Source of the DNA: Escherichia phage vB_EcoM_ESCO32
Direction: 5' to 3' (one strand)
Sequence record: OM386658.1
DNA: 64,000 nt
The translations under genes and the position numbers were made by a program. The notes below the pieces were generated by a model, which did no database searches, was not told where the DNA came from, and saw nothing but the letters and a program-made list of their open reading frames with translations. Numbering within the stretch: the stretch's first letter is position 1; each line of letters starts with the position of its first letter. This document shows positions 1 through 64,000 of the stretch, one piece after another.

Positions 1-450
1 GCACAGGGCGGTATCCGAAATAGTGTATTAGCAGCTATTGCTCCAAATGAGTCCAGTAGTCTTGTAAGTAATACGACTAACTCTGTGTATCCTGTACGTG
101 ATACTATAGTTTATAAACAAAGCCAAAAGGGTAATGTTCTGTTTATTGTGCCAGACTACGATAAACTAAAAGATATTTACCAATCGGCTTGGGATACACC
201 AGATAAAGATATGGCTGAAGCATATGGGCTGTTGACTAAATTCTTAGATCAAGGTGCATCATGTGATAAGTGGATTGACTATTCTAAGATGGAAGGTGGT
301 CGTTTATCCATTAAATCAGAAATGCAATATATTCTTCAGTTTGCAAAACTTGGTGGTAAATCTTTGTACTATCTAAATAGCAGAACAAAATCGGCAACCT
401 CACTCGCTCAAGAGGATGAAGAATCCGGTTGTGAGGCTTGTAAGATGTAA
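1..450 (+). CDS. nrdA: class Ia ribonucleotide reductase large subunit, C-terminal part (5' end lies outside window)
   Basis: Frame 1 is open from base 1; C-terminal tail ...EDEESGCEACKM carries the redox Cys pair typical of R1 C-termini; nrdB follows. Confidence 0.75.
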   Translation, partial: AQGGIRNSVLAAIAPNESSSLVSNTTNSVYPVRDTIVYKQSQKGNVLFIVPDYDKLKDIYQSAWDTPDKDMAEAYGLLTKFLDQGASCDKWIDYSKMEGGRLSIKSEMQYILQFAKLGGKSLYYLNSRTKSATSLAQEDEESGCEACKM

Positions 451-457
451 TGAAACT

Positions 458-480
458 AGGGGGCTTTGTCCCCCCTTTCT
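458..480 (+). terminator. rho-independent terminator-like hairpin after nrdA
   Basis: GGGGG-cttTgt-CCCCC stem-loop followed by T-rich run; approx coordinates. Confidence 0.45.
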
Positions 481-491
481 TAAGGAGGAAT

Positions 492-827
492 ATGCCTACA
501 TTAGTTGTATTACCTGGAGCAACACCACAAAGACGCTGGGGAAATTATACACTGGTAGATAGTAAAGATTTTACATTCGATTGGTGTTGTCATTATATTG
601 CAGGTTTTCAATTTTCCAGTGTTGAAATATGGGCTTCCAATGATCCCATAGCTACCTGGTATGCTTTAACCAGAGCAAGGTATGAGGGAGAGGTTACTAT
701 ACTACTCACAAAGAGTGTATGGGACGCATTAGAGAAGGCTTACCTAGATGATGGTATGGAGAGAGAACACATTGATACAATAAAAGCAATGTGTGATATT
801 GTGGAGGATTTAAATGGCAGCAATTAA
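492..827 (+). CDS. hypothetical protein
   Basis: Track ORF 450..827 trimmed to ATG 492 preceded by TAAGGAGG; overlaps nrdB start by 14 nt; no recognisable domain. Confidence 0.55.
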   Translation: MPTLVVLPGATPQRRWGNYTLVDSKDFTFDWCCHYIAGFQFSSVEIWASNDPIATWYALTRARYEGEVTILLTKSVWDALEKAYLDDGMEREHIDTIKAMCDIVEDLNGSN

Positions 828-1899
828 CTTATACAACGACACTTACAAAGAAGGTTTCTACCCTGTATTTTTGGGAGAACAGTTAGGTATTTTTGATTCT
901 ATTAATGTAACATACCCAGAAATGCATCGTCTGTACAAACTACAAAAACAGCAAGATTGGGATGAAAACGAAGTAAACTTAGATCAGACACGAAAAGATT
1001 TCGTAGCTTGTTCTAAAAGCAACTATGATGTTATGATCAAAAACCTATCTTTCCAATGGGAAAATGATTCACTTGCTAAATCAATCATCACTTTGTTTGC
1101 ACCATTTTTAAGCAACAACGAAGCATGTGCAATGATGATGAAGCAATCAGAAATGGAAGTTTTACACGCTTTGACATATTCTGAAATTATTCGTCAGTGT
1201 ATCCCTAATCCAAATGAAGTTATCGATCAGATTATGGAGAACGAAAGAATCTTCCAGAGGATGGGTATAGTTGAAGAGATAATGAGTGATCTGGCAGAGG
1301 CAGGACATAAATATGCTCTAGGTCTGATTGAGAAGGATGATAACCTTCGTCTACTGATTCTGAAAGGAATGATTGCACTTATCGGTCTGGAAGGTATTCA
1401 GTTCATCTCCTCTTTTGCTGCAACATTTGCCTTAGCAGAGCAGCAATTGTTTGTAGGTGCAGCTAAACTCATTCAAAAAATTATGTTGGATGAACTATTG
1501 CACGTTAAAATGGATTATGCTATTATTGATGCACTGCTGAAAGATCCTGTCTGGAGAAAAGTATACGAAGATAATATCGACGTTCTGACAGAAATTCTTG
1601 ACACAGTAGTTGGACAAGAGGAAGATTGGTGTGACTATCTGTTTAGTGAAGGAAGGATTATCGTTGGCGGTAACGCAGAGTTGTTCAAACTTTGGGTTTA
1701 CTTCAATGCCGCGCCTATCTATCGCAGACTGAAAATGAAACACAAATTCCGTGCACCTAAGAAAAGTCCACTGCCTTGGATGGATGTTTGGTTAAATCCA
1801 GATCAAATTCAAGCAGCAGCACAAGAGATCCAAATTACAGCTTACAAACTGAATTCAGCAAATAAAGATGTAAGTGATGACGAGGAGTTAGACTTTTAA
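814..1899 (+). CDS. nrdB: class Ia ribonucleotide reductase small subunit (R2)
   Basis: 361 aa; motif EGIQFISSFAATFALAEQQLF...DELLH matches R2 di-iron site pattern; acidic C-terminal tail DDEELDF; GGAGG SD before ATG. Confidence 0.9.
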   Translation: MAAINLYNDTYKEGFYPVFLGEQLGIFDSINVTYPEMHRLYKLQKQQDWDENEVNLDQTRKDFVACSKSNYDVMIKNLSFQWENDSLAKSIITLFAPFLSNNEACAMMMKQSEMEVLHALTYSEIIRQCIPNPNEVIDQIMENERIFQRMGIVEEIMSDLAEAGHKYALGLIEKDDNLRLLILKGMIALIGLEGIQFISSFAATFALAEQQLFVGAAKLIQKIMLDELLHVKMDYAIIDALLKDPVWRKVYEDNIDVLTEILDTVVGQEEDWCDYLFSEGRIIVGGNAELFKLWVYFNAAPIYRRLKMKHKFRAPKKSPLPWMDVWLNPDQIQAAAQEIQITAYKLNSANKDVSDDEELDF

Positions 1900-2117
1900 T
1901 GAAACTACTTTGTGTTGGATTAATTTCTGACTTCAAAGACGTTTTCGAAAAGGGAGCCTCTTACGAGGCTTCCGAATTACAGAATGGTTTCTGTGATGTT
2001 TACGGCAAACGTTTAAAAAAGAATGGTGATCATTGGCTAGGAGTTATGTCTTGCGGTCACATTATAGTTAATGGTGTAGCCAAGTTTGAAATTATCAAAG
2101 GAGAAAAAGATGATTGA
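1899..2117 (+). CDS. hypothetical protein
   Basis: Track ORF; TAATG overlap with nrdB stop. Confidence 0.5.
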   Translation: MKLLCVGLISDFKDVFEKGASYEASELQNGFCDVYGKRLKKNGDHWLGVMSCGHIIVNGVAKFEIIKGEKDD

Positions 2118-2292
2118 TTTTGTTGATGTAGATATTAATTCTGACTTAACAGAAGATGAAGGTGGCGCTTTTGTGTGTTCAGATGGAGAAAAATGTTTTA
2201 CTCTGATGGTAGAAACTTATGACGGTATCACAGAAATTCTATTAACAGAGAATGAGTTAAAACAGATGTTAGAAAAGATTGAGGAGCTTTAA
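2110..2292 (+). CDS. hypothetical acidic protein
   Basis: Track ORF 2086..2292 trimmed to ATG 2110 preceded by AAGGAG. Confidence 0.5.
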   Translation: MIDFVDVDINSDLTEDEGGAFVCSDGEKCFTLMVETYDGITEILLTENELKQMLEKIEEL

Positions 2293-2294
2293 TA

Positions 2295-2441
2295 ATGGAT
2301 GATGTAAGTATTTGTCCTATCTGCGGGGGTACTGGGAATTTTATTGTTAGTATGGAACAATTTATTCCTTGTTGGAATTGTAACGGTTTAGGTTTCGTTC
2401 ATACAGAAGAAAAAGAAGAGGAGGAAGATAGTGGGAGTTGA
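2295..2441 (+). CDS. small Cys-rich (CxxC...CxxC) zinc-ribbon-like protein, 48 aa
   Basis: ORF below track threshold: MDDVSICPICGGTGN...CWNCNG...; starts 3 nt after upstream stop. Confidence 0.4.
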   Translation: MDDVSICPICGGTGNFIVSMEQFIPCWNCNGLGFVHTEEKEEEEDSGS

Positions 2442-2757
2442 TATTGCATGGCGTATGTTACAGGGTGCACCTTTTAATAAATGGGAAGAGGCTGTAGGAG
2501 AAGATCCTAAAATTGAAGAAGAATTTGATGGAGATTTGAACTGGTTCTTACAAGAAGGTCTTGATTTAAGTCGTATCTCTCCTTTCTATGATGCTGATGA
2601 ATCTTATTGCATATATGGCATTTATTTAGAAGGTGGCGAAGGAAGTATAGCTGTAGATCTTGAGCAACTAAATAAGAATGCAAAAGAAGCCTATGCACAA
2701 CTTCTTGAAAAATATAACATTGAAACGGAAACTATTATTTCTCAACACGTTTGGTAA
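2431..2757 (+). CDS. hypothetical protein
   Basis: Track ORF with GTG start 6 nt after GAGGAGG; in-frame ATG at 2455 is an alternative start. Confidence 0.5.
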   Translation: MGVDIAWRMLQGAPFNKWEEAVGEDPKIEEEFDGDLNWFLQEGLDLSRISPFYDADESYCIYGIYLEGGEGSIAVDLEQLNKNAKEAYAQLLEKYNIETETIISQHVW

Positions 2758-2770
2758 GGAGGATAGTAGA

Positions 2771-2968
2771 ATGATGCTAGATCAACTGATCAATGCTCCT
2801 CGCGTAACAGTAAGTCCAAAAACATTTGCATCACTTTTAGAAGATGCTAAAGAGGTTTATAACTTTACTGAAGAAGAGCTTCCTGTTCCTGTTGAAAAAG
2901 GTTCCAGATGGTTGTTTTATGAAGGTATTATTTTTACTGAAGGGAATAATTGGAAGGAGACTAAATGA
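2771..2968 (+). CDS. hypothetical protein
   Basis: Track ORF 2678..2968 trimmed to ATG 2771 preceded by AAGGAGG. Confidence 0.5.
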   Translation: MMLDQLINAPRVTVSPKTFASLLEDAKEVYNFTEEELPVPVEKGSRWLFYEGIIFTEGNNWKETK

Positions 2969-3954
2969 AATACTTAGTAACAGGTGGTTTAGGCTTTATT
3001 GGAAGTGCGGTAGTTCGTTTCCTGGCTAAAAATACTAAGAACGATATTTACGTTATAGATAAATGGGGTTACGCTTCAGATCCTAGAAATTTAGCAGAAA
3101 CACCTAATGTAAAGTTTTGTCGTGTTGACTTGACAAATGCGCAGGTAACTGCTAAGATTGTGGCAGATGTTAATCCAGATTATATAATGCATCTTGCAGC
3201 AGAAAGTCACGTAGATAATTCAATAGCATCACCGAGTGTTTTTATAAATTCAAATATTGTTGGGACATTTAATCTTCTAGAAGCTGTTCGTTTAATGGGA
3301 GATAAATCAAATCTTAAAATGTTCCATCATATTTCAACAGATGAAGTGTATGGTGATCTGGAAGAAGGGGATTATCCGTTTACAGAACAGAATCCTTATA
3401 AGCCAAGTAGTCCATATGCTGCATCTAAGGCAGCAAGCGATCATTTGGTAAGAGCGTGGCATCGTACTTATGGTATTCCGACAGTTATAACAAATTGTTC
3501 AAATAATTTTGGAGCATATCATCATCCAGAAAAACTAATACCTAAAACGATAACAAATATCTTGATGCATAAACCAATCCCTGTTTATGGCAATGGTCTT
3601 CAAGTAAGAGATTGGTTATACGTTGACGATCACGCAGAAGCATTACACCTAGTAGTAACTAAAGGCAAATCTGGAGAAACATATAATATTGGGAGCAGAA
3701 ACCCTAGAACTAATATTGATGTAATCTATATGATTTGTGATTATATGGATGCGGTGTATCCATCTGAAACAGATGCTTGTAGCCTCATTGAGATGGTTAC
3801 AGATAGACCTGGACATGATTTAAGATATGAAGTGAATCCTTATAAGATTGAAAAGGAATTAGGGTGGAAAGCTAAAGGCACATTTGAAGAAAAACTTTAT
3901 TCAACCATTGATTGGTATGTAGATAACAAAGAGTGGTGGGAAAATAAAGTTTAA
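2965..3954 (+). CDS. rmlB: dTDP-glucose 4,6-dehydratase
   Basis: 329 aa; N-terminal TGGLGFIGS Rossmann motif, YxxxK ([10 protein letters not shown]) catalytic motif, overall RfbB/RmlB-like. Confidence 0.9.
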
Positions 3955-3962
3955 GGAGGAGT

Positions 3963-4832
3963 ATGAAAGGTATTATCTTAGCAGGTGGTAGTGGAACAAG
4001 ACTTTACCCAGTTACTAAAGGGGTTAGTAAACAACTATTACCAATTTATGATAAGCCTATGATTTATTATCCGCTCTCTGTCCTAATGCTTTCTGGAATT
4101 AGGGAAATACTAATAATTACAACACCAGAAGATCAAATTAATTTTGTAAATCTTCTAGGTGATGGTTCTTCTTTTGGTATTTCCCTACAGTATGCAATAC
4201 AGGATAGCCCAAAAGGTTTAGCAGAAGCGTTTATTATTGGTGAGAACTTTATTGGTGAAGATTCTGTAGCACTTGTGCTAGGTGATAATTTATTCTTTGG
4301 TCAGAGTTTTGGTAGCATTTTAGATTCTGCTAAAGAACATATTGAAAAGAATGGTGGAGCTAATATTTTTGGGTATCACGTAAATGATCCTGAAAGATTT
4401 GGTGTTGTTGAGTTTGATTCTGAAGGTACAGTGGTGAGTATTGAAGAAAAACCAAAAGCACCAAAAAGCAACTACGCAATCACAGGCTTGTACTTTTACG
4501 ATAATTCTGTTATACAGAAAGCTAAGAGCGTTAAACCTTCTGCTAGAGGGGAGTTAGAGATTACAGATATAAATGAGATGTACTGGAAAGAAAAGACTTT
4601 ACGTGTCTGTAAACTAGGAAGAGGTTTCACTTGGCTGGATACAGGAACACATGAAAGTCTTATGGAAGCATCTCAATTTGTTCATGCAATAGAAAAGCAA
4701 CAAGGTATGAAGGTTGCATGCCTGGAAGAGATTGCTTTTAAAAATGAATGGATTACTTTAGACTCTGTAAAAAGTTCTGGAGAGGTTTTAAGTAAAACAG
4801 ACTACGGTAAGTATTTACTTAAATTAAAATAA
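3963..4832 (+). CDS. rmlA: glucose-1-phosphate thymidylyltransferase
   Basis: 289 aa; N-terminus [18 protein letters not shown]...[17 protein letters not shown] is the RmlA signature. Confidence 0.9.
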
Positions 4833-4844
4833 AGGGGGAATTAA

Positions 4845-5399
4845 ATGATTCAAGCAACAAAAATCGAAGATTTGTTGATCATTCAACCTGACGTTTACGG
4901 AGATGAACGTGGCTTTTTCTTAGAAAGTTTTAATCAGGCTTTATATGATCAATACATAGGTAAACAAAACTTTGTCCAAGATAACCATTCACGTTCTATT
5001 CGAGGAGTTCTACGTGGGCTTCATTTTCAAAAGAAAAACCCACAAGGGAAGTTAGTACGTTGTGTTCGTGGTGAAGTTTATGATGTTGCTGTAGATATTA
5101 GGGTTGGTAGTCCAACATTTGGAGAATGGGTAGGTGTTCTCTTATCTGAAAAGAATAAAACACAATTTTGGATTCCTCCTGGTTTCGCTCATGGCTTTGT
5201 TGTGATTAGTGACATTGCTGATTTTGAATATAAATGTACAGAATATTACGATCCGACTTCAGAGTGTAGTCTTGCGTGGAATGATCCAGATATCAATATT
5301 GATTGGGGTTTTGATTTAATCTTTAATGATATTAATTTTAAACCTATCTTGTCACAAAAAGATCAGGAAGCCAAAACACTAAAGGAGATCATATTTTGA
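4845..5399 (+). CDS. rmlC: dTDP-4-dehydrorhamnose 3,5-epimerase
   Basis: 184 aa cupin-type; RGFFLESF and RGLHFQ motifs typical of RmlC. Confidence 0.9.
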   Translation: MIQATKIEDLLIIQPDVYGDERGFFLESFNQALYDQYIGKQNFVQDNHSRSIRGVLRGLHFQKKNPQGKLVRCVRGEVYDVAVDIRVGSPTFGEWVGVLLSEKNKTQFWIPPGFAHGFVVISDIADFEYKCTEYYDPTSECSLAWNDPDINIDWGFDLIFNDINFKPILSQKDQEAKTLKEIIF

Positions 5400-6226
5400 C
5401 AAAATTTTTAATCTTTGGTTCAAAAGGTCAATTAGGACAATCTTTGGCAAAAGTTGCACCAGAAGATGTTATTTTGATTGAAGCAAGTGATATAGACATT
5501 ACCAACTTTAAAGATGTTATGAATAGTCTTGTACAGCACGTGCCTGATGTTGTTGTGAATTGTGCGGCTTACACGGCAGTAGATAAAGCTGAAGAAGATG
5601 TTAACACCTGTATAAATGTTAATGCATACGGTGCAACAAACATTGCCAAAGCATGTAATGATTTACTGATACAGTTTGTACATATTTCAACAGACTATGT
5701 TTTTGATGGGCATGTTGCTGGCACAGAAGATAGTAAAACAAACCCCTTGAACACCTACGGTTACAGTAAACAATTAGGTGAAACTTTAGTACAAACAGTT
5801 TGTCCTACAGCACTTACTATCAGAACAGCTTCTGTTTATAGTGAATTTGGACATAACTTTTTGAAAACTATGTTGGAACGCTACAACGGTGGTCAAAAAG
5901 AATTTAATGTAGTATGTGATCATTTGTCGTGTCCTACTTATGCACCTGATCTTGCAGAAACAATTTTTAAACTTGTAAAAGATGGTGTAAATAGTAAAAT
6001 TGTACACTATGCAGGTGCAGATTATATTTCTTGGTATGATTTTGCACGAAAGATATTTCTTGTTATAGATTTATCTGTTACAGTTAATCCTGTATCTGCT
6101 TCAACCTATAATTCCAAAGCAGTCAGACCAGCAACATCTTATTTAAAAACAGATCCTACTTTAAATCCGCGAAGTGTTGATAGCGGTATTGTAAGAACTT
6201 TAACTATACTTTTAAACAAGGAGTGA
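5396..6226 (+). CDS. rmlD: dTDP-4-dehydrorhamnose reductase
   Basis: 276 aa; TTG start overlapping rmlC stop, AAGGAG upstream; FGSKGQLGQ Rossmann motif, STDYVFDG motif as in RmlD. Confidence 0.85.
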   Translation: MTKFLIFGSKGQLGQSLAKVAPEDVILIEASDIDITNFKDVMNSLVQHVPDVVVNCAAYTAVDKAEEDVNTCINVNAYGATNIAKACNDLLIQFVHISTDYVFDGHVAGTEDSKTNPLNTYGYSKQLGETLVQTVCPTALTIRTASVYSEFGHNFLKTMLERYNGGQKEFNVVCDHLSCPTYAPDLAETIFKLVKDGVNSKIVHYAGADYISWYDFARKIFLVIDLSVTVNPVSASTYNSKAVRPATSYLKTDPTLNPRSVDSGIVRTLTILLNKE

Positions 6227-6228
6227 AA

Positions 6229-6489
6229 ATGAATTTTATTATCTACGGTAAACCAAATTGTCCTTTCTGCACTAACGCTAAGATTCTACTAGAACAGCGT
6301 GAACAGGATTTTAAATACCTTACCTTAGATGAAGACTATTCTTTAGATCAGATTCAGAATCTGGTTTTAGAGAAAACAGGTGTTCTACCACGCACATTTC
6401 CTCAGATTTTTGTGGAAGATGGTGAACAGCTAACCCACGTAGGAGGTTTTTCTGAACTACGTGAATTCATGGCTCAGATTGCGGAGTAA
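6229..6489 (+). CDS. nrdC: glutaredoxin-like thioredoxin (T4 NrdC-type)
   Basis: Track ORF trimmed to ATG 6229 after AAGGAG; CPFC active site near N-terminus, about 87 aa. Confidence 0.8.
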   Translation: MNFIIYGKPNCPFCTNAKILLEQREQDFKYLTLDEDYSLDQIQNLVLEKTGVLPRTFPQIFVEDGEQLTHVGGFSELREFMAQIAE

Positions 6490-6493
6490 CAAT

Positions 6494-6637
6494 ATGAAAG
6501 GTAAACAGAAACGTAAGATCTTTTCTCGTGCTTTGGCAACAGAGCTTAAGTCCCAAACTAAAAAGACGAAGCCTAAACGTGAAATGTCTCCTGAACACCT
6601 ACTGTTTCAAGAGCTAGATCATGGGGAGGGCGACTAA
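6494..6637 (+). CDS. small basic protein, 47 aa
   Basis: ORF below track threshold with GGAG SD; fills the nrdC-e gap. Confidence 0.35.
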   Translation: MKGKQKRKIFSRALATELKSQTKKTKPKREMSPEHLLFQELDHGEGD

Positions 6638-6649
6638 TATAAGGAAAAC

Positions 6650-7150
6650 ATGGCTAAAGTAGTTGATGTGTTTGATATGTTACGTTTTGATGAAGGACTA
6701 AAGCTAACTGTATATCCTGATACCGAAGGGTATTGGACAGTTGGTATTGGACACCTTCTGACAAAACTCAAAGATAAAGCAGAAGCTATACGCATTCTTG
6801 ATAACTTAGTAGGTAGAAAAACCAATGGAGTTATTACTGAAGCGGAAGCTAGAAGAATCTTTGAAAGTGACGTAAAGAAAGCGATACAACAAATCCATTC
6901 AAGTACCATATTATCTCCTATTTACGATAAAGTAAGTCCTAATCGTAAAATGGCTATTATTAATATGGTATTTCAAATGGGGTTGAAAGGTGCAGAATCT
7001 TTCAAAAATAGCTTGACTTTAGTGAGTAATTCATATTATACTCAAGCCTCTATAAATTTACGTAAAAGTAAATGGTATCGCCAAACGCCTAATCGCGCAG
7101 AGCGTGTAATTCAGGTGCTTAAAACTGGAACATTAGACGCTTATAACTAA
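6650..7150 (+). CDS. e: T4-type lysozyme (endolysin, muramidase)
   Basis: 166 aa; near-collinear with T4 lysozyme: MLRFDEGLKLTVYPDTEGYWTVGIGHLLTK...NMVFQMG...SKWYRQTPNRAERVIQVLKTGTLDAY. Confidence 0.9.
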   Translation: MAKVVDVFDMLRFDEGLKLTVYPDTEGYWTVGIGHLLTKLKDKAEAIRILDNLVGRKTNGVITEAEARRIFESDVKKAIQQIHSSTILSPIYDKVSPNRKMAIINMVFQMGLKGAESFKNSLTLVSNSYYTQASINLRKSKWYRQTPNRAERVIQVLKTGTLDAYN

Positions 7151-7152
7151 AC

Positions 7153-7174
7153 AAAGGGGCGAAAGCCCCTTTTA
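7153..7174 (+). terminator. rho-independent terminator
   Basis: GGGGC-GAAA-GCCCC hairpin plus TTTT directly after lysozyme stop. Confidence 0.6.
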
Positions 7175-7188
7175 TAAGGAGTGCAAAC

Positions 7189-7941
7189 ATGGGAAATAAA
7201 ACCGCAAAGGCTCGTCGTCAATCAGCAGCCAATGATGACAAACGTGCCAGTCGTTATGCGGCTAAAGCAGTAGGAAATGATGATTACCGTCTTGATGAAT
7301 TTACCCCTGTTGGGAATCAAGAAGCTATTGTAAGAAGCATGGTTTGGAATGATTTAACCATTGTTAACGCCCCAGCAGGAACAGGAAAAACGACAACAGC
7401 ACTATGGAAAGCATTGCAAATGCTTAAAGCTGGTGATTTCAGAAAGTTGATTTTCCTTAAAAACCCGACAGAAGTAGGTGATGACCAGATTGGTTTCTTA
7501 TCTGGAGATAAAACTGATAAACTAGCAGCACACTACGAATCAACTAAACGAATTTTCCAACAGTTTATGACTGCAAATAAATTGGAAAACGATATTGCAA
7601 GTGGCAAAATTGAACTTAATATTCCAAACTATGCACTAGGTGCTACGTGGGATAACAGCATTATTCTTATTGATGAAGTTCAACTTATGTCACCAAACAC
7701 AGTAAAACTTCTTCTTGAGCGAGCAGGTCTTAATACACGAATTGTCATTATGGGCGATGTTAATCAAACATATGCAATTAAACGAAGAGCTAACGGGTTA
7801 GGTGATTTGTTAGATCGTGTTGTTCCTATTAACGAAGAAGGAGAAAGGGAAGCTATTGTAGATTTTATTGGTTATGTTGAAATGACAACTGCTGATAACC
7901 AACGTTCCCGTTTGTCTCAGTTCATCACGGAAGTATATTAA
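7189..7941 (+). CDS. phoH: PhoH-like ATPase
   Basis: 250 aa; Walker A GTGKTT and Walker B ILIDEVQ, overall PhoH-like. Confidence 0.85.
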   Translation: MGNKTAKARRQSAANDDKRASRYAAKAVGNDDYRLDEFTPVGNQEAIVRSMVWNDLTIVNAPAGTGKTTTALWKALQMLKAGDFRKLIFLKNPTEVGDDQIGFLSGDKTDKLAAHYESTKRIFQQFMTANKLENDIASGKIELNIPNYALGATWDNSIILIDEVQLMSPNTVKLLLERAGLNTRIVIMGDVNQTYAIKRRANGLGDLLDRVVPINEEGEREAIVDFIGYVEMTTADNQRSRLSQFITEVY

Positions 7942-7977
7942 TAATTACAAGGCAAGGATGCCTGTTATGGAGGTTAA

Positions 7978-8472
7978 ATGACGCTAATTGAGATTGATCG
8001 CAATGGTATTGATGAATGCTATCAAGCTGGCTTAGTTAAGCCGAATGAGTTTAGACAGATTTATATTGACAAGATTGAAAAAGAGATATCTCTTCGTTTA
8101 GAGAACATGACAACTTTGCAAAAAGTTCAGATGTTTTTTAGTTGGTTAAAAGGCGAGGATTGGCTAACTAAATATTACCAGGAATTATCTGATAGTCAAG
8201 AAGGCTTGTTTGAGTGTATAATAAATATAGCTGGGTCTAATTCAGAATTACTCCTGATTGATGAAGAAGATTCTAAACTTCTTTTTCTTAGCAGTATCTT
8301 TCACAAGAAATCTATGTTAGTAAGAAATTGCAGTGATTTACTAAATCATCCACTAACAAGAACTAATAAAATTCTTGTGGATAAAGAAACACTAAGAGCT
8401 ATTGATTACCTCCGTAAATATGTAAGCGGTGGTAAAGCAGTCCTTAAAACACTACAGGAGGAAGTACAATGA
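7978..8472 (+). CDS. hypothetical protein
   Basis: Track ORF; GGAGG SD. Confidence 0.6.
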   Translation: MTLIEIDRNGIDECYQAGLVKPNEFRQIYIDKIEKEISLRLENMTTLQKVQMFFSWLKGEDWLTKYYQELSDSQEGLFECIINIAGSNSELLLIDEEDSKLLFLSSIFHKKSMLVRNCSDLLNHPLTRTNKILVDKETLRAIDYLRKYVSGGKAVLKTLQEEVQ

Positions 8473-9122
8473 CAACAATTATTGCAACACATAACAAAAT
8501 TCTATCTGATGGTAAAGTAACAGTAGGTAATCGAGTAGACACTTTAAATTTCAAGAAAGTGCGTAAAATTGGGGATTACCTTGTTGGTGGTGCAGGACGT
8601 CTGTCTTCTATCCTGACTTTCTTTTCTTGGTTCGAACAAAACTTACAGTGCCAGGCAGCACAAGAGACAATCCCAGGTTTGGTGATCCAGTCAGATCCTG
8701 ATAAAGAAGATGAAGAGTTTGTGGCATTAGTTGTTCACCCAGACGGTAAAATTTATATGCACGAGGGTAACAATCCAACGCGAGCATATCCTTTAACTGA
8801 AGATTATTATGCTGTTGGTAGTGGGGCAGATTTTGCTTTAGCAGCTTTAGACGCTGGGGCAACCCCAGAAGAAGCGATGGAAGTTGCAAAACTGCGAGAT
8901 GCTTTTTCAGGCGGTGAAACTTTTATCGAAGAGATCGAAGAACAACTGGAGTTAACAGCGGAAGATATTCTGAACTTCAGCAAGGAGCAACTAATTAGTA
9001 TGCTGTTGACTGGTGATCCTGATAGTGATGAAGCTGAAAGTATTTTAGCAGAAATGAAAGAATCACAAGAAAAAGTATTGACAGTCTCTGAAAAACTTGA
9101 TAAAGTGTCCTCTGATAATTAA
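8469..9122 (+). CDS. HslV / proteasome beta-like Ntn-hydrolase peptidase with acidic C-terminal extension
   Basis: 217 aa; MTTII N-terminus (Thr directly after Met), KKVRKI, GGAGRLSSILTFFSWFEQNL and YAVGSGADFALAALDAG align with HslV TTIV...KKVRRL...GFAGGTADAFTLFELFE...IAIGSGGPYAQAAA; about 70 extra acidic C-terminal residues. Confidence 0.6.
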   Translation: MTTIIATHNKILSDGKVTVGNRVDTLNFKKVRKIGDYLVGGAGRLSSILTFFSWFEQNLQCQAAQETIPGLVIQSDPDKEDEEFVALVVHPDGKIYMHEGNNPTRAYPLTEDYYAVGSGADFALAALDAGATPEEAMEVAKLRDAFSGGETFIEEIEEQLELTAEDILNFSKEQLISMLLTGDPDSDEAESILAEMKESQEKVLTVSEKLDKVSSDN

Positions 9123-9130
9123 TCTAGTAT

Positions 9131-9152
9131 AAACCCCCGCAAGGGGGTTATT
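9131..9152 (+). terminator. rho-independent terminator
   Basis: CCCCC-GCAA-GGGGG hairpin followed by TTATT. Confidence 0.55.
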
Positions 9153-9162
9153 AGGAGGAGAT

Positions 9163-9591
9163 ATGTTACCAGTACCTGTAATCTTTGTAGAAAAAGCCTA
9201 CTACTCTTTAGAACAAAATTGTAAAAGAGCTAAAAATTTTATTGAAAGTTTAGCAGAACAGCGTTACACTGTATCTAAAAAGGGATGGTTCAGAACTTCA
9301 CAATATTTAGTCAACCCTTTCGGAGAAGTTCGTGTGTTGTATGGCAACACAGAAAATATCTTAGAAAGAATGTTAGAACTAGACAGGATCTCCTCCTGTG
9401 ATTATCAACTGTTGAAATTTTACGATGTGTCAGAAAACGTTAAAAACTTTCTTGATGACTTATGTAAACGAAAAACAGAAGAAGATACAATACCAGTATC
9501 TATGGAAGAATTAACGTTCTTAAGAGATATTATGGTTTTTGAAGAAAACCCTGAAATCACAAAAGAGGAGATTTTAAGTAGTGGCAAATAA
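9163..9591 (+). CDS. hypothetical protein
   Basis: Track ORF; AGGAGGAG SD. Confidence 0.6.
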   Translation: MLPVPVIFVEKAYYSLEQNCKRAKNFIESLAEQRYTVSKKGWFRTSQYLVNPFGEVRVLYGNTENILERMLELDRISSCDYQLLKFYDVSENVKNFLDDLCKRKTEEDTIPVSMEELTFLRDIMVFEENPEITKEEILSSGK

Positions 9592-10090
9592 GTATGATCG
9601 TCCACCAACTGATTACTATCCTACTCCACAAAAATGTATAAATGCATTATTTAGTGTAATAGATTTTAATAACCTTAAAGAAGAAGGTTTTATTTTTGCA
9701 GAACCGTGTAAAGGCGCTGCTGCTGCAATTTATCAACATTTTCCAGAAGGATCAGAATATTGTGAGTTAGAAGAAGGGAAGGATTATTTTAACCACGAAT
9801 GGCATACTAAGCCGGATATTATAATCACAAATCCACCATTCAGACTTGCACTTGAGTTCTTGCAAAAGAGCTTAAAAGAAGCAGACGTTTGCATATACTT
9901 GTTGCGTCTTGGGTTCCTAGAGTCTATTAAACGAAGGGAATTCCATAAACAGAATCCACCAACAAATTTGATTGTTCTTTCTGAACGACCATCTTTTGTT
10001 GCAGGTGGTACTGATAAGACAGCATATGCTTGGTACGTCTACGACCCAAAAAACAGGCTGGGTTTAACTCAACCTTTCTATTTTGTTTAA
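9581..10090 (+). CDS. putative DNA N6-adenine (amino-) methyltransferase
   Basis: 169 aa, GTG start; NPPF catalytic tetrapeptide (motif IV) downstream of YYPTP and AEPCKGAAAA AdoMet-like segment. Confidence 0.55.
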   Translation: MANKYDRPPTDYYPTPQKCINALFSVIDFNNLKEEGFIFAEPCKGAAAAIYQHFPEGSEYCELEEGKDYFNHEWHTKPDIIITNPPFRLALEFLQKSLKEADVCIYLLRLGFLESIKRREFHKQNPPTNLIVLSERPSFVAGGTDKTAYAWYVYDPKNRLGLTQPFYFV

Positions 10091-10103
10091 GAGGAGCATT
10101 TTT

Positions 10104-10334
10104 ATGACCGAGAAATTTATTGTTACTATGGAACTCACCTTTGATGAAGAAGATTTTGATCTTCATGTATCAACTAAAGCAGATAACATTCACACAACAC
10201 AGAGTGTTGCAATCGCTATGTTCTTTAAGCAAGCAATTGCAAAACAAGCTGAAGTGTGTGCTGGTTTAGCTGTAGAGTACGCAGAAGTTGTCAAGGTTCT
10301 TGAAAGTGCTCGCAACAACGATTGGGATGAATAA
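10104..10334 (+). CDS. hypothetical protein
   Basis: Track ORF 10083..10334 trimmed to ATG 10104 after GAGGAG. Confidence 0.5.
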   Translation: MTEKFIVTMELTFDEEDFDLHVSTKADNIHTTQSVAIAMFFKQAIAKQAEVCAGLAVEYAEVVKVLESARNNDWDE

Positions 10335-10537
10335 TGGCATACAATTACTATCTGGTATATTTTAACGAAACTAAGAAAAAAGACACAGGAACTAATGTTT
10401 ATGCGGAATCCGAAGAACACGCAAAAGCTATTGGTTCAGTGCTTCTTTCTAGAATAGCAGGTGAAGAAATTCCTGTAGAGGCTATCTTTGCAGAAGTTGA
10501 CCCTGATATTCAAGAAGATGATATTACCACTACTTAA
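10334..10537 (+). CDS. hypothetical acidic protein
   Basis: Track ORF; TAATG overlap with upstream stop. Confidence 0.45.
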   Translation: MAYNYYLVYFNETKKKDTGTNVYAESEEHAKAIGSVLLSRIAGEEIPVEAIFAEVDPDIQEDDITTT

Positions 10538-10540
10538 CTG

Positions 10541-10569
10541 TTGACTTTAACATTAAGGTAGTGCATACT
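10541..10569 (+). promoter_or_regulatory. sigma70-like promoter upstream of recombinase gene
   Basis: TTGACT - 17 nt - CATACT; approx. Confidence 0.4.
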
Positions 10570-10594
10570 TCCTGCAACAGAACAGGAGGGTATT

Positions 10595-11257
10595 ATGAAG
10601 TTTGTACTGTATCATCGACTTTCTAAGAAGAAACAACAAGGCAACCAGTATGGTATAGAATCACAGGAAGCAGATATCCAACGCTTCCTGGATTCACAAG
10701 AAAATTATACTATTGTAGGTAGCTTTGCAGAGTTTTATTCTGGTAAAGGCGATTGGAAGCAACGTAGAGAGCTTGTAAAAGCTGTTAATCTTTGCAAAGA
10801 AACAGGTGCTACACTTGTTGTTGCTAAGGTTGACCGTCTGGGACGTAACACAGCTTCTGTTGCAACCTTGTTAGAGATGATTAATGTACGGATAGCAACT
10901 ATGCCCTCCGCTGAAAATATGATAATAAATATTTTAGCAGTTCTGGCAGAAGAAGAGGCTCGTGCAATATCTGATCGTGTTAAGAAGAGCCTTAAGGTAG
11001 CAAAAGCGAAGGGAACGCTTCTTGGTGCAGCAAACCCTAAATACAAAAGAACAGATTATACGAAAACGGAAGAAGCAAAACGCTCAAGAGAGTTTGCGCT
11101 TTCTTTAAAAGATTCTTTAGTTGCATACAGAGCTTGTAAAACGCCATATATGACGATTGCAAAGCATCTGAATGAATCAGGAAAGAGAACTATTCGTGGG
11201 AGTTTGTTCGATGCCAAAGCGGTACAACGTCTTTGTGCAAAATTGAATATTAAATAA
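10595..11257 (+). CDS. serine recombinase (resolvase/invertase family)
   Basis: 220 aa; N-terminal YHRLSKKKQ with catalytic Ser, VAKVDRLGRN matches the resolvase DRLGR motif, AVLAEEEARAISDRVKKSLKVAKAKG region, C-terminal HTH-like tail. Confidence 0.8.
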   Translation: MKFVLYHRLSKKKQQGNQYGIESQEADIQRFLDSQENYTIVGSFAEFYSGKGDWKQRRELVKAVNLCKETGATLVVAKVDRLGRNTASVATLLEMINVRIATMPSAENMIINILAVLAEEEARAISDRVKKSLKVAKAKGTLLGAANPKYKRTDYTKTEEAKRSREFALSLKDSLVAYRACKTPYMTIAKHLNESGKRTIRGSLFDAKAVQRLCAKLNIK

Positions 11258-11266
11258 GGAGGAAAC

Positions 11267-11470
11267 ATGGCAGTTCAATCTTTTGAGGAGACTGTTAAAA
11301 AACAATTCCTATCGAAGCGAGCGATGGTTGAATTTTTGCATTTTCTCGAAGTAGATAGGGTACTTATTGAGACTACACCAGATGGTAACTGGCAAGTCTC
11401 GTATATTGCCACCAGGCATATCGTAGACAGTACGAAAGAAGAAAGTTCGGAAGTTACGGTTGCTAGTTAA
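11267..11470 (+). CDS. hypothetical protein
   Basis: Track ORF; AAGGAGG SD. Confidence 0.55.
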   Translation: MAVQSFEETVKKQFLSKRAMVEFLHFLEVDRVLIETTPDGNWQVSYIATRHIVDSTKEESSEVTVAS

Positions 11471-11481
11471 AGGAGTTAAAT

Positions 11482-12054
11482 ATGCGTTTAGCTTTTAACG
11501 GGAAGATAAGCACAGCAAACATATTGTCAGCAGTAGGATTATTAGGTAAAAAATTCACACCTTTCAGTTTACCAGTTTGTGTAGATTTTGATCATGTGTT
11601 TGATATTAATAATCCTTCACGTTGTATCGCCAGAAGTAATATTGATAACCCAAGTGAAAATCTGTTTTATATTACTAAACCATCCCAAGCAATTTTGAAT
11701 CAATGGGAAGCAGGTCTGATTAAACCAGGTAAATATTTTGCATTACTACCTTGTAAATCATTGGCTATAGAGGACAGTCTAAACTATGCAAACAATCTTG
11801 TTGTTACAGCATTCATTGTCTCAGAAAAAGAAGAAACTGCGGCACTTGCAAACACTGTTAAATCTTTGTATGATGCTTTGGGTGTTACTTACACTACCTT
11901 CGTTTGTGAAGATATTCCACATTGCGTTGAATTCGTGGTGAATGGTGTAACTGTATGTCGTGTAGAAACAACTCAAGACGAAGACGTTTTTATTACTGTA
12001 GCCGATGTAATATCTGAACCTGTGTTTAGTTACGCAGTTTCATTAACACATTAA
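11482..12054 (+). CDS. hypothetical protein
   Basis: Track ORF; AAAGGAG SD. Confidence 0.6.
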   Translation: MRLAFNGKISTANILSAVGLLGKKFTPFSLPVCVDFDHVFDINNPSRCIARSNIDNPSENLFYITKPSQAILNQWEAGLIKPGKYFALLPCKSLAIEDSLNYANNLVVTAFIVSEKEETAALANTVKSLYDALGVTYTTFVCEDIPHCVEFVVNGVTVCRVETTQDEDVFITVADVISEPVFSYAVSLTH

Positions 12055-12064
12055 GGAGAAGGGG

Positions 12065-12391
12065 ATGAAAATAACGACAGAACAGGCTTTAATAGACAAA
12101 GGAAGGGAAATCTTAGAAAGTCATTTGGAGGATATTCAAAGGACTCCAGGGTATCTCGGCTGGCGTATACAAGAAGCCGTCGATTTTCTACCCCGTAAAA
12201 ATAAAGAGATTGAAGTAAGATCTCTATTCCTCCTTGTTAAAGTAGATGGTGACGCTATATACAAAGATGTAGCGTCTCACATTGAACAAATAGAAGAAAA
12301 AGCCTACAAAGAATTTGCAGATCTTGTTGTAGAACATAATATAGAAGGTAAAGTTAATATCTTTATACTTATGGATTTTGAGGAGAGTTGA
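12065..12391 (+). CDS. hypothetical protein
   Basis: Track ORF; AAGGAG SD. Confidence 0.6.
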   Translation: MKITTEQALIDKGREILESHLEDIQRTPGYLGWRIQEAVDFLPRKNKEIEVRSLFLLVKVDGDAIYKDVASHIEQIEEKAYKEFADLVVEHNIEGKVNIFILMDFEES

Positions 12392-13134
12392 TGTTAGTAT
12401 ATCAAGAAATTAGTGTAAAAGATGATCAAGACCTGTTTATTATTGGTGATTTACATGGTTGCTTTGATTTGTATCAGAAGGGTGTTAATACTTTAGGTAT
12501 CCGAGATCAAGATGTTGTTGTATCTTTAGGAGATCTTACAGATCGCGGCAAGCAGAATTTTCGTTGTGTTGTTGAATTCACCAGAAAGCTAAATCGTTAT
12601 GGTATTCGTGGAAATCATGAAGATATGATGATTAAAGGGTTGCTAGAAGGTGATAGACGATATTACGAATGTTGGTTTCAGAACGGAGGCCATACAGTTC
12701 TAGACGAGTGTGGAGAAGAGGGTGCAACTGCTCTTGCTTTGATGCTAGAAGATTTACCTGTTGTACTTGTTGTCAATTATCGTAATATGAAACTAGGCTT
12801 TATTCACGGTGGGTATCCTTCAGTTTTGGAACATTTACCAGTAACAGAAGTTTTGCCATTTTGTTTGAATATGAATAAAGAGCAAGTTTCTCGATTCACA
12901 GAATCTTTAATGTGGGATCGTGATATGATAGATTGCGCACTTGAAGGGATTCTTCTTCCTAGGGTTTCAGGAGTAGATTATGTATTTCACGGGCATTCTT
13001 ATGTTCCTAAACCTGTAATTAGCAGTAATAGGGTATATATGGACACAGGATCTTGCTTCAATGGTAATTTAACCTTTGCATATTTTGATGATTCAAATAC
13101 GTTACAATTTTATTCTACTTTAGAGGAGGATTAA
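12391..13134 (+). CDS. Ser/Thr protein phosphatase (calcineurin-like metallophosphoesterase, lambda-PPase type)
   Basis: Motifs GDLHGC, GDLTDRG, GNHE in canonical order; ATG 12391 after GAGGAG. Confidence 0.8.
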   Translation: MLVYQEISVKDDQDLFIIGDLHGCFDLYQKGVNTLGIRDQDVVVSLGDLTDRGKQNFRCVVEFTRKLNRYGIRGNHEDMMIKGLLEGDRRYYECWFQNGGHTVLDECGEEGATALALMLEDLPVVLVVNYRNMKLGFIHGGYPSVLEHLPVTEVLPFCLNMNKEQVSRFTESLMWDRDMIDCALEGILLPRVSGVDYVFHGHSYVPKPVISSNRVYMDTGSCFNGNLTFAYFDDSNTLQFYSTLEED

Positions 13135-13454
13135 TGTATAAAATCACAATTAAAGAAACAGTAGGAGAACTTACGAAAGAAACTACTATTGAGACGGAAG
13201 ATGTTGAGTTAGTCCAAGAGCTTTTATTTCCAAAACCAGAAATAAAAGACAATGATGAACAGTTGGATGAAGATAATGAGACAGCAAGGGATAAATGGAA
13301 GAAACAATTAGCGGAGATTTGGAAAAAGCCTGAAGTAACTCCTCCATACGATCCTCGTAGACCTTATTATCCTTGGGAAATTGGAAGCCCTTGGTTTACG
13401 TACCCTATTACTCCAATTGTTAATCCAATTGTTACTCCCAATATTACTTGTTAA
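13134..13454 (+). CDS. hypothetical Pro-rich protein
   Basis: Track ORF; GGAGG SD. Confidence 0.5.
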   Translation: MYKITIKETVGELTKETTIETEDVELVQELLFPKPEIKDNDEQLDEDNETARDKWKKQLAEIWKKPEVTPPYDPRRPYYPWEIGSPWFTYPITPIVNPIVTPNITC

Positions 13455-13464
13455 GGAGAAAACC

Positions 13465-14043
13465 ATGAGCGATTTATTCTACACAGGTGTTGGTAGCAGA
13501 GATATTACAGACGAAGAATGGGATACTATGGTATCTGTTGCAAAATGGTTATCTACATGGTTCATTTTGCGGTCTGGTAAAGCAGAAGGTGCAGATTCCG
13601 CATTTGAATGCGGGGTATATGATAGTGGGAACAATACGAAGAAAGAAATATACATCCCTTGGCTCTCGTTTAAAGGTAATGAGATAGAGGGAGAGGTTAT
13701 TGTTCTTGACAGACCAGATAGTGTAAACTATGCTTTAACCTTACAATATGCAAAAGAATTGCATCCAGCTTGGGACAGATTATCTCAAGGTGCTAAAAAA
13801 TTACATCAAAGAAATATCCACCAAGTTCTTGGAAGAGATCTTGAGAATCCAAAACCATCTTGTTTTCTTTTAGCTTGTGCAAATACAGATAAAAATGGAG
13901 ATCCTTTAGGTGGTACAAGAACAGCTTGGATGTTGGCTAAAAAGTTTAATGTCCCTTGTTTTAATATTCGAGGTAAAAGTAAAAAACAAATTTTCGAATT
14001 TATTAAGCCTATTTTAGAGGAGAATGGTCTTGTCCAGAAATAA
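13465..14043 (+). CDS. DprA/Smf-like (SLOG Rossmann) protein
   Basis: Track ORF trimmed to ATG 13465 after AAGGAG; GVGSRDITDEE...LRSGKAEGADSAFE fits the GSR...SG.A.G.D pattern of DprA/LOG-type Rossmann domains. Confidence 0.5.
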   Translation: MSDLFYTGVGSRDITDEEWDTMVSVAKWLSTWFILRSGKAEGADSAFECGVYDSGNNTKKEIYIPWLSFKGNEIEGEVIVLDRPDSVNYALTLQYAKELHPAWDRLSQGAKKLHQRNIHQVLGRDLENPKPSCFLLACANTDKNGDPLGGTRTAWMLAKKFNVPCFNIRGKSKKQIFEFIKPILEENGLVQK

Positions 14044-14548
14044 TATAAGCGTCATTAAAGATAGTTTTATTGATGTAACAAACGATATTGTACCTACAAT
14101 ACAATATATAGTTGAGGCACAAGGTTTAAACTTTATACGTGATAAAGTTAAGATTGTTTTTCATAACACTCCAGGTTTTGTAATAGTAGATTCAACAAAA
14201 ACGATGTATCCTACAGATCTGATTACTTTAGACAAAAACTTAACACAAGAAGAAGTAGAAATTCTTAACCTCTATTGGTTAGGTTTTAAAAGATACGAGG
14301 ATACAGCTTTATCCCGAATGTCAACTATTTTAGCTAACATTCTGGTTCGGAAAATTTCTAAACTATGGGATGAAGAAAACCCAGATGAAATAGTTTTACA
14401 CTTTGCTAAACCGGAAGACGGGGCATATGATATAGACACATCTGAAATGGCTTACGGGTTTATTATTTCTGGTAATGTATTACAGATGGAATCTTTATTG
14501 TATGTTGAGACAGTAAAACACAATAACAACTACGAGGAGGTTGTATGA
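14024..14548 (+). CDS. hypothetical protein
   Basis: Track ORF; SD is very close to ATG 14024, so in-frame TTG 14030 may be the true start. Confidence 0.5.
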   Translation: MVLSRNNISVIKDSFIDVTNDIVPTIQYIVEAQGLNFIRDKVKIVFHNTPGFVIVDSTKTMYPTDLITLDKNLTQEEVEILNLYWLGFKRYEDTALSRMSTILANILVRKISKLWDEENPDEIVLHFAKPEDGAYDIDTSEMAYGFIISGNVLQMESLLYVETVKHNNNYEEVV

Positions 14549-14802
14549 AAGGTTTAGAGTTTAACTTTGTAGATGCGTGGGAAGGATGGGATGAACTAGG
14601 AGTAGGGGATTTATGTTTTTATGATGTTACCTTGAAGGAAGAATACAAACATCTAGCTCCTAGTGAAGATTGCGATGTGATTCTATCTATCCTATTAAGT
14701 CAGTCTATAGTGCAATTTGATTTTCTAAAAGGTAGTGAGTGTATTGAAAGTAAAGCATTCCGTTTAGAAGTTTCTCTTGGTGAAGAAGTTCCTGTAGAAT
14801 AA
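14545..14802 (+). CDS. hypothetical protein
   Basis: Track ORF; GAGGAGG SD. Confidence 0.55.
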   Translation: MKGLEFNFVDAWEGWDELGVGDLCFYDVTLKEEYKHLAPSEDCDVILSILLSQSIVQFDFLKGSECIESKAFRLEVSLGEEVPVE

Positions 14803-14805
14803 TAT

Positions 14806-14829
14806 AAACCCGCTTCGGCGGGTTTTTTG
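14806..14829 (+). terminator. rho-independent terminator
   Basis: CCCGC-TTCG-GCGGG hairpin plus TTTTTT. Confidence 0.65.
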
Positions 14830-14858
14830 TTGACAACACCAGTTTTTTCGAATAAACT
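14830..14858 (+). promoter_or_regulatory. sigma70-like promoter
   Basis: TTGACA - 17 nt - TAAACT directly after the terminator, about 25 nt before gene 14885. Confidence 0.45.
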
Positions 14859-14884
14859 ACAGAAAAACAGAAGAGGAGATTAGC

Positions 14885-15295
14885 ATGTATTATAGTGATT
14901 ATTTTGTAAACCCAACAAAAGAACAACTTCAATCAGCAGTGGATAAGATGCAGATTGTAGTTAAAGAATGTGAGAAAATAAGAAAACAACTACAAGAAGA
15001 GACTGTTGTTGCTAATAAATGGTTTGGTCTTAAGAAGAAAGTTGTTAGTAAACACGATATCATCCTTGAAAAAGCAAAAACGACAGGAACTAGTTACGCC
15101 TTACAAGCCTTGTTACTAAATTACATTGATATAGAACAACATTCTCTTCTGCACTGTTGGCTTAACAGCCCTGGTATTGAGGATCTCTTGTTCTGGTTAT
15201 CGTGTGAATCTGTACTTTTAAATGAGAATGAGGCTTATCGTTTAAACTTCTGCCTCAAGGCAGAATTACCAGCTAGTGTTAAGGAGAAGAAGTAA
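14885..15295 (+). CDS. hypothetical protein
   Basis: Track ORF; AGAGGAG SD. Confidence 0.6.
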   Translation: MYYSDYFVNPTKEQLQSAVDKMQIVVKECEKIRKQLQEETVVANKWFGLKKKVVSKHDIILEKAKTTGTSYALQALLLNYIDIEQHSLLHCWLNSPGIEDLLFWLSCESVLLNENEAYRLNFCLKAELPASVKEKK

Positions 15296-15297
15296 TA

Positions 15298-16287
15298 ATG
15301 AAAGTTTTAAGTCTTTTTGATGGTATGTCAGGAGGAATGCTTGCGCTAAAAAGTGCAGGTATTGAAGTAGATACATATTATGCTTCAGAATTAGACAAAT
15401 TCGCCATAGCTGAAAGCCAAGCAAATTTTCCAGATATTATTCAGTTAGGTGATGTTACAAAATGGAGAGAATGGGATATTCCGTGGGGAGAAATTGATCT
15501 TTTGTTAGGTGGTAGTCCGTGTCAAGGCTTCTCTTCTTCTGGTAAGGGTTTGAACTTTCAAGATCCGCGATCTAAGCTATTCTTCGAATATGTTGAGATT
15601 CTTGAACATATTAAAAAGTTTAACCCTAATGTTAAGTTCATGCTTGAAAACGTTAAGATGAAAGTGGAGTGGGAAAACGTGATCACAAGTTACTTAGGTG
15701 TTGATCCCGTATTCATTAACTCCGCAGATTTCACGGCACAAAATAGACAACGTTTATACTGGTGCAACTGGGAAATAAAACCTTGGGATATTACCAATGA
15801 AGTGTTGCAAGATATCATTGAAGATGATAGTATCGTAGACAGAGATAAGGCTTATTGCATAGATGCAAATTATGCCAAAGGTGGTAATATAGAACAGTAT
15901 TTTGAAAAGAGTCGCAGACAACTGGTTTTTTATCCGGCAGCAATATATGGGCGTAGAATTAATGAAAATGGTAAACGTAGTACATCTAAAACTGATCGTT
16001 TGGTACATTGTTTGGAAGTTCAGGACAGTGAAAAAACTCGTTGCCTCACGACTGTGCCTAAAGACGTACTATTAGCCTACATTCCACCTGGAAGATATCT
16101 AGATGCCTTTGAAAAATTGAGTGAAGGCGTACATTATAGAAAGTTAACGGTTAAAGAGTGTTGCCGCTTGCAAGGTGTGCCAGATGATTACTTTAAAGTG
16201 AGTAGTAACACACAAGCATATAAGATGTTAGGCAATGGTTGGACTATACCTGTCATTGCACATATTCTTAAATGTATGGAGGAATAA
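15298..16287 (+). CDS. DNA (cytosine-5)-methyltransferase
   Basis: 329 aa; motif I LSLFDGMSGG, motif IV GGSPCQGFS, motif VI ENV, C-terminal RLQGVPDDY and GNGW. Confidence 0.85.
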   Translation: MKVLSLFDGMSGGMLALKSAGIEVDTYYASELDKFAIAESQANFPDIIQLGDVTKWREWDIPWGEIDLLLGGSPCQGFSSSGKGLNFQDPRSKLFFEYVEILEHIKKFNPNVKFMLENVKMKVEWENVITSYLGVDPVFINSADFTAQNRQRLYWCNWEIKPWDITNEVLQDIIEDDSIVDRDKAYCIDANYAKGGNIEQYFEKSRRQLVFYPAAIYGRRINENGKRSTSKTDRLVHCLEVQDSEKTRCLTTVPKDVLLAYIPPGRYLDAFEKLSEGVHYRKLTVKECCRLQGVPDDYFKVSSNTQAYKMLGNGWTIPVIAHILKCMEE

Positions 16288-16409
16288 TGGAAACATTGTG
16301 GAAAGGCTGGAAGACTGCTCTGATAGCTTTTATAATTCCATTAACTTTTCTTGGTTGGTGTTTTTGGGAATTTATCTTTTGGTTAATTTCCCATATACAT
16401 TGGGGGTAA
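16287..16409 (+). CDS. small hydrophobic peptide, 40 aa
   Basis: ORF below threshold, TAATG overlap with methyltransferase stop; predicted TM helix. Confidence 0.35.
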   Translation: METLWKGWKTALIAFIIPLTFLGWCFWEFIFWLISHIHWG

Positions 16410-16410
16410 T

Positions 16411-17019
16411 ATGACTCAAAAAGTTGCATATCAAGTAGATCGTGAAGATGGTGAAGGTAGTGTTGTAGTTTTTGATACACATGGCCTTGCAGCAAGACGC
16501 AAAGGAGCTTGTCTACTGGACATTGGTGGTGAAGATGAATACTGCACTGTACGTAGAGTAAAAGAATTTGATCAATATGCTGAAAAAGGTTTTGTACCTG
16601 TGAAAGCACTATTAGAAGCTGGATGGTGGATACCTAGTGCACATGATTATGATATTTTGGAAGATACAGATGAATTCAACAGCGAGGATTTTGTTTTTTC
16701 TCTGGATGAAAAATGCGTTTGGAAAGACTGGGATGAAATGGAACGCCATGCTTATTTTATAAACGAAGCATTAGATCGTAAAACTTGGTTTGAAAATACA
16801 GTTAAAGCAGCGTATCCTCAATTTACTTTTACACAGTTTTGGGGTGGCCCACATCATATTACTCATACAGCATATTTCGAGTTCCCAGGTTCACGTTATA
16901 AAGGTACTGTTTATTGGGATTGGGACGAGGACAAAGAACCTTCTGCTCAAGACTTCCGTTGCTATGTTTGTCAAGGTGATCAAGAAGCCCTTGACAAGTA
17001 CCTTAAAAGTCTGGTATAA
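16411..17019 (+). CDS. hypothetical protein
   Basis: Track ORF. Confidence 0.6.
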   Translation: MTQKVAYQVDREDGEGSVVVFDTHGLAARRKGACLLDIGGEDEYCTVRRVKEFDQYAEKGFVPVKALLEAGWWIPSAHDYDILEDTDEFNSEDFVFSLDEKCVWKDWDEMERHAYFINEALDRKTWFENTVKAAYPQFTFTQFWGGPHHITHTAYFEFPGSRYKGTVYWDWDEDKEPSAQDFRCYVCQGDQEALDKYLKSLV

Positions 17020-17035
17020 TCCGTAAAACTTAACC

Positions 17036-17061
17036 AAAGCCCCCAGGCAGGGGCTTTATTT
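17036..17061 (+). terminator. rho-independent terminator
   Basis: GCCCC-caggca-GGGGC hairpin plus TTTATTT. Confidence 0.55.
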
Positions 17062-17074
17062 GTCTGGAGAATAT

Positions 17075-17605
17075 ATGGGTTTTGATGACATGTTATTATA
17101 TGAGGAGGCTTGTGTGAAAGAAGCTATGGCTTTACCAGTTTTATCTATTGATATTACAACAGTAGACACTTTTTCAGATTGTGAAACGTGTGGATCGTAT
17201 TCGTCTATTGTACATGAGGTTAGTGGGGATTTAGGCACTTACGAAGATGGAGATTATGCAAGTTGTTTAGGTGATAATCGAGATGGTGAAGTGGCGAATG
17301 TTGCAAACTGGATTGCTTCTAAGTTAAAAGAAAGAAATCGTCCGTTCCCTAATCTTCTTACACCAGAAGCTATGCTTAAAGCTGAACAAGAGATGTATGA
17401 TTATGGTTATAAAGTAGATTATGACTATAATGATCCTAAATATAAAAAATTGAGTGACAAGTATTGGGAACTAGCTAATGCTTATGATAAATACTACTCT
17501 ACAGAAAACATTGTTAAATTGTTTTTAGATTTTGGAGTAGAAATTAATTGGGATTTCGAAGAGGAAGAGCGTTACGACGCATCTTCTTGGGATGATGATT
17601 ACTAA
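17075..17605 (+). CDS. hypothetical acidic protein
   Basis: Track ORF 17060..17605 trimmed to first ATG. Confidence 0.55.
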   Translation: MGFDDMLLYEEACVKEAMALPVLSIDITTVDTFSDCETCGSYSSIVHEVSGDLGTYEDGDYASCLGDNRDGEVANVANWIASKLKERNRPFPNLLTPEAMLKAEQEMYDYGYKVDYDYNDPKYKKLSDKYWELANAYDKYYSTENIVKLFLDFGVEINWDFEEEERYDASSWDDDY

Positions 17606-17616
17606 GAGGATATTGA

Positions 17617-18429
17617 ATGCGAAGAGTAATTTTTGTTAGTGGCGCAGGTTTAAGTGCAGACAGTGGGATTCGAACGTTCCGAACAGACACAGATAGTGGT
17701 CGTGCCTTATGGGAAGAATATGACTTAGAAGAGGTCTGCGATATTGGAGCTTTCCAAGCAGGTTATCGTGTGAGAACATCTCCAGATCTTCCAGTGGTCG
17801 GTGGTGTAGACGAGAACGGTATGGACTTGTATGCCAAAACACACGAATTTTATAACAAAAGACGTGTTGAGCTTAAAGATGTACAACCTAATGCTGCACA
17901 TATTCAAATAGCAAGGTGGTTTAAGGAATATCCTAACCAAGTAGTAAACTTGACAACAAACGTTGATGACCTACTAGAGCGAGCAGGTGTAGACAGGGAT
18001 TCTGTTATTCACGTGCACGGATATCTTCCTGAAGTAGTTTACCGTATGCATCCTGGAGATTACAAAACACTGGTAGACATTGGTTACAATAGTATAAACA
18101 TAGATGATTATAACTGGGTGAAGCCTAATGTTGTATTTTTTGGTGAGGCTGCACCTTTGTATGCAGATATGGCTCACTTGTTTGATACTTTGACCATGCA
18201 AGATTTGGTTGTTGTAGTAGGATGTTCAAACCAAGTTATCAATTTTAATTGGGAATTATTCCCTGCACTTAATATGGGTACAAAAATGATCGTTGTTAAC
18301 CCAGGAATTAATTACGAAGAAACTCTTCTTTACGAAGATAGAGGAGTCTTTGTTTATAGAGAAAAGGCAGCAGATGCTTTTAGCAATCCTGCTTTCATAA
18401 AAATGATAGAAGATCATTTGACTAAGTAA
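17617..18429 (+). CDS. Sir2-family (sirtuin-like) NAD-binding protein
   Basis: 270 aa; N-terminal VIFVSGAGLSADSGIRTFR matches the Sir2 GAGISxxxGIPxFR motif; GGAG SD. Confidence 0.7.
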   Translation: MRRVIFVSGAGLSADSGIRTFRTDTDSGRALWEEYDLEEVCDIGAFQAGYRVRTSPDLPVVGGVDENGMDLYAKTHEFYNKRRVELKDVQPNAAHIQIARWFKEYPNQVVNLTTNVDDLLERAGVDRDSVIHVHGYLPEVVYRMHPGDYKTLVDIGYNSINIDDYNWVKPNVVFFGEAAPLYADMAHLFDTLTMQDLVVVVGCSNQVINFNWELFPALNMGTKMIVVNPGINYEETLLYEDRGVFVYREKAADAFSNPAFIKMIEDHLTK

Positions 18430-18436
18430 CTTAACC

Positions 18437-18460
18437 AAGGGGGCGAAAGCCCCTTTTCTT
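18437..18460 (+). terminator. rho-independent terminator
   Basis: GGGGC-GAAA-GCCCC hairpin plus TTTT. Confidence 0.6.
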
Positions 18461-18473
18461 ATAGGAGAATATT

Positions 18474-18731
18474 ATGACCACAGAACAAATCGTTAAAGAC
18501 CATTTTATGATGCACTACGTTTATTACTTCAATAATAATCAACAGAAAGGTGAGGGATTTTGTTATCTATCTGCACAACAAGGTTTTGGTATCCGTCAAG
18601 CAGATATTAACGGGGCAGTGGCTGGGATTACAAAAGGCTTGGTTGCAAACCTTAAAGACAATGTTGTTGTTGTCCCAACATGCATCTCTTATCTCTCAAC
18701 CTGTCCTGAAGAAGATTTTATGCATTCCTAA
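18474..18731 (+). CDS. hypothetical protein
   Basis: Track ORF; AGGAG SD. Confidence 0.55.
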   Translation: MTTEQIVKDHFMMHYVYYFNNNQQKGEGFCYLSAQQGFGIRQADINGAVAGITKGLVANLKDNVVVVPTCISYLSTCPEEDFMHS

Positions 18732-18797
18732 AACCTCCTGTAACGCATTCTAACGCACTTTTTATTTTAGTAATACGTTTCCCTACCTTATGCAAAC

Positions 18798-18833
18798 AAA
18801 AGCCCCTAGAAGCGATTCTAGGGGCTTTATTTT
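18798..18833. terminator. bidirectional terminator at convergence of plus and minus transcription units
   Basis: 10-bp stem AGCCCCTAGA/TCTAGGGGCT flanked by A-run and T-run. Confidence 0.6.
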
Positions 18834-18906
18834 AGTCTTCTGTAAAATATCCTATGACAACAATGATAAAGATGATTAACACTACGATACTCTCTAGTAA
18901 AGTCAT

Positions 18907-19128
18907 CTATAAATCTCGTTCATATAGTTCAATTATCAATTCATCCTCTGCTGTTATCGTACCAATTTGCCAAGTGTGAAGATAAACCTCTGTGTAAGAG
19001 TGTATCTTACTATCTAACAAGCACAACCACGTATTGTTGCTTACCTTTTCTTGAATATGAACCTTAACCACGAAAGGGTGAGGGTTATCTACTAAGAAAC
19101 CAATACTACCTTCTACAACTACAGACAT
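18907..19128 (-). CDS. hypothetical protein
   Basis: Track ORF; AGGAGG SD. Confidence 0.55.
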   Translation of the reverse strand: MSVVVEGSIGFLVDNPHPFVVKVHIQEKVSNNTWLCLLDSKIHSYTEVYLHTWQIGTITAEDELIIELYERDL

Positions 19129-19184
19129 AATACCTCCTATTGTTTATGCTAAAAGTGTTTATAACATATAAAGAGCATATATAC

Positions 19185-19210
19185 AAGAAAACCCGCCGAA
19201 GCGGGTTTAT
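19185..19210 (-). terminator. rho-independent terminator (minus strand)
   Basis: ACCCGC-TTCG-GCGGGT hairpin with T-run on minus strand, just downstream of gene 19214..19537. Confidence 0.55.
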
Positions 19211-19213
19211 GCG

Positions 19214-19537
19214 TTATACAATGTGTTTTGTTTTAACGTGCGAAGATTTAAAAATCTTATTATGTAATGAAATACGATTATCACGGAACACATAATAGTT
19301 AGCAACATCTGGCTTATCAACACAGAGTGTAGCCACAACTTTCATAGGTATAGATACATTCTCACGAAGAGTAACACTACCTTTCAAACGTTCAGATGAA
19401 ATGTGAATCAAACCTTCTTTTTCATCAATGACAACTTCTTTAACATTTTTGAAATTATAACAAGAGTTGTCAATATAAGATACCCTTGCCTTTGTTTGCT
19501 TCTGTTTAGGACGAGAACCAGTGTTTATTTTTTGCAT
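19214..19537 (-). CDS. hypothetical protein
   Basis: Track ORF; AAGGA SD. Confidence 0.55.
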   Translation of the reverse strand: MQKINTGSRPKQKQTKARVSYIDNSCYNFKNVKEVVIDEKEGLIHISSERLKGSVTLRENVSIPMKVVATLCVDKPDVANYYVFRDNRISLHNKIFKSSHVKTKHIV

Positions 19538-19545
19538 AGTTTTCC

Positions 19546-19833
19546 TTATTTGCTTTCACGAGCAAAATAATAATTTTCATATTCATTACGTGTAACGATT
19601 TCTGGATGATCAGGTTCACCGTAACTAAGTTTAACTTCAGGATACACTTTGGTGTTGAACAGACACGTAACACCTCTCATATAATATCCTGTAGGACTTA
19701 AAACAACATCATCTTCACTTACACTTGAGAATTTTATTTCACCATTAGTATCTTTGACGACAATAAGAGCATGTTCAGGCCAATCAAGATTTTCTTCTTT
19801 TAGTTTTTCATAAACTTCTTGTACTAGTTCCAT
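19546..19833 (-). CDS. hypothetical protein
   Basis: Track ORF; GAGGAGG SD. Confidence 0.6.
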   Translation of the reverse strand: MELVQEVYEKLKEENLDWPEHALIVVKDTNGEIKFSSVSEDDVVLSPTGYYMRGVTCLFNTKVYPEVKLSYGEPDHPEIVTRNEYENYYFARESK

Positions 19834-19842
19834 ATTGCCTCC

Positions 19843-20016
19843 TCAGATTACAAATTTTTCTTCTTCTGGTTTCTCGTAGTTGGGAGAATAAACGTGGGAT
19901 GGATTAAAACCTTTAAAGCTACCTCGCCCTTTTCGTGGACAATTGAACGTCTTAGCTTGGTGATCACCAAAAGATTTACCACAATGTACACATTTATAAT
20001 TGGTATCTTTGAACAT
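19843..20016 (-). CDS. small Cys-rich zinc-finger-like protein, 57 aa
   Basis: MFKDTNYKCVHCGKSF...FNCPRKG; strong AAGGAG SD; better supported than the overlapping track ORF 19848..20045 in another frame. Confidence 0.45.
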   Translation of the reverse strand: MFKDTNYKCVHCGKSFGDHQAKTFNCPRKGRGSFKGFNPSHVYSPNYEKPEEEKFVI

Positions 20017-20172
20017 TTTACTCTCCTTTGAAAGATAGGCTGCACAATAGTACAGCCTTTTAGAAAATTAGTGTTTAAATTTTTCGATTACTTCGTCAAC
20101 TTTAGCGATGATAACATCCTGATACTTGTGACCAAAATAACCAACAACAACACCAACAATAAACGTCATCAT

Positions 20173-20772
20173 TTACTTCTCCTTTTTAACTATAATGGCT
20201 TCTTCATTCAGAGTAAACAGCAAGGAAGATGTATCACCAACACACCTTGCACCTGGAATGAGTTCTAAAATTTTAGAGGATATAGCAATAGTAGTGTCAT
20301 CCAGTACGTATTCCCCAGGTAACAATCTTAATGTTATTGGAAAATCTACAGATGCCAGACCAGAGAACATCCCATCATTCAGAAGAATAACTTCTAAACC
20401 GCTATCTTCTTGTTGTGCATTATGCACTTTTTCAGGTAAGAAGTCAATACATTGATTTAAAATTTCTACATCTAATTCTACACCAGTCCTAGCCTTATAA
20501 ACTCTAGCCAAATCTATGATCCGAGAATCAATGCTGGCGTAAGGAGATTCCAAGTGTTTTGGGTCAATAGGAGCAACGCGTAATTTACTATCGAGAGATA
20601 CCCACGTTACAATCCACATTTCACCAACCCCAGGTTGATCTCGCGCAGTAAGGAATTCTACTAATGCTCCAGGATTAGGCATTATGTAATCTTGTGTGAT
20701 CAACATGTTCTTCACTCGCAAAAGCATTCCTGGCTTTAGTAAGCCCTTCTCACCACTCCAATATTCTTTCAT
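20173..20772 (-). CDS. hypothetical protein
   Basis: Track ORF 20173..20817 trimmed to ATG with CAGGAGTG SD. Confidence 0.55.
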   Translation of the reverse strand: MKEYWSGEKGLLKPGMLLRVKNMLITQDYIMPNPGALVEFLTARDQPGVGEMWIVTWVSLDSKLRVAPIDPKHLESPYASIDSRIIDLARVYKARTGVELDVEILNQCIDFLPEKVHNAQQEDSGLEVILLNDGMFSGLASVDFPITLRLLPGEYVLDDTTIAISSKILELIPGARCVGDTSSLLFTLNEEAIIVKKEK

Positions 20773-20785
20773 TTTCACTCCTGAT

Positions 20786-21058
20786 TTAATGTCGTAGTTC
20801 ACTAAACTTACAAACAAAGTGAACGTTAAGAAAAGTTAGTTTTCGATCTGGTGTAAACTCTGTTACTGTTTTATACACCTGTGCAATACCGAACCTGTTG
20901 ACAGCAGGTACTGACAATTGGCTTATACACTTTATAGCTGATAGTTTTGCCTCTTCTTCAGATGCAAAATAGGTAAACATACCTTCTTCGTCAACTATAA
21001 TCTCTTGTGTAACACAGTCTACAAAACAAAAGAAGACGTTAGGTAATTTTTCCGACAT
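20786..21058 (-). CDS. hypothetical protein
   Basis: Track ORF 20786..21175 trimmed to internal ATG (the 5' part overlaps next gene in another frame). Confidence 0.45.
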   Translation of the reverse strand: MSEKLPNVFFCFVDCVTQEIIVDEEGMFTYFASEEEAKLSAIKCISQLSVPAVNRFGIAQVYKTVTEFTPDRKLTFLNVHFVCKFSELRH

Positions 21059-21059
21059 A

Positions 21060-21272
21060 TTAGTTGTTCCTGTACTTAGAGAACAAAGTATTGACCAACC
21101 AATCAGCAAACAGTAGTCCAAGTGTACCAATACCGTAACCAATAAGCATAATGTAAGGCACGGCTTTATTTTCATTACCTGTCATTACTTCGGGAAAAAT
21201 CAAAAATACGATACCGTTACCAACGATAATCCAAAACATAAGAAACACAAAAACACGAAGCAACATTCCCAT
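21060..21272 (-). CDS. small membrane protein (two predicted TM helices)
   Basis: Track ORF; AGGAGG SD; hydrophobic. Confidence 0.55.
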   Translation of the reverse strand: MGMLLRVFVFLMFWIIVGNGIVFLIFPEVMTGNENKAVPYIMLIGYGIGTLGLLFADWLVNTLFSKYRNN

Positions 21273-21273
21273 A

Positions 21274-21456
21274 TTATTCTTCCTCCTTCACTTCTTCAAC
21301 TTTACGAAGCATACGTTTATCAAATGTAGCTTTCTGTAGTTGCTCATTAACATCAAACCACACTACTTCGCAAGTATCATAAGTAGATACCATTACAGTC
21401 ATTAACATTTCTTCACTGGCAAGACGTACAATATCACCTGTTTTAATATTTACCAT
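21274..21456 (-). CDS. hypothetical protein
   Basis: Track ORF; GGAGG SD. Confidence 0.5.
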   Translation of the reverse strand: MVNIKTGDIVRLASEEMLMTVMVSTYDTCEVVWFDVNEQLQKATFDKRMLRKVEEVKEEE

Positions 21457-21860
21457 AACTCCTCCAGAAGTTTACCAAGTTTAGTTTTAAATTCATTATC
21501 CCACGCTATACGAACTATGTCAAGATCACCTTGTGCATTACGTTTTGTATCTAAGTAGTAACCACCATGCTCATAGCGGTGTTTTATATGCTCGATCAGA
21601 CGTTCTTTATCACTCTTAGATAAATAATCATCAAACTCCCCATTGAAAAGATCTAAGATTGTTTGTCTATTATCTCCTAATTGAGTGATTCTAAAGCTAA
21701 TCAGACACCCCTGTAAACCTATATCTGTTTGTTTAAGAGAAAACCCATGACCAAAGCCGCCTGTAACTATAACAAGCGGTTTTCCTGTGATAGAGCTTTT
21801 AATAACATCTTGCTTAGGTTCTGCCAAAGATGTTAGAAACCCTTTTAACCATTTGAACAT
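21450..21860 (-). CDS. hypothetical protein
   Basis: Track ORF; AGGAGGG SD. Confidence 0.55.
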   Translation of the reverse strand: MFKWLKGFLTSLAEPKQDVIKSSITGKPLVIVTGGFGHGFSLKQTDIGLQGCLISFRITQLGDNRQTILDLFNGEFDDYLSKSDKERLIEHIKHRYEHGGYYLDTKRNAQGDLDIVRIAWDNEFKTKLGKLLEELW

Positions 21861-21965
21861 AAACCCTCCTGTGTGGCGTGGCTTTGCCTAAGCGCCGAAG
21901 GCGCGGATCAAATATAAGCTGAATTTATTACGCCCAGGTAGCCAGGGCGCATAAATATCAGAAAT

Positions 21966-22214
21966 TTACCATCGAATAACTATTCGAGTAAAGTTTTCAT
22001 CGTAATGAGATGTTTCTGTATCAATAAAAGTTGAAAAACCTTCAGCATCCAAGCTAACTTTTACGAAAGTTGGATAAAGCGTGTATATAGCAGCTTCTCT
22101 GTCCCCATCTTTAGCTGCTCTTTCAATATACGCGTAGATGCTTTGTAAACTCTCTTTTGCTTTGTTAAGTTCTGCGTTTTCTGCCAGTTCTCTCATTTTA
22201 TCTGCTACAGTCAT
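21966..22214 (-). CDS. hypothetical protein
   Basis: Track ORF. Confidence 0.5.
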   Translation of the reverse strand: MTVADKMRELAENAELNKAKESLQSIYAYIERAAKDGDREAAIYTLYPTFVKVSLDAEGFSTFIDTETSHYDENFTRIVIRW

Positions 22215-22483
22215 TTGTCAGTATCCTTTTCAATAAAGCCTGTGGTTTTACAAGGTACACATTCATACATTTGTCCAACATCTGCAACCACCCAACCCAT
22301 TCCATTGCAATAAGGACAGATTGTTTTGTTCTCTTTAGCATACACAGCCAGAAGTCTTTCTTCTAGCTTGTTGTAATCAGCAAGAAGAACATAGTCTCCT
22401 TCTGGATCTGGTACAATATCACATTGACCAGCAGCACCTTGGCTGTACACCTCTAAATCATATCGTGTAACCATTATTCCCAC
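22211..22483 (-). CDS. hypothetical Cys-containing protein
   Basis: Track ORF; CPYCNG...CVPCK pairs. Confidence 0.5.
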   Translation of the reverse strand: MGIMVTRYDLEVYSQGAAGQCDIVPDPEGDYVLLADYNKLEERLLAVYAKENKTICPYCNGMGWVVADVGQMYECVPCKTTGFIEKDTDK

Positions 22484-22692
22484 TCCGCAATCAGTTTTGG
22501 ATTTTCTGCACGAGAATAGAATGTTGTAATGTCACCGTAAGTGTACTCTTGTTCCGACAGTTTTACAAGAGAGATCATTTCACGATCTGGAGTACCAGGA
22601 ATCCAGTCAAATACAGCAACGCCACGTGGTGTTACATAGAAACCAGATGTATTACCCGTAAACTTATCTTTTCCTTTATATAATTTGTACAC
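22474..22692 (-). CDS. hypothetical protein
   Basis: Track ORF, GTG start after GAGGAG. Confidence 0.5.
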   Translation of the reverse strand: MYKLYKGKDKFTGNTSGFYVTPRGVAVFDWIPGTPDREMISLVKLSEQEYTYGDITTFYSRAENPKLIAEWE

Positions 22693-22751
22693 TTTCTACT
22701 CCTCATAGATAGAATCTATTAAAAACCTGCTATCAATCGGTATAAACAGTT

Positions 22752-22818
22752 TTACTTTTCGTAAAAAACATGCTACCCTAATCTTATATACCGAGCGATA
22801 GCGAGGTAGAGAATATTC
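22752..22818 (+). repeat. conserved intergenic element, copy A (promoter-like)
   Basis: 18-nt core AAAAACATGCTACCCTAA plus GAGCGA.AGCGAG.TAG shared with copy B at 51214..51280; reads as TTTACT - 17 nt - TGcTACCCT extended -10. Confidence 0.45.
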
Positions 22819-22899
22819 CATGTTATACATGGAAAGAGTATATGTAATGTTACTAACTCTATAACTAACTATATACTCTTTATACCTTACTTACTACTC

Positions 22900-23142
22900 T
22901 TATTGAAGTTCAAAGATATCCCCATCTCCATCATATCCATACTCTAACTCTCCTGTATCATATAATACAATAAAGTCTGTATCATCTTCAATAAAAGATT
23001 TAGCATAATCTACTAACTCTTCATTATCTTCATACCCTTCCAGGTACTCAATACGACCATTGATACATTTAGCTGCAACAACTCCTGGGCCATTGCTTGG
23101 AGTCCACTCACTGTATACTCGCATACCTAATTCTTTAATCAT
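22900..23142 (-). CDS. hypothetical acidic protein
   Basis: Track ORF 22900..23163 trimmed to ATG after AGGAGA. Confidence 0.5.
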   Translation of the reverse strand: MIKELGMRVYSEWTPSNGPGVVAAKCINGRIEYLEGYEDNEELVDYAKSFIEDDTDFIVLYDTGELEYGYDGDGDIFELQ

Positions 23143-23359
23143 TGTTTGTCTCCTCATAATCAATGTAGTTGTAACACTTATTCTTTAAGAAATCTTCTGC
23201 TTGTTTCTTGTGTTTTAGAATGATGCACTTCTCTTTATTCTGTTCTACATCATTATGTAGATTGTATAAGTTAGATGCACCATACAGAATACCAATTAAC
23301 AAAAGCAAAAAGATTGCGGTTGATAACAAAAATTGTTGCAACTTGTTTACAGACTTCAT
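23135..23359 (-). CDS. membrane protein, paralogue of 27853..28071
   Basis: Track ORF; N-terminal TM helix; C-terminal KEKCIILKHKKQAEDFL shared with paralogue. Confidence 0.55.
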   Translation of the reverse strand: MKSVNKLQQFLLSTAIFLLLLIGILYGASNLYNLHNDVEQNKEKCIILKHKKQAEDFLKNKCYNYIDYEETNND

Positions 23360-23412
23360 AAACCCTCCTTATCGTTAGTACACATTGATACTAACAAGAA
23401 GTTAAGATCGTG

Positions 23413-23586
23413 TCAACATCTTTGTGTTAATTTTATCCACTGTTCACATTCTTCTTTTGTGTCGTACTCTACAGGCTTTCCTGTATCATTTCCACAACCA
23501 TCTCCGAACGTAGCCCACCAGGAGAATAGAAAACAAGTTTCTCTTACTCTCCACTTATTGGCATAAGGTACAACATAATAACTCAT
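23413..23586 (-). CDS. small Cys-rich protein, 57 aa
   Basis: ORF below threshold; ATGA overlap with upstream stop; fills gap. Confidence 0.3.
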   Translation of the reverse strand: MSYYVVPYANKWRVRETCFLFSWWATFGDGCGNDTGKPVEYDTKEECEQWIKLTQRC

Positions 23587-23834
23587 AAGATTGTGATCCT
23601 TAGCTCATTTTCTAAGGTATGTCTCACACATTCTTTGAAATTGTTATCAATATAAACCACACGTACTCCATGAGGTGTTTCTTTACATTCAAACACATTA
23701 TATACAGTGTCAGATAAGACATGTTGTACGTTTACTTGTCCAATACCATCTTTAACCACAACCATTACTTTCAGTAAACTTGTATGGTTTTTAACTTCAT
23801 CTTCTACGTATGCTACAACATCTTTGATATTCAT
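23583..23834 (-). CDS. hypothetical protein
   Basis: Track ORF. Confidence 0.55.
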   Translation of the reverse strand: MNIKDVVAYVEDEVKNHTSLLKVMVVVKDGIGQVNVQHVLSDTVYNVFECKETPHGVRVVYIDNNFKECVRHTLENELRITIL

Positions 23835-24130
23835 CGTTTCTCCTGTTTAAGTACGATATAAGATTGACGAGATTTCCATCGTCCTATCTTAACAAGGCAA
23901 ATAATGCCTCTCTTTAACAGATATTTCATATCTTCGTCATAAGCTGTTTGCAATTGCCACTTACTGTTAACAGGAAGAGAACCATGTACCCTTAAATGAG
24001 CTAACAAATACTTTCTTCGCTCCTTCCCATAAGGCAGATATTGCCATTCTTTCTTTGATACAGGTTCATGTACTTTACGATGCCAGTAAGTAAGGTGTCT
24101 TCTTTTATGTAAACCCCTATTCCTTACCAT
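23831..24130 (-). CDS. hypothetical basic protein
   Basis: Track ORF. Confidence 0.5.
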   Translation of the reverse strand: MVRNRGLHKRRHLTYWHRKVHEPVSKKEWQYLPYGKERRKYLLAHLRVHGSLPVNSKWQLQTAYDEDMKYLLKRGIICLVKIGRWKSRQSYIVLKQEKR

Positions 24131-24369
24131 TATACCTCTACCTCCGTTACCCCAGGATCTCTAGTCCAGGTGTAGTAGAGCATACCATCTTCTTTCAGTG
24201 CAATGCGATCACTTTCGTCTCGAAGATATAGGTCACATACTACGCGCAGTTGCGGATCTGATCCGAGTAGTTCTGAAACAATAAGGTCATCACCGCTCAT
24301 ACGAGCAACAATCACTGCATATTGACCAGTATCTGCATCAAAAATTGGTTGTCCGATGTTTAATTGCAT
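24130..24369 (-). CDS. hypothetical protein
   Basis: Track ORF. Confidence 0.5.
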   Translation of the reverse strand: MQLNIGQPIFDADTGQYAVIVARMSGDDLIVSELLGSDPQLRVVCDLYLRDESDRIALKEDGMLYYTWTRDPGVTEVEV

Positions 24370-24554
24370 TGTGTTGTCTCCTTATTCAGTACGTTGTTTT
24401 GTGCTGCGCACCAGCACTCATAAAAACCTTGGGTTAATGGCATAGTGTAATTTCCAGAAGGATCTCTTTCGAGATCCCCATCTGCATAACAACCACTACC
24501 TAAGAACCATTTTTCAAAATCGGATAAATCATACCAATCTACACTATTTTTCAT
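24360..24554 (-). CDS. hypothetical protein
   Basis: Track ORF 24360..24641 trimmed to ATG adjacent to upstream stop. Confidence 0.4.
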   Translation of the reverse strand: MKNSVDWYDLSDFEKWFLGSGCYADGDLERDPSGNYTMPLTQGFYECWCAAQNNVLNKETTQCN

Positions 24555-24555
24555 A

Positions 24556-25014
24556 TTATACTGTCTTATACCCGACAATGGCAACCTGATTCGTAGGCTT
24601 CCAACGACCAATAATCTCACCAGAAATCTCTGTGCTACCATTTATGTATTGGTAATGGGTATCATCATGATTAACCCACGCCATAACGTCAAGAGTAGGG
24701 GTTTTGACGTGTACCAGTAGTGTAGCCCATTCTGGGGCTTCTTTAATATCTACAGAATCTTGCCAATCTTCTTCGATGTGCCAAGTAGGTTCACCATCAA
24801 CATCTGTAATGAAGAAACGAGCTTTCATACGTTTAAAGAACATTGGTGTATACCCGTGATCGCACTCTGGGATAAAATCATCCATTGTCTCGTCATAGGT
24901 GAAATATTGTCCATCTTTGTAATGAAAAGATGCACAAAATAGTTCATTACGAGCAGGAACATGCCATACAGCTACAAAACTACGACCATGTGGATAATGT
25001 TTAACCTCTTGCAT
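24556..25014 (-). CDS. hypothetical protein
   Basis: Track ORF trimmed to ATG after AAGGAG. Confidence 0.55.
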   Translation of the reverse strand: MQEVKHYPHGRSFVAVWHVPARNELFCASFHYKDGQYFTYDETMDDFIPECDHGYTPMFFKRMKARFFITDVDGEPTWHIEEDWQDSVDIKEAPEWATLLVHVKTPTLDVMAWVNHDDTHYQYINGSTEISGEIIGRWKPTNQVAIVGYKTV

Positions 25015-25030
25015 AGTTTTCTCCTTATTT

Positions 25031-25375
25031 TTATTCAAAAGAATCAATTCGATTTTGTTCTATGTCAATTGCAGCATCTAAGATAAGTTTTAATGCTTCA
25101 AATTGCAAGTGTTCTTCTAAAGAGAAGACGTATAAAACAACGGATTCCAAGTAAGACAGCACCCCAAGACTAAGAGTTGCAATTTCTACTCCTGCATCGG
25201 AGAAGCCTGTTTGCAAAACTTCTTTGAAGAAACGTTGTTTATCAACAATAGCAGATAAAATAAGCGTTTTACACTCGTCTGCTGATCGTACTGTGCAGTA
25301 TATGTTGCTAAAAGAATCTAGCCACATTTTGATCATACCCTGTCGGTACATAAGGATTTCAATATCAGCCAACAT
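25031..25375 (-). CDS. hypothetical protein
   Basis: Track ORF 25031..25474 trimmed to ATG after GAGGAG. Confidence 0.5.
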   Translation of the reverse strand: MLADIEILMYRQGMIKMWLDSFSNIYCTVRSADECKTLILSAIVDKQRFFKEVLQTGFSDAGVEIATLSLGVLSYLESVVLYVFSLEEHLQFEALKLILDAAIDIEQNRIDSFE

Positions 25376-25376
25376 A

Positions 25377-25544
25377 TTATTTCTCCTCTGGAGAGAGATT
25401 AGGATTGATTTGATAGTAAAAATCAAAATCCTTGTGTTGATCGCACCATTCTTGAGCTTCTTTAAATGACGCAAATTGCATAGTGAATGTTGCCATCCAC
25501 GTGTTCATACTTTTATTGAACTTGTCGATAAAAAATGTTTGCAT
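25377..25544 (-). CDS. hypothetical protein
   Basis: Track ORF 25377..25565 trimmed to ATG after GGGAGG. Confidence 0.45.
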   Translation of the reverse strand: MQTFFIDKFNKSMNTWMATFTMQFASFKEAQEWCDQHKDFDFYYQINPNLSPEEK

Positions 25545-25762
25545 TATTCCTCCCATTTTATCCAAAGGCAGTATTCTGGAACATAAACCTCCTTCCCTTT
25601 GTTATTTACAAAGGTGTACTCCACAAATTCTGCTTTATATGTTTTGTTATATTCCTCTGCTGCTGGCACAGGACATTTTGTAATGCGCGTTTCAGTCCAA
25701 CGGCGGTGTATAACCGCCTTGTTCTTTGGATCAAATGGATGTATAAAGTGCGTTTTACTCAT
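25544..25762 (-). CDS. hypothetical protein
   Basis: Track ORF. Confidence 0.5.
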   Translation of the reverse strand: MSKTHFIHPFDPKNKAVIHRRWTETRITKCPVPAAEEYNKTYKAEFVEYTFVNNKGKEVYVPEYCLWIKWEE

Positions 25763-26159
25763 GCGCCATTTCCACCAGATTTTTAATCATAGTCTCTCGA
25801 CAGAGATTCCACATATCTGAAGCAACCATAGAGGCATATTCATCGGGGTTGGATTCTGGTAAAATCTCTTTAACGGCTTCTGGTGTCGGGTTGCACATAG
25901 CGGGTAGTGCTTTAAGTGCATCTTCAATAGAGAGCTTCTTACCTTCACTGTAAATAACTTCGTAATCATAGTCATTTACATCTTCTGGAATATCTCGATC
26001 CAGGAAACGTACAGTAGAGTTATGCATTTTGTTCATAGCTTCACTAACACCAGCGCCACAAAGCTGTGCAACTTCTTTAGAGATACAGTCACAAATAACA
26101 ACTTCGTAAGGCTTTCCACCATAATACTGCGCATTATATTTGATTTTAACAGACCACAT
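25755..26159 (-). CDS. hypothetical protein
   Basis: Track ORF; AAGGAG SD. Confidence 0.55.
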   Translation of the reverse strand: MWSVKIKYNAQYYGGKPYEVVICDCISKEVAQLCGAGVSEAMNKMHNSTVRFLDRDIPEDVNDYDYEVIYSEGKKLSIEDALKALPAMCNPTPEAVKEILPESNPDEYASMVASDMWNLCRETMIKNLVEMAHE

Positions 26160-26169
26160 ATTACTCTCC

Positions 26170-26856
26170 TTATTTAACGTGTTTTAGCAATTCAATGTTG
26201 GCAGAATAGTTTTCACCACAATTAGTAACGCTCAACAGTGACCATTTACAAGAGAATACACCTTTTAGATGATCTGGAACACACATCAGCGGAACATAAA
26301 CTGTTTCTGAATCTTCTGTTTGCTCTGTTTTGTTAACATTGCAACAAAATGGCAATACATCATCATGAATCATTTTACATTCACTCAAATTATCTAACAT
26401 ATGTGAAACTTGTTCTGAAGTTTCAAACATTTGTGCTTCACAAGCCAGCGCACCAACCACTTGATAAGCCTCTCCACACAAATCTTCTAGTTCTAAAATA
26501 CGTTCAGACATAGCTTCGATGATTGCTGATCGTGCTTCCACCTTAGTTTCTGCTTCTTTAATTTTCTTCTCAAGTTCTGCAATGTACTTCAGTAGCGCAC
26601 TAACAACATCTTGAGTATTTTCTTGGTCATCTTGGGAAATTTTTACCAAAGAAGAAGCTGCTTTGCAACGTACTTTAGGTTCTACATAACCAAAAGTCAT
26701 ATTTTCCGAAGAAGATTGTTGTGAAAACCAGTGTTTGTTCGAAGAAAACACAGGTTCATCTTCAAACCAGAACACATCTCCAGTGATATCACGAGCCATG
26801 AAATTTGCATTGTCTGGAACTTCGTAACGATGCCCTTCAAACATAATCTCTTTCAT
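26170..26856 (-). CDS. hypothetical protein with central coiled-coil-like segment
   Basis: Track ORF; GGAGG SD. Confidence 0.55.
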   Translation of the reverse strand: MKEIMFEGHRYEVPDNANFMARDITGDVFWFEDEPVFSSNKHWFSQQSSSENMTFGYVEPKVRCKAASSLVKISQDDQENTQDVVSALLKYIAELEKKIKEAETKVEARSAIIEAMSERILELEDLCGEAYQVVGALACEAQMFETSEQVSHMLDNLSECKMIHDDVLPFCCNVNKTEQTEDSETVYVPLMCVPDHLKGVFSCKWSLLSVTNCGENYSANIELLKHVK

Positions 26857-27440
26857 TACACATCCTCCATTTGGAACATCTCTTTGTGGTTAGAATAGAT
26901 CTGTTTGAAAATCTTGTCAAGGCGTTCATATGATTCTTTATGCTCTTGTTTCCATCCATGATTTCGGATTTTATCTGCCAAATCATAAGCCTCGCATAAA
27001 ACTTTGGCAAAGTTGGTATTATCTATAGCACAAGCCTCAAAACCTTGAACTAAACCCTCTACATCATACCATGTATAGTCAGAGTCACTAGGAGTCTTTC
27101 CTGCATCGGCTAAACGTTGCCTCACCCATTCGATACGTTTTTCATTCAAATGGCACTTACCTTCTCTACACTCTTGTTCTAATTCTTCTTTAGATTCATT
27201 GAATGGGTGAAGGACAGGTAGCTCTGCTTTTTGCAATTGCTCCAGATATTCTCCTACAATGCGCATAGCTTCACTGTGTGTACACTTTCTACCTGTGTGC
27301 CAGTAACGGAAGATACTTTCTGTTAAACAGATGTTTTTACTAAACATCGCATTATCTTTAACATTCGATCTATTAACCCAGTCTATATAATATACATAAA
27401 ACTGCAATAATTCATAACTGCTTGGTATAATTTTACTCAT
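26856..27440 (-). CDS. member of 4-gene paralogue family (LxFY...PFN...H.N..R..WV..R)
   Basis: Track ORF; AAGGAG SD; shares motifs with 28064..28432, 30356..30724, 30714..31091. Confidence 0.6.
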   Translation of the reverse strand: MSKIIPSSYELLQFYVYYIDWVNRSNVKDNAMFSKNICLTESIFRYWHTGRKCTHSEAMRIVGEYLEQLQKAELPVLHPFNESKEELEQECREGKCHLNEKRIEWVRQRLADAGKTPSDSDYTWYDVEGLVQGFEACAIDNTNFAKVLCEAYDLADKIRNHGWKQEHKESYERLDKIFKQIYSNHKEMFQMEDV

Positions 27441-27449
27441 AACCTCTCC

Positions 27450-27617
27450 TTAATTGTGAAAAATGTTATCGATCAGTATGACTAGTAGTACGAGGACAGA
27501 AGGGAGCAGGAATAGAAATCTTAACATTATGTGATGCGTGTGAGAAGCGGCTTTAGCGCCAGCCGCCAATAAGCCTACTAATCCTACAATAAAGAGCAGT
27601 TGTTCAGGGACACCCAT
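27450..27617 (-). CDS. small membrane protein, about 55 aa
   Basis: ORF below threshold; hydrophobic; approx coordinates. Confidence 0.3.
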   Translation of the reverse strand: MGVPEQLLFIVGLVGLLAAGAKAASHTHHIMLRFLFLLPSVLVLLVILIDNIFHN

Positions 27618-27618
27618 A

Positions 27619-27843
27619 TTATGGAACACTTGGATACTCCGTAAGTTTGGCTAATAGTTGGATATGTGGACACGTAAACTGTTGTCCTGGATAGCGTGAG
27701 CTAATGTCATCCAGTAAAGCAATCACAGCATTGTGCAATGCTTCGTAATCCTCATAATACACCATCTCTCCATTAGGATCTTCAACAATATCACAGTGAC
27801 AAGCGTGAGCAGTACACGCATCCCATTCCAGACGTTTTACCAT
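27619..27843 (-). CDS. hypothetical Cys/His-rich protein
   Basis: Track ORF; AAGGAGGG SD. Confidence 0.55.
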   Translation of the reverse strand: MVKRLEWDACTAHACHCDIVEDPNGEMVYYEDYEALHNAVIALLDDISSRYPGQQFTCPHIQLLAKLTEYPSVP

Positions 27844-27852
27844 AAACCCTCC

Positions 27853-28071
27853 TTACTCATACATTTGATAAGATACATAACGATTGCAATCAAGTGCGAG
27901 AAACTTTTCAGCATCTCTTTGATGCTTGAACACAATACACTGTTCTTTTTTAGCTGCACTTTCACGAGCTTCTCTTGCCATATACTCACCTAAACGAATG
28001 ATACTAGAGAATAACACGTATGCAAGAATAAGACAAATAGTGATTGCACAGAAAGTTTTAAACTTAACCAT
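27853..28071 (-). CDS. membrane protein, paralogue of 23135..23359
   Basis: Track ORF 27853..28101 trimmed to ATG after GGAGG; KEQCIVFKHQRDAEKFL shared with paralogue. Confidence 0.5.
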   Translation of the reverse strand: MVKFKTFCAITICLILAYVLFSSIIRLGEYMAREARESAAKKEQCIVFKHQRDAEKFLALDCNRYVSYQMYE

Positions 28072-28432
28072 TGTATTCCTCCATATCACGAATACGATCA
28101 ATCACCCATTGTACACGTTCTTTATTAAGGTGTGCAATGCCTAACTCTGTTTCCGTAAAGTAATGTGAGAAATCTGTATTAAATGGGTGTAAATGGTTCA
28201 AACCCGCTTTCTTAAACTGTTCCTTCATTTCCTCTCGTACAGAGGACTGGAGGTTTGCTACATTCTCAACATCTTTTATCCAAGCAATATTGTACAAGAA
28301 GTCTACAAGACACGTGCAAAGACCATAATGCTTTTTGCTAAAGTTTGTATCTTCTTGTTCTAACCACCACTCATAAAATTGTAGCAAATAGGGGCTGCTT
28401 TTCATGTTACACACTTTATTATTTTCTTGCAT
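28064..28432 (-). CDS. paralogue family member
   Basis: Track ORF; AAGGAG SD; LLQFYEWW...GLCTCL...HPFN...HLNKERVQWVIDRI. Confidence 0.6.
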   Translation of the reverse strand: MQENNKVCNMKSSPYLLQFYEWWLEQEDTNFSKKHYGLCTCLVDFLYNIAWIKDVENVANLQSSVREEMKEQFKKAGLNHLHPFNTDFSHYFTETELGIAHLNKERVQWVIDRIRDMEEYNG

Positions 28433-28441
28433 GGCTTCTCC

Positions 28442-28741
28442 TTAATGCCAATCTACGATCACTGAATCTACAAAACCCTCTTTGGTGTTTAAAGCATACA
28501 CCTTACTAAGCCCACGCTCTCGTAGTGCTTCCATAGCAAGATCAATCAAATCAACTTGGCGTTTCCTTGCTTGTTCATTTGTCGGATAGTCATCCAAACC
28601 GAAAACAGATGGTTTAAATGCTTTGGAGTATTTACCAGTTTTAGCCTGATCATAACAGTCCTGAATAACTTCATCAATAGGAAACCATAAACCTTCCCCG
28701 CTTTGCTTTGCAATACAGCGCAGTTTTTCTGTAACAGTCAT
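28442..28741 (-). CDS. hypothetical protein
   Basis: Track ORF; AAAGGAGAGG SD. Confidence 0.55.
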   Translation of the reverse strand: MTVTEKLRCIAKQSGEGLWFPIDEVIQDCYDQAKTGKYSKAFKPSVFGLDDYPTNEQARKRQVDLIDLAMEALRERGLSKVYALNTKEGFVDSVIVDWH

Positions 28742-28950
28742 TCTTCCTCTCCTTTCAATTTATACTCAAAGATACCATTCTTAATGTTATCTGTCAAATA
28801 AAGGTTATCTTCTATCTCTTCTTTTGTATACACATAAGCCTCCTTTTCCACGTCTGTCAGACCTTGCATCGGAGCTAGTAGCCACCAGCCCCGCCAGTCA
28901 AACATAGGAGACTTATCAGATACACGAAGAATGTATCTGGCATTACACAT
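28738..28950 (-). CDS. hypothetical protein
   Basis: Track ORF; start uncertain. Confidence 0.45.
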   Translation of the reverse strand: MCNARYILRVSDKSPMFDWRGWWLLAPMQGLTDVEKEAYVYTKEEIEDNLYLTDNIKNGIFEYKLKGEEE

Positions 28951-28953
28951 ATA

Positions 28954-29406
28954 TTATACGATGTTCACACTAATATCTGCAACACCAACAAGAGAATAGA
29001 CTTCAACTACACTCTGTGTACGATCCAGCTTGTAACGTTTCGCCTCTTTTTCAACTTCCTCACGGGAGATGGTTTCCATGATCGGAACTCCATCCACTAC
29101 AAGCAGGTATTTCTCTTCGTGTTTACTTTTTGGTGCTTCCTCTAAGACTTCTACAAAATACTCAAACTCACTTTTTGCAAGCAACGTGTAACACTGAAGA
29201 AAGTCTCCTTCATTTTGAGCGATAATTTCTTGTTCTCCTGCTAAGGATTGCAAAGCAGTGACACCATACCAATCATCCACATCTAATACACGAAAATAGG
29301 AATCACCTAAAAAAGAAGCAATCCTGCTATTACACTCAGACATGTTAGCAAACTTACGGATATAAGATGGGTTTTTAAAACGATACACTTTACCAATTTC
29401 AAACAT
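28954..29406 (-). CDS. hypothetical protein
   Basis: Track ORF; AAGGA SD. Confidence 0.55.
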   Translation of the reverse strand: MFEIGKVYRFKNPSYIRKFANMSECNSRIASFLGDSYFRVLDVDDWYGVTALQSLAGEQEIIAQNEGDFLQCYTLLAKSEFEYFVEVLEEAPKSKHEEKYLLVVDGVPIMETISREEVEKEAKRYKLDRTQSVVEVYSLVGVADISVNIV

Positions 29407-29417
29407 TACACAAATCC

Positions 29418-29594
29418 TTATTGTTCAAGAGTAAAAGGAATGATTTCACTATAGCTGTATTGCATGGCATTCACTTCTGCTTCTGCACGTTGTGCTAGTT
29501 CTAATGTTGCACAGATCTTGTAAGGTACAGTGCTGCATTGGCTCCAGCCTGGGGTATTCTTTGTTACTAAGTACACAGTAGTTTGTTTATCCAT
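29418..29594 (-). CDS. small protein, 58 aa
   Basis: ORF below threshold; GAGAGGAAAAG SD; fills gap. Confidence 0.35.
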   Translation of the reverse strand: MDKQTTVYLVTKNTPGWSQCSTVPYKICATLELAQRAEAEVNAMQYSYSEIIPFTLEQ

Positions 29595-29609
29595 CTTCTT
29601 TTCCTCTCT

Positions 29610-29825
29610 TTAAACAGTATATTCGTGTGGAAGGAAAACATAATCTTCTCCTTCAACAACATCAACTACTTCCCACTTCCAGCCAGGTACTTGGCTCATT
29701 GTCTTGAATGACACATAAGCAACTCCGCTGTAAGCGATATCGGCATCTAATATAAGAGGGAAAGCAACGTGTGTCAACCCCAGATAACCACAATTATTTT
29801 CAATACACACCTGAATGCTTTTCAT
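29610..29825 (-). CDS. hypothetical protein
   Basis: Track ORF 29610..29870 trimmed to ATG overlapping upstream stop. Confidence 0.45.
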   Translation of the reverse strand: MKSIQVCIENNCGYLGLTHVAFPLILDADIAYSGVAYVSFKTMSQVPGWKWEVVDVVEGEDYVFLPHEYTV

Positions 29826-29826
29826 G

Positions 29827-30285
29827 TTATGCTCCATTAAAGACGGGGCGTGTAGCATTACGTTCATCATTCACTGTAATAAGGTTTTTCATAACCATAA
29901 CACCCTGAATATAGCCTAGCCAACGATGGCGTTTGGTTTCAGACATACCATTACTCCCATCCTGAATTTCACTCAACATCCACAGTAAGTGGGGAACACC
30001 TGTTTCACTGGTATCTGGATCTTCTACAGAACTAAGAATCGTTTCATAGCGTTCACAAATTTCTGGGTAGAATTCATAATCCTGTTGTACATCTCGCATT
30101 TCTCGAATGAAGTGACGAGCAATAGGCTTCCCACGAAAATATTCATTGATGAAATCAATAACACACATCTCGCTGCCTGTCACCACGGAAGGCGTTCCTA
30201 TGTTAAATTGAACACTCACACCGCATTCTTTTACAAGATTATGTACACGCTCCGTGTTAGCAAGATACAAAGATACAGTTTTCAT
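29827..30285 (-). CDS. hypothetical protein
   Basis: Track ORF; GAGAGGTG SD. Confidence 0.55.
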   Translation of the reverse strand: MKTVSLYLANTERVHNLVKECGVSVQFNIGTPSVVTGSEMCVIDFINEYFRGKPIARHFIREMRDVQQDYEFYPEICERYETILSSVEDPDTSETGVPHLLWMLSEIQDGSNGMSETKRHRWLGYIQGVMVMKNLITVNDERNATRPVFNGA

Positions 30286-30355
30286 TTACACCTCTCATTA
30301 GTAGTTTGTTATGCGCGATATTGCATATTTTATGGAACACAGTGTACAGGCATTT

Positions 30356-30724
30356 CTATTCAATGCAAGCATTATTTGCATCTTCGATTCTGTCTTTCAC
30401 CCATTGAAGACGTAACGTGTTGGTATGACACGCCAAGTCTATACACTCTGAAAGGTAATCCATGCAATCTGCATTGAACGGAAGATTGTAGTCCAGTCCT
30501 GCACATGTAAATTGTTTCCTCATTTCGTATTTCAAACTATCCAACAAACGATCACGCCATCTTTTATCTTCTTCTCTAGTTACCTCACCAACAAAATCAT
30601 CTACATAATCTACCAGACAACCACATAAGCCACTCGTTGTGCGATTCATTGCAGGATGGTTGGCAATCCATGCTTTATAGAATCGTATTAAAGCTGCACT
30701 ACTCAACGGAATATTACTTTTCAT
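30356..30724 (-). CDS. paralogue family member
   Basis: Track ORF; LIRFYKAW...GLCGCL...LPFN...HTNTLRLQWVKDRI. Confidence 0.6.
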   Translation of the reverse strand: MKSNIPLSSAALIRFYKAWIANHPAMNRTTSGLCGCLVDYVDDFVGEVTREEDKRWRDRLLDSLKYEMRKQFTCAGLDYNLPFNADCMDYLSECIDLACHTNTLRLQWVKDRIEDANNACIE

Positions 30725-31091
30725 TATTACCCCCTAACACCAAACATGAATCGGCAATACGATCTTTCACCCACTGCAATCTCCCTGGGTTAGTATGGCA
30801 AGAATGTTTCTTACCTTCATCTTCATAACACAGAAGGTCATCATTAAAGGGCAGGAAGGAGGATAGCCCAGCACACGTGAATTGCAATTTCATCTCTTCT
30901 AGCGTTTTACTACGAACCATCTTGAAATGTTCTATATCTTCTTGCGTAGGTTTTTTCTTTGACATAGTGGTTGCCAGATAATCCATAAGGCAAATACACA
31001 AACCAACATTCTCACGATGCATTGAGGAATGATCTTCCATCCATGCTTTGTAAAATTCTAACAGCAGTGGACTGCTAAGAGGAACACACAT
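30714..31091 (-). CDS. paralogue family member
   Basis: Track ORF 30714..31148 trimmed to ATG after AAGGAG (matches paralogue N-termini); LLEFYKAW...GLCICL...LPFN...HTNPGRLQWVKDRI. Confidence 0.55.
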   Translation of the reverse strand: MCVPLSSPLLLEFYKAWMEDHSSMHRENVGLCICLMDYLATTMSKKKPTQEDIEHFKMVRSKTLEEMKLQFTCAGLSSFLPFNDDLLCYEDEGKKHSCHTNPGRLQWVKDRIADSCLVLGGNNEK

Positions 31092-31461
31092 ATCAGACTC
31101 CTTTATAAATTTACGTTTCATGCCACACATCATACAGCATCTTTTCATCTATTACAAGAACAGCAACATAGAAACATCATTAATGGAGGGCTTAGTATAG
31201 GAATTAGTATAGGTATTCCCTATCAATTATTCTATATATACCTATTATTTTTAACACACCCCTTTGTACATAATATAGACAAATAAATATCTATGCCACA
31301 AAAATTTTCCGGTATACCCGATTTATTTCGACACACCCTTTTTCATAAGCGTAAAGTCAATAATATCAATAACTTGCCGCAAAATACTGCTCGCTTGCGA
31401 GAGGTGCTTAACGCGATTTTCAGCGCCCCCCGATTTCTGCCGACCGTCCCCCTCAAATATC

Positions 31462-31480
31462 AATGAGAATAATTATCATT
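31462..31480. promoter_or_regulatory. Fur-box-like palindrome
   Basis: AATGAGAATAATTATCATT, followed by TTGCAT; approx. Confidence 0.4.
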
Positions 31481-31658
31481 TGCATTATCATTCAATGACT
31501 TATAAGACTTTTGATTATTTTCTGAGCAAGAAAGGTACTACTCACAACAAAACAGATAAATTCTAAGTAAATCAATGGCTTGGCAAGTCTAAACATCTAT
31601 ATACACCTTGCCAAATGAAATGATCTGGCGTGAAATAGTGCCACCCGTGGAAGATAAC

Positions 31659-31675
31659 TGATAATGATTATCATT
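31659..31675. promoter_or_regulatory. Fur-box-like palindrome (best copy)
   Basis: ctGATAATGATTATCATTtgc matches 16 of 19 positions of Fur consensus GATAATGATAATCATTATC; preceded by GATAAC hexamer. Confidence 0.45.
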
Positions 31676-32542
31676 TGCATACTTTCTGTACTATAAAACC
31701 GACTAAAAATCAAGATAATTCTGATTTATTGCGCTTTTAAGAAAGTAGGCTCAACAAATAGGGGAATACATTGCAACAAATGAGGTATGTTATAGGGGCA
31801 ATAGTATGAAAAATCATCTATTCAGATAAAATAATTTTGCGCAATAGTGGCAATATTTTTCTTGACAAGAAAGATTTCTTTGTGTTCACATAGCGCCCCC
31901 TGGAGGGTGGCGCATTATGATCATCAGTGTCATTATTCATTTCAGTGTTATTATTCACCATGTTTATTATATGCAGCTTATATTATAGCCAATGTTCTAA
32001 ACATTAGCTAATAATAACGCACCGCAACAATGTAAGGGAATACAATATACTCGTATATTGTTGCGCTTGCAATTGTTGCAAGCTACATAAGCACAAATAA
32101 TAACTATCGGTGATGGTTATTATGTGGGGTGTGTAGTTGCGTTATTATTAGCCGCCTATGTGTCCGGCATAGGCTGCTAATGATACGCTTGCGAATTATA
32201 TTTCTTGTTATAGTTATTGTATGAAATGATTACTACATGAAATGGTTATTTAGGTAATAGATAGGGAGGTAAAGATTAGATCATAAATAGATAGGATATT
32301 AATTATTTAGCAATGTTACTAACAATTTAATAGTTACTTTGTGCAACAATTCGATAGATTATAGTTATAGTTTTAAGGGTTAGATAGATTATAGTTAGCT
32401 TAGTAATGATTTACATTGATTATTGTTGTTTAATATAAGGTTATCAATAAGATAGTAACAGTATGTTATAAATAAAAGTAAGATAATTAGCTTTAATTTA
32501 GTTAGATAACTTATTATTTTATAAGTTAGATGGTCTTAAGTT

Positions 32543-32561
32543 AAGAATGATTATCATTATT
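32543..32561. promoter_or_regulatory. Fur-box-like palindrome
   Basis: AAGAATGATTATCATTATT. Confidence 0.4.
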
Positions 32562-32597
32562 GCATTATGCAGTTTATTGCATAAATAATCAGCTATA

Positions 32598-32618
32598 AAT
32601 GAAAATGATTATCACTTA
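32598..32618. promoter_or_regulatory. Fur-box-like palindrome
   Basis: AAATGAAAATGATTATCACTT; the segment AATGATTATCACTTA recurs at about 44268. Confidence 0.4.
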
Positions 32619-32821
32619 AGAGGAAAGACAAGAAAAAGGCTGTTTTTGCCAGATAGTTACATTGAGAAATTAAAAATAAGCGGTCTAAAACACGTTGTAA
32701 GCGCCTTATGATCTTCATGGTATGGTTGTTCATCTGCTCCTTGATTAGCTCGATACCGCGATCTATTCACTTTTTTCGGTGAACGTTTTTGATAGGTAAA
32801 AGCTATCATCTTTATTTAGGT

Positions 32822-32850
32822 AAAAAGAAAGGGCGCTTTGTGCGCCCTGG
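32822..32850 (-). terminator. rho-independent terminator (minus strand)
   Basis: GGGCGC-TTTGT-GCGCCC hairpin with T-run on minus strand after gene 32864..33247; same hairpin family at 34304 and 38518. Confidence 0.6.
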
Positions 32851-32863
32851 TGTGAAATGTTAT

Positions 32864-33247
32864 TTACTTATAAGCCGGATCGTTTGTTATATCAATCCAA
32901 TGAGCTAAATTAATTTTATTTTTTGCTTTCATTTTCTCGATCAAACGTTCGGCTAATGTCTCGGAACGAATATAAACATGCTCGCTAAAATCTTGCCCGG
33001 TTTCTTCGTCGATCATCTCGCGATATTCAATTTTCCCGATAAACGCATGATTCAGCGCATAAGTTTTACCCGTGTACCAGTTATGTAAATGGATCTCGCA
33101 TTTATAATCATCGCTATACCCTTCGGTTGTTCTAACTTCAACCAGATCGCCTTTAAACACTGATAAGCACCACATAGGATCACGATCTACAGCGCCGTTA
33201 AAATCTTTACCGTTTACAGTAGCCGCCAGGTTGATGATATTGCTCAT
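32864..33247 (-). CDS. hypothetical protein
   Basis: Track ORF; GAGGA SD. Confidence 0.6.
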   Translation of the reverse strand: MSNIINLAATVNGKDFNGAVDRDPMWCLSVFKGDLVEVRTTEGYSDDYKCEIHLHNWYTGKTYALNHAFIGKIEYREMIDEETGQDFSEHVYIRSETLAERLIEKMKAKNKINLAHWIDITNDPAYK

Positions 33248-33322
33248 GGTGATTCCTCGTTTACCGTTTAAAATTGCTTGCCCTACACGATAACTATAAG
33301 TTAACAGAGGCTATAAAGCAAG

Positions 33323-33553
33323 TTATTTTTCAAAAAATTTTTCTGCTGTGATATTCTTCCCAGTGGGGTTAGCTACTTTCAAAATTTTATCATGTACTGG
33401 ACGCCCGAAAGAATAAGATCCGTATACAGTAAACCAATAATCGCCGTCAGGCTGTACTATTACCGCCGCATAGGGTACGCCTTTTTCGTTATTGCTGACA
33501 AAATAGATCACATTGCCGTTAATAGCCTCAGCGCGTTTAATTTGTTCGATCAT
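33323..33553 (-). CDS. hypothetical protein
   Basis: Track ORF; preceded by PeSL-like cassette. Confidence 0.55.
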   Translation of the reverse strand: MIEQIKRAEAINGNVIYFVSNNEKGVPYAAVIVQPDGDYWFTVYGSYSFGRPVHDKILKVANPTGKNITAEKFFEK

Positions 33554-33571
33554 GATATGATTCCTATATTG

Positions 33572-33632
33572 GGCGGGAAACCATTTCCCGCCTTACGTGA
33601 TACATCTTAGTATAAGGGCGATCCGGTGTCAA
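33572..33632 (-). promoter_or_regulatory. PeSL-like cassette (early promoter + 5' stem-loop)
   Basis: Minus strand TTGACA - 17 nt - TAAGAT, then perfect 9-bp hairpin GGCGGGAAA-cca-TTTCCCGCC, then SD and ATG. Confidence 0.55.
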
Positions 33633-33645
33633 TAGATAAAGTTAA

Positions 33646-33882
33646 TTATTTTGCATAATCAATAACAGCGCATATTTTATCATTTACATCTTGTAAATCA
33701 AAGGCATAGGCGATCTTGCCTTGTAATTTTCCACGGGTGAAACAGATACGATAAACGCCGTTTTTACTGTCATCTTCTGATTTTAGTATTTTTGCAACTG
33801 TTGCAATTAACAGATCATCAGAGTAAGCGATAAAACCGCCACGTAAAATAGGTGATTTTTTGAGGATCATGACTTCTTTCAT
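33646..33882 (-). CDS. hypothetical protein
   Basis: Track ORF 33646..33930 trimmed to ATG after AGGAAAAG. Confidence 0.5.
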   Translation of the reverse strand: MKEVMILKKSPILRGGFIAYSDDLLIATVAKILKSEDDSKNGVYRICFTRGKLQGKIAYAFDLQDVNDKICAVIDYAK

Positions 33883-34303
33883 TTTCTTTTCCTGTTTTCG
33901 TTTTGGGTATGTTCTACCCTCTAAAAACAATATTAAACTGTTGTGATTTATCGGTCAATAGATGAGATTGTAAAGATTTGATAGTTTATTCCTTTGATGT
34001 TTTGTTATTTAATAGATATTAGCTATCAATATATAGCGGGATCTTCCGGTGATTATCTTCCCCTGTCCCCAGGTGCCGCCCGTTCCATAATAATAATCAA
34101 AAGCAGGATAAAAGGCAAGATAAAAGGCAAATTATTCCCTATGTGCTTTAAACGCTCTAAACAGCTTTCTAACAGCTTTTTCATCCTGGCAAGGTGATTA
34201 GTCATTGTTACCTTGTTTAAGCGGTTATAATCGGTTTTAGGCTGTTTTACGCCACCTTTTACGTTTATTCTTTACGTGTTACTTCCATCGTGAAAAAAGA
34301 ATA

Positions 34304-34335
34304 CAAAAAAGGGCGCTTAGTGCGCCCCTTTCTTT
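34304..34335 (-). terminator. rho-independent terminator
   Basis: GGGCGC-TTAGT-GCGCCC hairpin flanked by A and T runs. Confidence 0.6.
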
Positions 34336-34344
34336 TACCGTGTA

Positions 34345-34734
34345 TTAATATTCGTTATAATACATCGCTAACTTTTCATCAAAAGCCGATTGACGATCTG
34401 CATACTCCCAAAACATTTCTTGATCCTGTTGTTCGTCATCATCCATCATGTTGAATTGCGCAACCTCCTGGTAAGTGATCGCCATATTATAACGATAGGT
34501 GATCTCTTCTGCGATGTTTTCCGGTAAAGATGATTCTACACTGTCTAACAGCATATTTAACATCATTTCAGCCGCTTTTTCATCATTATCAAAGCAGTAA
34601 GCAGACCATGCCGCATGATGTTTATTTTTCATCTTTGCAATCAAGCCGTTGACTAAAAAAGGCGCTACGTTGTTAACGATACCCTGTAAAGATTGGAATT
34701 TTTCAACGTTAGAAACAGAAACCAGGTTGCGCAT
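34345..34734 (-). CDS. hypothetical acidic protein
   Basis: Track ORF 34345..34770 trimmed to ATG (longer form would run through the hairpin). Confidence 0.5.
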   Translation of the reverse strand: MRNLVSVSNVEKFQSLQGIVNNVAPFLVNGLIAKMKNKHHAAWSAYCFDNDEKAAEMMLNMLLDSVESSLPENIAEEITYRYNMAITYQEVAQFNMMDDDEQQDQEMFWEYADRQSAFDEKLAMYYNEY

Positions 34735-34757
34735 AGTATTTACCTTTTTGATTACCT

Positions 34758-34816
34758 GGCGGGAAACCATTTCCCGCCTACGTGGTAAATAATACCATAT
34801 TGGGGATCGGTGTCAA
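34758..34816 (-). promoter_or_regulatory. PeSL-like cassette
   Basis: TTGACA - 16 nt - TATTAT then GGCGGGAAA-cca-TTTCCCGCC hairpin. Confidence 0.55.
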
Positions 34817-34822
34817 TACTTT

Positions 34823-35209
34823 TTATTCAATATAAATCAAATTATCTTCACCAATGTAAGCATGCACCGATGGCATTAATTTAGCTGCATTTGTTAGGCG
34901 GTTGGCGGTGTTAGTAGTGTATATTTCAGGGCGATCCCAAAAGCCTACGCCGTGACCGTTACGGGTGAAATGTAAGTCATTCCCGATCTGGTTTGCTGTT
35001 GCGCCGTCGCTCATTGCCTCAGAGATAGCAGCATCATTGGCATCACAATAAGCCGCTACGTCATGAATGATCCGCTGATGGGCTTGATCTGAAAAATCAT
35101 AATCGTCTAAGTTATCAATAAAATAGCCTTCATGATCCCTGGCGGATTCAGCAAAAATAAAGGCTTCTTTATAACCGTTGATGATTTCAATAATGATTTC
35201 AGTTTTCAT
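34823..35209 (-). CDS. hypothetical protein
   Basis: Track ORF. Confidence 0.55.
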   Translation of the reverse strand: MKTEIIIEIINGYKEAFIFAESARDHEGYFIDNLDDYDFSDQAHQRIIHDVAAYCDANDAAISEAMSDGATANQIGNDLHFTRNGHGVGFWDRPEIYTTNTANRLTNAAKLMPSVHAYIGEDNLIYIE

Positions 35210-35421
35210 GCTGTACGCTCGACAATAATAATGGTTTGCGGTATCTCGTTTTCTACTACTAACAAGGCTTTTTTCTGTGTGATAGATATTTTAACACGTT
35301 GTAAAGTAGCGGTAAAATCTTTCATTTCATTATGCGCGGATTTAGTGCAATGCCATATTTCAGGTTTACCAATTTGCAAGCCGCGTAAAAATTCTGTTTT
35401 ACCTGTCTTATTCGTGATCAT
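35206..35421 (-). CDS. hypothetical protein
   Basis: Track ORF 35206..35439 trimmed to ATG after AAGGTG. Confidence 0.5.
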   Translation of the reverse strand: MITNKTGKTEFLRGLQIGKPEIWHCTKSAHNEMKDFTATLQRVKISITQKKALLVVENEIPQTIIIVERTA

Positions 35422-35431
35422 TTGATTCACC

Positions 35432-35536
35432 TTATCCAATACCGTGGGAAGATAGGATCATGTTAGCCATAGTTGCAACCAATCCAACCGATAACACCAG
35501 GCCAACTACTACAACCGTGAAAATTTTCTCTAACAT
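35432..35536 (-). CDS. small hydrophobic peptide, 34 aa
   Basis: MLEKIFTVVVVGLVLSVGLVATMANMILSSHGIG; GAGGGTAG SD; sits behind a PeSL-like cassette. Confidence 0.35.
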   Translation of the reverse strand: MLEKIFTVVVVGLVLSVGLVATMANMILSSHGIG

Positions 35537-35554
35537 GATTCTACCCTCATTAAT

Positions 35555-35616
35555 GGGCGTTGCCTTATTGCCCCGCCCTATGTCGTACACTTTACCAGAT
35601 AACTGAATATTGTCAA
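35555..35616 (-). promoter_or_regulatory. PeSL-like cassette (variant hairpin)
   Basis: TTGACA - 16 nt - TAAAGT then GGGCG...CGCCC hairpin; approx. Confidence 0.45.
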
Positions 35617-35617
35617 A

Positions 35618-35812
35618 CTATTTTTTACAAGGGATCAGTAAACTTCTTGCTACCGCTTCACGTAAACCTTTACTTTTTATTAAATCTATTGTTGCAGGGT
35701 GGCAAGTAAAAGCCTTTGACCATTTTTGATCACCTGGTTTACGGGCGAAAATGTAAACTTCTCCGTCGATTTCATCCCAACGAGTATTGCTTGTTAGTTT
35801 TTTAAGCGCCAT
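35618..35812 (-). CDS. hypothetical protein
   Basis: Track ORF 35618..35842 trimmed to ATG downstream of hairpin. Confidence 0.5.
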   Translation of the reverse strand: MALKKLTSNTRWDEIDGEVYIFARKPGDQKWSKAFTCHPATIDLIKSKGLREAVARSLLIPCKK

Positions 35813-35835
35813 GCTGATTTCTCTTTTAGTTATGA

Positions 35836-35891
35836 GCGGCACTATTGCCGCCCTACGAAATACATTCTACCCGATTTATAATTGTTGTCAA
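35836..35891 (-). promoter_or_regulatory. PeSL-like cassette
   Basis: TTGACA - 16 nt - TAGAAT then GCGGCA-ctat-TGCCGC hairpin. Confidence 0.5.
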
Positions 35892-35892
35892 A

Positions 35893-36162
35893 CTATTTTT
35901 TCAAGCTCGACCAGTCAAAACACGGGGCGATCTCGTTAAAACTTGTGCCCTGTAAAGCACATAATTTTTTAGCAATAGCCGCCGTGACCTGGCGCTGTAC
36001 GCGCGGATCTGCTACTGATTGGAGAAAGTAGGCGGCTTTATATGTGATCATGCTTTCGCCTGTTTCCTTGTTAACGTGGTGCACGGTTTTAGCCTTATCA
36101 TCTTTTACCAGGGTGTAACCGGATTCGATGGCCTTGATTGCAACGTCCAATGATATTTTCAT
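35893..36162 (-). CDS. hypothetical protein
   Basis: Track ORF. Confidence 0.55.
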   Translation of the reverse strand: MKISLDVAIKAIESGYTLVKDDKAKTVHHVNKETGESMITYKAAYFLQSVADPRVQRQVTAAIAKKLCALQGTSFNEIAPCFDWSSLKK

Positions 36163-36181
36163 GATTTATCTCTTTATTGAT

Positions 36182-36203
36182 GGCGGGGAATACTCCCCCC
36201 GCC
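36182..36203 (-). promoter_or_regulatory. leader stem-loop (PeSL-type hairpin without adjacent -35/-10)
   Basis: GGCGGGGAA-tact-CCCCCCGCC, about 20 nt upstream of gene 35893..36162 start. Confidence 0.4.
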
Positions 36204-36210
36204 TTATTAA

Positions 36211-36381
36211 TTACTCTTCATCGTCGCCGTTGTAGTATTCAATGCCGTTTTCATCGGTTACGGTAATATTAACGCCACCGATAGCAACACGATCACGGGC
36301 AAACGTCATGGCTTCATTTAAATCTTCAGACCAAAAAATATTGTGACCTTTGCGCGATACATAAAACATAGTCGGGATCAT
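36211..36381 (-). CDS. small protein, 56 aa
   Basis: ORF below threshold; AGAAGAGAAAC SD; behind a PeSL-like cassette. Confidence 0.4.
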   Translation of the reverse strand: MIPTMFYVSRKGHNIFWSEDLNEAMTFARDRVAIGGVNITVTDENGIEYYNGDDEE

Positions 36382-36404
36382 GATTTGTTTCTCTTCTGTT
36401 GTGA

Positions 36405-36464
36405 GCGGGAAACCACTTCCCGCCCTATGTGATAAACTTTACTACGTTGTTTTTCTGCTGTCAA
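36405..36464 (-). promoter_or_regulatory. PeSL-like cassette
   Basis: TTGACA - 17 nt - TAAAGT then GCGGGAA-accac-TTCCCGC hairpin. Confidence 0.5.
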
Positions 36465-36465
36465 A

Positions 36466-36750
36466 TTATTTTTTAATGTTTTGCCCTACAAAATTGATCA
36501 CTTCCTTAAGCTGTTTCTCAGTCATGATCGTGCCTGGTAATTCTTCTTTGATTTCTTCCGGTAAATAGATATTACCGCGCCAAGTTAATAAACAACAGTT
36601 TTGATCTTCGCAGATGGAATAAGAGAAGATCCACTCATTATCATTCTCAAGCTCCCAAAAGCACAAAAAATCTTCTTTCCCTAAGTTTTCAACGGTTAAG
36701 CATAATCCGCGACGTGCTGCATAGTTGGAAAGTGCTTTTGTGATCTTCAT
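36466..36750 (-). CDS. hypothetical Cys-rich protein
   Basis: Track ORF. Confidence 0.55.
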   Translation of the reverse strand: MKITKALSNYAARRGLCLTVENLGKEDFLCFWELENDNEWIFSYSICEDQNCCLLTWRGNIYLPEEIKEELPGTIMTEKQLKEVINFVGQNIKK

Positions 36751-36769
36751 AGCTTATCTCTTCTTTTAA

Positions 36770-36832
36770 GGCGGGGAAACCATTTCCCCGCTCTATGAGA
36801 TACAATATACTACCCGTTCGGTGTGCTGTCAA
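36770..36832 (-). promoter_or_regulatory. PeSL-like cassette
   Basis: TTGACA - 17 nt - TATATT then GCGGGGAAA-cca-TTTCCCCGC hairpin. Confidence 0.55.
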
Positions 36833-37156
36833 TCAATAATCTTCAATATTTTCTACATTGACAAAAGCATGTTTATTTTCTAAGTTTTCGCCGTACCATT
36901 GCCCCATGTTGATTTCTGCGGTGCGCAACCAGGACATGCCGCGTTGTATCTTTTTACTTGCAATCTCGATCCGGCTTTTGCATAGTGCTTTCGCTTGCAA
37001 TGTAAAAACACTATTGCCCTGTAATGCTTCCAGGTCATCATGTGCAAGGCGATACTCTTTAAAGCCTGATTCTATCATTTCAATAGCATCAAGTAAACGC
37101 GCGCGATGATAGAAAAAATCAGAGTTATCCAAATAAACACCGATCACAGATTTCAT
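36833..37156 (-). CDS. hypothetical protein
   Basis: Track ORF 36833..37216 trimmed to ATG after AAAAGGG. Confidence 0.5.
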   Translation of the reverse strand: MKSVIGVYLDNSDFFYHRARLLDAIEMIESGFKEYRLAHDDLEALQGNSVFTLQAKALCKSRIEIASKKIQRGMSWLRTAEINMGQWYGENLENKHAFVNVENIEDY

Positions 37157-37256
37157 AATTTTACCCTTTTGTTTGCGGCCTTTGCCGTTTTCAAGATATA
37201 TTTTAAAGCATAACAAAAAATTGTCAAACCTTTAAAGCGTACAACTATAAAACCTA

Positions 37257-37376
37257 TTAAAACACAATATATAACAACATGGCTATAGTAGCAATATAAC
37301 ATAAAACCATGCTTGTTTTCCTTCCTTCCTCATATGCTGGATTTATTACGCTATACTGTACGGGAATAACTTTCAT
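37257..37376 (-). CDS. small protein with hydrophobic C-terminus, 39 aa
   Basis: ORF below threshold; AAGGAAAC SD; approx. Confidence 0.3.
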   Translation of the reverse strand: MKVIPVQYSVINPAYEEGRKTSMVLCYIATIAMLLYIVF

Positions 37377-37385
37377 GTTGTTTCC

Positions 37386-37481
37386 TTAATGTCTTAAAAC
37401 GTGGTTTACAATAGAAACAAGTATACAGAAGAAAAAAGATCCTGACAATAAGATCCCGAAAAATAAATGTAAATAGGGCAT
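37386..37481 (-). CDS. small hydrophobic peptide, 31 aa
   Basis: MPYLHLFFGILLSGSFFFCILVSIVNHVLRH; strong TAAGGAG SD. Confidence 0.35.
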   Translation of the reverse strand: MPYLHLFFGILLSGSFFFCILVSIVNHVLRH

Positions 37482-37485
37482 GGTT

Positions 37486-37788
37486 TTACTCCTTAAAAAA
37501 ATCATTGACAATTAAACTGATAACGCCCAGCACCAGATCACCAGGTAGCGCCGCGCTTTCGTTGTTGCTTATTTGCACTTCCTCACTAGTACCAGCATGA
37601 TAAATCGCATGGTAAGCAATAGTATAATAACCTTTCGTTATTTCTTTAAGATTAATGATTAGCACGTTATTTGTTTCATCTTGAAACAATTTAGCGGTGA
37701 TAGTATTGTTTTCTTTTACACTATCGACTTTTATTGATGGATCAGTTACACCAGAAAAAAGAAAAAACGTTTTAGCTATGCCGTTCAT
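37486..37788 (-). CDS. hypothetical protein
   Basis: Track ORF; AAAGGAG SD. Confidence 0.6.
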   Translation of the reverse strand: MNGIAKTFFLFSGVTDPSIKVDSVKENNTITAKLFQDETNNVLIINLKEITKGYYTIAYHAIYHAGTSEEVQISNNESAALPGDLVLGVISLIVNDFFKE

Positions 37789-37835
37789 GTAGTTCTCCTT
37801 TGTTGTGTGTATCTTATAACGTGCTTTCTATGTTG

Positions 37836-38237
37836 TCAATCTTTTATCTCGGTGCATTTTGCTAGGGTATACGTTGCAAGTGCTGACACTAGTTTTTCAT
37901 TGCTACGATCTGCGGCTGTACTGTGTACTTTTTGAATACTTTTTAGCCACGGCGTAAAGTTTTGAGTAGTAAGCACACTAGTAATAATTTCACATGGCAC
38001 GTTTTCATTTAAACCGTTAGCTATAGATTTATCTATTTTTGCCGTTAGTTGTGTAACAGCACCATAAGCGATCATGTGTGAATCCTCCATGATTTCATCG
38101 GGGATCGCATTATTAATGATCATCACGTTTTCCATTGCATCAACGGCGCTTAATTCTGCTACTGTGGAGGATATTGCCGCGTGAGATGTTCCAACCATGC
38201 CAAAAGAGATTAAACCAGCGATCAATAATTTTTTCAT
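37836..38237 (-). CDS. predicted secreted/periplasmic protein (signal peptide)
   Basis: Track ORF trimmed to MKKLLIAGLISFGMVGTSHA-AISS: n/h/c regions with AxA-type cleavage site. Confidence 0.55.
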   Translation of the reverse strand: MKKLLIAGLISFGMVGTSHAAISSTVAELSAVDAMENVMIINNAIPDEIMEDSHMIAYGAVTQLTAKIDKSIANGLNENVPCEIITSVLTTQNFTPWLKSIQKVHSTAADRSNEKLVSALATYTLAKCTEIKD

Positions 38238-38245
38238 TTCTTGCC

Positions 38246-38428
38246 TCATATATGTTTTATTGAGATTATATTGTCACTATATACAACGTTTTTCAACGTG
38301 TCAATAAAAATCTTATTGCCTTCAATCCCCAGGATCACGCCGCTAGTTATGAAGCCATATTGATCACGGTATCGGGCGCATAACCTTTGCCCCTGGGCTA
38401 GTGCCTTGCTTATTTCTTCTAATCTCAT
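38246..38428 (-). CDS. hypothetical protein
   Basis: Track ORF; AGGAG SD. Confidence 0.55.
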   Translation of the reverse strand: MRLEEISKALAQGQRLCARYRDQYGFITSGVILGIEGNKIFIDTLKNVVYSDNIISIKHI

Positions 38429-38517
38429 TTTAAAGCTCCTGTAAAGCCGTCTAACGTTGATTTATAGGCTTGCCCTGGCGTTACCATTGCCTATGGGTAA
38501 CAAGCCTCTATATAAGC

Positions 38518-38546
38518 TAAAAGGGCGCTTATTGCGCCCTTTTTTG
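38518..38546 (-). terminator. rho-independent terminator
   Basis: GGGCGC-TTATT-GCGCCC hairpin plus T-run. Confidence 0.6.
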
Positions 38547-38684
38547 TTATTCGTTCCAGTATCTTTTTGTGCTGCGATCTCTTTTTGTTTTGTTCCGCTT
38601 ATCGCCTTTCTTGGTGATCTCTTCGTTCCAATTTTTACGCGCCTTGCTGCGGTTGAATTTTTCGATCTGCTGTGATGCGTTCAT
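38547..38684 (-). CDS. small basic protein, 45 aa
   Basis: ORF below threshold; AGAGGAAAAAAC SD and own terminator. Confidence 0.4.
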   Translation of the reverse strand: MNASQQIEKFNRSKARKNWNEEITKKGDKRNKTKRDRSTKRYWNE

Positions 38685-38699
38685 GTTTTTTCCTCTTAA

Positions 38700-39059
38700 T
38701 TACGCCACGTTATGCTGTTTTGCCAGGATTACGATCATGCTTGCAATATATAACCAATAATTTTCCCGCTCACGGGTAACGGTTGTTTCTTTGCTTGTTT
38801 CTTTTATGTACTTCCATTCAATTAACAAGTGATCGATCTCGTTATAATCAAAAGCAATATTGACTTCTGACGGTAAACCTTGTAACCATGAGGCTATTGC
38901 CTTGATCACGTTATAATTGTAACGTTTTTGATTATCGGGATACCAGTATTCAGAGTTAAAACGGCGCATCAGTTCGGTGATCTTTTCTTTTTCGGTTGTA
39001 GTACCATCAAAAGAAATAGCCGACACAATGTAAGTTTTAATTGCTTTTACTGATTTCAT
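38700..39059 (-). CDS. hypothetical protein
   Basis: Track ORF; behind PeSL-like cassette. Confidence 0.6.
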   Translation of the reverse strand: MKSVKAIKTYIVSAISFDGTTTEKEKITELMRRFNSEYWYPDNQKRYNYNVIKAIASWLQGLPSEVNIAFDYNEIDHLLIEWKYIKETSKETTVTRERENYWLYIASMIVILAKQHNVA

Positions 39060-39079
39060 AATCTTATCTCTTTATTGAT

Positions 39080-39139
39080 GGCGGGAAACCATTTCCCGCC
39101 GTTGTTGTTACTTTACTTATAAATGATGCTACTGTCAAA
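39080..39139 (-). promoter_or_regulatory. PeSL-like cassette
   Basis: TTGACA - 17 nt - TAAAGT then GGCGGGAAA-cca-TTTCCCGCC hairpin then conserved leader ATCAATAAAGAGATAA. Confidence 0.55.
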
Positions 39140-39145
39140 CGGATA

Positions 39146-39316
39146 TTATTTGTTTTTTAACGTTAATGTTCCCAGCTTATCAGCGTGACGCAGACCAGGA
39201 AAGATCCATTTTCCTGATTCATCTTTTACCGGGGCTTTAAGCGTAGCGCCCAGATTGGCGGCATTAACTTTACGTGCAACGTTGCGAGCGGCTTCACGGG
39301 TGGCGAAAGTGATCAT
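39146..39316 (-). CDS. small protein, 56 aa
   Basis: ORF below threshold; AGAGGAAAACACC SD; behind PeSL-like cassette. Confidence 0.4.
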   Translation of the reverse strand: MITFATREAARNVARKVNAANLGATLKAPVKDESGKWIFPGLRHADKLGTLTLKNK

Positions 39317-39340
39317 GGTGTTTTCCTCTTCTCTTTGTTA

Positions 39341-39401
39341 GGCGGTGGGCTATTCCACCGCCTTGATGAATATAGTTTACTTTATTTTGTTAAGATTGCA
39401 A
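39341..39401 (-). promoter_or_regulatory. PeSL-like cassette (variant)
   Basis: TTGCAA - 16 nt - TAAACT then GGCGGTGG-gctatt-CCACCGCC hairpin. Confidence 0.45.
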
Positions 39402-39407
39402 GCGGTT

Positions 39408-39623
39408 TTATGAAATAATTGTCAAAGTAAAATCATAATCTTTTGACAGTTTATATTGTACCTTGTTCCCGTAATAGTCACCTTTACGTAAAGATCCGCG
39501 AATACCTATTACATCCTTTACATCTTTAAGATTTTTCACGCCTGTAATGTCTTTATTGAAATGATCGTGATCAGAAAATAAAACCTGCTTTGCATTTTTT
39601 AACAATGTGCGGATATTAGCCAT
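39408..39623 (-). CDS. hypothetical protein
   Basis: Track ORF. Confidence 0.55.
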   Translation of the reverse strand: MANIRTLLKNAKQVLFSDHDHFNKDITGVKNLKDVKDVIGIRGSLRKGDYYGNKVQYKLSKDYDFTLTIIS

Positions 39624-39645
39624 TTGATAATCTCTCTCACTATGA

Positions 39646-39701
39646 GCGGCACTATTGCCGCCCTATGAATTACATTTTACTAATTTTAGTTATCTTGTCA
39701 A
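39646..39701 (-). promoter_or_regulatory. PeSL-like cassette
   Basis: TTGACA - 16 nt - TAAAAT then GCGGCA-ctat-TGCCGC hairpin. Confidence 0.5.
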
Positions 39702-39709
39702 TATTATTT

Positions 39710-39937
39710 TTAGTTTAATGCATCCAGGCACAACAAGCGATCAACATTTAGATCGGTTAGGCTAATCGTTGGCACCTGGTAGGATTCGATATATTCGACG
39801 CTCGACCACTGACCAAAATTAGCGACCGCCCAGCTATTCAAGGAAGAGTGAAGATCATCCCCTTTCTTCTCTGTGATGACTGCTACTACCTGGGAGCTTC
39901 CAACCGTACCGGATACGCGAACAATAACGATAGCCAT
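39710..39937 (-). CDS. hypothetical protein
   Basis: Track ORF. Confidence 0.55.
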   Translation of the reverse strand: MAIVIVRVSGTVGSSQVVAVITEKKGDDLHSSLNSWAVANFGQWSSVEYIESYQVPTISLTDLNVDRLLCLDALN

Positions 39938-39959
39938 AATTATAACCTTTCTTTGATTT

Positions 39960-40019
39960 GGCGGGAAACCATTTCCCGCCCTATGTGATAAACTATACCA
40001 GAATATAAAACGTTGTCAA
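39960..40019 (-). promoter_or_regulatory. PeSL-like cassette
   Basis: TTGACA - 16 nt - TATAGT then GGCGGGAAA-cca-TTTCCCGCC hairpin. Confidence 0.55.
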
Positions 40020-40028
40020 CTGTTTTTA

Positions 40029-40268
40029 TTACATTCCAACCATAGCGGCACGGATTGCAGTTTTACTATACTTGAATCCGTCCGGTGTTTTATCTTGTCC
40101 AGTTTGCTCCAGGAATAACATCATATCACGCGCGGCATCATTCTTATTTGTATTAGCTGCGATAAATTCACGCGCAAGATTATAAAAACCTTCATCGTTG
40201 TTGATCCAAAGGCTTACATTCCAATGAGTTTTGTTTTTGTGACCGTTGTACATTTTAGATTTAGCCAT
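40029..40268 (-). CDS. hypothetical protein
   Basis: Track ORF 40029..40325 trimmed to ATG downstream of hairpin. Confidence 0.5.
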   Translation of the reverse strand: MAKSKMYNGHKNKTHWNVSLWINNDEGFYNLAREFIAANTNKNDAARDMMLFLEQTGQDKTPDGFKYSKTAIRAAMVGM

Positions 40269-40292
40269 GATGTTAATCTCTTTTTCAGTGAG

Positions 40293-40351
40293 GCGGGAAC
40301 TATTCCCGCTCTCTATGCAAAACATTATACGCCTTTAAACCTAGTTTGCAA
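40293..40351 (-). promoter_or_regulatory. PeSL-like cassette
   Basis: TTGCAA - 16 nt - TATAAT then GCGGGAA-ctat-TCCCGC hairpin. Confidence 0.5.
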
Positions 40352-40370
40352 GTGCTTTTTAAAAATATGC

Positions 40371-40601
40371 TTAGATTGCAATCGCGTCTAGGCTATAATA
40401 ATAATAAGTGCCGTATTGGTGTACTTTATTACCTTTTATTTCAGTGCTGAATGAATCCGAACGATTAGCATATGATGTTAATTTATAATACTTTGCTTTA
40501 CTAATACGTTGCCATACACCGCAGATCCGCTGTAAGTAAGTAGTTTTATTAGTAGTAGTATCTTTTACGGTTTTAACTTCGGTCATATACATATTAGCCA
40601 T
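40371..40601 (-). CDS. hypothetical protein
   Basis: Track ORF 40371..40634 trimmed to ATG downstream of hairpin. Confidence 0.5.
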   Translation of the reverse strand: MANMYMTEVKTVKDTTTNKTTYLQRICGVWQRISKAKYYKLTSYANRSDSFSTEIKGNKVHQYGTYYYYSLDAIAI

Positions 40602-40621
40602 TTTATTATACCTAGTTATAG

Positions 40622-40683
40622 GCGGGGGAACCATTCCCCCGTCCTGATATGAAACATTTTACGCTTTTTATTCGTGCTGTCAA
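40622..40683 (-). promoter_or_regulatory. PeSL-like cassette
   Basis: TTGACA - 16 nt - TAAAAT then GCGGGGGAA-cca-TTCCCCCG hairpin. Confidence 0.5.
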
Positions 40684-40689
40684 TGCTTT

Positions 40690-41055
40690 TTATAAATCTT
40701 TTTTACGTTTAACATCGCTTGCATGACTGTATACAGCGATCCCATTGTCACGGCAAAAACGGGAAAGGTAAGCATAATTTGAAAAGTCTTTGCCTTCCAG
40801 GTTGATGACCTTGCTAAACTCTTCCAGGGCAACGGTATCAAAATGATCCCCGTAACCATAGTGAAACGGAACGTTAACGACTTCAATCAGTTTACCGCCG
40901 ATCTCAACGTCAACCATCAAAGAGAAATAAGTATTACCATAAGACTTTTGAAACCAGCGACGGGCGCTAATATGTACCGCTTCAATGCTGGATAGTTCAA
41001 TTTTAGCAGTGTTAGCCAGGGTAGCATAAGCAGAAACATTGATATTTTTAGCCAT
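40690..41055 (-). CDS. hypothetical protein
   Basis: Track ORF. Confidence 0.55.
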   Translation of the reverse strand: MAKNINVSAYATLANTAKIELSSIEAVHISARRWFQKSYGNTYFSLMVDVEIGGKLIEVVNVPFHYGYGDHFDTVALEEFSKVINLEGKDFSNYAYLSRFCRDNGIAVYSHASDVKRKKDL

Positions 41056-41150
41056 AGTCTTTAATCTCTTTTGATTAGTTAGGAGTATTCCCGATAAAAG
41101 TTATTATGCTTGTACTATCGTTCGTTGTCAATAGCACAAGACTAAAACTT

Positions 41151-41330
41151 TTAACGATAATCATCATATGCTTTATTGACCTGGCGAATATAGCATTCAA
41201 AAGCTAGATCAATAGATTTATATTCACGGATATAATTACCATAGGAAACCACATACATTTCTATAGCTTCCTCATATGCCAGGAGGATAGAATCTAAACC
41301 TACGATCTCAGTCTTCGCAATAATAGCCAT
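41151..41330 (-). CDS. hypothetical protein, 59 aa
   Basis: ORF just below track threshold; TAAGGAATAAAAGC SD; own TTGACA-16-TATAAT promoter. Confidence 0.45.
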   Translation of the reverse strand: MAIIAKTEIVGLDSILLAYEEAIEMYVVSYGNYIREYKSIDLAFECYIRQVNKAYDDYR

Positions 41331-41389
41331 GCTTTTATTCCTTAGTAATGTTTCAATCTATATAAGCATTATAGCTTACTGATTTTAGG

Positions 41390-41472
41390 TGTCAACTGAT
41401 TTTTTATTTCACCTTTGAGAAGTTGCCCCGCTCTATGTGGTACATATTACGGGGCTTGTTTGCATATGTCAA
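41390..41472 (-). promoter_or_regulatory. tandem sigma70-like promoters with variant leader hairpin
   Basis: Two TTGACA boxes about 77 nt apart with TATAAT / TAATAT -10 elements and GCCCCG...CGGGGC hairpin between them; approx. Confidence 0.4.
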
Positions 41473-41475
41473 CCC

Positions 41476-42030
41476 TTACACAATGCAATTTTCATAATTT
41501 TTTAAGGCTTGTATTTTTTCCTCTTCTGTCGGCGTGTATGGCTGGATCTCTTCCTCTTCCATGTTAGGCATGATTTCTTCCTCTTCCTCCTGGTCGTCCT
41601 GGTCTTCCTCTTGCGCTATGGTAACAAGTTTATTGATCTTCTCCTGGGCTTTAATCAATTTTGCATCTAGCACCATTTTAGCGGTGTTGTATACAGTCCA
41701 TGCCATGCGCTTTTCTTCGTATGCCTTATCTAGTGCGGCTAATTTAGCGGGATACTCTTCTAACACCTTAAAAGCCGGATCAATGCTATATAAGGGATTA
41801 TTTTTAGCGTCATCGCTTGGATCTGCGGCGCTTGCAATGTCAGCGTTACCGTTTGCCAGCCAACCAGGGCGAACGGATCGCGTCTTTGTGTGACCGTTGC
41901 TCTTTGCCGCTCGATTCCCTATCTGCTCCCCGCTGTACCCTACCATGTGATCGATCATGTCATCTGGTATTATGCGCGGATCATTAGCGTCATGCTTTAC
42001 CCATGACTGGATCACATATTCACGCCCCAT
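41476..42030 (-). CDS. hypothetical protein with acidic coiled-coil C-terminus
   Basis: Track ORF. Confidence 0.6.
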   Translation of the reverse strand: MGREYVIQSWVKHDANDPRIIPDDMIDHMVGYSGEQIGNRAAKSNGHTKTRSVRPGWLANGNADIASAADPSDDAKNNPLYSIDPAFKVLEEYPAKLAALDKAYEEKRMAWTVYNTAKMVLDAKLIKAQEKINKLVTIAQEEDQDDQEEEEEIMPNMEEEEIQPYTPTEEEKIQALKNYENCIV

Positions 42031-42292
42031 GTTCGTTCGCCTCTTCTGTTAGTAGTTTACACACCTTAAACATGCTTGCCGCGTCTTTTGACGGTAGCCA
42101 GCCTATGCGATACACTCCAGGATCTGGATTCGTTATATCCGTTAGTTGGGCATTACGATGATTAAAAATAGTGTAACCGCCGCCAGCACGGGGATAAACA
42201 TTATCTTTAAACCTGATAGCGTATCTCGCCAGGTTGAACGTCGTAGCATGTTCAAAAGCGATCACATTATCAAAAACTTTTAGAAAAAACAA
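42020..42292 (-). CDS. hypothetical protein
   Basis: Track ORF, TTG start 7 nt after GGAGGA. Confidence 0.5.
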   Translation of the reverse strand: MFFLKVFDNVIAFEHATTFNLARYAIRFKDNVYPRAGGGYTIFNHRNAQLTDITNPDPGVYRIGWLPSKDAASMFKVCKLLTEEANEHGA

Positions 42293-42294
42293 GA

Positions 42295-42441
42295 TTATCC
42301 TCCCCAGCGTTTAAAGCCCGTTGCACGGTTATTTTTTAACTCTCGTTTTAGTCTCTTGCAACGGTTTACAAGTGCAAACCGTGCCGGAGTGGTAACAGTA
42401 GCGCCGTTTTTGGTGTGAATACTCATTACATATTGTTTCAT
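42295..42441 (-). CDS. small basic protein, 48 aa
   Basis: ORF below threshold; AGGATAAAA SD; behind PeSL-like cassette. Confidence 0.35.
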   Translation of the reverse strand: MKQYVMSIHTKNGATVTTPARFALVNRCKRLKRELKNNRATGFKRWGG

Positions 42442-42460
42442 AAAGTTTTATCCTATGTAA

Positions 42461-42513
42461 GCGGGAACTATTCCCGCTTTAAGATAGCTTATCAGGTTTT
42501 AGTGCAATGTCAA
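42461..42513 (-). promoter_or_regulatory. PeSL-like cassette
   Basis: TTGACA - 16 nt - TAAGCT then GCGGGAA-ctat-TCCCGC hairpin. Confidence 0.5.
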
Positions 42514-42519
42514 CCGTTT

Positions 42520-42882
42520 TTATTCGTAAATTTTACCGCTTTCCACCCATACCATAACACGGCGCATGTTATCCCATGCATCTTGTCGCAGATTTAAGGC
42601 ATGCAATTCTTCCGTGGTGCTCATACCTGGAACGGGCTTATTATACGTTACAAAGAGATCGCCAGCATATTCATAAGCCAGGGTAAGATCACATTGAATC
42701 ATCTTTTTAATCATAGCATCAAGCATCATATTAGCGGCATGTTGATCACGTTTTAACGGTAATGTCGCGATCTGTGTGCGATAGCTTTCGATCCGTGCAT
42801 CCACTGCATCACGCGAAAGATTTTTCACGTCATCGCGGAAAGATACCAGGTTTAACATGATAGTATTGATTTGCTTGCTCAT
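42520..42882 (-). CDS. hypothetical protein
   Basis: Track ORF. Confidence 0.6.
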   Translation of the reverse strand: MSKQINTIMLNLVSFRDDVKNLSRDAVDARIESYRTQIATLPLKRDQHAANMMLDAMIKKMIQCDLTLAYEYAGDLFVTYNKPVPGMSTTEELHALNLRQDAWDNMRRVMVWVESGKIYE

Positions 42883-42904
42883 TGTGTTACCCTTTCTTTG
42901 ATTT

Positions 42905-42964
42905 GGCGGGAAACCATTTCCCGCCCTATGTGGTATATATTACTAAATTATTTTTCAGTGTCAA
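42905..42964 (-). promoter_or_regulatory. PeSL-like cassette
   Basis: TTGACA - 16 nt - TAATAT then GGCGGGAAA-cca-TTTCCCGCC hairpin. Confidence 0.55.
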
Positions 42965-42967
42965 GCC

Positions 42968-43240
42968 TTAAAGCAAAAATGCTACATCTTGCGCTTTTAG
43001 TGTAGTGTCGATCATTTTCGGGCTTTTATAATCAACAAAGCGCGCGGTTTTTTCAATAGCGAAACCTAAATAATCTTGCTTATTGAAATTACATTCTTTT
43101 TTAAATGTTTCCCGTGCCACGGTGATCGCTGCATCCAGGGATAAACGCCCATCAATATTAATATTAGCGAAAGATCCGCCACCGCGCATAGGTTTACCAG
43201 TGATACCCATTACGATCATTGATGCGCTATATGATGCCAT
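42968..43240 (-). CDS. hypothetical protein
   Basis: Track ORF. Confidence 0.55.
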   Translation of the reverse strand: MASYSASMIVMGITGKPMRGGGSFANINIDGRLSLDAAITVARETFKKECNFNKQDYLGFAIEKTARFVDYKSPKMIDTTLKAQDVAFLL

Positions 43241-43254
43241 GATTATTTCTCTCT

Positions 43255-43310
43255 TCTGTTATGAGCGGCACTATTGCCGCCCTATGTGATACATCTTATC
43301 AGATTAAAAA
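43255..43310 (-). promoter_or_regulatory. PeSL-like cassette
   Basis: TTGATA - 16 nt - TAAGAT then GCGGCA-ctat-TGCCGC hairpin. Confidence 0.5.
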
Positions 43311-43328
43311 ACGTTATCAAGAATATTT

Positions 43329-43424
43329 TTAAAAAATAATAACCGCTACTACAACCCAAAATGGAACGGCGAGAATGATAGCGTTAATCGTTCCAACCGC
43401 CAAGCTGTTTTCTTTCTTGATCAT
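43329..43424 (-). CDS. small hydrophobic peptide, 31 aa
   Basis: MIKKENSLAVGTINAIILAVPFWVVVAVIIF; weak SD; approx. Confidence 0.3.
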   Translation of the reverse strand: MIKKENSLAVGTINAIILAVPFWVVVAVIIF

Positions 43425-43692
43425 CGTTATCAACCTTTTATAAGTAATGTTATTGTGACGGTGGATTGTGGAGATCCTCACCTTTGCCCGTCCTGCATTG
43501 CGCCCTCCTTTTGTTTATTGTCGTTGTGCCTCGCCCCCCTCGACAAGATGAATAATACGCTACCAGGTGAGGAACGTCAACCCCTTTTTTAATCTTTTTT
43601 TCATTTCTTTTTTGCTTGCTATCTATAAAGGAAAGGGGCTATTATCTTTCTACCGCGCCAACCAGGGCGCACATCAAAGAAAGGGCGATACC

Positions 43693-43959
43693 ATGACAAA
43701 TACTACTTTACACCTCATGCACTCATTAGGCTGGCAAGGCGGCACGGTGCACCAGGTAGCAAGCGCAACGGGCTTAAAGGTTGAAACCGTTCTCAACCTG
43801 GGCGATCATAAGGTGGAAGAAATAGATCATTTTGATACGTTCGCAAATGGTTATCTATGGGCTTGCAGTGGCGGCGGGGAAAGCAAGATCCCACCAGGGG
43901 CGCGGGGTGATATGTATTTTTGGTTAGGTGTCCTATCCTGGCAAGAAAACAAAAAATAA
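43693..43959 (+). CDS. hypothetical protein (lone plus-strand gene at edge of minus-strand block)
   Basis: Track ORF 43567..43959 trimmed to ATG 43693; upstream TTGCTA-18-TATTAT and small hairpin. Confidence 0.45.
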   Translation: MTNTTLHLMHSLGWQGGTVHQVASATGLKVETVLNLGDHKVEEIDHFDTFANGYLWACSGGGESKIPPGARGDMYFWLGVLSWQENKK

Positions 43960-43961
43960 TA

Positions 43962-43990
43962 TTGACAAGCCCAGGGATCGGGCTTATACT
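43962..43990 (+). promoter_or_regulatory. near-consensus sigma70 promoter with no ORF downstream
   Basis: TTGACA - 17 nt - TATACT; downstream about 200 nt are GC-rich with inverted repeats and no SD-ATG ORF. Confidence 0.5.
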
Positions 43991-44221
43991 GTCTTACATA
44001 CAGAAGAGGAAGCGCCACCCCCACGGCGTAAAGGCGGGGCTAACATACCAGGGCACTACTGGTTGGAAGGTTGATCGCCGGTAGCTCGTCTAAAATAAAT
44101 TTGTAAAGAAATGTAAAGATAAAAATAATTGCTTGCTTTTGTTGTTGGTTATGCTATTCTTATTGTATGGCGAGGGGACACGGGAGCGCGAGACAAACAC
44201 CGCCCCTGCGCGTTATTCTCT

Positions 44222-44332
44222 AAATGAGAAAATTCTCATTTGCTAATGATTCTCATTCTCTTACTGAGAATGATTATCACTTACATAGTTAAATGATAAT
44301 GATTCTCATTTACAAATGAGAATCATTATCAT
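44222..44332. promoter_or_regulatory. cluster of five Fur-box-like palindromes
   Basis: AAATGAGAAAATTCTCATTT; TAATGATTCTCATT; GAGAATGATTATCACTT; GATAATGATTCTCATTTAC (15 of 19 to Fur consensus); AATGAGAATCATTATCAT. Confidence 0.45.
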
Positions 44333-44354
44333 ACGCACACCTATAAAAACACGA

Positions 44355-44557
44355 AATTGAACTTTTCATTTTTGATTTTTCTACGGAAAAAGGCAAAAAA
44401 ACTTTAAATAAACTGGGGAATTTTTAAAAAATTGAAGTTTTCATTTTCTAAACCTGGATAGAAATACGTACAAAAACTTTAAATAATTTTGACCAAACTT
44501 GAACTTTTCATTTTCTAAATTTGTACCCAAAAATCTGTAAAAACTTTAAATAATTTT
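44355..44557. repeat. three tandem direct repeats of a 66-76 bp unit
   Basis: Each unit has TTGAA(C/G)TTTTCATTTT and AAAAACTTTAAATAA boxes separated by about 22 variable nt; approx. Confidence 0.55.
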
Positions 44558-44772
44558 GTCCTTTTTATAAAAATGATTTTACTGTTCTGTTATAAATAGT
44601 AGCTAAGAGATAATGTGTCTTTTAAAAACCAAATAGCATAGTCCAACAAACAAATTAAATAATTTATTAACAGAGTACAAAATAATACTTACTCTGGATA
44701 TATTATTCAGAGGGTGAATTTCCGTACATGAAACCCACACCCCTTTTTATAAAAATAAAAATTTTCAAAATA

Positions 44773-45324
44773 TCAGGAAATATCAGATTGTGCTTTTAGA
44801 TAAACAGCAAGGTCTGTATGCCATTTTCCTAAAAGATTTTGTCCTTTCCAACAGTCCTTATTTTCCACATCACGATCCCACATCCCCATTTTGATACCAT
44901 AAATAGAATCATAAGGGCTTGCCTCTACGAACTCCTTATCGGCGTAAGCAATAAGTTTATTTTTGAGATCTTCATTTTGTGTGTATTTAAGATACAAACC
45001 ACGCTTGACAATCTTCTCTCGTAAAGAAGTCCAGGTATCTTCATCATAATCTTTAACTAATCTGCCTAGTCGCTTATAATATGCTTGTTCTTTTTCTCCT
45101 GTATATCTTAGACCTCCGGTTAAAATAGAAGATGCAATGTTGTAATCATAAAATAAACATGCTTTTCTCCACATCATATATTGTTCCACACAAGTAAATT
45201 CAACAGAACTTGTAATAGAATTATTATACTTGGGAGCTAAAGGTTCAATAAAAGATGATAGATACCAGTTGCTAAATTCATCTTTTGCCGAGAAGAAGAA
45301 CACATACTTATCAGTAATCCGCAT
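44773..45324 (-). CDS. NADAR-domain protein (YbiA/DUF1768-like)
   Basis: 183 aa; FSNWY...VEQYMMWRKACLF...GQNLLGKWHTDL resemble YbiA/NADAR motifs FSNF...SEHYFQAQKF...N.LG; AAGGAGG SD. Confidence 0.55.
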   Translation of the reverse strand: MRITDKYVFFFSAKDEFSNWYLSSFIEPLAPKYNNSITSSVEFTCVEQYMMWRKACLFYDYNIASSILTGGLRYTGEKEQAYYKRLGRLVKDYDEDTWTSLREKIVKRGLYLKYTQNEDLKNKLIAYADKEFVEASPYDSIYGIKMGMWDRDVENKDCWKGQNLLGKWHTDLAVYLKAQSDIS

Positions 45325-46503
45325 TTACACCTCCTTACTGTATACTAACTTGCCACCATGTTGTGTAATAATTTTTTGAAGATTTTCCAAATCAGAAGCA
45401 CTTACTGTTTCTGTATGACCATCTTTCAACTCTCTTGCTGTTAAAATACCAGTTTTTAGTTTTTTCTTTATAGCTCTTTCAGCAGCCTTACACTGTTTCA
45501 CTGTACTAAAATCATATAAACAAATACGCTCCATAAAAAACATATTATGCCTATTTTGATTGTTTAATCGCCTGTCACTATCTTTAGCTATGCCAAACTT
45601 AAGAGCAACTATAATATCATTATCTTTAACAATATTAATATATAATTGCTGTTGACTATGACCTGCACATTGTGGACAACCTTGACCGTGGCTTAATAAG
45701 TTATTAACACGCCCTATCTGCTCCCCATGCACAAGACAAAGATATTTAAACTTACCTGTAGAAGATGGTTTGGTAATCCAATCTACCCAGACATACCCTT
45801 TCCCTTCTACTTCCTTTTTTACCCTATAGGTGATCTGGTCTTCTGTATACTGATAGTTCCCACAACGACACGGAATGTACCCTTGTTTAAGGCGATTTCC
45901 TTTAGAGTAAAATTTACCATCACAAACACCTGCTTGAACATATTCATCATGAGAGCAAACAGGACATTCAACCATCCAGGTAATATGCCTACATCCTTTA
46001 CCCCGTGTTCCTGTGTTAGTGAAGATAGTGCCTTCCTTAAATTTCCCTGTAGAAAAGAAACCTGCAATATGTTGATCGTCGGACATTGTTTGTTTCTCCC
46101 TCCTACATTGTGGACAACCTCGACCGACTTTAAATTGATCAATTGCTGTACTTTGCCATCTATTCCCACAATGGCACAACAAATCAAGTTTTGTGTAACA
46201 CCCTTTCCATTCTCCAACGTACCCTAATACTTGATACTCCTTCTTCTGTGCTATCTCTTCCAAGATCGGTAATTCTGCTTCCCATGTTAACGGCTTATTC
46301 CTTGCACATGTCGGACAACCACGTCCATTCTTAAAATCATTAATGCTCGTGGTGTTCCATTCTCCATGATCAGAGCAAGATAGCTTAAGTTTAGTCTTGT
46401 TCCCTTTCCATTCTCCCGTCCATCCTAAGATTTGGATTTGCTTACTCTCTGCTATTGGTTGACACTCTTCTTTATATTGTTCCCATGATTTTGGTGCTAC
46501 CAT
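45325..46503 (-). CDS. putative nuclease: triplicated Zn-ribbon repeats plus C-terminal GIY-YIG-like (T5orf172-type) domain
   Basis: 392 aa; three repeats of G(W/Y)xGEWKG..TKLxLxC...GRGCPxC; C-terminal LYINIVKDNDIIVALKFGIAKDSDRRL resembles the T5orf172 pattern. Confidence 0.5.
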   Translation of the reverse strand: MVAPKSWEQYKEECQPIAESKQIQILGWTGEWKGNKTKLKLSCSDHGEWNTTSINDFKNGRGCPTCARNKPLTWEAELPILEEIAQKKEYQVLGYVGEWKGCYTKLDLLCHCGNRWQSTAIDQFKVGRGCPQCRREKQTMSDDQHIAGFFSTGKFKEGTIFTNTGTRGKGCRHITWMVECPVCSHDEYVQAGVCDGKFYSKGNRLKQGYIPCRCGNYQYTEDQITYRVKKEVEGKGYVWVDWITKPSSTGKFKYLCLVHGEQIGRVNNLLSHGQGCPQCAGHSQQQLYINIVKDNDIIVALKFGIAKDSDRRLNNQNRHNMFFMERICLYDFSTVKQCKAAERAIKKKLKTGILTARELKDGHTETVSASDLENLQKIITQHGGKLVYSKEV

Positions 46504-46540
46504 CTACTACTCCTTTTATTAAATCTGGCATCAATACAAG

Positions 46541-46566
46541 AAAACCCGCCGGAGCGGGTTTTTATT
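46541..46566. terminator. bidirectional rho-independent terminator
   Basis: AACCCGC-cgga-GCGGGTT hairpin flanked by A and T runs, downstream of gene 46578..47705. Confidence 0.6.
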
Positions 46567-46577
46567 TGCTGGCTTAC

Positions 46578-47705
46578 TTAAAACACGCTTGCCAAAGTTG
46601 CACCATTGGTGATAGTTGGTTCCAGAACAATACGGAAAGAATCTTCTGGATCATCACTAAACACAACGATTTTACCACCTGTAATAAGATCTGCTTTCAT
46701 TTTTGTCGCATTCAATGGAATTCGAGCATCGCCTTCATCATCAAAAACCACGTAAGAGCTATTAGCAAGGGCTTCTTTAGAGTCTGCATCACTTGGAGAT
46801 GACAAGTACACGTCTAGTGTGCACGAGCCACCTAAAAAGATTGCAGGTGTAAAGTTATGCCAACTAGATACCCAGCTAACTTTCTGAAGTTTTCCATTAA
46901 TAACAACGCTACTGATATCCCATTTATTACCCCCACCCAAAGAAACGCCCATCATAGAGATACATTCTTTAAAGGATAAATCAGGGTAGAAATTAAGTTC
47001 TTCTACTATACCTTGGATCACATCAAAGGACAACTCTAAACTTACATCCCAAAGTCTTTGGAAATTATCAAAGTGTGCTTTGTTATCCAGGTTTTTATCT
47101 AAATAGTCAATCATAGTTTCTAGTGAGATTTTATCATAATTAAAATTATAAAACACACGACTAGGACGATTTAAAAAGAATTCAGAGATAAAACCACTGT
47201 TTTTAGTCAGAATAAACAGTTTATTACCACTGCCAGTACCATCTAACAAAGTGAGAAGTGCTTCTTGATCTTGTTTCTTCTCATACACTTTATCAAACTC
47301 GTCAAAAATAATCACTGCTTTGTCGGTGATCTTGCTAATAAGTTCAATGAAATTAGCATCACTGTAGGCTTGAGTAACCATAATAGTAGGAATACCTTCT
47401 TCTACAAGGTCACGACTAATGAGTTTGGCTAACATAGTTTTACCACTACCCTTAGTTCCTGTCAGAAGCAATCCTGTATTTTTACCTTGTGCACTCCGGC
47501 GATGGAATGTACGGATAACGTGATTTGCTCGTTTTTCTGTTTCACCATACAGAACATCCGGTACACCTGTCAGATTACCACGGCTTAAAAAATAATTGCC
47601 AAGGGGATCACGACTAACAGTATAGAATCCAGGTGGAAGATAGTTAGATTCCACGCCCATATCTTTATTTACACTTACAATATCACCATAAATCGTGTAT
47701 TTCAT
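46578..47705 (-). CDS. P-loop (AAA-like) ATPase, paralogue of 62467..63627
   Basis: 375 aa; Walker A GTKGSGKT, Walker B IIFDEFD; collinear similarity to the 62467..63627 product. Confidence 0.65.
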   Translation of the reverse strand: MKYTIYGDIVSVNKDMGVESNYLPPGFYTVSRDPLGNYFLSRGNLTGVPDVLYGETEKRANHVIRTFHRRSAQGKNTGLLLTGTKGSGKTMLAKLISRDLVEEGIPTIMVTQAYSDANFIELISKITDKAVIIFDEFDKVYEKKQDQEALLTLLDGTGSGNKLFILTKNSGFISEFFLNRPSRVFYNFNYDKISLETMIDYLDKNLDNKAHFDNFQRLWDVSLELSFDVIQGIVEELNFYPDLSFKECISMMGVSLGGGNKWDISSVVINGKLQKVSWVSSWHNFTPAIFLGGSCTLDVYLSSPSDADSKEALANSSYVVFDDEGDARIPLNATKMKADLITGGKIVVFSDDPEDSFRIVLEPTITNGATLASVF

Positions 47706-47716
47706 TTTAACCCCTT

Positions 47717-48154
47717 TTATTTTTGTTGAGATGAACGAATTAAATCAGCAGCAAATTCAATCAGATACACTTTTGGTGCAATAATGATTTTTAGCCAATC
47801 AAAATTCGAAAAGAAAATAACAAATCCTAAAAAGAAAAAGAAAGCACAGACAACAAGGCCAACAATAGGTAAAGCAGATACTTCACCATAGCGATCTCGT
47901 GACCACAGGCATTCTTTATCTTTAATTGCTTTTACGAGGTTCCGCACAGCAATAAAAGTAATAAACATAAAGCAAATACTAAAAAGTTGCCATAAACCTG
48001 CGGATACTGCTTTCCACACTAATAGTTGATGGATTACTTCTGGAATTTGTTGTTTTCCAAACTCTACAACATCACTCATTGTTTGAATAGTGACGTTAAC
48101 CATGTTCAGAAGTACATCCGTTGCTTTATCTGCGATTGCGTTTGTTTTACTCAT
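47717..48154 (-). CDS. membrane protein (multiple TM helices)
   Basis: Track ORF; hydrophobic segments. Confidence 0.55.
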   Translation of the reverse strand: MSKTNAIADKATDVLLNMVNVTIQTMSDVVEFGKQQIPEVIHQLLVWKAVSAGLWQLFSICFMFITFIAVRNLVKAIKDKECLWSRDRYGEVSALPIVGLVVCAFFFFLGFVIFFSNFDWLKIIIAPKVYLIEFAADLIRSSQQK

Positions 48155-48168
48155 TCTTTATTCCTCAC

Positions 48169-48342
48169 TTACCTTTTAAGGAAACCAATCATAATGAAGA
48201 ACCACATCCAGGCAGGAGAGATAATAAAGCCAAAGAAACCGCAAATAACCGCTTTCTTAATCTCTTCCAGACAACCCACCAGGAAAAGAACGAGTGAGAC
48301 TACAATCCAAATAGCCATAAATACTGTAACAAAGAAACTCAT
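48169..48342 (-). CDS. small membrane protein, 57 aa
   Basis: ORF below threshold; GGAGAAAGG SD; two hydrophobic segments. Confidence 0.4.
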   Translation of the reverse strand: MSFFVTVFMAIWIVVSLVLFLVGCLEEIKKAVICGFFGFIISPAWMWFFIMIGFLKR

Positions 48343-48362
48343 ACCTTTCTCCCGTCTGTATT

Positions 48363-48614
48363 TTAAAATTCAACCACCACTTTATCGAGGTGCTCTGCTT
48401 CAACTTGATCTAATGTTAACACCTCAACTAAACCCTTGTCAATACCTAATTTAATAACATCAACATATTGTCCAAACAGATCCTGGATAGATATCTTGTG
48501 TTCGACAACAACAACCACTTCATTCCCTTTTGTGAATTCTCTCCATACACGTCCACATTTGAAAATAAAGTCTGCTTCATCTGCTGTTATCATTTTAGGT
48601 TTGATACTTAACAT
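48363..48614 (-). CDS. hypothetical protein
   Basis: Track ORF. Confidence 0.55.
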   Translation of the reverse strand: MLSIKPKMITADEADFIFKCGRVWREFTKGNEVVVVVEHKISIQDLFGQYVDVIKLGIDKGLVEVLTLDQVEAEHLDKVVVEF

Positions 48615-48952
48615 TATAAAACTCCGTACTCTGGTTCAATATTATGCTTACGACAAATGGCATCCCAACGCTCATTACCAAAACTTCTTCCATGTAGTGC
48701 ATCGTATGCGAAATGTTCTGCCAACCACATTACTACACCATCTGGTTCAGTGTCAAGCGGAATTCGAAACTCTCGATCATAACGCATACGGAGAACAAAC
48801 TCATTACCGTCTTCCAGCAGGTGCATATGACTTTTAGCTCGTGATGCCAAATCGAAGAAAGGAGGTTCATCGTTCCAAACGTGACGCTCAACTTCAACAC
48901 CATGATCAACTACCAAAGTGGCAATTACTTCTCTCATTTCTTTACTAAACAT
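48614..48952 (-). CDS. hypothetical protein
   Basis: Track ORF; AGGAGGG SD. Confidence 0.55.
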   Translation of the reverse strand: MFSKEMREVIATLVVDHGVEVERHVWNDEPPFFDLASRAKSHMHLLEDGNEFVLRMRYDREFRIPLDTEPDGVVMWLAEHFAYDALHGRSFGNERWDAICRKHNIEPEYGVL

Positions 48953-49050
48953 ATTAAAGCCCTCCTAATTTAATAGTCCACTCAACACCTGTTAGATAAC
49001 TTCTTTACACAAGTATACTAAGAACATATAAGTGATTTTACCAGATATGT

Positions 49051-49404
49051 TTAGCTCCACAAATTATGGAAATACTTAGCAAACAAAATACGACCTTCTA
49101 AACGCTTTTGCCGTTGTTTTTCATTAACTTCTTCAGGTGGAGTTGAATCCTTAAAAGAGGACTCCATTTTTTCAAGAATTTCTAACCAGTGTTCTGCTGC
49201 TCGTTCTTCCATATAAGGTAGATAGTCACCTTTAGCGTGTGGGTACATCCGACGAAGTAACCCGCTAGGAATTTTAACATTGTTTGTGGCTATCACTTTT
49301 GCACGATATGCAGAAAGTGCGTTGTAGATCAGTTTACTTAGTGTCACATCCAGATCAAGAAGATCACTCTCTTCAAATTGAATTTTATCGTGTACAATTT
49401 TCAT
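49051..49404 (-). CDS. hypothetical protein
   Basis: Track ORF; AAGGAG SD. Confidence 0.55.
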   Translation of the reverse strand: MKIVHDKIQFEESDLLDLDVTLSKLIYNALSAYRAKVIATNNVKIPSGLLRRMYPHAKGDYLPYMEERAAEHWLEILEKMESSFKDSTPPEEVNEKQRQKRLEGRILFAKYFHNLWS

Positions 49405-49415
49405 ATCACTCTCCT

Positions 49416-49706
49416 TTATAGTAAAACACGTTTTGCACTGCTTGGTGCATTGTCGAACATGTTTATCACTTTGTCAAGTTTGTGTATTAACTCGTTCGTA
49501 ATGTTCCACTCTTTGTATGATCTCCATTGTTTCTTATTCTCACCTACCTGGTGTAAAACTTTGATTGGTGCATTCAAACGTACATTGCGTTCTTTGTCCT
49601 CTTCAAAAGAGGCTAACCATTTTTCGTTATGCCCATGAACAGCAATAATAATGCCAAAACCATCAAAAGTTTCTGTAATATTCTTAGTTGCTAGTGTGAT
49701 GTTCAT
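49416..49706 (-). CDS. hypothetical protein
   Basis: Track ORF; AGAGG SD. Confidence 0.55.
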   Translation of the reverse strand: MNITLATKNITETFDGFGIIIAVHGHNEKWLASFEEDKERNVRLNAPIKVLHQVGENKKQWRSYKEWNITNELIHKLDKVINMFDNAPSSAKRVLL

Positions 49707-49765
49707 ATCTAACCTCTTTTGTTACGATACCCACAGAGTACCAGAAACTAATTTCAAATCAAGTA

Positions 49766-49793
49766 TTGACATACATTTTTATTTTGTTAAGAT
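49766..49793 (+). promoter_or_regulatory. sigma70-like promoter at strand switch
   Basis: TTGACA - 16 nt - TAAGAT, about 30 nt before gene 49825. Confidence 0.45.
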
Positions 49794-49824
49794 TAGCGCA
49801 TACCAAATGAAAGGAGAAAAACAA

Positions 49825-50004
49825 ATGCAAAACATCGAACTAACTTCTATCGAAGCTAAAGAAGCAATGAAGGAAGATAGACGTGTTGAACATAACCGTT
49901 TTTGCGGTGGTGAGTGGTTTGAGATGGAATTCAGATCGGAAGTTTGGCAAGGGAGTGATGGGGCTGTAATCAAAAAGGAAAGAAGAAATGATCTACAAAA
50001 ATAA
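49825..50004 (+). CDS. hypothetical protein, 59 aa
   Basis: Track ORF 49651..50004 trimmed to ATG after AAAGGAG. Confidence 0.5.
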   Translation: MQNIELTSIEAKEAMKEDRRVEHNRFCGGEWFEMEFRSEVWQGSDGAVIKKERRNDLQK

Positions 50005-50140
50005 GTTCACTGGCTGTCTGCGTAAATTTATTGACAAAAAAGGGTATGTTTCTGTTGACAATGGTGTTACGTGGGTGCAAAATGGCACTTCAGAACAACT
50101 GGTCAAGGCTTTACCTTACTACGAGGAGTTTACAAAATGA
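49988..50140 (+). CDS. small protein, 50 aa
   Basis: ORF below threshold; AAAGGAAAG SD; ATGA overlap with next gene. Confidence 0.35.
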   Translation: MIYKNKFTGCLRKFIDKKGYVSVDNGVTWVQNGTSEQLVKALPYYEEFTK

Positions 50141-50337
50141 CAGAATGGGTAAAAGTAGAAGATCCATACGATATCCCACTAGGTGAGTATGTGGTGGTAA
50201 TGGAAGATGGTGAAAAAGGGTATTGTGAAGTGCATAAAAGTATGTCTGGTAAGATTATTGTGGTGAACCATCATTTTCACTTTGATTACCCTCCTATTGT
50301 GGCATATATGCCTTTACCTAAATATGAAGGGGATTAA
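50137..50337 (+). CDS. hypothetical protein
   Basis: Track ORF 50071..50337 trimmed to ATG 50137 after GAGGAG. Confidence 0.5.
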   Translation: MTEWVKVEDPYDIPLGEYVVVMEDGEKGYCEVHKSMSGKIIVVNHHFHFDYPPIVAYMPLPKYEGD

Positions 50338-50484
50338 ATGTTATTCTTTAAACTTAATATTGCTTTTTGTTTGTTTGCAAACATTGCATTCTGGGTACTA
50401 GGTAGTGTAAAATTAGGCTACTTCTTTACTGTACTACAAGCTATTTGTTTAGCTGGTCAAATAATCACTAAGGGGCGAGTATGA
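50338..50484 (+). CDS. small membrane peptide, 48 aa
   Basis: ORF below threshold; hydrophobic; ATGA overlap with next gene. Confidence 0.3.
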   Translation: MLFFKLNIAFCLFANIAFWVLGSVKLGYFFTVLQAICLAGQIITKGRV

Positions 50485-50909
50485 CACAACAAATTCAAGA
50501 CAAATTTAATGAACTCTATCCAGCAAGTGAAAGCGGCACTCATAACGTGCGTAAATCGCTCTATAACGTCTTTAAAGCAGGATGGGAGGCTTGCCTTCAG
50601 GCTCAAGAAAAACCAGCGTCAGAGACGCGTAACGGCTTTTATATCCCGATTGTTGAAAGTGAGGAAGGATGGGGTAGCAAACATGATGGTTATATGGTAG
50701 GATTCACCATAGAAGATCTTGAAGAACGCCGTAAAGTCTTTGAGGCAGCTAATACAGAAAAGTATGGCTACTATTATGAACGACCTGTTCGTTACATTCC
50801 TGTTGTGCTTAGTCCTAAAGCTGTTGAAACAATGTCTGCAACAGAAAAAGAAAGGACGCGCCATTGTGTATGGTTTGATGATATTGACGACTTTCGATTT
50901 GGAGAATAA
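50481..50909 (+). CDS. hypothetical protein
   Basis: Track ORF. Confidence 0.55.
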   Translation: MTQQIQDKFNELYPASESGTHNVRKSLYNVFKAGWEACLQAQEKPASETRNGFYIPIVESEEGWGSKHDGYMVGFTIEDLEERRKVFEAANTEKYGYYYERPVRYIPVVLSPKAVETMSATEKERTRHCVWFDDIDDFRFGE

Positions 50910-50912
50910 TTT

Positions 50913-51185
50913 ATGAAAAATAAACACCCTTACTATCAACTATTGCATGTACTGCGCCGATTGCGCAATAAGCAGATTGAAGATTTCCGTCACTTCAAGC
51001 GTGATCGTGTGAATCGTCAATGGATGGATCATCGTTTCTTCTCTTTAACTGTACGTAAGTTCCGTGAAGAGATTAAGAAGACAGACCAGGTAATTGCAGG
51101 TGCTAAACGTGCAATCTCTATGTCAAAAATCACAGGTGTAAATCATATGTACGACTTCAAAACAGACTCTGTTGTACCTATGTAA
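50913..51185 (+). CDS. hypothetical basic protein
   Basis: Track ORF. Confidence 0.55.
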   Translation: MKNKHPYYQLLHVLRRLRNKQIEDFRHFKRDRVNRQWMDHRFFSLTVRKFREEIKKTDQVIAGAKRAISMSKITGVNHMYDFKTDSVVPM

Positions 51186-51213
51186 AGTATTTTGTAAAGT
51201 TTTGTGGAGAGTA

Positions 51214-51280
51214 TTGACTTTTTCAGAAAAACATGCTACCCTAAACCTGAAAGGTGACGAGCGAAGCGAGTTAGTATTCT
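51214..51280 (+). repeat. conserved intergenic element, copy B (promoter-like)
   Basis: TTGACT - 17 nt - TGcTACCCT with the same 18-nt core AAAAACATGCTACCCTAA and GAGCGAAGCGAGTTAG as copy A; followed by hairpin GTTCCTG...CAGGAAC and gene 51349. Confidence 0.5.
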
Positions 51281-51348
51281 CTATAGATATTGTTCCTGTC
51301 ACTCATGGAGGGGCAGGAACAGAGTATATTACTGTATAGGAGAATGCT

Positions 51349-51555
51349 ATGGATATTACTACACTAAAGTTTATACTTCTCTTCTTACTTATAGTTATAG
51401 GATTAATTGTTATACCCTATCTATATGTCTACATGTTATCTCGTAAGTATGGTTATGAGCGTATACCATTTTACTATTTAATACCTGTCTTAGTTATCTA
51501 TCTATTTCTCTTTTGTAGATATTGTCCTGAACTAGTCCTGAACATTGGAAGTTAG
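51349..51555 (+). CDS. small membrane protein
   Basis: Track ORF; AGGAGAA SD; two hydrophobic helices. Confidence 0.55.
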   Translation: MDITTLKFILLFLLIVIGLIVIPYLYVYMLSRKYGYERIPFYYLIPVLVIYLFLFCRYCPELVLNIGS

Positions 51556-51674
51556 AACCTGTTGAAGTTTACCATCGTGTATGGAAGACAAAATACAGAT
51601 CTAACAGTAATTAGTTATTGACTCTATCTACTAAATAATCTAGACTCTATGTAAAGTTTACTAAGGAGATTACT

Positions 51675-51839
51675 ATGCAAAACATTTCTATCACTAAAAC
51701 AAAAAGATCTGTACCTAAACTTACTCACTCTACCTACCCTGTTATCATCCGAAAAGGAAAAGAATGGATTAAAGATGATCATGGTGGTTATGTAGAAGTG
51801 TCAAAGCTGAAAGAAGCAGAAGTTAACTTTGTACGCTAA
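51675..51839 (+). CDS. small protein, 54 aa
   Basis: ORF below threshold; AAGGAG SD; N-terminus MQNI like gene 49825. Confidence 0.4.
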   Translation: MQNISITKTKRSVPKLTHSTYPVIIRKGKEWIKDDHGGYVEVSKLKEAEVNFVR

Positions 51840-51849
51840 GGAGTAGATT

Positions 51850-52131
51850 ATGACTGAAGAGTTTAAGCAATGGTTTGATAAAAACTTTCTACCCCATCTG
51901 TGGCCTAATGAAGAAGAACGTCAAGAGATGATGATCTACACTTGGCTTGCCTGGCGGGATGGCATCCGTAGCAAAGAAGCACAGGAAGAGGAACCTATTG
52001 CTTACATCTTTAAACATCCGGCAGGTAAGTTGTTTTGGGCTTTAACAGACGAAAGTAATAAAGATCACCATGATGTTATTCCTGTGTATGCCAAGAACAA
52101 TGTGAAGGATCAATCAGATGACAATGTATAG
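51850..52131 (+). CDS. hypothetical protein
   Basis: Track ORF; AAGGAG SD. Confidence 0.55.
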   Translation: MTEEFKQWFDKNFLPHLWPNEEERQEMMIYTWLAWRDGIRSKEAQEEEPIAYIFKHPAGKLFWALTDESNKDHHDVIPVYAKNNVKDQSDDNV

Positions 52132-52600
52132 CATATGGGGTAGAATGGGTGAAGACCATGACTACTATTGCTTGAAAAGTAACGTTGAACAGGCAGATGT
52201 TGATCAAATTATAAAGCACTACCTGAAAACATGGCGTGAGGTGGAGTTTAGAGAGTTCGCTATCCTCCATAGTCAAGAAGGAGAAAAGGAGATAGACATG
52301 AGTACACTAACTAAAGCAGTACAAACGCATAAGGAATACGAGGAAGCAGTTAAAGACGAAGTGAACCCTACTTCACTGACGTTCGAAAACCTTACTCCTT
52401 TATTTTGGTCATATGATGGTAATGAAATTTTTACACATGATACACCAGAGGCTGTTAAAAATTGGGAAGGCTGTTGTAATTCCTATGAGGTATTATATGT
52501 CGTAGAAGAAGATGATACGTACATTATGTTCCGCATAGATAACGGTTGTGGTGATCAGTGGGATATTGTTCTTTCTAAACATTTGCAATTGGGTGGTTAA
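52118..52600 (+). CDS. hypothetical protein
   Basis: Track ORF. Confidence 0.55.
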   Translation: MTMYSIWGRMGEDHDYYCLKSNVEQADVDQIIKHYLKTWREVEFREFAILHSQEGEKEIDMSTLTKAVQTHKEYEEAVKDEVNPTSLTFENLTPLFWSYDGNEIFTHDTPEAVKNWEGCCNSYEVLYVVEEDDTYIMFRIDNGCGDQWDIVLSKHLQLGG

Positions 52601-52601
52601 A

Positions 52602-52964
52602 ATGCTAAAGTACCTGATGATCACTTGGTTATGTTTACTTTCATTTGCGGGACATGCAACAGAGGGTTTTAAACTTGGTGCTGACGGTACTAAATTCTTT
52701 ACATATTGGGGTGGGAAAGCCTTATACCAAGAAGAAAAGAATAGCATAGAGTGTACGGTTAGTAAGAAGATTAAATCAGTAGATCAATATGGGGATGCCT
52801 ATACTGGTGTAGGTTTTAACTGTGGAAAAGATTTATTTCTATTTGTTAAGAAGTATTTAGATGTTAACCTTGTATTGCTTATTGTTGTAGATCCTGCTAA
52901 GTTTGAAGAGCGTAAAGCATATCGTGCAGATATGTTCCTAGAATATGATGATAAGGAGAAATAA
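52602..52964 (+). CDS. predicted secreted protein (signal peptide)
   Basis: Track ORF 52548..52964 trimmed to ATG 52602; MLKYLMITWLCLLSFAGHA-TEG signal-peptide-like N-terminus. Confidence 0.5.
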   Translation: MLKYLMITWLCLLSFAGHATEGFKLGADGTKFFTYWGGKALYQEEKNSIECTVSKKIKSVDQYGDAYTGVGFNCGKDLFLFVKKYLDVNLVLLIVVDPAKFEERKAYRADMFLEYDDKEK

Positions 52965-53315
52965 ATGCTTGATGTAATTATTAATGGTGTTAAATATATT
53001 CCTTATGTAGAGAAAAGCAATCCTGATGCCTTGGATGTTATGTTTGAGGATTCAGATCTTGGTACTGTCACTGTACGGGAATATTTCCGACAACTACTCT
53101 CTACGTTATGGAGAGAAGAAGAGTGTTTTAATGGTAAACGTCCATTTGGTAACTCATGCTGGCAATTTGATATGATCCGCGCCTTAATTGAGGCAGGGTA
53201 TATTGAAGGTACAGTTGTGTACGATGAAGATGGATATCCAGAAGAGACTGACTACGACAGCAAAGAAGCTAATAAATTTATACAGGGCTTGATTGCACAG
53301 ATGTGTTTGGGTTAA
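52965..53315 (+). CDS. hypothetical protein
   Basis: Track ORF; AAGGAG SD. Confidence 0.55.
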   Translation: MLDVIINGVKYIPYVEKSNPDALDVMFEDSDLGTVTVREYFRQLLSTLWREEECFNGKRPFGNSCWQFDMIRALIEAGYIEGTVVYDEDGYPEETDYDSKEANKFIQGLIAQMCLG

Positions 53316-53316
53316 T

Positions 53317-53703
53317 ATGAAAGTATTAAATTTTTACCACTTAGGTAAAGTAATACCTGAAGGTGCAGTTTACATTGGCAGAGCTATGCCTCATATGGGG
53401 TTAAAAGCCTCAAAGTTTGCAAATCCTTTTAAGTTAAAGGATGATGAACCACGAGGGTCAACTATACAAAGATATAAAGAGTGGTTGTGGGAACAAATTC
53501 GTTGTGGTAAAATCACTCTTGAGGATTTGTTAGAATTAGAAGGGAAAGACTTAGTTTGCTTCTGCGCACCTCAACCTTGTCATGGTGATGTGTTGGTAGC
53601 AGCGGTTGCTTGGGCTAGAACAGAGTGGGATAAAAGGCATCCTACTTACACAGATGATTATTGGATTTGGGAGGATATTTATGAAGACTACACAAGAAAT
53701 TAA
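53317..53703 (+). CDS. DUF4326-like protein
   Basis: Track ORF trimmed to ATG 53317; YIGRAMP...FANPF...CFCAPQPCHGDVL motif pattern recalled for DUF4326. Confidence 0.45.
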   Translation: MKVLNFYHLGKVIPEGAVYIGRAMPHMGLKASKFANPFKLKDDEPRGSTIQRYKEWLWEQIRCGKITLEDLLELEGKDLVCFCAPQPCHGDVLVAAVAWARTEWDKRHPTYTDDYWIWEDIYEDYTRN

Positions 53704-54046
53704 GGTATTTGATCTGTCAGGCTTAGATATGGAAAAAGCAACCCTGTATCATCACGATAAAGATAATATTACGTACATCTACATCGGAGCAGATAAATAT
53801 AACATTCCTGAAAACTCCCTAGCGGTAATGAAGGAAGGGGATATGCCTTTGCAAGAGAAGATGATTGGTTTTTCCTTTCGTCAAGATGTTAAGATGGATG
53901 GTGTTATTGCTATCTTCCAGGTAGACGAGTTTTATATGGTTACTTTTGTCACACCAAATTTCACCAATATCAATGGGGAAGAGGCAGCAAACGATGTTAT
54001 TGTTCTAACGTTGGGTAATGCCTTAAAAGATTTAGAAAACGTTTAA
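53681..54046 (+). CDS. hypothetical protein
   Basis: Track ORF 53606..54046 trimmed to ATG 53681. Confidence 0.5.
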   Translation: MKTTQEIKVFDLSGLDMEKATLYHHDKDNITYIYIGADKYNIPENSLAVMKEGDMPLQEKMIGFSFRQDVKMDGVIAIFQVDEFYMVTFVTPNFTNINGEEAANDVIVLTLGNALKDLENV

Positions 54047-54067
54047 CAAACCAATAAGGAAAATATA

Positions 54068-54583
54068 ATGTTTTTTGATGCTCAATCTCCACTTGTTGAC
54101 TCTGTAAGCAGGGCGGTAATATATCCAGACTTTGATGAAAGAGAAATATGGCTTAAGGAACACCACTATGATCCAGAAAATGTCAACTGGTGCAATCTGG
54201 ATGTTGGTAAGTATCCGCGAGATAAGGGCATCTTGAAATATTATGCTTGCTATACGGTGGATAACATCTATGAATACTACGTGTTTCGTAGTTTGATTAT
54301 CCATTTAAATAAATTGGGTGCTCTAACAGGGGATTCTCAATTCACTCTAGGCCACTATAAACCATTTAAGAAAGGTGGAGAGCACTTTCCAAGCAATTGG
54401 ATTATACAAACATTAAAAGATAATTCTCGTGCTAGTGATGTTATCCCAGACAAAAAAGAAAAGTGGACATGGCATGAGCAAATGGAGTATATTATACAAC
54501 ATATGCCACAACGTGTATTGTATGAGGAAAAGTTGGTCAACCGTTGTGCCGAGTTAATACAGATTGTTAAAGGGTTTTACTAG
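54068..54583 (+). CDS. hypothetical protein
   Basis: Track ORF; AAGGAAAA SD. Confidence 0.55.
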   Translation: MFFDAQSPLVDSVSRAVIYPDFDEREIWLKEHHYDPENVNWCNLDVGKYPRDKGILKYYACYTVDNIYEYYVFRSLIIHLNKLGALTGDSQFTLGHYKPFKKGGEHFPSNWIIQTLKDNSRASDVIPDKKEKWTWHEQMEYIIQHMPQRVLYEEKLVNRCAELIQIVKGFY

Positions 54584-54591
54584 GGGGAAAT

Positions 54592-55068
54592 ATGTCTAAA
54601 CGTTTTGGTCGTAATCAAAAAAGAAAGTTAAGTGCTCAACTAGCAGCTTTGCAAAAAGAGGTTAACACTTTACAAAAAAGTGTTTGTGAACTTAAGGAAC
54701 AAAACCAACTTGAAAAAGAGTGTATCCAGCTTACACAGGAAGTTATTGGTGAGTATTTTCCTTCACTAGTTCCTAAGAAGGTGGCTCTTAGGGAAAATCT
54801 ACCTTTTACCTTGTCCTTAATGCAAGCAAATGATAGATTCCAAACTGAAACTGATGATTTGATGTTTGCAATGCATCAATTACATGGTTTAGAATATACA
54901 GCACAAGTGGATAAACTTCGTAACATGTTATATGTGCGGGTAGAAACACCTAAAGGTGAGACAGTAGCTTTTAATTATAATTTCCAACAGCTACCTGATC
55001 ATATTATTGAACAAATTTTAAAACGAGATTTTGTTCCTATGCTTGTTAAACAAATTAAGAGAGGTTGA
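54592..55068 (+). CDS. hypothetical protein
   Basis: Track ORF; AGGGGGAAA SD. Confidence 0.55.
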   Translation: MSKRFGRNQKRKLSAQLAALQKEVNTLQKSVCELKEQNQLEKECIQLTQEVIGEYFPSLVPKKVALRENLPFTLSLMQANDRFQTETDDLMFAMHQLHGLEYTAQVDKLRNMLYVRVETPKGETVAFNYNFQQLPDHIIEQILKRDFVPMLVKQIKRG

Positions 55069-55069
55069 A

Positions 55070-57844
55070 ATGGCTAAGAAAGAGTTGAGCTTCACTCCGA
55101 CAGAAGAGCAAACAGCTATTAAGGAGGCTTTTCCAGACCATCGCTTTTTAACTATCCAAGCTAAATCTGGGTCAGGCAAAACGTCAACACTTTATTTGCT
55201 GGCTAACAGTACAGAAGATCGCATTCTTTACTTAGCTTTCAATAAAAGCATGGCAGAAGAAGCACGACGTAAGATGCCACTAAATGTAGAATGCCGTACA
55301 TTGCATTCTATTTGCTATCAATTCCTGGATCATCGTTTACGTGCAAAACTGTCACGACCAGAAGGACAGTATGTTAACGTTGCAGGTACAGGTAGTGAGA
55401 TAGCAAAGAAATTTAAGATTAATAATCTTATTGATAAACGAGGGAAAACACTTTTAACTCGTGCTATGATCGGTTTAATGATCAAGCAAACCGTAGGTAA
55501 GTTTGAATTTTCGGATGATCCTTTTATCAGCCGTAAACATTTTCCTAGTGTACATCTTGCAGATATTAAAAGAAAAGGTATTAACGAACACAAACTAATT
55601 ACAGAAGTAGTTAAGTATGCAAAACAATTGTGGCGAGAGCGCATCGATCCTAACACAGACACTTTGATGACGCATGACACCTATGTAAAATTGTTTGAAT
55701 TATCTGGTGCTGATCTTGGTTATGATATTATTTTTGGTGATGAATTCCAGGATGTTAACCCTGCATTCTTATCTATTCTGCGAAATGCTAAATCTGCAAA
55801 ACAAATTGTGGTAGTGGGCGATGAATTCCAATGTGTGTCGGAAAACACGGTACTTAATACCGAGAATGGTCAGGTTACAATGAAAGACCTGCAAATCGGT
55901 GATAAGGTAGAGTCTTATTCTAATGGTAAAGTTACATTTAGAAAAGTAACAAATAAGACTTTATCTACACGTACAAAAGGTAGGAATATTATTACTGCCA
56001 CAGGTAAAACTTTAGATATGACACATAACCATCGTATTTGGGCTTCATCCTATGTTCTGAAAGATGATCAGATGGTGGTATACCTAATGTGGAGGAAAGA
56101 TTTAGGTTTCCGAGTAGGGATCACTAACAAATTCGATGATAAAGAAGGTTTTTCTAAACTGGGGCAACGTACACGTTCTGAAAAAGCACAGAAATTGTGG
56201 GTGTTGGATATTGTTGAAAACCGTGAAGCTGCTATGGAAAAAGAAATGGCATACAGTTTACAATATGGCATTCCTACTTGTGTATTTGAAGCAAGTTCAC
56301 GCGGCATTAATCAAGAAAGGATCAATAACATTTTTGAACAATTCGGACAAAACGGTTTTAAACTTTTAGAGGATAAAGATTATCATTTTGCTTATCCACA
56401 TTGGCACAGCATCAATTGTGCAGTAGATGAAAGAAAAATGTTAACAGTGACTTTGCGAGCACAAGGTTGTAAAGGAACACAAGTTAGTTTTGAGTGGACA
56501 GAAAGTGAAATGTCAATCTATGCTTCACTCATTGAAGCAGGTGTAAGCGTAAGTGTTGCTAAGTTGGAAGGTCGTTACCGTGTACGTAAATATTTCAATT
56601 CTTATCGTGAAGCATTGAGTTTTGCACAAAAGATCCTTGAAATAGTGCCGTTTGCATCTTTAAAAGAATGCATGTCCTCTGTGAACACCGCCAAATATAC
56701 TTTAATTCCGGCGGCGGGTTTGTTTAAAGGCATGTCTGTGTTGGTAAAAGATGGTGATACTGTAACGGCAGAAGAAATTGTGGACATTGTAGATAGTGAA
56801 GGTATCTATTATGATATTGAAGTAGAGGATACTGCTAACTTCTTTGGCAATGAAATTCTTAGCCACAACTGCATTTATCAATTTAGAGGTAGCTCTAATA
56901 TGATGATTGAAACAGCTAAGTATGGGGCAGAGCTTCCATTAACTGCTTGCTTCCGTTTTGGCCCCAAAGTGGCAAACATTGCCAATATGATTTTAAGCGA
57001 TAAAGAACCTTTGCGTCATCCTTTGGTTGGTAAAGGCTTTGATACTGTAGTAGGTAGCTACAAATCAGATGTTGTAGACTATACAAAACCTTACACTATC
57101 ATCTTTCGCAAGAATTTAACCTTGCTTATGGAGGCAATGGATCGTATTGCAGATGGGGAAGAAATTATTATTAACGTAGACACCAGGGATTTTATCTCTA
57201 TGGTAGATAGTGTTAATGCTCTTCGGAGAGGAGATATTGAGAAAGTAAAACATGAAACTGTATTACCTTACGCAGACTGGGATGAATTTGTTGAGTGTGC
57301 AGAGGCTGATCCAGATGCTAAACGCTTGTTAAACATTGTAGTTTCTGGTAAGGCAAACACTATAGCACATACACTTAGAACGCATAGAAATTCTCCTACA
57401 GCAAAAGTCACACTGACTACAGCACATAAGTCTAAAGGTTTGGAGTGGGATCAGGTTATTGTTGCTAATGATTTTCCTTCCAATTATGATAAAAAGACTG
57501 GTGAGTGGGTAGGACTAGAAGAGGCAGAGCGAAACCTACTGTATGTAGCGCATACCCGTTGTGTTAAATGCTTACAATGGAACACAACCGTACAGGAGAT
57601 TATAGATATCAACCGTGTTGCAACAGAGAAAGTACCAACAAGCACCACTTTACCGATCAATGGTATTAAACTTGGTGTATTTGGCGCTGGCACATCTCGA
57701 AAAGCTGTAGAAAAATTTGTTGCAGATTCTTTTGATGGTAACTATAATCATGCACAAGCATATGAGAGTTGGCTAGAGGAAGGTGAAGGTGATTTTTTAG
57801 GTGAAATAAATCTTTTACCAGACATAAATAAACTGGTAAACTAA
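55070..57844 (+). CDS. UvrD/PcrA-like superfamily 1 helicase containing an intein
   Basis: Track ORF trimmed to ATG 55070; Walker A AKSGSGKTST, motif II IIFGDEFQD; motif III is split (VVVGDEFQ / CIYQFRGSS) by a 346-aa insertion. Confidence 0.8.
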   Translation: MAKKELSFTPTEEQTAIKEAFPDHRFLTIQAKSGSGKTSTLYLLANSTEDRILYLAFNKSMAEEARRKMPLNVECRTLHSICYQFLDHRLRAKLSRPEGQYVNVAGTGSEIAKKFKINNLIDKRGKTLLTRAMIGLMIKQTVGKFEFSDDPFISRKHFPSVHLADIKRKGINEHKLITEVVKYAKQLWRERIDPNTDTLMTHDTYVKLFELSGADLGYDIIFGDEFQDVNPAFLSILRNAKSAKQIVVVGDEFQCVSENTVLNTENGQVTMKDLQIGDKVESYSNGKVTFRKVTNKTLSTRTKGRNIITATGKTLDMTHNHRIWASSYVLKDDQMVVYLMWRKDLGFRVGITNKFDDKEGFSKLGQRTRSEKAQKLWVLDIVENREAAMEKEMAYSLQYGIPTCVFEASSRGINQERINNIFEQFGQNGFKLLEDKDYHFAYPHWHSINCAVDERKMLTVTLRAQGCKGTQVSFEWTESEMSIYASLIEAGVSVSVAKLEGRYRVRKYFNSYREALSFAQKILEIVPFASLKECMSSVNTAKYTLIPAAGLFKGMSVLVKDGDTVTAEEIVDIVDSEGIYYDIEVEDTANFFGNEILSHNCIYQFRGSSNMMIETAKYGAELPLTACFRFGPKVANIANMILSDKEPLRHPLVGKGFDTVVGSYKSDVVDYTKPYTIIFRKNLTLLMEAMDRIADGEEIIINVDTRDFISMVDSVNALRRGDIEKVKHETVLPYADWDEFVECAEADPDAKRLLNIVVSGKANTIAHTLRTHRNSPTAKVTLTTAHKSKGLEWDQVIVANDFPSNYDKKTGEWVGLEEAERNLLYVAHTRCVKCLQWNTTVQEIIDINRVATEKVPTSTTLPINGIKLGVFGAGTSRKAVEKFVADSFDGNYNHAQAYESWLEEGEGDFLGEINLLPDINKLVN
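55832..56869 (+). mobile_element. intein (346 aa) inserted in helicase motif III
   Basis: Starts with Cys (CVSENTVLN, block A), block B LDMTHNHRIW, C-terminal blocks YYDIEVEDTANFFGNEILSHN ending His-Asn, followed by +1 Cys; size implies an internal endonuclease-like domain. Confidence 0.75.
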
Positions 57845-57854
57845 GGGGGTTAAA

Positions 57855-58106
57855 GTGGCAGGGTATCATTTGAAGGAGATTAGCAAAGAGGAATATGGTT
57901 CTGTTGCTAAGATTCAAGAAGAGCTTTATGAACTTCAAGATGCTATTGATCAAGATTGCAAGCTGATGCAACTTATTGAGTTATCAGATATTGTAGGCGC
58001 TGTTGAAGGTGTTCTTGAACAGCATTTTCCTGGTATGACGCTTCAAGATTTGATCACTATGTCAAACATTACTAAACGTGCATTCCGCAATGGAGGTCGA
58101 TCATGA
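57855..58106 (+). CDS. possible MazG-like nucleotide pyrophosphohydrolase
   Basis: 83 aa, GTG start after AAGGGGG; EExxEL...ELSDIVGAVEGVLE pattern weakly like MazG-family helices. Confidence 0.35.
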   Translation: MAGYHLKEISKEEYGSVAKIQEELYELQDAIDQDCKLMQLIELSDIVGAVEGVLEQHFPGMTLQDLITMSNITKRAFRNGGRS

Positions 58107-58675
58107 ATGTTGCAGTAATAGCTCAAGCTATTGATTACTATGGTCGATTTGCACAAATGTTAGAAGTTCCATATCTCGTGGATGCTGATATACTGGCGTA
58201 TACACTACCAGAAAATAAAGAGGATCGCCCATTAGGGCATCCTAACGGTAAATACTATGTAGCTAGTGCAGAACAATCTTTCCTGCAAATGGAGAAGGAT
58301 GGTTTTGAATTTGCAGTAGGTAATCCGTATATGGCACTAACACCATGTTACCGCACAGAAGAAAATTTAGATGATACCCATTTTAATATTTTCTTGAAAT
58401 TGGAGTTGATTGAGTTCTACCCTGATGCTACAATTGAAGAGTATGCTAACTCTATACGCTGTTTCTTCTCTACTTATTATGGAGTTAAAACATATTTAGT
58501 ACCCACTAATATTGGGGTTGACGTAGAGGATGAATATGGTTTAGAATTAGGTTCATTCGGTATGAGGGAGTCTCCAAGAGGTCATCCTTATATCTATGCA
58601 ACAGGTATTGCGGAGCCTAGGGCTTCACTGGCAATAAACCGTGTTGTAAATAACATTCAAAGCATTAGCAAATAA
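58103..58675 (+). CDS. hypothetical protein
   Basis: Track ORF. Confidence 0.55.
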   Translation: MNVAVIAQAIDYYGRFAQMLEVPYLVDADILAYTLPENKEDRPLGHPNGKYYVASAEQSFLQMEKDGFEFAVGNPYMALTPCYRTEENLDDTHFNIFLKLELIEFYPDATIEEYANSIRCFFSTYYGVKTYLVPTNIGVDVEDEYGLELGSFGMRESPRGHPYIYATGIAEPRASLAINRVVNNIQSISK

Positions 58676-58687
58676 AAGGAGAATAGA

Positions 58688-59122
58688 ATGTCTATTGTGA
58701 CACAAATGAAAGCAGATCGTATCTTAGCACGTACAACCGATAAGGGTGCTTTTGCTTTGTTAACTAATATTATTGGTGAGTTTGACCTTGCTCGTACTCA
58801 AAAGGCAAATCTAAACAAATCAGAAGACGATATTATGATTAACATTGTTAAGATTGGTATTGCACACGCTAAAGAGGAACTAGACTCACTTAAGAAAGTT
58901 AATGCCTCCATTAGCAAATGTGAGCGAGCTATGCGTGATATCACCACTCTGGAAAAATATTTGCCAGAAATGCTATCTGAAGATGATCTTCGAGCTATTG
59001 CTGAAGAATTTGCCTTGACAGGCAAGAAAATGCCAGATATGATGAAACACCTTAAAGCAGAGTATCCGAATCAATATGATGGAAAACTTGCTTCTACCAT
59101 TGCAAAAGAAATTTTAAACTAA
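58688..59122 (+). CDS. GatB/YqeY-domain protein
   Basis: 144 aa; EKYLPEMLSEDDLRAIAEEF matches the YqeY motif EEYLPEQLSEEEL; AAAGGAG SD. Confidence 0.6.
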   Translation: MSIVTQMKADRILARTTDKGAFALLTNIIGEFDLARTQKANLNKSEDDIMINIVKIGIAHAKEELDSLKKVNASISKCERAMRDITTLEKYLPEMLSEDDLRAIAEEFALTGKKMPDMMKHLKAEYPNQYDGKLASTIAKEILN

Positions 59123-59139
59123 TTTAGAAGGAGAACATA

Positions 59140-60090
59140 ATGATTGCATTTTACGCTAATAAACTGGAAGTTAAAAAAGCAGCAGAAGAGATGGGTATCC
59201 TGCATATTCTTAACGAAGCAATTCACAAGAGTTTTGGTTACACAACTGAAGCAGAAATCAATGATCTGATTCACAGTGTTAATGATTTGTTCTTCTACCC
59301 TAACTTTCTACAGCAGTTAGATGGTTGTGGATTTGAATATATGGAGCTTCATCCTGAATATACATTTATGGAAGTAACACCTGAAGGTTTTCTGGAGATT
59401 ATTCGTACTGAATATCTTGCTAAAGAGGATAAAGAAAAAGATATGGCTGAAAAAGTACAACTGACTGTGCATAATACGTGTTTCCTGGATACTGAGGCCA
59501 CGGAAGAAAATATTAATTATCTGCTTTCCGTTTGTAATCCTCGTTGTCCACAACCACATTGGAAAAATGCAGATCATTATCTAATGTATTCAACTGAAGA
59601 AAACATTACTTTCTTCGATGAAAACAGTGGTATTAATGGTGCACATAAGAATTCTCCATATAGGAAAGATCGGTTTGTAGTTGATGTAAAAACATTTACT
59701 AAACTGTTTGATGAGTATTATTCAAAAAATGAAAGTAAGACTGAATCTTCACCAAAACCACGTTTTCGCCGACCGCGTAAACCTGTGCCTACTCGTTCTG
59801 TAAGTTATGTTCGTATCATTTACACTACACAGCAGGTATATACTCTTAAGAACGTAAGTGCTCTTACTGTACAAGAAGATGCAATTAATATTGTGCGCAA
59901 TAATGTTATTACAGAGGGTATTGAGGAAAAGATTATGTCTGTTATCGATCCTAAACTTGTTATGGCAATCATTATTAATGAACCAAAAGGTGTAACAACA
60001 TTGTTCCGAAATATTCACGGTACTTGGGAAACTCAAGTTGACGGTTTGACTTCTGACGGTTGTACACGTATTACCAAAAACCTTGACTAA
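59140..60090 (+). CDS. hypothetical protein
   Basis: Track ORF; GAAGGAG SD. Confidence 0.6.
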   Translation: MIAFYANKLEVKKAAEEMGILHILNEAIHKSFGYTTEAEINDLIHSVNDLFFYPNFLQQLDGCGFEYMELHPEYTFMEVTPEGFLEIIRTEYLAKEDKEKDMAEKVQLTVHNTCFLDTEATEENINYLLSVCNPRCPQPHWKNADHYLMYSTEENITFFDENSGINGAHKNSPYRKDRFVVDVKTFTKLFDEYYSKNESKTESSPKPRFRRPRKPVPTRSVSYVRIIYTTQQVYTLKNVSALTVQEDAINIVRNNVITEGIEEKIMSVIDPKLVMAIIINEPKGVTTLFRNIHGTWETQVDGLTSDGCTRITKNLD

Positions 60091-60137
60091 GATCAAGGAC
60101 AATCTTACGAAAAAGATTTAAAATAAAGATCCACCCT

Positions 60138-60166
60138 AAAGCCAGCTTAATGCTGGCTTTTATTTT
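60138..60166 (+). terminator. rho-independent terminator
   Basis: GCCAGC-ttaat-GCTGGC hairpin plus TTTTATTTT. Confidence 0.55.
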
Positions 60167-60179
60167 CCACGGAGGATTA

Positions 60180-61979
60180 ATGACCCAAAAACTATATGAG
60201 GATGTAATCGGATTCCTCGAACAAACATCCGAAGAATTTACTCGTGAAAATGCAAACAAACCTGCAATGATTGTTAATACTCACCGAGACTTACTAGCAG
60301 GTATCCTAAGCAAGCACATGGCAATGACCCATATTTTACCGGAAGATCTGGCAGAATGGCATAAGAGTGGGTATGGTCACATTCACGATTTAGATTATTT
60401 ACTCTCACCTCTAACTAATTGTTGCCTGGTAAATTACCAAGATATGCTTGAGAACGGTTTCCGTATTGGTAATGCGCATATTGAAAAACCAAAATCTATT
60501 GGCGTAGCAACTACTGTCCTAACTCAAATTATTCAAGCAGTAGCTTCTAGCCAATATGGTGGACAAACTTGTGCACATGTTGATACTGGGCTTAGTCAAT
60601 ACGTTAAAGCAAGTTTTAATAAAATATATGCCGATGTTGGCGATTATGATATTGCTATGCGTATGGTAGATAAACAGGTCTATGATGCAATGCAAACTTT
60701 AATCTACCAGGTGAACACTCTAATGAGTGTAAATGGTCAGTCACCTTTTATAACAATTAGTTTAGGTTTGGATACCTCTGCTTTTGGTAGAATGATCACT
60801 AAAAACTACCTAATGGTGCACAAACAAGGATTGGGAAAAGATAGGGTAACTCCTGTGTTTCCTAAAGTTATCTTCTTCTTGGAAGATGGTGTTAACATGA
60901 AAGCTGGCGATCCAAATTATGATTTGAAGCAACTGGCAATGGAGTGTTGTGCTGAACGCATTTATCCTGATTTTATCTCTGTACCTTTAAACAAAGAAGT
61001 TACAGGATCTTCAGATGGTCGCGTTACAAGCATGGGTTGCCGTAGCTTCTTGTCATACTATGCAACAGAGCAAGGTGAAAAATATGATGGTCGTTTCAAC
61101 TTAGGCGTAGTTTCTTTAAACTTACCTATCATTGCAGCAGAGTCCCGTGAAAAGGGCATCTTATTTACTGAACTGTTGGAACAACATATGGAGATGGCGT
61201 ATAAGGCACATATGCTACGTGTTAACCGTATTAGACATACCAAAGCATCTCAAAACCCTACATTGTTTATGGAAGGGGCTTTAGCTCGACTAGAAGCTAA
61301 TGAAGAGATTGGTAAACTATTCGAAGGTGGTTATGCCTCTATTAGTATCGGTTATGTAGGTTTAGCAGAAGCTATGGAGATTTTATACCCAGGTAACACC
61401 AATCCAAAAGCAATGGGTAAAAACATCCTTCAATATATGAAGGATATCTGTGGCACATTTAAAGAACGTTCTGGTTTAGCTTTTAGTTTGTATGGAACAC
61501 CAGCAGAATCCTTGTGCTATAAATTTGCCAAAGCATTAAATGATCGCTATCCTGGTTCTATTGATCGTGACTACTTGACAAACTCTTTCCATCAACCTGT
61601 GTGGATGCACACTACCCCGTTCCAAAAGTGGGATTATGAGGAAGGTTTTGCACAAATCAGTAATGGTGGGAACATAGGTTATGTAGAAACACCAAACCTT
61701 AAAAATAACTTGCAAGCACTGGAAACTCTTGTAGATTATGCCTACAACAAAATTCCTTATTTTGGCGTGAACCAACCTGTAGATCAGTGTTTCAAATGTG
61801 GTTTTCATGGTGAATTTAAGGCAACAGCTAAAGGCTTCGAGTGTCCAAGTTGTGGCAATCATGAGGAAGAATCTATATCTGTAATCAGAAGAGTGTCAGG
61901 ATATCTTTCTGCCCCTAACTCTCGCCCTTATAATAAAGGTAAAATGCAAGAGGTATTAGAAAGGGAGAAACATTTTTGA
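60180..61979 (+). CDS. nrdD: anaerobic ribonucleoside-triphosphate reductase (class III)
   Basis: Track ORF trimmed to ATG 60180 after GGAGG; about 599 aa; C-terminal Cys cluster CFKCGFHG...CPSCG and glycyl-radical-type RRVSGYL motif. Confidence 0.85.
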   Translation: MTQKLYEDVIGFLEQTSEEFTRENANKPAMIVNTHRDLLAGILSKHMAMTHILPEDLAEWHKSGYGHIHDLDYLLSPLTNCCLVNYQDMLENGFRIGNAHIEKPKSIGVATTVLTQIIQAVASSQYGGQTCAHVDTGLSQYVKASFNKIYADVGDYDIAMRMVDKQVYDAMQTLIYQVNTLMSVNGQSPFITISLGLDTSAFGRMITKNYLMVHKQGLGKDRVTPVFPKVIFFLEDGVNMKAGDPNYDLKQLAMECCAERIYPDFISVPLNKEVTGSSDGRVTSMGCRSFLSYYATEQGEKYDGRFNLGVVSLNLPIIAAESREKGILFTELLEQHMEMAYKAHMLRVNRIRHTKASQNPTLFMEGALARLEANEEIGKLFEGGYASISIGYVGLAEAMEILYPGNTNPKAMGKNILQYMKDICGTFKERSGLAFSLYGTPAESLCYKFAKALNDRYPGSIDRDYLTNSFHQPVWMHTTPFQKWDYEEGFAQISNGGNIGYVETPNLKNNLQALETLVDYAYNKIPYFGVNQPVDQCFKCGFHGEFKATAKGFECPSCGNHEEESISVIRRVSGYLSAPNSRPYNKGKMQEVLEREKHF

Positions 61980-62446
61980 ATTACGCCGGATATGAACCTG
62001 TTGACATGCTCAACGGTGACGGTGTAAGATGCTCTTTGTGGGTGAGCGGTTGTAGCCACGGTTGCCGTGGCTGCTTTAACCAGAAAGCCTGGTCGTATAA
62101 CTACGGACAAGAGTTCACTACTGAAACATTAGATCTTATCTTGAAAGATTTATCTCGACCTTTCATTAAAGGATTAACAGTTTTAGGTGGTGAACCTCTT
62201 GACAAAGAGAACATTGACACTGTAGCGTATGTTCTTGAGAAGGTAAGAGATTGTTTTGGAAACAAAAAAGATATTGTCTTATACACAGGATATCTTTTTG
62301 AAGAAATTCCAGAGAAAATTAAAAAACTGGTTGACATAGTGATAGATGGTAAGTATGATATGAATCAACCAACAACGAAACGTTATAGAGGCTCAGATAA
62401 TCAACGAATGTGGGTTAAGAAAGACAACATTTGGGAATCTGACTAA
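61976..62446 (+). CDS. nrdG: anaerobic RNR activating protein (radical SAM)
   Basis: 156 aa; TTG start overlapping nrdD stop; N-terminus NYAGYEPVDMLNGDGVRCSLWVSGCSHGCRGC parallels T4 NrdG MNYHQYYPVDIVNGPGTRCTLFVSGC...C..C. Confidence 0.85.
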   Translation: MNYAGYEPVDMLNGDGVRCSLWVSGCSHGCRGCFNQKAWSYNYGQEFTTETLDLILKDLSRPFIKGLTVLGGEPLDKENIDTVAYVLEKVRDCFGNKKDIVLYTGYLFEEIPEKIKKLVDIVIDGKYDMNQPTTKRYRGSDNQRMWVKKDNIWESD

Positions 62447-62466
62447 ATTAAATAGAGGAGAAAACT

Positions 62467-63627
62467 ATGTTTACAGTATTCGGCAATCAAATCTTCCTGC
62501 GTCAGAAATCTGGTACAGATATTGAAGAAATTCCAGCAGGAACTTTTGGTGTAGGTGTTACTCAAAGTGGTGAGTTCTTCCTGTATCCTAAAAACGATAT
62601 GGAAGTGCCTTCAGTAACATACGGTGATACTGATGATAAATCAGAACGTATTATCAAAACGTTCCTTAGCCGCAAAGGTAAAAACACAGGTGTTCTCCTT
62701 GAGGGTACGAAAGGTAGCGGTAAAACTTTGCAAGCTAAAATGCTGTCTTCTGCTCTTCGTGAAATGGGTATTCCTACTATTTCTATCGGCAGTGCTTTTA
62801 ATGGCGAAGGTTTTATCAATTTTATGTCTAAAATCACACAACCTGTGATGATTATGATCGATGAATTTGATAAACTGTATGCTGAAAAAGATGCACAAGA
62901 TGGTTTGCTTACCCTGTTGGATGGTGTTGGTGGCTACGACAAACTGTTTGTATTGACTAAAAATGATGGTTATGTATCAGAATTTTTGCGTAATCGTCCT
63001 AGCCGTATTTTCTACAGTTTTAGCTATAAGAAACTACCTAAAGCTACTATGGATGATTATCTGGCTAAAAATCTGGAGAACAAAGCCTTCTTACCAGATT
63101 TTGAAACGCTTTATAATCTCTCCGTGGATTTGAACTTTGATATTGTTCAGTCATTAGTAGAAGAACTTAACCGTTACCCTAATGACAAATTCTCTGATGC
63201 ACTTGCATTGATGGGTATCAGTATTACTGAACACCGCTATGCTGCAAAAGAGGTTAAACTTCTGAAAGTTAACGGTGTAGATCGTACAGGAGATGTTTCG
63301 TCAGATACCGATATTGACGGTATGACAGCACAAGGTTTGTTTAGCGGTAATCGTTATGTTGTAGCTGTAGACCATAAACTAGGTGAAGAGCATCTTCCTG
63401 AAATGGAAGGGATTGTTACCGTAGAAGATAAAGATGAAGAAGGTGACTACTACTGGGGTGTAGACCGTATCTTGCTAACGTATGATGAAAAACACATTCG
63501 TACAATGGGTGGTGACGGTTATCACTTTATGTTCACCGATGATAAAGGTAACAACATTGAAGTTGTTATTAAAAACAAAGAACGTAAAAACTACACAGAG
63601 TATGTGTTTGGTGGTCGTTCTTACTAA
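62467..63627 (+). CDS. P-loop (AAA-like) ATPase, paralogue of 46578..47705
   Basis: 386 aa; Walker A GTKGSGKT, Walker B IMIDEFD; AGGAG SD. Confidence 0.7.
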   Translation: MFTVFGNQIFLRQKSGTDIEEIPAGTFGVGVTQSGEFFLYPKNDMEVPSVTYGDTDDKSERIIKTFLSRKGKNTGVLLEGTKGSGKTLQAKMLSSALREMGIPTISIGSAFNGEGFINFMSKITQPVMIMIDEFDKLYAEKDAQDGLLTLLDGVGGYDKLFVLTKNDGYVSEFLRNRPSRIFYSFSYKKLPKATMDDYLAKNLENKAFLPDFETLYNLSVDLNFDIVQSLVEELNRYPNDKFSDALALMGISITEHRYAAKEVKLLKVNGVDRTGDVSSDTDIDGMTAQGLFSGNRYVVAVDHKLGEEHLPEMEGIVTVEDKDEEGDYYWGVDRILLTYDEKHIRTMGGDGYHFMFTDDKGNNIEVVIKNKERKNYTEYVFGGRSY

Positions 63628-63633
63628 GTGATA

Positions 63634-63660
63634 AAAGGAGGCGAAAGCCTCCTTTATTTA
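63634..63660 (+). terminator. rho-independent terminator
   Basis: GGAGGC-GAAA-GCCTCC hairpin plus TTTATTT. Confidence 0.6.
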
Positions 63661-63673
63661 TATGGAGGGTATT

Positions 63674-63865
63674 ATGGATCATTATTTTGTTTTTAAAGAT
63701 AAAGTTGATACCGCAGGTGGTCACGTTGCTAAAAATGATCGTGACATTAAAGAAGTATTAGGAGATCTGATTAACATTTTAGAACAAAAAGAGTTGCTTT
63801 TAGATAAGGATATTGCTAGACTTCTGGGTGTGGGGATAAGTGACATACAAAGATTACCATTCTAA
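63674..63865 (+). CDS. hypothetical protein
   Basis: Track ORF 63662..63865 trimmed to ATG after GGAGGG. Confidence 0.5.
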   Translation: MDHYFVFKDKVDTAGGHVAKNDRDIKEVLGDLINILEQKELLLDKDIARLLGVGISDIQRLPF

Positions 63866-63876
63866 AGGGGAAGAAA

Positions 63877-64000
63877 ATGCTTACAGATGATGAATATAAA
63901 GCTATCCAGGAAAAACTAACGGAGCTTGAAATTCTTGCTGTCAATATTAAAGATCAATCACATGCTGGAAAGTTACTACAGCAAGAGATCAATAAAATTA
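63877..64000 (+). CDS. hypothetical protein, N-terminal part (3' end outside window)
   Basis: ATG after AAGGGGAAGAAA; open to end of window. Confidence 0.4.
   Translation, partial: MLTDDEYKAIQEKLTELEILAVNIKDQSHAGKLLQQEINKI

What the first reader, a model, noticed from the sequence alone, without database searches (positions are those of the whole stretch)
26856..31091. Four-member paralogous gene family with conserved Cys/His positions
Genes 26856..27440, 28064..28432, 30356..30724 and 30714..31091 share L(L/I)xFYxxW...GLCxCL...(L/H)PFN...H(T/L)N..R(L/I)QWVxDRI. The last two are adjacent and directly abut the non-coding island. Repeated duplication and divergence of a small putative metal-binding protein suggests an arms-race function (for example inhibitors of host defence or exclusion proteins).
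Basis: seen in the sequence. Interest (0 to 1): 0.5.

Follow-up and report, generated by a model that had tools for sequence, protein, structure and literature searches.

The report
Multi-copy orphan early phage protein family
Four neighbouring early genes of this phi92-like E. coli phage are true duplicates of a small, acidic, all-helical protein of unknown function that is widespread in phages, but the proposed metal site and rapid arms-race evolution are not supported.

Summary
The four minus-strand ORFs are real paralogues: pairwise Smith-Waterman z-scores are 11-45 against shuffles, all four hit PHROG 2510, and there is no fifth copy in the window.

The window is a phi92-like Justusliebigvirus. 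The four genes lie in a leftward block of small genes of unknown function. C and D overlap by 11 nt and are the first genes after a 1.7-kb non-coding island.

The family is large (776 clusters at 50% identity) and almost entirely phage-borne. It has no Pfam, NCBIfam or PDB relative. AlphaFold gives a confident six-helix domain (pLDDT 87) with no solved fold relative.

The family recurs in several copies at the early ends of unrelated phages: 9 domains in Citrobacter phage Tr1, and genes 2-3 of a T7-like Rhizobium phage. In prophages it occurs as a module inside mosaic P22-type EaA/EaD proteins.

- **Metal binding is not supported.** Only one Cys is general (95%). The second Cys of "CxC" is usually Asn, and the His is replaced in 20% of members.
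- **Ongoing positive selection is not supported.** Orthologue dN/dS is 0.08-0.13, the same as the neighbouring genes. Only the C/D copy number varies.

My best guess (inferred, not shown) is a soluble early host-takeover or counter-defence binding module with a conserved scaffold and a hypervariable H3-H4 segment.

The parts
26856..27440 (-). Paralogue A (194 aa; phi92 gp010 orthologue). It has an N-terminal family domain (aa 1 to about 118, nt about 27087..27440) and a C-terminal helical extension of about 75 aa (nt 26856..27086). Its stop overlaps the start of the next gene (TAATG).
   Evidence: ORF. phrog_27059 at E = 5e-140 and phrog_2510 at E = 2e-17. Family HMM E = 1.5e-30, aa 4-119. The AlphaFold model has the same helix order plus helices 127-189, with pLDDT 72. 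Junction sequence. Orthologues are 97-100% identical in 12 relatives; dN/dS = 0.10.
28064..28432 (-). Paralogue B (122 aa; phi92 gp006 orthologue), a single family domain.
   Evidence: ORF. phrog_2510 at E = 1.5e-25. The AlphaFold model has pLDDT 87 and pTM 0.81, with six helices. Orthologues are 96-99% identical in all 12 relatives; dN/dS = 0.08.
30356..30724 (-). Paralogue C (122 aa; phAPEC8 gp244-like), the Cys-rich subtype (7 Cys). Its start overlaps the stop of D by 11 nt.
   Evidence: ORF. phrog_2510 at E = 4e-24. Absent from JLBYU50, JohannJBalmer and KKE7M. dN/dS = 0.13. Junction sequence.
30714..31091 (-). Paralogue D (125 aa), the Cys-rich subtype (7 Cys). It is the first gene downstream of the non-coding island, and its start at 31091 is preceded by AAGGAG.
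   Evidence: ORF and Shine-Dalgarno site. phrog_2510 at E = 4.5e-21. The HMM alignment begins at the Met encoded at 31091. Absent from phage muut. dN/dS = 0.12.
31092..32863 (.). Context only: a conserved non-coding island upstream of D on the minus strand. It is bounded on its upstream side by an intrinsic-terminator-like hairpin at 32848..32830 (-). It contains Fur-box-like palindromes and other repeats. Several GenBank relatives are linearised inside it.
   Evidence: No credible ORFs. Terminator-like hairpin. Repeats. Fur-box-like sites. No Rfam hit. Conserved at 91-95% identity, with record ends inside it.
26170..26856 (-). Context only: a 228-aa gene (phi92 gp011 orthologue) translationally coupled to A. 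One GenBank relative annotates it 'ead/Ea22-like'.
   Evidence: ORF. JLBYU50 annotation. phrog_28884, unknown function. No Pfam confirmation. No homology to the modules fused to the domain in prophage proteins.

Best explanation
The four genes encode paralogues of a phage-specific, soluble, acidic domain of about 110 aa with six helices (PHROG 2510, pVOG 7392). No function is known for it.

Shown: the proteins are real and under purifying selection, and the genes lie at the head of a leftward block of small genes of unknown function.

Inferred: they are made immediately after infection and act as host-takeover or counter-defence factors that bind host proteins. On this reading the conserved residues build an invariant scaffold. 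These are the helix-1 face LxxFYxxW, the GLC helix cap, EMxxQFxxAGL, the PFN loop, the HxN cap and RxxWVxxRI. The hypervariable, indel-rich segment between the end of helix 3 and the start of helix 4 (B residues about 46-63) would carry target specificity. Several diverged copies per genome would then cover several targets or target variants.

Copy number changes through unequal recombination between tandem copies (the C/D pair). The same domain is reused as one bead in mosaic EaA/EaD-type early proteins of temperate phages.
For: **Real paralogous genes under constraint.** Pairwise z = 11-45, shared PHROG, orthologue dN/dS of 0.08-0.13.

**Autonomous folded domain.** AlphaFold pLDDT 87 and pTM 0.81 for B. 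Paralogue A shows the same helix order. The domain occurs alone, as an intramolecular tandem, or embedded between other modules.

**Soluble and acidic.** pI of A-D is 5.2-5.9; the family median is 5.4. No transmembrane segment.

**Early position in unrelated phages.**
- D and C are the first genes after the non-coding island, at the head of a long leftward array of small genes of unknown function.
- Citrobacter phage Tr1 has 8 genes / 9 domains in the equivalent block, with a pair abutting its own island.
- T7-like Rhizobium phage RHph_N37 has the domain in genes 002 and 003 at the extreme left end.
- In Salmonella and E. coli temperate phages it is fused to P22-type EaA/EaD modules.

**Almost entirely phage-borne.** 177 phage records against 1 plasmid record.

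**Scaffold plus variable segment.** Entropy is 1.3-2.3 bits in H1, the PFN loop, the HxN loop and H6. It is 3.4-3.8 bits with 43-47% gaps at residues 46-63.

**Copy-number flux at the tandem pair**.
Against: - No binding partner, phenotype or expression data exist. Early timing is inferred from gene order only.
- The sigma-70 promoter scan of the island is not enriched over shuffles (35 sites against 28 +/- 5).
- Many conserved residues are polar (S, C, E, Q, N, Y, E, H, N, R). They could form a ligand pocket or an active site rather than a scaffold. I could not inspect model coordinates.
- Orthologue dN/dS is low, so there is no sign of current antagonistic co-evolution.
- PADLOC holds defence models, not anti-defence models, so the lack of hits says nothing either way.
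- A and B are invariably present and 96-100% conserved across relatives. That fits a core housekeeping role in infection as well as it fits an accessory counter-defence role.
Confidence: 0.4

Rival explanations
1. Small metal-binding (zinc) protein. Cys/His side chains from the GLCxCL motif and the (C)HxN motif would coordinate a structural or functional metal ion.
For: C and D carry 7 Cys each. A C/D-like subclade shows the pattern C33/C35/C69/C89/C94/H95 (local numbering), and the extra Cys co-occur strongly (Fisher p = 1e-5 to 1e-13). One Cys (95%) and one His (80%) are widely conserved.
Against: - Family-wide only one Cys is general. The second Cys of CxC is Asn in 54% of members. The Cys before His is present in 56%.
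- His is replaced by Tyr, Arg, Ser or other residues in 20% of members, and by Tyr, Arg or Asn in one or both halves of tandem-domain proteins.
- Paralogue B has only the CxC and the His.
- There are no CxxC knuckles and no zinc-finger Pfam hit in 112 members.
- The co-occurrence statistic is confounded by shared ancestry within one subclade.
- The fold is a helical bundle that AlphaFold predicts confidently without a metal.
Confidence: 0.12
2. A thiol enzyme. The Cys at the N-terminus of helix 3 would be a nucleophile activated by the helix dipole, paired with His101/Asn103 and Gln72 in a papain-like Cys-His-Asn plus oxyanion-Gln arrangement. The enzyme would modify or cleave a host target.
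For: C39 (95%), Q72 (96%), N103 (91%), H101 (80%), E68 (92%) and R106 (99%) are conserved polar residues, more than a simple inhibitor usually needs. The Cys sits in the first turn of a helix. All four window paralogues keep C, Q, H and N.
Against: - 20% of members lack the His, including both halves of some tandem proteins.
- Several of the conserved polar residues lie at helix N-caps (SS before H1, N85 before H5, N103 before H6), where conservation can be purely structural.
- The spatial proximity of C39 and H101 could not be tested.
Confidence: 0.1
3. A small-molecule binder ('sponge') that sequesters a host immune signal or a metabolite. The conserved polar residues would line the pocket.
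For: Small, soluble, early and multi-copy, with a dense set of conserved polar residues. It is widespread in phages of many Proteobacteria, as expected for a conserved ligand rather than a variable protein target.
Against: No fold similarity to any solved sponge or other PDB structure. Multiple diverged paralogues per genome and a hypervariable segment are not needed for one conserved ligand. There is no direct evidence.
Confidence: 0.08
4. A DNA-binding early transcription regulator with a helix-turn-helix-like bundle.
Confidence: 0.05

Closest known systems
PHROG 2510 (with satellites phrog_27059 and phrog_6418) / pVOG VOG7392: catalogued phage protein clusters of unknown function
   Same: All four paralogues match phrog_2510 at E = 1e-17 to 1e-25. 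GenBank records of relatives tag the orthologues of A, B and D with VOG7392. The family is therefore already catalogued.
   Different: The catalogues give no function, fold or domain definition. They do not record the multi-copy early arrangement, the tandem-domain and mosaic forms, or the motif structure described here.
Mosaic Ea proteins of lambdoid and P22-like phages (P22 EaA/EaD; 'ead/Ea22-like family protein'; lambda Ea22, PMC10834534 and PMC7093339)
   Same: In temperate-phage proteins (P0107, P0113, P0146, P0153 and others) this domain is one module between Pro/Ala-rich linkers. The N-terminal modules of those proteins match genes annotated EaA/EaD. Like the ea genes, these are early, small and of unknown molecular function. 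According to the abstract of PMC10834534, lambda ea22 is among the earliest transcribed genes and favours lysogeny.
First-entering early anti-restriction or host-takeover genes of T7-like phages (for example T7 gp0.3 Ocr), cited from general knowledge
   Same: Small, acidic, soluble proteins encoded at the very start of the early region. In T7-like Rhizobium phage RHph_N37 the family occupies genes 002-003 at the left end.
   Different: No sequence or structural similarity to Ocr or to any solved structure. This is an analogy of position and physico-chemistry only. It was not tested functionally.

Membership tests
PHROG 2510 (uncharacterised phage protein family) | Significant match to the family profile HMM over most of the domain | tested here: met
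   A E = 1.9e-17, B 1.5e-25, C 4.1e-24, D 4.5e-21, each covering about 105-140 profile positions.
Zinc-finger / zinc-ribbon type small metal-binding proteins | Three to four conserved Cys/His ligands, typically as CxxC / CxxH pairs, conserved across the family | tested here: not met
   Only one Cys is conserved at 90% or more. The second CxC Cys is present in 25% of members, the Cys before His in 56%, and the His in 80%. No CxxC pairs. No zinc-finger Pfam hit in 112 members.
Zinc-finger / zinc-ribbon type small metal-binding proteins | Candidate ligands lie within coordination distance in the 3D structure | not testable with these tools
   Structure prediction returns confidence and secondary structure only.
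Lambda Ea22 family | Sequence or fold similarity to the Ea22 C-terminal domain (solved by NMR, PMC10834534) | tested here: not met
Papain-like / transglutaminase-like Cys-His enzymes | Alpha+beta papain-type fold with an invariant Cys-His-(Asn/Asp) triad | tested here: not met
Helix-turn-helix / winged-helix DNA-binding regulators | Significant fold or profile match to an HTH family, and a basic DNA-binding surface | tested here: not met
Membrane superinfection-exclusion proteins (T4 Imm/Sp, P22 SieA, Cor/Llp type) | Transmembrane segment, signal peptide or lipobox | tested here: not met
   Maximum Kyte-Doolittle 19-residue window is 0.66-1.09, below the threshold of about 1.6. The N-termini are hydrophilic.
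Crl (sigma-S binding protein) | Match above the curated threshold to PF07417 / NF008217 | tested here: not met
   Only B matches, at 13-15 bits against cut-offs of 27 and 117 bits. Crl is alpha/beta (general knowledge), while this domain is all-alpha.
Known anti-defence protein families (Ocr, Ard, Acr, Tad, Gad, Acb and others) | Profile match to a curated anti-defence HMM (for example dbAPIS or AntiDefenseFinder), or fold match to a solved member | tested here: inconclusive
   No fold match to any PDB chain released up to April 2026. No anti-defence HMM library was available, and PADLOC covers defence systems only.

The most novel reading that the evidence does not exclude
This domain may be a previously unrecognised, very widespread class of immediate-early phage effector with a new fold, absent from Pfam and the PDB. 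Its conserved Cys/Gln/His/Asn/Glu/Arg residues would form a functional pocket, either catalytic or ligand-binding. Its paralogues would each neutralise a different host immune or housekeeping target. The same domain would be the active bead in mosaic Ea proteins of temperate phages, which would give the long-enigmatic ea/exo-xis accessory regions a first mechanistic handle.
Probability: 0.15. Interest if true: 0.75.

Novelty: new member of a known kind. Interest (0 to 1): 0.38.

Why it matters
If these proteins are early effectors, they are a tractable entry point into the unannotated early regions of large lytic coliphages. These include the phi92/phAPEC8 group, members of which are in the BASEL collection.

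- The domain is widespread: 776 clusters at 50% identity.
- It folds confidently into a domain with no solved relative.
- It sits at the first-expressed end of unrelated phage types.
- It is also a module of the enigmatic Ea proteins of lambdoid and P22-like prophages.

A single structure or interaction screen would therefore annotate hundreds of protein clusters. As it stands, the window shows an ordinary phenomenon (paralogous early genes of unknown function), and the specific metal-binding idea is not supported.

Tried and rejected
- **Pfam, NCBIfam and PADLOC scans of A-D**. Only sub-threshold noise appeared: Crl, ATG11, DREPP, TenA and Cas12d. All were rejected as being far below the curated cut-offs.
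- **Pfam scan of 112 diverse members** and PDB sequence profile searches: nothing.
- **Rosetta-stone test.** I asked whether any window neighbour is homologous to the modules fused to the domain in prophage proteins. It is not. The only hit, P0011, is a deletion chimera of A with the ORF at 25031..25474.
- **Neighbour annotations.** JLBYU50 labels the neighbours 'DUF551' and 'ead/Ea22-like'. Pfam did not confirm either on the window's own proteins.
- **Indexed homologue searches** gave few or no named proteins.
- **Genome-contig scans** failed. Alignment A3 had no conserved stretch to search with, and alignment A4 gave 123 pattern hits, none confirmed. The distribution in prophages rests.
- **IMG/VR scan** gave only 2 loci.
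- **Paralogue-level dN/dS** was not attempted. At 28-48% amino-acid identity the synonymous sites are saturated. Orthologue-level dN/dS was used instead.
- **Literature searches** on Ea22, EaA/P22, phi92 early genes, Stephanstirmvirinae anti-defence, phAPEC8 paralogues and Justusliebigvirus transcripts found no functional description of this family.
- **Promoter scan of the island** was not enriched over shuffles. Early promoters there are therefore assumed, not shown.


Full report
**1. What is there**

The window is a phi92-like Escherichia myovirus (Stephanstirmvirinae, Justusliebigvirus). Positions 26000-32000 are 96-97% identical over their full length to phages outra, Eryne, Paula, EmilieFrey and others.

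In phage PATM the four genes are annotated as Phi92_gp010 (A), Phi92_gp006 (B), phAPEC8 gp244-like (C) and a PHB05 hypothetical (D). The D start at 31091 has an AAGGAG Shine-Dalgarno site 6 nt upstream, and the family HMM alignment begins at that Met.

**2. Is the similarity real?**

Yes.

- The four-way alignment has 24 invariant columns.
- Pairwise Smith-Waterman scores are 82-247, against shuffle means of 27-32, so z = 11-45. None of 500 shuffles reached the observed score.
- All four match phrog_2510 at E = 1e-17 to 1e-25.
- Relatives' records tag the orthologues of A, B and D with pVOG VOG7392.
- An HMM of the family finds exactly four members in the 64-kb window.

A is the most divergent (28-35% identity) and lacks the canonical GLCxCL.

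**3. Are they functional genes, and are they in an arms race?**

I compared the region in 12 close relatives. A and B are always present and 96-100% identical at the protein level.

The C/D tandem pair varies. Both genes are present in PATM, outra, inny, Eryne, EmilieFrey and EC_OE_11. Only a D-like gene is present in JLBYU50, JohannJBalmer and KKE7M. Only a C-like gene is present in muut.

One database cluster, P0003, is D with the C-terminal tail of C. D and C overlap by 11 nt. Both facts fit unequal recombination between tandem copies.

Pooled Nei-Gojobori dN/dS for orthologues is 0.10 (A), 0.08 (B), 0.13 (C) and 0.12 (D). Eight neighbouring genes give 0.04-0.19. The proteins are therefore under ordinary purifying selection. 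I see copy-number flux but no sign of ongoing diversifying selection.

**4. How large is the family?**

- An exhaustive HMMER profile search finds 776 representative clusters (50% identity) at E of 1e-3 or less, and 168 at 1e-10 or less. Most are stand-alone proteins of 100-120 aa.
- Some proteins are intramolecular tandems (P0030, P0033, P0048, P0050, P0056).
- Some are mosaics in which the domain lies between Pro/Ala-rich linkers and other modules (P0102, P0107, P0110, P0113, P0123, P0126, P0127, P0146, P0153). One is fused to DUF551 (P0155).
- The N-terminal modules of the mosaics match genes annotated EaA/EaD in P22-like and Jersey-like Salmonella phages.
- tblastn finds the domain in 177 phage records. 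They include Stephanstirmvirinae, rV5-like, Pectobacterium, Erwinia, Rhizobium, Salmonella and Klebsiella phages. Only one plasmid record has it.
- BFVD fold hits add Burkholderia, Delftia and Achromobacter phages.

**5. The multi-copy early arrangement recurs**

Citrobacter phage Tr1 (Stephanstirmvirinae) has 8 genes / 9 domains in the equivalent leftward block. These include adjacent pairs, and the last pair abuts a stretch that holds only tiny ORFs.

T7-like Rhizobium phage RHph_N37 has a single-domain gene 002 and a tandem-domain gene 003 at the extreme left end of the genome.

In the window, D and C are the first genes after a 1.77-kb island. The island follows a terminator-like hairpin at 32848..32830. 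It is conserved at 91-95% identity in relatives, and several deposited genomes are linearised inside it.

All neighbours are PHROGs of unknown function. Early expression is inferred from this layout. It is not shown, and the promoter scan is not enriched over shuffles.

**6. Structure**

AlphaFold2 on B with a 27-sequence alignment gives pLDDT 87 and pTM 0.81. The model has six helices: 14-25, 31-35, 38-53, 58-75, 88-97 and 104-121.

A gives the same helix order, then a linker and a lower-confidence three-helix C-terminal extension (pLDDT 72).

**7. The metal-site idea**

I tallied conservation across 155 diverse domain instances, in B numbering.

- Near-universal positions are S13, L16, F19, Y20, G37, L38, C39 (95%), E68, Q72, F73, A76, G77, L78, P83, F84, N85, Y91, E94, N103, R106, W109 and V110.
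- H101 is present in 80% of members. It is replaced by Tyr, Arg, Ser or other residues in the rest, and by Tyr, Arg or Asn in tandem-domain proteins.
- The second Cys of CxC is Asn in 54% and Cys in 25%.
- The Cys before His is present in 56%.

A C/D-like subclade carries additional co-occurring Cys, but that statistic is confounded by shared ancestry. Several conserved polar residues sit at helix N-caps, where structural conservation is expected.

A family-wide Cys/His metal site is therefore not supported.

**8. Other properties**

The proteins are acidic (pI 5.2-5.9; family median 5.4) and have no transmembrane segment. This argues against DNA-binding regulators and against membrane exclusion proteins.

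Variability and indels concentrate in residues about 46-63, which span the end of H3, the loop and the start of H4. Entropy there is 3.4-3.8 bits with 43-47% gaps. In H1, the PFN loop, the HxN loop and H6 entropy is 1.3-2.3 bits.

**9. Interpretation**

The best-supported reading, at about 0.4 confidence, is a soluble early binding module. It would combine a conserved scaffold with a variable specificity segment, be amplified and reshuffled in phage early regions, and be used for host takeover or counter-defence.

The steps that are shown:

- paralogy;
- purifying selection;
- a confident, orphan predicted fold;
- phage restriction;
- a recurrent position at the early end, in several copies;
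- copy-number flux;
- modular reuse in Ea-type mosaics.

The steps that are inferred: early expression, protein binding, and a host target.

The rivals are a metal protein (0.12), a thiol enzyme (0.10), a ligand sponge (0.08) and a DNA-binding regulator (0.05). The remaining probability goes to functions I cannot name.

No paper in the searchable library describes a function for this family.

**10. Verdict**

The feature is a new set of members of an already catalogued, uncharacterised phage protein family. Interest is moderate, at 0.38.

Noticed in passing
window 31660-31678, 32543-32561 (island); also 31466-31480 and 32585-32621 (weaker copies); 44242-44260, 44295-44313, 56372-56390: Palindromes resembling the E. 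coli Fur box (GATAATGATAATCATTATC) are strongly over-represented. There are 6 matches with 3 or fewer mismatches, against 0.04 expected and a maximum of 2 in 100 shuffles. Two matches, plus weaker copies forming a 37-nt repeat family, lie in the non-coding island upstream of gene D. They could be phage operators, or sites that recruit or titrate host Fur.
   Followed up: partly
window 31092-32863: The 1.77-kb non-coding island is conserved at 91-95% identity among relatives. It has no Rfam match. It contains several direct and inverted repeats, for example a perfect 15-nt inverted repeat at 32007-32021 / 32138-32152. Several GenBank relatives (VEcB, PHB05) end their records inside it, at about window 31752-31774. 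That suggests a genome terminus or a conventional linearisation point.
   Followed up: partly
window 26170-26856 (-) and 25755-26159 (-): One relative (JLBYU50) annotates the gene translationally coupled to paralogue A as 'ead/Ea22-like', and the next gene as 'DUF551'. Pfam does not confirm either on the window proteins. The 228-aa protein has a long central helical or coiled-coil-like region, seen as a weak YkyA hit.
   Followed up: partly
window 28954-29406 (-): This 150-aa early protein has a weak PHROG match to T4 'goF mRNA metabolism modulator' (phrog_2980, E = 9e-7, N-terminal 70 aa). It has stronger matches to families of unknown function.
   Followed up: no
window 25031-25474 (-) / protein P0011: A metagenomic relative encodes a 166-aa chimera. 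Its first part is the N-terminal domain of paralogue A, and its last 63 aa match the window ORF at 25034..25504. This implies a deletion of about 1.9 kb in some relatives that fuses the two genes.
   Followed up: no
window 25544-25762 (-): This 72-aa protein matches Pfam DUF7202 strongly (E = 5.5e-35). Several GenBank relatives label its orthologue 'putative ABC transporter ATP-binding protein' or 'metal-dependent phosphohydrolase', which looks like annotation error propagation.
   Followed up: no
GenBank records MG065645, MG065689, MG065639, MG065656: Four records named 'Campylobacter phage' (host given as C. jejuni) are about 97% identical to this E. coli Justusliebigvirus region over 6 kb. 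That is surprising for the stated host and suggests mislabelling or contamination in those deposits.
   Followed up: no

What the first reader, a model, noticed from the sequence alone, without database searches (positions are those of the whole stretch)
31092..32863. 1.8-kb ORF-free AT-rich island inside an otherwise gene-dense phage genome
Gene packing elsewhere in the window is near-contiguous, often with overlapping stop/start codons. Between 31092 and 32863 neither strand carries an ORF of 60 aa or more. Instead there are GC-rich hairpins (CTCGCTTGCGAG at about 31391; GCGCCCCCTGGAGGGTGGCGC at about 31890), repeated short motifs (GATAGATTATAGTTA twice near 32353 and 32381; TTATTGCAT three times near 32560-32585), four Fur-box-like palindromes, and a strongly AT-rich 32.2-32.5 kb core. 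That architecture is typical of a replication origin, a multi-operator regulatory hub or a cluster of non-coding RNAs, none of which I can assign to a known T4 element by sequence.
Basis: seen in the sequence. Interest (0 to 1): 0.85.

Follow-up and report, generated by a model that had tools for sequence, protein, structure and literature searches.

The report
Phage genome-end junction with regulatory elements
The gene-free stretch is where the two physical ends of a phi92-like (not T4-like) phage genome meet, so its core is an already annotated 343-bp terminal repeat, but it also holds undescribed iron-regulator (Fur) binding motifs and a conserved folded RNA-like element.

Summary
Window 31092-32863 has no ORF of 60 aa or more and is the largest such gap in the window.

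The phage is a phi92-like Justusliebigvirus (Stephanstirmvirinae), not T4-like.

Window 31409-31751, read on the minus strand, is 98% identical to the 343-bp direct terminal repeat (DTR) annotated at both ends of phi92 RefSeq. The island is therefore the junction of the packaged genome's ends:
- last gene and terminator
- about 1.1 kb of right-end non-coding DNA
- the DTR
- a 316-nt leader
- the first left-end gene

Both DTR edges carry the word GTTR|AGC. The same words bound an exact 329-bp DTR in a second genus.

Two features appear undescribed:
- **Fur-type operator clusters.** Four lie in the island, one a perfect TGATAATnATTATCA. The window has 10 hits against 1.2 expected, and the boxes sit at homologous positions across the subfamily.
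- **A 168-nt five-helix element (32007-32174, + strand).** It shows strong covariation (16 of 54 pairs compensatory, 99% paired), has no Rfam match, and is always followed by a C-poor AT-rich tract.

Replication-origin function is neither supported nor excluded. Identity is known; the sub-elements are moderately interesting.

The parts
32864..33247 (-). Last gene before the right genome end (homologue of phi92 gp248; Pfam Phage_30_8, T4 gp30.8-like)
   Evidence: PF06019, E 4e-29.
32830..32848 (-). Intrinsic terminator of the gp248 homologue (AGGGCGC-ACAAA-GCGCCCT followed by a T run)
   Evidence: Annotated as a terminator in phage Paula. Invariant in Phapecoctavirus.
32621..32829 (.). Conserved non-coding block downstream of the terminator
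   Evidence: Conserved across genera in A1 columns 46-145. It is the only part of the island that also matches Av-05 (Vequintavirinae) and other distant phages (H77-H80).
32595..32619 (.). Fur-type box cluster 4 (two overlapping 19-mer matches 6 bp apart; TGAAAATGATTATCA)
   Evidence: Homologous box in Phapecoctavirus.
32542..32561 (.). Fur-type box 3 (AATAATGATAATCATTCTT, 16/19)
32187..32541 (.). AT-rich core (22.7% G+C), C-poor on the + strand (C 5.6%, G 17%). Contains the 18-nt direct repeat 32350-32367 / 32380-32397.
   Evidence: The sequence is poorly conserved and rich in indels, but the C-poor AT-rich composition is kept in all 13 genomes checked.
32007..32174 (+). Conserved five-helix structured element (candidate ncRNA or single-strand DNA structure), one copy per genome
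   Evidence: In A5, 99.1% of cells are paired, 16 of 54 pairs have compensatory changes, and all five measures give 0/500 shuffles. Invariant G.U pairs occur only on this strand. No Rfam match.
31752..32006 (.). Spacer between DTR-R and the structured element. It holds the G+C-rich inverted repeat 31893-31913 and + strand promoter-like sites (TTGACA at 31862; GTGTCA-16-TGtTATTAT at 31927-31954).
   Evidence: The promoter assignments are weak, and the hairpin is specific to this genus.
31409..31751 (-). Single copy of the 343-bp direct terminal repeat (DTR) of the packaged genome
   Evidence: 97.8% identical to phi92 DTR-L/DTR-R as annotated in NC_023693. BME3 has a 342-bp DTR by PhageTerm, and its record starts at 31410 and ends at 31751.
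31745..31758 (-). Left DTR boundary, TTTGTTG|AGCCTAC (cut inferred between 31752 and 31751)
   Evidence: GCTCAAC is kept at this position in the other genera.
31402..31415 (-). Right DTR boundary, CGCGTTA|AGCACCT (cut inferred between 31409 and 31408)
   Evidence: Schickermooser's exact 329-bp DTR ends with the same CGCGTTA|AGCAC.
31654..31678 (.). Fur-type box cluster 2, inside the DTR. Contains a perfect 7-1-7 site TGATAATGATTATCA (31659-31673) and a 17/19 match to GATAATGATAATCATTATC.
31459..31489 (.). Fur-type box cluster 1, inside the DTR (three overlapping 19-mer matches in 6-bp register)
   Evidence: (repeat family D1).
31586..31614 (-). Sigma-70 promoter-like site inside the DTR, pointing toward the left-end genes (TTGGCA-17-TAGACT; TTGACA in phi92)
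   Evidence: The -35 word is conserved in Phapecoctavirus but the -10 is not. It resembles the dispersed TTGACA...TATAGT early-promoter units elsewhere in the window.
31092..31408 (-). Left-end leader between the DTR and the first gene. Contains conserved repeats GGTGTGTYRAAAATAA (31241-31265, 31318-31342), the promoter-like site 31226-31254, and the palindrome 31390-31401.
   Evidence: family D4. Strongly conserved across genera in A1 columns 1465-1700.
30714..31091 (-). First left-end gene (125 aa, phrog_2510, unknown function), with a paralogue at 30356-30724

Best explanation
The island is the place where the two physical ends of a phi92-like myophage genome (Justusliebigvirus, Stephanstirmvirinae) meet when the genome is written as a circle or concatemer.

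**Layout, read in the phage's own orientation (window minus strand).**
- The last gene, a T4 gp30.8-like protein, ends at 32864 and is closed by an intrinsic terminator.
- About 1.1 kb of right-end non-coding DNA follows (32829 to 31752).
- Next comes the single copy of the 343-bp direct terminal repeat (31751 to 31409).
- A 316-nt conserved leader follows (31408 to 31092).
- The first left-end gene follows.

**Shown.**
- Homology to the DTR annotated in phi92.
- Synteny of the flanking genes.
- Conserved boundary words.

**Inferred: how the ends are made.** Terminase cuts concatemers at the two GTTR|AGC words. The repeat between them is duplicated during packaging, as in T7-type DTR phages.

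**Inferred: what the arms do.** They carry control elements rather than genes.
- A sigma-70-type promoter lies in the DTR and conserved promoter-like repeats lie in the leader. Both point into the left-end genes.
- Four Fur-type operator clusters lie in the island, two inside the DTR and two in the right arm. Host Fur-Fe2+ most likely binds them, making transcription from the terminal region depend on iron.
- In the right arm sits a 168-nt five-helix element, folded on the strand opposite to the genes and followed by a C-poor AT-rich tract. It is most likely made as RNA by leftward transcription from near the right end. It acts either as a stand-alone ncRNA or as the structured 5' part of a primer or R-loop transcript.
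For: **Identity and genome ends.**
- The island is 94-95% identical to about 50 Justusliebigvirus genomes.
- phi92 RefSeq annotates DTR-L at 1..343 and DTR-R at 148270..148612. The two copies are identical to each other and map to window 31751..31409 at 97.8% identity.
- The flanks match phi92 gp248 on one side and the left-end genes on the other.
- BME3 has a 342-bp DTR by PhageTerm. Its record starts at window 31410 and ends at 31751.
- PMC12695924 states that Stephanstirmvirinae genomes terminate in DTRs.
- Schickermooser (Phapecoctavirus) has an exact 329-bp DTR bounded by AATGTTG|AGCAAG and CGCGTTA|AGCACT. These are the same words as in the window.

**The region is non-coding and functional.**
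- A 1.5-1.9 kb ORF-free region sits at the same place in Phapecoctavirus and in Av-05. The rV5 genome map also shows a 'non-coding' box, location not checked.
- Conserved blocks alternate with indel-rich stretches.
- No ORF of 30 aa or more stays intact across genera.

**Fur-type boxes.**
- They are enriched 8- to 15-fold over shuffles.
- One site is a perfect 15/15 match to the 7-1-7 motif and a 17/19 match to the 19-mer.
- Overlapping hits lie exactly 6 bp apart, as in footprinted Fur clusters (PMC2189734).
- Eight of the ten hits lie in the two largest ORF-free gaps.
- Boxes sit at homologous positions in every Stephanstirmvirinae locus checked.

**Structured element.**
- In A5, with 22 distinct sequences, 99.1% of cells are paired against 91.2% in shuffles.
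- Sixteen of 54 pairs have compensatory changes, all five measures give 0/500, and slid controls give 24-52% paired.
- RNAalifold gives -72.6 kcal/mol on the + strand against -51.7 on the other strand.
- The covariance model scores 150-190 bits on one strand and 19-26 bits on the other, with one copy per genome.
- The C-poor AT-rich tract downstream is conserved in 13 of 13 genomes.
Against: **Genome ends.**
- The termini were not measured for this phage. They are transferred from relatives' annotations, and some of those records may simply have copied the phi92 convention.
- I could not read the original phi92 paper.
- The BME3 record is internally inconsistent: its ends are duplicated and its DTR feature is offset by about 73 nt.
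- GTTR|AGC is only 7 nt long. No cleavage data exist.

**Fur.**
- Fur binding is inferred from sequence alone.
- The boxes do not overlap a convincing conserved sigma-70 promoter.
- A phage-encoded regulator with a similar site cannot be excluded.

**Structured element.**
- No conserved promoter or intrinsic terminator brackets it.
- Both strands fold much better than shuffles (z -6.9 and -7.9).
- A single-strand DNA role in end replication or packaging therefore remains possible.
- A5 was aligned to the model, which favours the structure. A3, an independent MAFFT alignment, gave the same picture but with one measure not significant.
Confidence: 0.85

Rival explanations
1. The right arm is a replication origin. 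A transcript made on the window's + strand folds into the five-helix domain. It then runs into the C-poor (RNA G>C) AT-rich tract and forms a persistent RNA-DNA hybrid that primes DNA synthesis, as ColE1 RNA II does and as happens at the T4 ori(uvsY)/ori(34) and T7 primary origins. The genome-end location would be coincidental or complementary.
For: - The module 'structured element followed by a C-poor AT-rich tract' is conserved in 13 of 13 genomes, even though the tract's sequence diverges.
- The element folds on one strand only.
- No intrinsic terminator follows the element.
- The core has the lowest G+C in the window.
- The rV5 authors could not locate an origin by skew analysis, so the origin is unassigned in this group.
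Against: - There are no DnaA boxes.
- The iteron-like repeats are not conserved in Phapecoctavirus.
- Cumulative GC skew shows only a local blip at the island. The real switches, at about 18 kb and 49 kb, follow gene orientation.
- No conserved promoter was found upstream of the element.
- There are no replication data.
Confidence: 0.2
2. The structured element works as single-stranded DNA rather than RNA. It would be a strand-specific fold near the right end, used for priming (an ssi/G4-type primase signal) or as the fold-back intermediate that duplicates the terminal repeat during concatemer processing. A hairpin end of this kind has been proposed for the T7 right end (my recollection of Chung, Nardone and Hinkle 1990, not checked here).
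For: - The distance to the DTR-R boundary is roughly constant: 255 nt in the window and 207 nt in Schickermooser.
- There is one copy per genome.
- No promoter or terminator brackets the element.
- An invariant 8-bp-arm palindrome, GCTTGCAA-nnn-TTGCAAGC, sits inside it and could be a protein-binding site.
Against: Several G.U pairs are invariant or alternate with C-G and A-U pairs (columns 21/79, 30/70, 83/139, 89/133 and 163/169). That pattern is typical of selection on RNA. G.T mismatches are destabilising in DNA. The T7-type fold-back needs only a simple inverted repeat, not a five-helix domain.
Confidence: 0.2
3. The palindromic boxes are not host Fur operators. They would be binding sites for a phage protein, either the small terminase subunit (like the R sites of lambda cosB) or a phage repressor, that merely resemble Fur boxes because both are AT-rich palindromes.
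For: - Two boxes lie 50-95 bp inside the two DTR boundaries. A 37-nt repeat family (D1) surrounds them.
- No convincing promoter overlaps them.
Against: - A second cluster of four or five boxes lies about 12 kb away at 44241-44336, far from any terminus. That argues against a terminase-only role.
- The best site is a perfect match to the Fur 7-1-7 motif and a 17/19 match to the 19-mer. The 6-bp register is that of footprinted Fur clusters.
- The window encodes no Fur homologue.
Confidence: 0.2
4. The island is junk, a recent insertion, or hides protein-coding genes missed by the ORF scan.
For: Automatic annotators call seven to nine tiny 'hypothetical proteins' here in some records, such as VivaForever.
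Against: - The region is present at the same position in every relative checked, across at least three genera.
- Conservation is block-wise, and there is RNA-type covariation.
- No ORF of 30 aa or more is intact across genera. The hits that do appear contain stops or cover only fragments.
- Curated records (Paula, phi92, alia) leave the region unannotated.
Confidence: 0.03

Closest known systems
Direct terminal repeats of Escherichia phage phi92 (NC_023693: DTR-L 1..343, DTR-R 148270..148612) and other Stephanstirmvirinae
   Same: - The sequence is 97.8% identical.
- The flanking genes are the same.
- The boundary words are the same.
- The length is the same, 343 bp.
   Different: Nothing of substance differs for the repeat itself. 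In the window the first left-end gene is a phAPEC8_0019-like paralogue pair, not phi92 gp001. The non-coding arms and their elements are not annotated in any record I inspected.
T7-type concatemer junction (fixed ends, short DTR duplicated during packaging, early promoters just inside the left end)
   Same: - A short DTR with sequence-defined boundaries.
- Non-coding DNA with repeats on both sides.
- A host-type promoter just inside the left end.
- Inverted repeats close to the right end.
   Different: - This is an unrelated myophage of about 146 kb with a different terminase.
- The right arm is far longer, at 1.1 kb.
- It carries a covarying five-helix element and Fur-type boxes, which are not known from T7.
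- The comparison rests on my general knowledge and was not tested here.
Escherichia coli Fur boxes (19-bp GATAATGATAATCATTATC; 7-1-7 TGATAATnATTATCA; clusters in 6-bp register)
   Same: - Consensus match up to 17/19 and 15/15.
- Overlapping sites 6 bp apart.
- Location in intergenic AT-rich DNA.
   Different: - The boxes lie in the terminal repeat and non-coding arms of a virulent phage, not at iron-uptake promoters.
- Overlap with a promoter is not shown.
- No binding data exist.
- I found no report of Fur boxes in such phages in the searchable literature.
The 'non-coding' box in the rV5 genome map (Kropinski et al. 2013, PMC3606486)
   Same: A kilobase-scale ORF-free block in a related large coliphage that its authors left unexplained. 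Av-05 (Vequintavirinae) shares the terminator-proximal block with the window.
   Different: - It belongs to a different subfamily.
- The five-helix element is not detectable in Av-05.
- I did not locate or align the rV5 block itself.
Primer/R-loop origins (ColE1 RNA II, T4 ori(uvsY)/ori(34), T7 primary origin)
   Same: A structured transcript or promoter followed by an AT-rich, strand-skewed unwinding tract.
   Different: There is no sequence or Rfam similarity, no mapped promoter, and no replication data. This is an analogy only.

Membership tests
phi92-type direct terminal repeat region (Stephanstirmvirinae genome ends) | Sequence homologous to the annotated phi92 DTR | tested here: met
   phi92 positions 1-556 align to window 31751-31199 at 97.8% identity. 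DTR-L and DTR-R are identical to each other.
phi92-type direct terminal repeat region (Stephanstirmvirinae genome ends) | Flanked by the last gene (gp248) on one side and the left-end early genes on the other | tested here: met
phi92-type direct terminal repeat region (Stephanstirmvirinae genome ends) | Conserved boundary sequences at both edges of the repeat | tested here: met
   GTTG|AGC and CGCGTTA|AGCAC occur in the window, in phi92 and at the exact 329-bp DTR of Schickermooser.
phi92-type direct terminal repeat region (Stephanstirmvirinae genome ends) | The repeat is physically present at both ends of virion DNA of this phage | not testable with these tools
   This needs sequencing reads or end mapping. 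The window holds only one copy.
Fur-regulated operator (E. coli Fur box) | Match to the 19-bp or 7-1-7 consensus above chance | tested here: met
   Best matches are 17/19 and 15/15. There are 10 hits against 1.2 expected, with 0 of 100 shuffles reaching that number.
Fur-regulated operator (E. coli Fur box) | Overlapping sites in 6-bp register, forming clusters | tested here: met
   Hit starts at 31459/31465/31471, 31654/31660, 32595/32601 and 44260/44266, compared with PMC2189734.
Fur-regulated operator (E. coli Fur box) | Overlap with the -35/-10 of a sigma-70 promoter | tested here: inconclusive
   Only weak candidates were found, such as TTATCA-18-TATAAA at 31668-31697 on the + strand. They are not clearly conserved.
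Fur-regulated operator (E. coli Fur box) | Binding by Fur and iron-dependent expression | not testable with these tools
   Needs gel shift, footprinting, a Fur titration assay or RNA-seq.
Replication origin | DnaA boxes or conserved iterons | tested here: not met
   No TTATCCACA with up to 1 mismatch occurs in the island. The 18-nt repeats are absent from Phapecoctavirus.
Replication origin | AT-rich unwinding element | tested here: met
   32187-32542 is 22.7% G+C, and the composition is conserved.
Replication origin | Strand-skew switch at the site | tested here: not met
   There is only a local blip. The skew switches at about 18 kb and 49 kb follow gene orientation.
Replication origin | Initiation of DNA synthesis mapped to the site | not testable with these tools
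   Needs marker-frequency analysis or 2D gels.
Any described RNA family (Rfam 15) or tRNA/tmRNA | Covariance-model or ARAGORN match | tested here: not met
   There are no hits at E up to 1 in 29000-35000, none at gathering score in the whole window, and no tRNA.
Structured non-coding RNA (new family candidate) | Conserved secondary structure supported by compensatory changes | tested here: met
Structured non-coding RNA (new family candidate) | Own promoter and terminator, and a detectable transcript | tested here: inconclusive
   No conserved promoter or terminator was found. Expression cannot be tested here.
T4-like genome element | The window belongs to a T4-like phage | tested here: not met
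   The best hits are Justusliebigvirus at 94-95% identity. Only the neighbouring gene is a gp30.8 homologue, at about 43% amino-acid identity to T4.

The most novel reading that the evidence does not exclude
Host iron status, read through Fur boxes built into the terminal repeat and right arm, gates leftward transcription of a strand-specific five-helix RNA at the right genome end. This RNA, together with the C-poor AT-rich tract behind it, primes or licenses replication or end-processing of the genome. That would be an iron-sensing RNA-dependent control module conserved across a whole subfamily of virulent, therapeutically used coliphages.

A further possibility follows from a side observation. 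A roughly 9-kb E. coli integrative island carries a copy of the DTR end, including the cut word, and may pirate this packaging signal.
Probability: 0.15. Interest if true: 0.8.

Novelty: new member of a known kind. Interest (0 to 1): 0.45.

Why it matters
**What is explained.** The finding should not be pursued as a T4 oddity.

**What remains unexplained.**

1. Fur-type operators sit inside the terminal repeat and non-coding arms of virulent phages. If host Fur binds them, infection by phi92-like phages would depend on iron availability. These phages have a broad host range and are used in therapeutic cocktails. Iron is scarce in urine, blood and the gut, where such phages are meant to work. 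I found no report of this in the searchable literature.

2. The 168-nt covarying element has no Rfam match. It is a clean candidate for a new phage RNA family, or a single-strand DNA signal, tied to genome ends.

Both are directly testable with simple experiments.

**Practical use.** The conserved GTTR|AGC boundary words also give a way to orient and trim Stephanstirmvirinae assemblies. Many are currently deposited in arbitrary permutations, and some carry spurious tiny ORFs called across this region.

Tried and rejected
- **Known RNA genes.** ARAGORN found no tRNA or tmRNA in the whole window. Rfam gave nothing at E up to 1 in 29-35 kb and nothing at gathering score window-wide. The weak miRNA-type hits around 44.3 kb only reflect the palindromic Fur-like boxes.
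- **Hidden coding capacity.** Twelve ORFs of 30 aa or more were compared with five other genera by tblastn. None is intact throughout; one 46-aa frame is kept only in FKP3.
- **T4 affiliation.** Rejected.
- **DnaA boxes.** None found. IHF consensus gave only two hits, at 31364 and 31570.
- **Recent capture of a host Fur-regulated promoter.** The DTR used as a query against 5,426 E. coli genomes hit only a 48-nt non-Fur segment.
- **Promoter or terminator bracketing the structured element.** Alignments of 260 nt upstream and 160 nt downstream in 13 genomes showed only semi-conserved words: TTGAC[AT] about 145 nt upstream in some genomes, and repeated GCTAATGAT words. My first attempt at this alignment mixed strands, because helix 1 is palindromic, and was discarded.
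- **The G+C-rich hairpin at 31893 and the palindrome at 31390.** Neither is followed by a T run on either strand, and neither is conserved outside the genus.
- **IMG/VR pattern scans.** Only 3-4 loci were returned. The metagenome scan returned 47 loci, of which 8 were true homologues by the covariance model.
- **Five-helix element in Vequintavirinae.** Not found in Av-05.
- **Literature.** The original phi92 paper (PMC3457257) is not held. One literature query was badly framed and uninformative.
Full report
**1. The observation.**

The sequence between 31092 and 32863 was read directly. No ORF of 60 aa or more lies between 31149 and 32863 on either strand; the longest is 57 aa. The downstream gene really starts at the ATG at 31091, behind an AAGGAG ribosome-binding site.

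Judged by ORFs of 60 aa or more, this is the largest uncovered gap in the window at 1715 nt. The runner-up is 813 nt at 43960-44772. The core 32187-32542 is 22.7% G+C, against 37.2% for the window.

The named motifs exist where stated, with two exceptions:
- TTATTGCAT occurs twice, not three times.
- CTCGCTTGCGAG is a 12-bp palindrome with a 2-nt centre, not a plausible hairpin.

The Fur-box-like palindromes are strongly non-random.

**2. What the window is.**

The island is 94-95% identical over its full length to about 50 Escherichia phages of roughly 146 kb. They belong to the genus Justusliebigvirus (phi92-like; Stephanstirmvirinae). It is not a T4-like genome. The one T4 connection is the adjacent gene (32864-33247, minus strand), which belongs to Pfam Phage_30_8 and is about 43% identical to T4 gp30.8.

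**3. The island is the junction of the genome ends.**

In the curated Paula record, the genes on one side of the island are labelled as homologues of phi92 gp248, the last phi92 gene. Those on the other side are labelled as homologues of phi92 gp002-gp006. phi92 RefSeq annotates a left terminal repeat at 1..343 and a right terminal repeat at 148270..148612. The two copies are identical. phi92 positions 1-556 align to window 31751-31199 at 97.8% identity, and the phi92 right end aligns to 33638-31409.

In the phage's own orientation, which is the window's minus strand, the order is:
- gp248 homologue
- intrinsic terminator (32848-32830)
- 1.08 kb of non-coding DNA (32829-31752)
- DTR (31751-31409)
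- 316-nt leader
- first left-end gene (31091-30714)

Independent support for the termini:
- The BME3 paper reports a 342-bp DTR from PhageTerm. Its record starts at window 31410 and ends at 31751.
- Several other records end at about 31752.
- A 2025 paper states that Stephanstirmvirinae genomes end in DTRs.

The window therefore holds a circular or concatemer-style representation with a single DTR copy.

**4. The boundaries.**

Aligning the island with two Phapecoctavirus genomes (A1) shows that both DTR edges are conserved: TGTTG|AGC on the left and CGCGTTA|AGCAC on the right.

The Schickermooser record (Phapecoctavirus) carries an exact 329-bp repeat at its two ends. That repeat is bounded by AATGTTG|AGCAAG and CGCGTTA|AGCACT. 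The left-edge word GCTCAAC (+ strand) is kept in the other genera as well.

I infer that GTTR|AGC marks the terminase cutting positions. This is inference from sequence only.

**5. The region is functional non-coding DNA.**

A 1.5-1.9 kb ORF-free region occupies the same position in Phapecoctavirus and in Av-05 of the Vequintavirinae. The rV5 genome map shows an unexplained 'non-coding' box.

Across genera, well-conserved blocks alternate with indel-rich stretches. None of the 12 ORFs of 30 aa or more stays intact across genera. The tiny 'hypothetical proteins' called here in some records are best read as annotation noise.

**6. Fur-type boxes.**

Against GATAATGATAATCATTATC, the window has 10 sites at 15/19 or better, where about 0.6 are expected from locally shuffled sequence. 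Against the 7-1-7 form TGATAATNATTATCA it has 10 sites with up to 2 mismatches, where 1.2 are expected and 0 of 100 shuffles reach that number.

Eight of those ten lie in the two largest ORF-free gaps. Four are in the island:
- 31459-31489, inside the DTR
- 31654-31678, inside the DTR
- 32542-32561
- 32595-32619

The site at 31659-31673 is a perfect match, and reads 17/19 on the 19-mer.

Hits overlap in exact 6-bp register, the arrangement described for footprinted Fur clusters (PMC2189734). Boxes occur at homologous positions in every Stephanstirmvirinae locus examined. Between genera one box differs by a 6-nt indel, which preserves the hexamer register.

The window encodes no Fur homologue. 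The DTR is not a recent copy of a host Fur-regulated promoter. A second cluster at 44241-44336, far from the ends, argues against a terminase-only role.

I conclude that host Fur very probably can bind these sites. Whether it regulates anything is not shown, because no convincing conserved promoter overlaps them. I found no description of such boxes in these phages.

**7. A conserved structured element.**

The most conserved non-coding block in the cross-genus alignment is 32007-32185. Within Justusliebigvirus it is 96-100% identical, higher than the island's average. In other genera it is about 80% identical.

Sequences from nine phages showed obvious compensatory changes. RNAalifold gives -72.6 kcal/mol on the window's + strand and -51.7 on the other strand.

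On an independent MAFFT alignment (A3, 10 sequences):
- 54 pairs in five helices are 99.6% paired.
- Thirteen pairs have double changes.
- Slid controls fall to 24-52% paired.

A covariance model finds exactly one copy per genome. It scores 150-190 bits on one strand and only 19-26 bits on the other. The element is absent from Av-05.

A metagenome scan added eight homologues. On 22 distinct sequences (A5):
- 99.1% of cells are paired.
- Sixteen of 54 pairs have compensatory changes.
- All five measures exceed every one of 500 shuffles.

A5 is fitted to the model, which favours the structure.

Several G.U pairs are invariant or alternate with Watson-Crick pairs. On the other strand they would be A.C mismatches. 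The folded strand is therefore the one opposite to the flanking genes.

Rfam has no match. Both strands of the single sequence fold far better than shuffles, at -76.5 and -64.3 kcal/mol. No conserved promoter or terminator brackets the element.

In all 13 genomes, the 300 nt that follow it on the folded strand are AT-rich and C-poor (C 5-12%, G 14-21%), although their sequence diverges.

**8. Mechanism.**

*Shown:* identity with the annotated phi92 DTR region, the conserved edges, the non-random and conserved Fur-type boxes, and the covarying strand-specific structure.

*Inferred:*
- Terminase cuts at the two GTTR|AGC words, and the repeat is duplicated at packaging.
- The DTR-internal TTGGCA-17-TAGACT site (TTGACA in phi92) and the conserved leader drive the left-end genes. 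This site resembles the TTGACA...TATAGT promoter-plus-hairpin units dispersed through the window.
- Fur-Fe2+ occupies the boxes and makes terminal transcription iron-dependent.
- The five-helix element is made as RNA by leftward transcription from near the right end.

I favour RNA over single-strand DNA at about 60:40, because of the conserved G.U pairs. I cannot choose between a stand-alone ncRNA and a primer or R-loop role.

The origin hypothesis gains from the conserved module of structure plus skewed AT-rich tract. It loses from the absence of DnaA boxes, conserved iterons and a skew switch.

**9. Comparison and novelty.**

The repeat itself is already annotated in phi92, so the core explanation is known. 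The overall architecture works like the concatemer junction of T7-type DTR phages. This is my general knowledge and was not tested; there is no homology.

The Fur-type boxes and the five-helix element are, as far as I could find, undescribed. I therefore rate the island as a new member of a known kind, with moderate interest.

**10. Limits.**

- The termini of this particular phage were not measured.
- I could not read the original phi92 paper.
- All promoter calls are weak.
- Fur binding, transcription and replication are untested.

Noticed in passing
window 43960-44772: This is the second-largest ORF-free gap (813 nt). In order, it contains a near-consensus sigma-70 promoter (TTGACA-17-TATACT, 43954-43982, + strand), a G+C-rich segment (about 43990-44090), a dense cluster of four or five Fur-type boxes including a long perfect palindrome (44241-44336), and a 67-nt tandem repeat of 2 copies, possibly 3 (44428-44558). 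It has no Rfam match.
   Followed up: partly
window 56371-56396: An isolated Fur-type site (CAAAATGATAATCTTTATC, 16/19, with a second hit 6 bp away). Its context was not examined.
   Followed up: no
window 31402-31467; L025 (NZ_CP009106.2) about 18251-18330: About 48-75 nt at the right end of the DTR, including the GTTR|AGC cut word, is 80-87% identical to an intergenic sequence in 40 of 5,426 complete E. coli chromosomes. That sequence lies just 3' of a serine recombinase gene, inside a roughly 9-kb integrative island next to thiM. The island carries a tyrosine integrase, GmrSD, HTH proteins, 82-bp att repeats and a duplicated TPP riboswitch. It could be a satellite or defence island carrying a copy of the phage packaging/cut signal, or a recombination relic.
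   Followed up: partly
window 39931-40040, with copies near 33568, 34742, 35572, 36405, 36774, 39058, 42888 and 43274: A dispersed intergenic repeat family. On the minus strand each unit has a near-consensus promoter (TTGACA-16-TATAGT) followed by the hairpin GGCGGGAAATGGTTTCCCGCC. Some records annotate these hairpins as terminators, although no T run follows them.
   Followed up: partly
GenBank MG065639, MG065645, MG065656, MG065689 and MG065650 (hits H3-H6 and H68): Records named 'Campylobacter phage' with host C. jejuni are about 95% identical to this coliphage island. They have coliphage genome sizes of 146-151 kb. They look like mislabelled or contaminant Justusliebigvirus and Phapecoctavirus genomes.
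   Followed up: no
L003/L004 (PP239276, phage BME3): The deposited BME3 record repeats window-equivalent 31410-32169 at both ends and then appends 31334-31751. Its 'DTR-L' feature is placed about 73 nt off the record end. The record structure does not match a simple 342-bp DTR.
   Followed up: partly
window 30356-31091: Two tandem paralogous genes (125 and 122 aa, cysteine-rich, phrog_2510, sharing the motif LQWVKDRI) occupy the first left-end positions in this phage. phi92 has gp001 there instead.
   Followed up: no
window 44773-45324: A NADAR-domain protein (PF08719, E 3e-36) is encoded next to the second Fur-box region.
   Followed up: no
window 31364-31376 and 31570-31582: Two of the window's 11 exact matches to the IHF consensus WATCAANNNNTTR lie in the island. 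One is inside the DTR and one is 33 nt outside its right boundary.
   Followed up: no
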